A DNA stretch of 11,181 nucleotides from Candidatus Margulisiibacteriota bacterium (lineage in GTDB: Bacteria; Margulisbacteria; WOR-1; O2-12-FULL-45-9): NCBI GenBank assembly GCA_043816785.1, contig JBDRHP010000073.1, positions 1-11,181 of the forward strand. The letters run 5' to 3'. Positions 1 to 11,181 of this stretch are shown here, piece by piece (positions within the stretch are counted from its first letter, which is position 1; every line of letters begins with the position of its first letter). The notes under the pieces were generated by a model. The model was given only the letters and a program-made list of their open reading frames with translations. It was not told the origin of the DNA and did not search any database. Made by a program: the position numbers and the translations under genes.

Positions 1-687
1 CAGCCGTCAGAAGCCGTGGCCTTTATTACCAAGCTTTCTTCACTGCCTGGCTTAGAACTCGAAGGTGTTTTTACCCATTTTGCCAAAGCAGAAGATCCGC
101 AGGATAATTTTACTCAAGACCAATTTAAGAAATTTTCTCAAGTGATCTCTAAGGTTGATCAGATCCCCATCAAGCATTCTGCCAACTCGGCTGCGGTGCT
201 TTTCCATCCAGAGACCCATCTGGATATGGTCCGGGTCGGCTTGATGATGTACGGCCTTTATCCGCAGGGTAATGCCCGGCGCCTGATCAACCTCAAACCA
301 GCGCTGTCTTTTAAAAGCCGGGTTACCTATCTTAAGAAGATCCCGGCAGGAACTTCGCTGTCATACGGTTGTACCTATGTTACCCCAAAAGATACGACCA
401 TTGTTACCATCCCGGTTGGTTATGCTGATGGTTTTAGCCGCCGCTTGTCCAATCGCGGCCAGGTGATCATTCGCGGCAAGCGTTATCCCGTGGTTGGCCG
501 GGTTACCATGGACCTGACCATGGTCGATGTTGGCAGCGCCAAGATAGAAGTGGGGGATGAGGTGGTGCTGATCGGCGAGCAAAATGGTCAAATAATCTCA
601 GCGGATGAAGTTGCCACGCTTGAAGATACTATTTCTTACGAAGTTGTTTGCGCTATCGGCAAAAGGGTGCCAAGGATATATAAGTAG
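1..687 (+). CDS. alr: Alanine racemase, 5'-truncated by the window edge
   Basis: Frame is open from base 1 (QPSEAVAF...). Motifs: GVFTHFAKA, HSANSAA, DMVRVGLMMYG, SYG, IPVGYADG (catalytic Tyr region), GRVTMD, TISYEVVC, RVPRIY. The N-terminal PLP-Lys lies outside the window. Confidence 0.96.
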   Translation, partial: QPSEAVAFITKLSSLPGLELEGVFTHFAKAEDPQDNFTQDQFKKFSQVISKVDQIPIKHSANSAAVLFHPETHLDMVRVGLMMYGLYPQGNARRLINLKPALSFKSRVTYLKKIPAGTSLSYGCTYVTPKDTTIVTIPVGYADGFSRRLSNRGQVIIRGKRYPVVGRVTMDLTMVDVGSAKIEVGDEVVLIGEQNGQIISADEVATLEDTISYEVVCAIGKRVPRIYK

Positions 688-719
688 AAGGAACCTGCGA
701 CTGAACGTCGCGGTTCCTT
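688..719 (+). repeat. 32-nt bulged hairpin element, copy A; may double as a weak alr terminator
   Basis: AAGGAACC-T-GCGAC-TGAAC-GTCGC-GGTTCCTT: 8-bp stem, 1-nt bulge, 5-bp stem, 5-nt loop. It starts immediately after the alr stop, is preceded by GTAG (684-687) and runs into TTTT (718-721). Confidence 0.85.
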
Positions 720-725
720 TTGCTT

Positions 726-757
726 ATGGAGCCGAGACGTTTAGTCTCAGGCTCCAT
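726..757 (-). repeat. 32-nt bulged hairpin element, copy B (inverted relative to copy A)
   Basis: Reverse complement reads ATGGAGCC-T-GAGAC-TAAAC-GTCTC-GGCTCCAT: same architecture as copy A and 25/32 identical. Confidence 0.85.
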
Positions 758-765
758 GAAAAATT

Positions 766-2277
766 ATGAGTTACATATCTTTATATCGAAAATGGCGGTC
801 ACAGGACTTTGACGAGATAATCGGCCAACCGGCGATCGTCCAGACTTTAAAAAACGCGATCAAAAATGATCGCTTGGCCCATGCTTATCTATTTTCCGGT
901 CCCCGGGGCACGGGCAAAACCTCATTGGCCCGCATACTGGCCAAAGCCCTGAATTGTGAAAACGGGCCAACGCCAAAACCTTGCGGCAGCTGCCAAAATT
1001 GTCTCAAGATCAAAGACGGCCATTCAGTTAATGTGATCGAGATCGATGCTGCCTCAAACCGCGGGATCGACGAGATCCGCGAACTCCGCGAAAGGATCCG
1101 CTACGCTCCGGTTGAGGGCCGATATAAGGTCTATATTATTGATGAAGTCCATATGCTTACTCCGGAAGCCTTTAATGCGCTGCTTAAAACTTTGGAAGAG
1201 CCGCCAGCCCACACGATTTTTGTTCTGGCGACCACCGAGCTGCAAAAAGTGCCTTTAACCATTGTTTCCCGCTGTCAACGCCTGGATTTTGGCAGGATAA
1301 AACTGGCGGAGATCGAGCAGCATTTAAGAAATGTCGCCAAAGCTGAGGGGTTTGAGATCGATGATAAGGCGGTTAACCTGATCGCGCGGGTCGGTGAAGG
1401 CTCAATGCGTGACGCTATTTCCCTTTTGGACCAGGTGGTTTCTTTCTCCGGGCAAAAGATCACCTATGACAGCGTAGTCCTGCTGCTGGGAACGGCTGAT
1501 GAAGAGCTGCTTTTTGCTTTTGGTGAGGCTTTGGCTGCTGCTGATCCTGCTAAAGTTTTGCAGCTGGTAACGGATGGCCTGGCGGAGGGCCGTTCGACCC
1601 AGCAAGTTACTCGCGACCTGGTTTCCCATTTTAGGAACCTGCTGCATCTTAAGGTTGGCTCCAGTGAAGCGCTTGAGCTGACCAGTGATTATTTAGAAAA
1701 ATTAAAACAACAAGCAGAAAGTTTTTCCCTGAAGAAAATAAAAGAGGTGATTAGCGCTCTTTCCCGGGCTGAGCTGGATATGAAGTGGCATCCGCATGCG
1801 AGACTTGTATTAGAAGTAACTTTGCTTGAATTGCTTGAGCAACCGGCTGAAGTTATTGCAGTTGTGGAACCCGAGAATAAACTTCCCTGCCTGCCGGCAG
1901 GCACGGTCGGTTCCACAAAGGTAAAAACTGAGGAGCCGAGACGCCTGCCTGACGGCCAGCTCGCTAAGATCAAGACCAACTGGCAGGAAATCCTTGAGGA
2001 GGTTAAGAAGAAAAGTATTTTTGGTTATGTTTCTTTGCATGAGGGCGAGCCGCTGGAGATCAATAACAGAGGAAAACTGGTCATTGCTTTCCGGCGTGGT
2101 TATGCTTTTCATAAAGAACGTTTGGAAGATGCCAAAAACAAGCTGGCGGTAGAAGAGGCTGTGGGCGTAATTATTGGCGAGAGGGTCCCCATTGAGTGTG
2201 TAGTGAGCGAAGGCAAAAAGGAATCAGCGATTTCTGCCAATGCCGTAGCGGAGTTTTTTGAAGGGAGAGTGCTTTAG
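766..2277 (+). CDS. dnaX: DNA polymerase III subunit gamma/tau
   Basis: LYRKWRSQDF N-terminus, Walker A GPRGTGKT, zinc module LNC..PCGSCQNC, EIDAASNRG, Walker B IIDEVHML, NALLKTLEEPP, SRC motif. Followed by ybaB-recR. Confidence 0.98.
   Translation: MSYISLYRKWRSQDFDEIIGQPAIVQTLKNAIKNDRLAHAYLFSGPRGTGKTSLARILAKALNCENGPTPKPCGSCQNCLKIKDGHSVNVIEIDAASNRGIDEIRELRERIRYAPVEGRYKVYIIDEVHMLTPEAFNALLKTLEEPPAHTIFVLATTELQKVPLTIVSRCQRLDFGRIKLAEIEQHLRNVAKAEGFEIDDKAVNLIARVGEGSMRDAISLLDQVVSFSGQKITYDSVVLLLGTADEELLFAFGEALAAADPAKVLQLVTDGLAEGRSTQQVTRDLVSHFRNLLHLKVGSSEALELTSDYLEKLKQQAESFSLKKIKEVISALSRAELDMKWHPHARLVLEVTLLELLEQPAEVIAVVEPENKLPCLPAGTVGSTKVKTEEPRRLPDGQLAKIKTNWQEILEEVKKKSIFGYVSLHEGEPLEINNRGKLVIAFRRGYAFHKERLEDAKNKLAVEEAVGVIIGERVPIECVVSEGKKESAISANAVAEFFEGRVL
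1862..1918 (+). repeat. 32-nt hairpin element, copy C, inside dnaX and interrupted by a 21-nt palindrome
   Basis: GTGGAACC-C-GAGAA-TAAAC-TTC[1886-1906]TC-GGTTCCAC. The outer stem extends to 10 bp (TTGTGGAACC 1862-1871 / GGTTCCACAA 1909-1918). Confidence 0.85.
1886..1906. repeat. 21-nt GC-rich palindromic insert CCTGCCTGCCGGCAGGCACGG
   Basis: Contains the perfect 16-nt palindrome TGCCTGCCGGCAGGCA (1888-1903). Removing the insert restores the host hairpin and keeps the dnaX frame. Confidence 0.85.
1932..1960. repeat. Partial copy D of the hairpin element plus a partial second CCTGCCTG palindrome
   Basis: GGAGCCGAGACG (1932-1943) is identical to 728-739. It is followed by CCTGCCTGACGGC (1944-1956), 12/13 identical to 1886-1898. 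Confidence 0.7.
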
Positions 2278-2589
2278 ATGATATTCGGTAACATGGGAGA
2301 GATGATGAAAATGGCCCGGGATATGCAGGGGCAGATGAAGAAGATAAAAGAGGATCTGGCCAAGGAGATTTTTGAGGGGAGTGCGCCTGGTGTAGTGGTC
2401 AAGATCAGCGGGGATATGGAGCTTAAAGAGCTTTCGATCGAGCCGCAACTGGTTAATCCCAATGATGTTGCCAAGTTAGAGAAACAGGTGGGAGAGGCGG
2501 CTAAAAAGGCCTTGAAATTAGCCAAAGACGGGGCGGCTAAGAAATTGAAAGGGTTAACCGGAGGGCTTGGGCTGCCGGGAATGTTTTAA
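2278..2589 (+). CDS. ybaB: YbaB/EbfC family nucleoid-associated protein
   Basis: About 100 aa, GNMGEMMKMARDMQGQM start, EGSAPGVVVKISG, C-terminal LTGGLGLPGMF. Canonical position between dnaX and recR. Confidence 0.95.
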   Translation: MIFGNMGEMMKMARDMQGQMKKIKEDLAKEIFEGSAPGVVVKISGDMELKELSIEPQLVNPNDVAKLEKQVGEAAKKALKLAKDGAAKKLKGLTGGLGLPGMF

Positions 2590-2590
2590 T

Positions 2591-2693
2591 CCTCACCCCC
2601 GCTGGCGTTTATGACTCCTCCCCCTCTCCATCTTCGATGGAGAAGGGGAAACCCGAATGGCGAGCTTGTCGAGCCATGAGGGAGGGGGTGAGG
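2591..2693. repeat. Multi-branched palindromic intergenic element (CCTCACCCCC...GGGGGTGAGG type)
   Basis: Outer 10-bp inverted repeat 2591-2600/2684-2693. Inner hairpin CCCCTCTCCATC-TTC-GATGGAGA-A-GGGG (2621-2648). Third arm CCC-GA-[21 nt]-GA-GGG (2652-2682). Confidence 0.8.
2657..2677 (+). repeat. 21-nt hairpin ATGGC-GAGCTTGTCGA-GCCAT nested in the larger element
   Basis: 5-bp terminal stem; its GAGC-Yn-GTCGA core is shared with 6013-6034. Confidence 0.7.
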
Positions 2694-2702
2694 TTATAAA
2701 TT

Positions 2703-3296
2703 ATGTACGCTGAAACATTTAAAAAGTTAATTGAAGAATTGAAGCAGCTGCCTGGCATTGGGCCAAAATCCGCCCAACGGCTGGCTTTTCATATTCTCCA
2801 GAGTTCAGGCAAAGATGTTGGCCAGCTGGTGGAGGCGATCAAGGCAGCCAAAGAAAAATTAAAGCACTGCTCTGTTTGTTTTAACATCACTGATATCAAC
2901 CCCTGCAAGATCTGTGCTGATGAATCGCGCGACACGAGCCAGTTGTGCGTGGTTGGCGAGCCAAAAGATCTGATGGCCATCGAGCGCTTAAGAGAGTATA
3001 ATGGTAAATACCATGTGCTGGGCGGGCTGATTTCACCTTTGGACGGTGTTGGTCCGGACAACCTGAGGATGAAAGAGCTGATCCTGCGTTTGCACAAAGG
3101 AAGCCATAAGGAGATAATCCTGGCGATCAGCGCTACCACTGAGGGGGAGGCGACCAATATCTATCTTAGCCGGTTGCTTAAGCCCCTGGGGATCAAACTG
3201 ACCCGGCTGGCGTATGGGTTGCCGATCGGCGCTGACATGGATTACGCTGACGAGGCGACCTTAAGCAAAGCTTTAGAGGGAAGGAGAGAACTGTAA
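2703..3296 (+). CDS. recR: Recombination mediator RecR
   Basis: HhH motif LPGIGPKSAQRLAF, C4 zinc finger CSVC..PCKIC, YHVLGGLISPLDG, Toprim EGEAT, RLAYGLPIG, YADEATL. Confidence 0.98.
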   Translation: MYAETFKKLIEELKQLPGIGPKSAQRLAFHILQSSGKDVGQLVEAIKAAKEKLKHCSVCFNITDINPCKICADESRDTSQLCVVGEPKDLMAIERLREYNGKYHVLGGLISPLDGVGPDNLRMKELILRLHKGSHKEIILAISATTEGEATNIYLSRLLKPLGIKLTRLAYGLPIGADMDYADEATLSKALEGRREL

Positions 3297-3985
3297 TGGA
3301 AATCCGAAATTATTTTTCTACCTGGTGGACGGTTATGCTGCGGCCGATCTATTTTTACACAAAATTAAAGGAGGCAGACTGGAAAGAGCAGTCTTTAACG
3401 TTCCTTTTGCTCACCACCTGGCTCCTTAGCTTTGTCGCGACCCTGGTCATTTTTATTGTCCAGTATGTTCCTATTGGCAGTACTCTAGTGGAAGGTATTG
3501 AGGGGCTTAAGTTCATCATTATTTTGCCGGTTTTGATTACCCTGGCCCTGGTTTTTTTTGCGATCACTCTGCTCATTTTAGGCGGGCTGCTTACCTTTGC
3601 CTTTTTCCTAATGCTCTATCTGATAGGAATTTTGCTGAATTACGTTTATCTGCTGCTCGGAGGGAAAGGCAGTTTAAACCGGATGATCCAAAGCCTCTTT
3701 TATAGCAGCGCGGTGATCTTGATCGGTGTTGCGATCTTTTTACTGATATTGCTGACGAAGTATGCTGGCCTTGATTATACGCTTTTCCGCTACGGCTATA
3801 ATTCAATTTACTATCTGTTGTTATTATATATGTACGGCTTGTGGGCGGTTGCCGGACGGAAAACCTACAATGTGCCGAAATGGAAGGCCTTTGTTGGGGC
3901 TGCGGTGCCGATAATCGTTATGTTGATTTTTGGCATCTTATTTGATAAAATAGCGCTTTCGAGGTTGCAACCATGGATAACATAA
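3296..3985 (+). CDS. Polytopic membrane protein, Yip1-like
   Basis: About 5 long hydrophobic segments, N-terminal VMLRPIYFY, LLGGKGSLNR loop, KTYNVPKWKA before the last helix; this layout resembles prokaryotic Yip1 domains. TAATG overlap with recR and 13-nt overlap with the next gene. Confidence 0.7.
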   Translation: MEIRNYFSTWWTVMLRPIYFYTKLKEADWKEQSLTFLLLTTWLLSFVATLVIFIVQYVPIGSTLVEGIEGLKFIIILPVLITLALVFFAITLLILGGLLTFAFFLMLYLIGILLNYVYLLLGGKGSLNRMIQSLFYSSAVILIGVAIFLLILLTKYAGLDYTLFRYGYNSIYYLLLLYMYGLWAVAGRKTYNVPKWKAFVGAAVPIIVMLIFGILFDKIALSRLQPWIT

Positions 3986-4551
3986 TTGAAATAAGATGGC
4001 ATGGTCGAGGCGGGCAGGGCGCAAAAACTGCCGCGCTGCTCTTTGGCGATGCCGCCCTGGCTTTGGGCAAGCATATTCAGGCTTTTCCAGAATACGGGCC
4101 GGAGCGCATGGGTGCGCCGGTTGCTTCCTTTAACCGCTTGTCTGATAAGCCAATTACCCTGCATTGTTCGATCCATAACCCTTCGATTGTGCTGGTTTTA
4201 GATCCTACTTTGATGGCTACGGTGGATGTAACGGCCGGCCTGCCGGATGATGGTTTGCTGATCGTTAACACCAGCCTAGCTGCCAAAGAGATCAGGGGAC
4301 AGTTGAAGCTTAAGGGCAAGAAAGTTTTTGCGGTTGACGCGTCCAAGATCTCCATTGAGACGATCGGCCGCGACATCCCTAACACCCCAATGCTGGGCGC
4401 CTTGATCAAGGTTTCTAATCTTTTAAGGTTTGAAGACGTGATCGGTGACCTGGAAAATAAATTAAAAAAGAAATTTGCTCATAAGCCAGAGGTTATCAAA
4501 GGTAACCTGGAAGCTGTGAAACGAGCTTATCAGGAGGTAGCAGGAGAGTGA
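3973..4551 (+). CDS. porC: Pyruvate/2-oxoacid:ferredoxin oxidoreductase gamma subunit
   Basis: EIRWHGRGGQGAKTAA, QAFPEYGPERMGAPV, PNTPMLGAL. Confidence 0.95.
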   Translation: MDNIIEIRWHGRGGQGAKTAALLFGDAALALGKHIQAFPEYGPERMGAPVASFNRLSDKPITLHCSIHNPSIVLVLDPTLMATVDVTAGLPDDGLLIVNTSLAAKEIRGQLKLKGKKVFAVDASKISIETIGRDIPNTPMLGALIKVSNLLRFEDVIGDLENKLKKKFAHKPEVIKGNLEAVKRAYQEVAGE

Positions 4552-4844
4552 AGCAGGAAAAACCCGGTTGGAAATCATTGCCCCAGGGAGATGTGTTAGG
4601 CGCTGGAACCGCAGCGCAGTTTAAGACCGGCGATTGGCGCTCGGAGAAGCCCATTTTCTACGAGGATAAATGTATTCAGTGTTTGATTTGCTGGATCGTT
4701 TGCCCTGATTCTTCAGTTAACATCAAAGATGGCAAAGTGACCGGCTTTGATTACGATCATTGCAAAGGCTGCGGCATTTGTGATCACGAATGTCCGACCA
4801 AGCCTGGCAAACGAGCCATTACCATGGAAAAGGAAAGGAAATAA
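4548..4844 (+). CDS. porD: Pyruvate/2-oxoacid:ferredoxin oxidoreductase delta subunit (2x[4Fe-4S])
   Basis: KTGDWRSEKP, CIQCLICWIVCP and DYDHCKGCGICDHECP. GTG start overlaps the gamma stop (GTGA), with GGAG upstream. Confidence 0.95.
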   Translation: MKQEKPGWKSLPQGDVLGAGTAAQFKTGDWRSEKPIFYEDKCIQCLICWIVCPDSSVNIKDGKVTGFDYDHCKGCGICDHECPTKPGKRAITMEKERK

Positions 4845-4846
4845 TT

Positions 4847-6013
4847 ATGCCAGTTGTAGCTAAAACAGGCAACGAAGCAATGGCCGAGGCCATGCGCCAG
4901 ATCAATCCTGATGTTGTCGCAGCTTACCCAATTACTCCGGCAACTGAGATCGTGATGATCTTTGCCCAATTTGTGGCTGACGGCCTGGTTGATACTGAAT
5001 ATGTGCCGGTTGAGTCAGAACATTCGGCCATATCAGCTTGTGTCGGCGCTGCCGCTGCCGGCGGTCGGGTGATGACCGGGACATCGTCCCAGGGCTTGGC
5101 TTTAATGTATGAAATATTACCAATTGCCTCAGCTTTGAGGCTGCCGATCGTTATGTCTGTTGTTAATCGTGCTTTGTCCGGGCCGATCAATATTCATTGT
5201 GACCATAGTGATACCATGGGCGGCCGGGATTTTGGCTGGATCCAGCTCTTCTCTGAGAACGCTCAAGAAGCCTATGATAATGTTCTCCAGGCCATTCGCA
5301 TTGCTGAAGATCCTCAAGTGGAATTGCCGGCCATGGCGACCACCGATGGTTTTATTATCAGTCATGGCATGGAAGGCGTGGAAGTGATGGAAGACCAGGC
5401 GGTCAGGGAATATATCGGTGAGCGCAAAGCTAAGGTTTCTGTGCTGGATGTTGATAACCCCGTTACCCTGGGAGCGCTGGACCTGCAGGATTATTATTTT
5501 GAGCATAAGCGCCAGGTTGCTGAAGCAATGAAGCAGGCTGCTCCGGTTATTGTTAAGGTGGGCAAAGAATTTGGCAAAAAGTTTGGCCGGGAATATGGTT
5601 TGTTTGAAAAATATCATTTGGATGACGCGGAGATCGCGATCGTAGCCCTGGGGTCAACCTGCGGGACCGCGAAAGTCGTTATTGATGAACTAAGAAGCAA
5701 AGGCATCAAGGCTGGCATGCTCAAGATCAGGGTTTTTCGGCCGTTCGTGGCTGATGAGGTCGTTAAGGCTTTAAGCAAAGTACCGGCGATCGCTGTACTT
5801 GACAGGTCGGATTCTTATAACGCGCAAGGCGGACCGGTCTTTACTGAAGTTCGCTCGGCCCTTTATGATCTGGCCAACAAGCCCAAGATCATTAATTATA
5901 TTTACGGTTTGGGCGGCCGGGACATTACTGTAGAAGATATCCATTCTGTTTTTGCTGACCTGCAAAAGGTAGATAAAAAAGCGCAGGTCAACTATTTAGG
6001 AGTAAGAGAATAA
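4847..6013 (+). CDS. porA: Pyruvate/2-oxoacid:ferredoxin oxidoreductase alpha subunit
   Basis: TGNEAMAEA, AAYPITP, VESEHSA, TSSQGL, NRALSGPINIHCDHSD, FRPF, YGLGGRD. Start moved from 4790 to ATG 4847, which lies 2 nt after the delta stop with AAGGA upstream. Confidence 0.95.
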   Translation: MPVVAKTGNEAMAEAMRQINPDVVAAYPITPATEIVMIFAQFVADGLVDTEYVPVESEHSAISACVGAAAAGGRVMTGTSSQGLALMYEILPIASALRLPIVMSVVNRALSGPINIHCDHSDTMGGRDFGWIQLFSENAQEAYDNVLQAIRIAEDPQVELPAMATTDGFIISHGMEGVEVMEDQAVREYIGERKAKVSVLDVDNPVTLGALDLQDYYFEHKRQVAEAMKQAAPVIVKVGKEFGKKFGREYGLFEKYHLDDAEIAIVALGSTCGTAKVVIDELRSKGIKAGMLKIRVFRPFVADEVVKALSKVPAIAVLDRSDSYNAQGGPVFTEVRSALYDLANKPKIINYIYGLGGRDITVEDIHSVFADLQKVDKKAQVNYLGVRE

Positions 6014-6034
6014 CCCCTCGACGGGGCTCGGGGT
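6013..6034 (-). repeat. 22-nt hairpin element related to 2657-2677
   Basis: Reverse complement is ACCCC-GAGCCCCGTCGA-GGGGT: 5-bp stem and GAGC-Yn-GTCGA core. It overlaps the last base of the porA stop. Confidence 0.7.
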
Positions 6035-6050
6035 GTAGGGAGAAAAATAC

Positions 6051-6983
6051 ATGGTAAGCCTAAAAGAATTAGTTAAACGCAAAGACCCTTTAACCGGCGG
6101 CCACCGGGCCTGCGCTGGCTGCGGCTTTCCGCAGATCGTTAAAATGATCCTGATGGCCTCAAAAGATCCGGTGGTTGTTGTTTGTGCCACTGGTTGTCTG
6201 GAAGTGACCACAACTATTTTTCCTTATTCTGCCTGGAATGTGCCTTTTCTTCACAATGCCTTTGAAAATGCCGGGGCGACCATGTCTGGGGTTGAAGCAG
6301 CCTACAATGCTTTAAAAAGAAAAGGTAAAGTGAAGGGGAATATTAACTTTGTGGCTTTTGGCGGCGACGGTGGCACCTATGATATTGGCCTGCAGTCACT
6401 TTCCGGCGCCATGGAGCGGGGCCATAACCTGCTTTATGTTTGCTACAACAATGAAGCCTACATGAATACTGGCATTCAAAGGTCAGGGGCTACGCCGAGA
6501 GGCGCCAGCACGACAACTGAACCAGCCGGCAAGGTTAGACAGGGCAAACAGCGAACCCGCAAAGATCTGACCGGTATCATGGCGGCTCATAAAATTCCTT
6601 ATGTGGCCCAAGCCTCTGGCGGTTATTACATGGACGTGATCCGCAAAGCTGAAAAGGCCTTTTCCATTCCTGGAGCCAAATTTATGAACGTGCTGCAGCC
6701 CTGTCGTCTGGGCTGGGCTTATAAGCCGGAACTTACTATGGAGATCGCCAAATTAGCCGTGCAAACCTGTGTCTGGCCGGTTTACGAAGTTGAGAACGGC
6801 AAGTGGAAATTAAACATGAAACCAAGAGACAAGAAACCGATCACTGAATTGTTGAAACAACAGGCCAGATTTCGGCACCTTTTTAAGCCAGGCAATGAAC
6901 AGCTCTTGGTTGAGCTTCAGGCAGAGGTTGATAAGAACTGGGAAGAACTTTTAGAAAGATGTGGAGAAAAGGGAGGCGTTTGA
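6051..6983 (+). CDS. porB: Pyruvate/2-oxoacid:ferredoxin oxidoreductase beta subunit (TPP-binding)
   Basis: GHRACAGCG, ATGCLEV, TPP motif GGDGGTYDIG...YNNEAYMNTGIQRS, QPC. AGGGAG ribosome-binding site at 6037-6042. Confidence 0.95.
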   Translation: MVSLKELVKRKDPLTGGHRACAGCGFPQIVKMILMASKDPVVVVCATGCLEVTTTIFPYSAWNVPFLHNAFENAGATMSGVEAAYNALKRKGKVKGNINFVAFGGDGGTYDIGLQSLSGAMERGHNLLYVCYNNEAYMNTGIQRSGATPRGASTTTEPAGKVRQGKQRTRKDLTGIMAAHKIPYVAQASGGYYMDVIRKAEKAFSIPGAKFMNVLQPCRLGWAYKPELTMEIAKLAVQTCVWPVYEVENGKWKLNMKPRDKKPITELLKQQARFRHLFKPGNEQLLVELQAEVDKNWEELLERCGEKGGV

Positions 6984-6985
6984 TC

Positions 6986-7264
6986 ATGAATAAAAAACAG
7001 TTAGCGGGTAAAGTGGCCAATAAGATGGATCTGACCAAGGCGGAAGCTGAGCGCATCATCGATGCGACCTTGAATTCTATTACCGAAACTTTGCTCAAAG
7101 GCGAAAAGATCAGATTGGTCGGCTTTGGCAATTTTGTTGTCCGCAGCCGCAAGGGCCGGATCGGCCGTAATCCCCAAACCGGGGAGAAGATCACCATTGG
7201 CCAATCCAAGGCTCCGGCCTTTGTTCCTGGTATCAATCTGAAAAAAGCTGTTAAGGGCAAATAA
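6986..7264 (+). CDS. hup: HU family DNA-binding protein
   Basis: MNKKQL start, LVGFGNF, GRNPQTGEKITI, PAFVPG..LKKAVK. Start moved from 6959 to ATG 6986, with GGAGG at 6972-6976. Confidence 0.95.
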   Translation: MNKKQLAGKVANKMDLTKAEAERIIDATLNSITETLLKGEKIRLVGFGNFVVRSRKGRIGRNPQTGEKITIGQSKAPAFVPGINLKKAVKGK

Positions 7265-7276
7265 CTTTAATTATAA

Positions 7277-8794
7277 ATGCCAAAAGTAGACGAAGAACTA
7301 CTCCAGTTGTTAGAAGTTCTGCCCCCGCGAGTCAAGCAAGCACTCCTCAAACATCCGGATATTGCTGCCTTGATCGAGGTTGTTCTTGATCTTGGCAGGA
7401 TACCTGAAGCCCGTTTTGAAGCCAAGGTCTATTATGTTTCTGGAGACCAGGTCTCTCAGGATGACATTGATTTTGTTGTTAGCCAGGTCGGGGAATTTAG
7501 CGGGGACAACCGGGCCGGCATCGAGCGCACCTTACACCGGATCTCCTGTTTGCGTAATCGGCGGGGCAAGATCATTGGTTTAACCTGCCGGGTGGGCAGG
7601 GTTATTTACGGCACCAACGATATTATTCAGGACGTTATTGAGTCGGGCAGGAATATCCTTTTTATGGGACCGCCGGGCATTGGCAAAACGACTAAACTGC
7701 GGGAGGCGGCCCGCATTCTCTCTGATAAATTAAATAAACGCGTAATTGTTGTTGATACCAGCAACGAGATCGCTGGCGACGGTGACATCCCGCATCCGGG
7801 GATCGGCAAATCACGGCGCATGCAGGTTGCCGCGCCGGAACTGCAGCATCAAGTGATGATCGAAGGGGTAGAGAACCACATGCCCGAGGTTATTATCGTG
7901 GATGAGATCGGCACCGAAGCCGAAGCCGCGGCCTGCCGGACCATTGCGGAGCGCGGGGTGCAGCTTATCGGCACGGCTCACGGCAATACCCTGGAGAACA
8001 TTATAAGTAATCCCACGCTTTCTGACCTGGTCGGGGGGATCCAGTCTGTTATTTTAGGCGATGAGGAGGCCAAGCGGCGCCATACCCAGAAGGCGATTTT
8101 GGAGCGCAAGGCCATGCCGACCTTTGATATTGCCATTGAGATCCGCGAACGCGATATGTACGCTATTTATCTTGATGTGGCCAAGGCCGTGGATGCGCAG
8201 TTGCGTGGCAAAGTGCCTCAGCCAGAGCTCCGGGTCAGAAAAGCGGGCGGCAAGATCGAGATCCAAAAGGCTCCGGAGATCATGCCTGAGCCAACGACTG
8301 AGGAGCTGGAACAGGTCAAACAAGAAAAGGGGCGTGGGCCGGTCAAGATCTTTCCCTTTGGCGTTAATCGCGGCCATCTGGAGCGGGGCTTGCGCGCCAT
8401 GCAGCTGCCGGCTGTGGTTGCTTTGAAACTGGATGAGGCGGACCTGATACTAACGATAAAGCCCAAGGCCAAACCCAGGTCGAAGATCATGAAAGTGGCT
8501 GAAGAGCACCATATTCCGGTCCATGTTATCAAAAAAAATGTTTCTTCCCAGATCACGAAGTTCCTTAAATATTACTTTGGGGCCGGCAGTAAAGAGGAAA
8601 CAGAAGAGATCGCCCTGCGCGAAGTTGCTGGCGCGATCGATCAGATCAGAGGAGCCAAAAAGGCGATCGACATCAATCCTCAGAACGCTTATATCAGGCG
8701 TTTGCAGCATCAGCTGGTAGAAGAAGCGGGATTAAATTCTGAATCAGTGGGCGAGGAGCCGAAAAGAAGACTGCGTATCTATCCCCCTTTGTAG
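7277..8794 (+). CDS. Ycf45-like AAA+ ATPase (SpoIIIAA-related) with C-terminal R3H domain
   Basis: EVVLDLGRIPEARF, DNRAGIERTLHRIS, Walker A GPPGIGKTT, DTSNEIAGDGDIPHPGIG, Walker B IIVDEIG, GTAHG. R3H motif PQNAYIRRLQHQLV...SVGEEPKRRLRI. Confidence 0.88.
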   Translation: MPKVDEELLQLLEVLPPRVKQALLKHPDIAALIEVVLDLGRIPEARFEAKVYYVSGDQVSQDDIDFVVSQVGEFSGDNRAGIERTLHRISCLRNRRGKIIGLTCRVGRVIYGTNDIIQDVIESGRNILFMGPPGIGKTTKLREAARILSDKLNKRVIVVDTSNEIAGDGDIPHPGIGKSRRMQVAAPELQHQVMIEGVENHMPEVIIVDEIGTEAEAAACRTIAERGVQLIGTAHGNTLENIISNPTLSDLVGGIQSVILGDEEAKRRHTQKAILERKAMPTFDIAIEIRERDMYAIYLDVAKAVDAQLRGKVPQPELRVRKAGGKIEIQKAPEIMPEPTTEELEQVKQEKGRGPVKIFPFGVNRGHLERGLRAMQLPAVVALKLDEADLILTIKPKAKPRSKIMKVAEEHHIPVHVIKKNVSSQITKFLKYYFGAGSKEETEEIALREVAGAIDQIRGAKKAIDINPQNAYIRRLQHQLVEEAGLNSESVGEEPKRRLRIYPPL

Positions 8795-8824
8795 CCCAAA
8801 TGCCTCGGCCGATCTAAAAATACT

Positions 8825-8853
8825 GCAATTTTTATCATAGTATTACGATAAAA
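8825..8853 (+). promoter_or_regulatory. Possible sigma28-like promoter or dyad operator upstream of the kinase gene
   Basis: GCAA (8825-8828), 15 nt, TACGATAA (8844-8851), compared with the FliA consensus TAAA-N15-GCCGATAA. It overlaps the dyad TTTTATC-N10-GATAAAA (8830-8853). Confidence 0.3.
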
Positions 8854-8860
8854 CATTGAA

Positions 8861-9715
8861 ATGCAAGTATTAACCGCCATGAGAAAAAGTGCAATTATAA
8901 ACGGCAACGTGGCAAGCTATAAGATAGTGCGTCGCTTGGATCAAAAAAATAAACTGCCCGGGCCCCGCGTTTTTTTAGTTGAGGAGTTAGATTCGAAAAC
9001 ATTAAGAGTCCTAAAAAGCATCAACGCTGACTCCCCTTTTAACGATTCTCTGGTACAAGAATTATCTGTATACATGTCTTTGGCAAGGAGTGTTTGGCCA
9101 GTGCCTAAATTCTTGGATGAAGGAGTCTTCGCTTTAAATGGAAATTTGTGGAATTTTGCTGTTCGAGAATATTTCCAGGGCAGCTCATTAGATAAGATTG
9201 AAACATTACAATTTAGCGCTTTTCTTTGGTCGCTGTACGTTTGTTTGCAATCCTTGAAGGAATATGAAGCCGGCGGATTTTTGCATGCAGATATACAACC
9301 TAGCAATATCTTAATTAACGCTTCGAGTCGCCGGGCTTTCTGTGCTTTAATTGATCCGGCGGGTTTTAAGCTTTCCCCAGAAGGAAGGGTTGCTAGCTAT
9401 GGCTCAGTTGAAGGAGCCGGACGTCCTGAATATGTGCCGCCGGAAGAAAGAACTTTGCTTTTTCCTGGCAGGACCAGAGATGTTTATGGGCTGGGGAGAA
9501 CTTATCTGGAACTCTTAAGCGGAATTCCGGCAATCAGGTCAACTGATCAAATGTTAAGAGGAATACAGGCAATGTGCCAAAGAGCCTCAGGTGATGATGT
9601 TCGGTCCCGCTATCAGTCAATCACTGAAATGAGTGAAGCTTTTGATGTATTAAGAACTAGTGAGTCGGGGCAATTGAAAGATTTTGAAATGCGGCTGCCC
9701 AACAATATTCTTTAG
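8861..9715 (+). CDS. Degenerate Hanks-type Ser/Thr protein kinase-like protein
   Basis: RVLK (beta3 Lys), QE (alphaC Glu), REYFQGSSL hinge, HADIQPSNILI catalytic loop, LIDPA in place of DFG, GRPEYVPPE, DVYGLG, late RY. Start could also be ATG 8879. Confidence 0.8.
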   Translation: MQVLTAMRKSAIINGNVASYKIVRRLDQKNKLPGPRVFLVEELDSKTLRVLKSINADSPFNDSLVQELSVYMSLARSVWPVPKFLDEGVFALNGNLWNFAVREYFQGSSLDKIETLQFSAFLWSLYVCLQSLKEYEAGGFLHADIQPSNILINASSRRAFCALIDPAGFKLSPEGRVASYGSVEGAGRPEYVPPEERTLLFPGRTRDVYGLGRTYLELLSGIPAIRSTDQMLRGIQAMCQRASGDDVRSRYQSITEMSEAFDVLRTSESGQLKDFEMRLPNNIL

Positions 9716-11181
9716 ATATTTTTATATGCCAGATGCCTCTGCCAGTTTTTATCGTCAGTTTTAGGGAAGTCAGAACGAAAATGCGCGCCGCGCGATTCCT
9801 GCCGGTCCAAAGCCGCTCGGGCAATAAGCTGGGCCACCTCGGTCAAATTCTTTAGTTCGATCTCATCTTTCGTCGCCGGAGAAAAATCCAGGTTCCTGGC
9901 GACGGCCGCGATTTTCTGGCGAGCATCCTCAAGGGTTTCTTTTGATCTGACAATGCCGACTCCATGCCACATAGCTGTTTTTATGACCATTTTAAATCTT
10001 TGAATATCTATATCTTTTAGCTTGGCTGAGGCAGGTGGTTGGTCAGAAGGGATCTTTACTTTTTCACTTGCACATTGCTTGGCTGCTTGAGCAGCCCGAT
10101 GGCCAAAGACCAGTCCGTCTAATAATGAATTGGAAGCCAGGCGGTTAGCGCCGTGAACACCTAAAGAAGCGCATTCGCCGGCCGCAAAAAGATTTTTGAT
10201 GTTAGTTCTGCCGTCAACATCTGTTTTGACCCCGCCCATGGCGTAGTGGGCCGCTGGCGCGACCGGGATCTGGTCTTTGGTGATGTCCAGCCCGCGTTCC
10301 AGGCAGGTCCGGTAGATGTTGGGGAAACGTTTTTTGATCTTGTCGGCGCCCAGTTTGACCAGGCTCAAATAAACATGGTCAGCGTTGGAGTTTTTCATTT
10401 CCTGGAAGATTGCCCGGGAAACGATGTCGCGCGGCGCCAGTTCCCCCTGCTGATCATATTTTTGCATAAACCTTTCGCCTTGTTGGTTTAGCAGCATGGC
10501 GCCTTCGCCGCGCACTGCTTCGGAGATCAAAAAACGGGGCAGGGCGATCATATCTTTCAGCTCAGCAAACTGGACTAAGGAAGTAGGGTGGAATTGGACA
10601 AATTCCATGTCGCTGACTTCGGCCCCAGCTTGATAAGCCATGGCAATGCCGTCGCCAGTAGCTACTTCGGGGTTGGTTGTGTACAAGTAGGTTTGGCCTA
10701 ATCCGCCGGTAGTAATGATGATCGCTTTGGCAGTGAAATATTTGATCTGATTGTTGGCCGTGTCCAGCGCCTTAAGGCCCAGGCATTGGCCGTTTTCCAC
10801 GAGCAGCTCAAGGCCAACGGTGTGCTGGTGTACGTGGGCCAGCTCGTTTGACACGATCTTCCAGCCCAGGGTCCTTTGGATCTCTTCGCCAGTGGTGTCG
10901 CCGGCATGGAGTATCCTTCGGCGTTTATGCGCGCCTTCCAAAGCCAGGGCATAGCCGCCGCCAGCCTCAGTTTCCGCGCGATCAAAGCGCGCGCCCATCT
11001 CGATCAATTCTTTTACCCGTTCCACGCCTTCGGTAACCAGGATGCGCACGGCAGCTTCATCGCATAAGCCGGCCCCGGCCGCGATCGTGTCTTCAAAATG
11101 GAATTCGGTTGAGTCCTGGATCTGGTCAATCGCAGCCGCGATGCCGCCTTGGGCTTTCTCAGTTGCGGTTTCGCCGATCCT
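9712..11181 (-). CDS. nadB: L-aspartate oxidase, 5'-truncated by the window edge
   Basis: Frame is open to the window end (RIGETATEKAQGGIAAA...DTIAAGAGLCDEAAVRI). Motifs: LEGAHKRRRILHAGDTTG, MEFVQFHPT, LISEAVRGEGA, ELAPRDIVSRAI, PAAHYAMGG, GVHGANRLASNSLL, ESRGAHFRSDFP. Confidence 0.94.
   Translation of the reverse strand, partial: RIGETATEKAQGGIAAAIDQIQDSTEFHFEDTIAAGAGLCDEAAVRILVTEGVERVKELIEMGARFDRAETEAGGGYALALEGAHKRRRILHAGDTTGEEIQRTLGWKIVSNELAHVHQHTVGLELLVENGQCLGLKALDTANNQIKYFTAKAIIITTGGLGQTYLYTTNPEVATGDGIAMAYQAGAEVSDMEFVQFHPTSLVQFAELKDMIALPRFLISEAVRGEGAMLLNQQGERFMQKYDQQGELAPRDIVSRAIFQEMKNSNADHVYLSLVKLGADKIKKRFPNIYRTCLERGLDITKDQIPVAPAAHYAMGGVKTDVDGRTNIKNLFAAGECASLGVHGANRLASNSLLDGLVFGHRAAQAAKQCASEKVKIPSDQPPASAKLKDIDIQRFKMVIKTAMWHGVGIVRSKETLEDARQKIAAVARNLDFSPATKDEIELKNLTEVAQLIARAALDRQESRGAHFRSDFPKTDDKNWQRHLAYKNI

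Follow-up and report, generated by a model that had tools for sequence, protein, structure and literature searches.

The 21-nt insertion that interrupts a hairpin repeat inside the dnaX gene of the Candidatus Margulisiibacteriota genome studied is a copy of a real micro-element that occurs across phyla and is nested here in a REP-like hairpin. Apparently, this element has not been published before. It was found in the window, i.e., the whole analyzed stretch of 11,181 nucleotides representing contig C73 (JBDRHP010000073.1) of a 1.53-Mb genome (G000). The insert may be a copy of a gene-less mobile hairpin of 20–21 nt that enters its targets precisely, without duplication and with a defined polarity, by a copy-and-paste process involving single-stranded DNA and a putative cut-and-join enzyme acting in trans, most plausibly of the HUH (Y1) type; we give this reading just short of an even chance.

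The features of the dnaX region are compiled in Table 1. A previous sequence-only reading had described an in-frame insert of 21 nt splitting hairpin C, and both its sequence and its frame were confirmed. The description of the insert as a palindrome applies to its perfect 20-nt core, but not to the 21-mer itself, which consists of these 20 nt plus one C. As predicted, the host hairpin regains the family consensus with zero mismatches and the frame is kept once the 21-mer is removed. The breakpoint is unique and corresponds to position 20 of the 28-nt host, the stem of which reaches out to positions 1862–1918. The TTCTC arm expected for uninterrupted hosts was found in eight intact copies featuring GAGAA..TTCTC (e.g., C5:36318 and C49:12990). 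Since such hosts exist, both TC dinucleotides at the insert belong to the host, and no target-site duplication was thus generated, in agreement with the earlier claim. The intact doublet located between alr and dnaX serves as a local empty-site reference. No matches to Rfam covariance models were obtained at E ≤ 1 for positions 600–2800 of the window.

Table 1. Features in and around dnaX; positions are those of the window.
Feature	Position	Strand	Remarks
21-nt micro-element	1886..1906	+	CCTGCCTGCCGGCAGGCACGG; 20-nt perfect palindrome plus one C; seven codons in frame
Host hairpin C	1866..1914	+	Family A; 28-nt core split into 1866–1885 and 1907–1914
Half host hairpin D	1932..1943	-	Inverted relative to C, with which it forms a REPIN-like doublet; interrupted at the main insertion junction of family A
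Truncated second element	1944..1956	.	1944–1950 element-derived; 1951–1956 probably native D-G codons
dnaX (DNA polymerase III tau)	766..2277	+	Inserts in variable linker before C-terminal domain
Intact inverted doublet of host family A	690..755	.	690–717 on +, 728–755 on -

According to Pfam, the 21-mer resides in the dnaX linker between domain III and the C-terminal domain. The same 21-mer was detected in 2 out of 29 orthologous dnaX linkers, located there inside different host repeats, and host family A was found in none of the 29. These findings indicate that the linker is a tolerant site that was struck independently. An orthologous empty site was considered as a reference and rejected, because the linker is too divergent for comparison. 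Across the class, dnaX linkers gather many repeat families, including tandem units and hairpins (loci L002–L030). In the window, a family-A doublet would have entered the linker first, both hairpins C and D would then have been struck by the element, and the second element, in hairpin D, would later have been truncated via a putative microhomology deletion. This second copy, which had also been proposed previously, is probably a real but truncated insertion, since it begins at the junction where 18 other host halves bear a different insert of 42 nt. A degenerate element was observed at the same host junction at C60:7489. However, only 1944–1950 is clearly derived from the element, because the dipeptide D-G encoded by 1951–1956 recurs in several orthologous linkers (by eye).

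Insertion without duplication was also evident at other sites. On contig C24, the 20-mer exactly interrupts a spare tRNA-Leu 5' half, as judged against the intact gene downstream, and in MutS, a D and a P are set apart by seven residues stemming from the 21-mer, at a point that contigs of other organisms run straight through. A target-site duplication was ruled out at the host-A and tRNA-Leu sites. Insertions into tandem repeats and into the element itself likewise speak against a duplication. Neither an empty allele, proposed earlier as a check in strains or reads, nor an excision junction was seen among the contigs of four runs at two loci, which shows no absence of such alleles, since contigs drop rare variants.

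The basic unit of the element is the perfect 20-nt palindrome CCTGCCTGCCGGCAGGCAGG, represented by 28 exact copies in this genome and by 43 copies at up to two edits. Hence, the motif has the further genomic copies that the sequence-only reading called for, and these dispersed exact copies support its notion of a mobile unit far too small to encode anything. The length of about 21 nt assumed therein has to be revised to mainly 20 nt, although 21-nt subfamilies exist: the variant of the window carrying the extra C (three copies in this genome) and a second +1 variant, AAGG (five copies). These 21-nt forms are favored in ORFs, as 15 out of 29 21-mers, versus 9 out of 83 20-mers, are contained in long ORFs (p = 1.7e-5; this genome and loci of five relatives). 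Whether lengths within CDS are multiples of three had been posed as a check; in this genome, 8 of 9 copies of 21 nt and 11 of 33 copies of 20 nt are located inside CDS (crude gene caller). In ApbE, a 20-mer lies in frame with a net gain of seven residues compared to the orthologues, which implies one compensating base. The copies are singlets or self-nested, and self-nesting was observed to produce inserts of 32–50 nt at one host site (L047, L204–L206, and L210 of G006; L130, L143, L151, and L153).

Three Markov-3 null genomes contained no copies at up to two edits and two each at three edits; together with the reversed genome described below, these controls ruled out a chance origin of the element and host copies. 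An 18-nt part of the element was detected in 36 of the 41 class genomes, with 0 to 31 copies apiece (reversed control: 0). The 21-mer of the window occurs identically in at least 118 GTDB stretches, and about 13 phyla are represented among the 80 titled stretches of the matches listed. Viral stretches contained the 21-mer in five and the 20-mer in 40 cases; cultured plasmids and phages yielded partial matches at chance level only. An assembly or library artifact is unlikely, because an independently assembled contig, which may originate from the source sample, covers positions 975–2008 gap-free, copies are present in single-contig genomes (G016, G031; L139), and the frame and junction biases are of biological nature. 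In the literature searched, none of the texts contained 17 nt of the element in a row or used its peptides in a relevant way, and topical searches revealed nothing on the element. These searches covered running text; the element or host A could be listed in figures and supplements, e.g., in the REP consensus figures of PMC3733652 or in the supplements on REPs and SRMs that accompany PMC6006769 and PMC11893778.

Host family A represents a 28-nt hairpin with the consensus GRARCC-N-GMGAM-TRAAC-KTCKC-GGYTYC. After excision of the element, 102 copies were counted in this genome and none in the reversed genome, and the family was found in 31 of the 41 class genomes. Its stem covaries, with 95–99 of 99 distinct copies being Watson–Crick paired at each of 11 pairs, four of which switch type; the search pattern was built from the hairpin itself and favors pairing. 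A variable stem extension of three or more pairs was present in 41 of the 99 copies versus 4 when shuffled, and 60 of the 99 belong to inverted doublets. In 21 of 30 homologous loci, host A flanks an IS200-like Y1 transposase gene, and the host-A count follows that gene (rho 0.60). The encoded protein scored above the NF033573 cut-off for IS200/IS605 and below the NF047646 cut-off for RAYT. Since host A flanks this Y1 gene and its count tracks the gene, the family is REP-like, and hairpin C is a REP-like repeat of an IS200-like Y1 transposase. Regarding the three features that define REP membership, the covarying doublet hairpin and the Y1 flank were found, whereas no foot of the GTAG type, i.e., no conserved flanking 4-mer, was detected among the 99 distinct copies. 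Close to contig ends of this genome (e.g., C8:78, C88:78, C60:77, and C61:22179), host-A copies were noticed that form two sets of six, each identical in both repeat and flanks, which suggests a collapsed multi-copy IS200-like element.

The sequence-only reading had proposed that the element prefers other hairpin repeats as targets. This preference is real but partial, with the majority of copies being located elsewhere. Besides REP-like hairpins, enriched targets include spare tRNA halves and tandem-repeat linkers, and ordinary genes are struck as well. When hairpins were called by an objective stem criterion, they contained 26 of 110 non-ORF sites of the class, compared to 8.9% of the intergenic positions of this genome (p = 3.5e-6), and 13 of 81 cross-phylum sites (p = 0.027); the background stems from one genome only, and the counts may be too high owing to copies amplified along with their host. 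A folding z-score test also indicated a modest hairpin preference (19 of 110 sites versus 16 of 209 controls, p = 0.013). For this genome alone, 2 of 30 non-ORF sites were located in hairpins, which is not significant, and a k-mer test yielded 3 of 24 intergenic (p = 0.09) and 2 of 19 coding sites (p = 8e-4). Host A contains 4 of the 43 copies in this genome, with 0.77 expected under a generous intergenic model (p = 0.007). Among the copies examined in relatives, host A harbors 10 of 28 in G011, 7 of 22 in G006, and 6 of 7 in G036, and none in G024 (0 of 27) and G026 (0 of 3).

Hitch-hiking, meaning that a single insertion per genome was amplified together with its host REP and that copies survived in dispensable DNA, might mimic such a preference. 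The six of seven copies of G036 sharing one position and one variant, the five copies of G006 at position 20, and the non-significant non-ORF enrichment within the own genome would fit. However, six different host-A positions are used (11 and 16–20), three variants occupy position 20 in differing host copies of this genome, and inserts are shared between host subtypes distinguished by compensatory pairs. While hitch-hiking may inflate the counts, it leaves mobility and polarity unexplained, and we consider it highly improbable as the source of the preference.

The strand polarity of the joints was missed by the earlier interpretation, which is supported in part. With the extra C as a marker of orientation, a pyrimidine comes directly after the window variant in 117 of 121 distinct sites (C 101, T 16). 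The first base is C in 83% and the base thereafter G in 46% of these sites, and judging by eye from tandem-repeat and self-insertion sites, the 3'-adjacent C is the host's own. For the AAGG variant, it is the preceding base that is constrained, being a purine in 29 of 30 sites; outside these 30, an AAGG copy on contig C104 of this genome has a C before it. For the symmetric 20-mer, a pyrimidine/purine joint is the sole class breaking the rule on both strands, and it was found in 5 of 87 class copies versus a background of 22.6%, and in 2 of 39 copies on viral contigs versus 25%. In three relatives, the 23 insertions listed for host A (positions 11 and 16–20) are all followed by a pyrimidine when read along the A strand of the host. 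On the strand with a target ending in a purine, the 3' end GGCAGG of the element is constant and its 5' end varies. Since this conserved 3' end faces a pyrimidine on one strand, the target on the other strand is cut 3' of a purine, mostly G. Furthermore, the asymmetric variants recur in a fixed orientation. A blunt double-stranded palindrome would yield no polarity, which argues for a single-strand intermediate, and bulged variants remain unchanged across phyla, which points to copying from a template rather than to de novo fold-back. From these patterns, we infer that each event is strand-specific and template-copying.

In the preferred reading, the hairpin element would be copied as single-stranded DNA from a template, and an enzyme provided in trans, plausibly of the HUH (Y1) type, would cut the target 3' of a purine and join the element. 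Hairpin-rich dispensable DNA may be a frequent target owing to its exposure in single-stranded form and its tolerance of inserts, and selection would retain frame-preserving copies within genes. Counting against this reading, no leading- or lagging-strand bias was seen (56 versus 60 of 117; a weak test by local GC skew). The 39 in-ORF sites showed no coding-strand bias (20 forward, 19 reverse). IS200/IS605 elements have one active strand, the bases 5' of the cut define both cut sites, and their hairpin-acting enzymes work strand-specifically in joining single strands (PMC6006769 and PMC3333891). The polar joints of the element resemble this strand-specific chemistry. A circle of 20 nt, however, would be very small for a transposition intermediate, which also counts against the preferred reading.

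A polar single-strand process would also be compatible with spread via an RNA copy and target-primed reverse transcription, and the genome encodes one reverse transcriptase and tRNA-derived sites are frequent. Such a route should be regarded as very unlikely, though, as it is opposed by the even use of both coding strands, by the lack of duplications and of a truncation series, and by the fact that no element is listed near the reverse transcriptase at C20:66648. This gene (C20:66648–67286; a 456-aa open frame) lies about 1 kb from a four-helix-bundle gene.

The variety of targets invites another explanation, according to which host repair captures the hairpin as a patch wherever resident repeat-cutting nucleases (Y1 at REPs, Ssn at SRMs, DUF559, and others) leave nicks, so that no dedicated transposase would be needed and the sites would be set by the enzymes of the host repeats. 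Targets do span repeats of many unrelated nuclease systems (by eye), other micro-elements use the same sites, and copy number shows weak correlations with the four-helix-bundle (IVP; rho 0.42) and DUF559 (rho 0.37) genes, uncorrected for kinship and for six tests. However, hosts, phyla, and plain coding sites all obey a single junction rule, and the two variants differ in the constrained side; both observations fit an element-directed enzyme better than many cutters. Since, moreover, the source of the oligonucleotide is left unexplained, repair capture appears unlikely to us. In a bolder view, which we hold to be doubtful though worth considering, the element would be the flagship of undescribed single-strand hyperparasites of 19–21 nt, the smallest transposable units of bacteria, crossing phyla unchanged, nesting in REPs, tRNA halves, and each other, and being pasted with polarity by one unrecognized integrase or housekeeping enzyme. 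As the two variants constrain opposite sides, the target base would then be read from the element itself.

Correlation across genomes had been suggested as a means to find the responsible nuclease or transposase; none of the candidates turned out to be a decisive correlate among the 41 class genomes. Y1 content hardly follows the element copy number (rho 0.11, n = 41), nor does the host-A Y1 gene (rho 0.02 in class genomes), and an element lies within 250 nt of the Y1 gene in 1 of 30 host-A-type loci. Y1 genes were not detected in 4 of 12 high-copy genomes (those being 81–90% complete), and G004 contains eight Y1 genes and no element. In other phyla, the element occurs in the hairpin arrays of Y1 genes in 4 of 19 loci, solely nested in the REPs of those genes, and no Y1 gene with the element as its own flanking repeat was found. 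Solo copies share no neighbor gene, the 150 of 338 candidate ORFs scanned representing housekeeping families plus one GIY-YIG gene.

Small GIY-YIG nucleases lodged at tRNA genes were weighed as well. Such a nuclease might recognize the hairpin, as Ssn does NTS, and free and re-insert it with the help of host repair. The element lies within 250 nt of 12 of 101 tRNA-lodged genes (6 of 9 in the tRNA-Leu(TAA) group) and beside two of the six small GIY-YIG genes of this genome, and all 12 high-copy class genomes carry a cassette-type gene. Yet 37 of the 41 genomes possess such a gene, so that its presence is uninformative (rho 0.20), and the association needs eight changes on the tree (82 columns only, with the Leu(TAA) group weakly supported). 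The element-bearing genomes G066 and G068 have no cassette-type gene at E ≤ 1e-8, none of 18 GIY loci from other phyla bears the element, and the gene is present at only 1 of 123 21-mer loci and 2 of 60 class loci. In addition, the same tRNA-fragment site accepts several different micro-elements in a hot-spot-like manner, and Ssn has been demonstrated to cut only (available part of PMC11893778). A role of these nucleases in moving the element is therefore improbable, and the tRNA/GIY-YIG cassettes are read as an insertion hot spot comparable to host A. In the ESM Atlas, the C24 nuclease matched generic GIY-YIG clusters only.

Several further repeats and micro-elements were observed. The small GIY-YIG genes lie between a 5' tRNA fragment and an intact tRNA (L244–L247, L308–L337, and L401–L420), their tree groups largely by tRNA type, and most of the fragments bear a micro-palindrome of a group-typical kind. 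A 19-nt sister micro-element occupies the same tRNA-Leu D-arm site at C24:5779 and at C105:4327 and 4773 of G000, with C being the next base in 3 of 3 cases. The 42-nt composite insert was found at position 16–18 of host A in 18 copies of G000 (e.g., C10:13966 and C88:5590); it spans four host subtypes, was never found alone, and is present on C88 in a doubly nested form of 84 nt. Within the window, a composite hairpin (CCTCACC...CCCTCTCC family) is located at 2590–2700 between ybaB and recR, and four other copies of this family in the genome (C16, C49, C79, and C85) carry the 20-mer (by eye). At C77:4995–5810 (L249, G000), a GIY-YIG gene resides in what resembles a group I intron of a tRNA, with more hairpin repeats inserted. 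G065 features five near-identical small GIY-YIG genes in tandem at C1:543448–545089, spaced by 352 nt.

Among known systems, the SDRs of Nostocaceae cyanobacteria come closest in behavior. They are reported (Elhai et al. 2008) to be gene-less repeats of about 20 nt that are regarded as mobile, and SDR5 reportedly inserts precisely inside another repeat, HIP1. By definition, SDRs measure 21–27 nt, are dispersed, and insert precisely, often into other repeats. We know of no enzyme responsible for their movement. Being dispersed and precisely inserted, often in repeats, the element fits these criteria. It differs in being a perfect 20-nt palindrome identical over about 13 phyla rather than restricted to one cyanobacterial family, and in its loose polar purine/pyrimidine target instead of a fixed octamer. 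SDRs are mentioned in citing passages of PMC4390886 and PMC2884548.

With the REP/REPIN-RAYT and IS200/IS605 systems, the element shares short hairpins of comparable length, copies lying in frame within flexible linkers, the occurrence of REPs inside other palindromes, and a strand-specific single-strand chemistry (PMC6006769, PMC3333891, PMC3116915, and PMC3733652). Unlike host A, which fits the REP kind with its doublets and Y1 gene flanks, the element shows no GTAG/GTGG or CGTC foot in its flank logo, where one polar base class is constrained; it is a singlet instead of an inverted doublet, lacks its own REPtron, and does not vary in step with Y1 genes, as detailed above. It is SDR-like in behavior and plausibly REP/IS200-like in chemistry.

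An oriented hairpin repeat beside a single-domain GIY-YIG gene is also a feature of Ssn-NTS/SRM (Chenal et al. 2025; PMC11893778). However, the element differs in sequence from the NTS motif/SRM consensus given there, a CGTC-tagged hairpin, its association with GIY-YIG genes is sporadic, and the available text reports no demonstrated joining activity for Ssn. The SRM-flanked Ssn-like gene on C33 of this genome is free of the element and forms a branch separate from the tRNA-lodged genes. Rickettsia palindromic elements (RPE) likewise reside in frame within functional genes, but are lineage-restricted, with RPE-1 being much longer and RPE-4/6 representing CGTC REPs (PMC3733652). Assignment to MITEs, which possess IS terminal inverted repeats, generate duplications, and are 70 bp or longer, was rejected for a duplication-free element of 20–21 nt.

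To our knowledge, the movement of repeats of about 20 bases has been an open question since the cyanobacterial SDRs. The element makes this question testable, as the substrate is invariant, strand polarity can be read from two variants that carry a natural mark, host A (positions 11 and 16–20) is a defined hot-spot target, and the candidate enzymes form a short list. In uncultivated phyla, essential proteins gain short peptides from the element (LPAGRQ, LPAGRHG, and CLPAGTV), a point of relevance to annotation and to the evolution of proteins. If true, scarless and polar insertion of 20-nt hairpins would represent a new DNA-joining activity.

Follow-up and report, generated by a model that had tools for sequence, protein, structure and literature searches.

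The linker of the DNA polymerase III subunit gamma/tau (DnaX) of this Candidatus Margulisiibacteriota bacterium contains the eroded, in-frame remnant of a hairpin doublet of one repeat family (family B), within which a 21-nt palindrome of a second family (family A) is nested. Together, these two nested kinds of small repeated hairpins encode approximately 28 amino acids of the predicted linker. An IS200-type transposase, the gene of which has these hairpins on its flanks, is the likely agent of their spread, and within DnaX they likely act as neutral filler, a combined reading to which we assign a probability of roughly 0.82. The window analysed here is an 11,181-nt stretch of contig JBDRHP010000073.1 (assembly GCA_043816785.1) that samples the gene order alr, dnaX, ybaB, recR from a repeat-rich 1.53 Mb genome (G000; 106 contigs) carrying several hairpin families; the names of homologues indicate Saganbacteria/WOR-1. 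A first-pass annotation, made from the sequence alone, had attributed DnaX residues 366-399 to translated palindromic repeats. This peptide occurs as quoted, is encoded at 1861-1962, and lies within a frame that stays open through the repeats. Its derivation from repeated, mobile-type palindromes is supported by our analysis for all but the last four residues, which we assign to the host because D396 and G397 recur across homologues (78 and 51 of 119, respectively). The accompanying proposal that repeats had supplied sequence to DnaX stands with respect to mobile-type palindromes, but two families rather than one are involved, and they were swapped in without adding length. Coordinates are given below.

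Features of the window and of the wider genome discussed in the text (contigs of G000 are denoted C)
Feature	Position	Strand	Remarks
dnaX, DNA polymerase III subunit gamma/tau	766-2277	+	single open frame, 503 aa
First family B hairpin, in frame	1862-1918	+	core 1870-1885 plus 1907-1910
Nested 21-nt variant of family A palindrome	1886-1906	+	in 3' arm of B hairpin; exactly 7 codons
Surviving arm of second, inverted B hairpin	1932-1943	-	remainder lost in this genome
Likely remnant of second family A insertion	1944-1956	+	inferred from sequence match
Intact intergenic B doublet, alr-dnaX	hairpins 686-721 and 724-759		reference for the coding copy
Family D compound palindrome, ybaB-recR intergenic	2584-2700		unrelated to the dnaX repeats; context
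HUH-Y1 transposase gene, 164 aa	G000:C10:13933-14427		PF01797, E 2e-19
Ends of multi-copy element (six left, six right)	G000 C8, C41, C42, C58, C60 (both), C61, C62, C79, C85, C87, C88		

The first B hairpin in dnaX retains a perfect 8-bp outer stem, flanked by imperfect arms that reach out to 1851 and 1929; the span of its perfect stem is counted with the 21-nt A palindrome excluded, and the folding energy of 1862-1920 is -25.9 kcal/mol. Positions 1864-1916 had been described as a forward copy of the intergenic hairpin, which holds insofar as this is a B hairpin but overlooked its interruption by the family A palindrome. Once those 21 nt are removed, the core differs by a single mismatch from three intact genomic cores. 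Nesting of A within B is found elsewhere in the genome (contigs C104, C64, C72 and C60), at the same B site on C104 and at about the same site on C64. The forward-then-inverted order of the doublet is that of the doublet upstream of the gene, as had been noted, and characterizes 26 of 27 close B pairs genome-wide. Core-to-core, the gap measures 25 nt in the dnaX doublet versus 18 nt in the upstream doublet, within a genomic range of 11-50 nt.

The second hairpin is represented by a 12-mer (1932-1943) that is, as annotated, identical to 728-739. It occurs 11 times in the genome, and the dnaX occurrence is the only one of these not to extend into a full hairpin. Directly downstream, 12 of the 13 bases at 1944-1956 match the start of A, all 13 match the copy at G000:C72:5324, and the segment begins at the point where family C enters approximately 18 other B copies, whilst its last six bases double as the host codons D396-G397. 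From these matches, we infer that a second A insertion followed by a deletion likely took place here. No match was found within 600-2800 to any Rfam family at E values up to 1, and no NCBIfam model matched the linker piece.

A chance resemblance, or a repeat misassembled into dnaX, is highly improbable as an explanation of this structure. The assembly is repeat-rich and divided among 106 contigs, and the evidence is at contig level, with sequencing run X1 possibly being the source sample itself. However, a separately assembled Logan contig from X1 bridges the site, spanning 975-2008 gap-free, and misassembly was rejected on this basis; it also carries strain differences, with five other letters, four of which (at 1404, 1410, 1422 and 1587) are common to run X2. 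Furthermore, a second protein record has an identical linker, the closest homologue (P0002) holds a related peptide, and the probability that the 12-mer alone would lie by chance no more than 60 nt from the first hairpin is approximately 5e-6. Runs X2-X4 yielded no contig bridging the linker, and the short joint present in X2 at 1839-1887 is probably derived from a different organism. RNA-run contigs cover dnaX at 1130-1294 and 1979-2171, either side of the linker, and none extends over it.

Among homologues, the region is a variable linker between the collar and C-terminal domains, as the first-pass annotation had stated. Across a 121-row alignment of residues 358-406, linker length ranged from 22 to 84 aa with a median of 49 aa, which is also the length in the window, and short linkers without repeats occur. 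An indel covering 1862-1960 had been anticipated, yet no clean one was apparent; since the linker is not longer than the median, the repeats are concluded to have replaced linker sequence. The peptide is not conserved among orthologues, identity to the window being 0.13 over residues 366-395 compared to 0.73 and 0.66 in the flanking domains (119 homologues). The dnaX repeat is an in-frame copy in a conserved gene that is missing from most orthologues. Two dnaX matches in other genomes contain one internal stop (G005, locus L002; G015, locus L013), and a further genome (G014) has two dnaX-like loci.

An earlier state of the insertion appears to be preserved in P0002 (MFH1683299.1; 83% overall identity), whose peptide has both ends in common with the window and is exactly 7 residues shorter within the first hairpin. 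Against the translation of an intact second hairpin, P0002 matches at 7 of 9 residues, whereas none of the other 118 linkers matches at more than 5; P0002 would thus retain this hairpin almost complete. These matches suggest that the doublet predates the divergence of P0002 from the window, with invasion by A and erosion following on the window's side. In the proposed history, a B doublet would have entered the linker, or taken the place of some of it, in an ancestor common with P0002; the 21-nt A would later have invaded the first hairpin, lengthening it by 7 codons and leaving no target duplication; and the second A insertion, with its associated deletion, would have taken away most of the second hairpin. 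The order of these events is read from peptides because P0002 is known as a protein only and its first hairpin has diverged. On a tree of 114 rows, computed with the linker removed and with the window's duplicate and 6 partial proteins excluded, the sister of P0002 is P0027 (support 98), the unrelated linker of which requires either later replacement in P0027 or linker exchange. An insertion-free allele of the dnaX site was not found, the nearest genomes being 77% identical and none of the same genus; the genome of P0002 was absent among 31 genomes of the order, and a metagenome scan returned nothing closer than 67% over this region.

Repeat invasion of this linker extends to other homologues. 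A-type peptides were recognized by eye in 11 of the 119 other linkers, at differing positions and often beside sisters that have none, with independence across the tree likewise judged by eye. Family A was confirmed as DNA in the dnaX linker at two loci (L008 and L015), and the linker at a third (L029) contains yet another palindrome. Several other recurring linker types appear in separate clades, which suggests that further repeat families have replaced the linker.

Within the genome, family B comprises 100-109 intact copies of a 20-nt core with a bulged stem; of 100 intact cores, 54 are intergenic, 13 lie at ORF edges and 33 fall inside crude ORFs. Of 65 genomes examined in the class, 46 contain the family. 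Each copy has an outer stem sequence of its own, yet the two arms still pair, over at least 6 bp in 61% of 109 copies versus 5% of mismatched pairs, and the profile of these 109 copies showed no fixed GTAG foot, with positions outside the paired stem varying. Peptides derived from B occur in at least 14 other Pfam-confirmed genes, often between domains, including polA, mutS, ileS, leuS, metH, gltB, tsaD and lnt. As so many housekeeping genes here hold such peptides, dnaX is nothing special in this respect. Family C, a 42-nt double hairpin with approximately 18 sites, enters the B loop at one point (for example at C10:13966 and C88:5480), and a copy in polA shows an additional level of nesting.

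Family A, a perfect palindrome of 20 nt, has approximately 28-32 exact copies in the genome (reversed control, 0), plus 21-nt variants. In one of the copies that lie upstream of a small GIY-YIG gene, within a duplicated piece of tRNA-Leu, exactly 20 nt have been inserted and no target duplication accompanies them. Another genome, G036 (loci L231-L250), contains 33 exact copies of the 21-nt form; 15 of the 21 examined lie within B, at one site and in one orientation, so that B is copied together with its cargo, as a unit. The 21-nt form was also observed at five loci on viral contigs, one of which (L203) has two inverted copies 52 nt apart.

The 21-nt form of A is enriched within genes. Scoring one site per genome, with the frame open for at least 60 codons on both sides, 21-nt copies lay in long frames at 19 of 27 sites compared to 3 of 23 for 20-nt copies (Fisher p 5e-5); one locus was dropped from this count for lack of room, and the window's own genome and G036 were left out. 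Within the window's genome, the corresponding figures were 7 of 11 and 5 of 30 (p 0.007); since the compared genomes are kin, the p values overstate the significance. Host genes in the window's genome included mutS, glmS, rarA, lnt and two metallo-hydrolases. A 20-nt insertion would shift the frame, and such copies would mostly be filtered out of genes by selection. In G036, merely 4 of the 21 examined 21-nt copies were in long frames, indicating that the 21-nt form spreads outside genes too. The alternative that 21-nt forms arise only through post-insertion repair is weakened by this proportion and by the 33 exact copies in that genome.

The candidate mobilizer of B is the HUH-Y1 transposase encoded on contig C10. 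It scored 69 bits against the NCBIfam IS200 model (cut-off 55) and missed the cut-off of the RAYT model (48 bits against 80), and it displays HVH and Y---Q motifs and a short core. A forward B copy lies upstream of the gene and inverted copies downstream, with the C-terminus of the protein reading through B. Amongst relatives of this transposase, 19 of 32 loci had B on one side or more, 12 of them on both; after removal of its own locus and two duplicates, these figures were 16 and 9 of 29. As a control, B was found at 2 of 61 dnaX loci, the window being one. No tnpB was seen beside the C10 gene and no near-identical transposase copies were present in the genome, which holds one intact copy and one broken copy (L259, G000:C60:7517-7909; one internal stop, 44% identity). 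A degenerate A is nested in the upstream B hairpin of the broken copy. Transposase genes of this kind were found in 29 of the 65 genomes of the class.

From these associations, an IS200-type tyrosine transposase likely spread the B hairpins. It is improbable that B doublets were instead spread by host processes, such as template switching at stalled forks or gene conversion, with the hairpin-flanked transposase a mere target. The variable yet complementary outer stems are hard to square simply with a fixed-end transposon, B is also present at both ends of another multi-copy element, and three B-rich genomes among the 65 (G019, G057 and G058) had no transposase match. Against host processes, B flanking is specific to the closer transposase relatives, mostly in the forward-upstream, inverted-downstream arrangement, and the transposase gene is found in many different neighbourhoods (the largest neighbour-sharing group comprised 5 of 30 loci). 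Spread by host processes would alter the mobilizer but not the origin of the peptide. The other multi-copy element is unassembled, has terminal inverted repeats with a B hairpin immediately internal to both ends, and inserts into family D palindromes; the start of its gene presumably resembles an IS1182-type transposase.

Transposase-mediated spread of B invites comparison with described repeat systems. The GTAG/CGTC REPs, as presented in the account by Di Nocera et al. 2013 (PMC3733652), are likewise short inverted-dimer palindromes that are mostly intergenic with some in frame, but B lacks a fixed GTAG or CGTC foot and two families are nested here. In that account, intragenic REP dimers encode 20-30 aa in frame, are thought to be neutral, and are frequent in genes for DNA synthesis and repair (polA, dnaE, uvrA); neither dnaX nor tau turned up in four of its supplements. 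The TIRtrons of the same source (PMC3733652) similarly have self-complementary inverted repeats that flank a gene and also form dimers elsewhere, although their GGGGWSAS TIR motif is absent from the B profile. Rickettsia palindromic elements, cited in the first-pass annotation as precedent, are also described as palindromes translated in frame within unrelated housekeeping genes (PMC10969869); these elements are approximately 150 bp with a conserved peptide, whereas the units here are 20-30 nt, are read in several frames and, for B, have a candidate transposase.

In its workings, the system resembles the REPIN-RAYT, or REPtron, pair (10.1101/2021.07.10.451892, PMC8266576), portrayed there as an inverted palindrome pair with a variable spacer in tens to hundreds of copies, with palindromes flanking an HUH-Y1 transposase gene. 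REPINs are reported in that source to lie almost exclusively outside genes, unlike many copies of B; moreover, the C10 enzyme is of IS200 type and is not fixed at one locus. We do not file B as REPIN-RAYT because the tag and enzyme class fail, despite these similarities. The HVH and Y---Q motifs and short core are those given for the IS200-type TnpAY1 subclass 1.1 (Quentin et al. 2018, PMC6006769), from which the C10 gene departs in its missing tnpB neighbour and near-identical copies. For family A, there is a partial likeness to the Ssn GIY-YIG nucleases with SRM repeats as characterized by Chenal et al. 2025 (PMC11893778), in that A precedes 2 of the 6 small GIY-YIG genes by approximately 70-85 nt, but A was not seen to flank the gene at both ends in the two loci read. 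Four of the six adjoin tRNA genes (L253:1405-1815, L254, L255 and L256:1378-1815), and both loci read have a duplicated 5' tRNA piece upstream of the nuclease gene, with A in or beside it; given this position, the A copies may be passengers.

The predicted structural context of the repeats in DnaX is that of a linker. Domain III comprises residues 233-358 and the C-terminal domain residues 399-489, with the linker between them. The AlphaFold model (mean pLDDT 87; 69 sequences) falls below 50 exclusively at residues 361-391 and places the start of a helix at residue 398, which predicts a disordered linker. Because of this predicted disorder and the open frame, the hairpins likely persist as neutral filler, with the translated peptide predicted to act merely as a flexible tether from the collar to the C-terminal domain.

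That the linker was instead co-opted, the peptide or mRNA hairpin tuning DnaX through, for example, pausing or frameshifting to a short gamma form, is a poor candidate. Other bacteria end the gamma form just after domain III, and the repeat site here directly follows that domain; the first hairpin is still stable at the folding energy given above, and both peptide ends are common to P0002, at 83% overall identity. Nevertheless, the dnaX linker of the window contains no in-frame slippery heptamer or long A/T run, such signals appeared in 4 of 52 linkers without a common position, and the second hairpin has decayed in this genome. Low identity, variable length and short repeat-free forms among homologues weigh further against co-option, and neutrality of the insertion in dnaX is most likely.

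Translated intragenic repeats are already known; the dnaX case adds a well-documented instance to this established phenomenon, with no new function of DnaX implied. A search covering few subscription journals found no publication on families A or B or on repeats in the dnaX linker. The case is a clean one in which repeats supply the linker of an essential replication protein, and it combines three features rare in published cases: a candidate mobilizing enzyme, a relative with an earlier state and a countable frame filter. It offers an enzyme and a substrate whose pairing can be tested, and it calls for caution when genes are annotated or phylogenies built in this class. Less ordinary are the frame filter, the composite that carries cargo, and flanks that vary yet stay complementary. 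More speculatively, and in our view doubtfully, these may belong to a layered Saganbacteria system in which the IS200-type transposase copies untagged doublets with nested cargo and builds or selects complementary flanks, a self-propagating 21-nt A is pre-adapted to proteins, and the linker, rewritten faster than the enzyme core, records repeat activity across the class.

Two further observations concern neighbouring sequence. At G000:C102:20969-21346 (L032), a 122-aa gene has family D palindromes on both flanks, and we take its product to resemble a DUF559-type endonuclease. Within the window, an ORF of 284 aa (8861-9715) between an R3H-AAA gene and nadB has a weak protein-kinase match that falls under the cut-off (E 8e-6).
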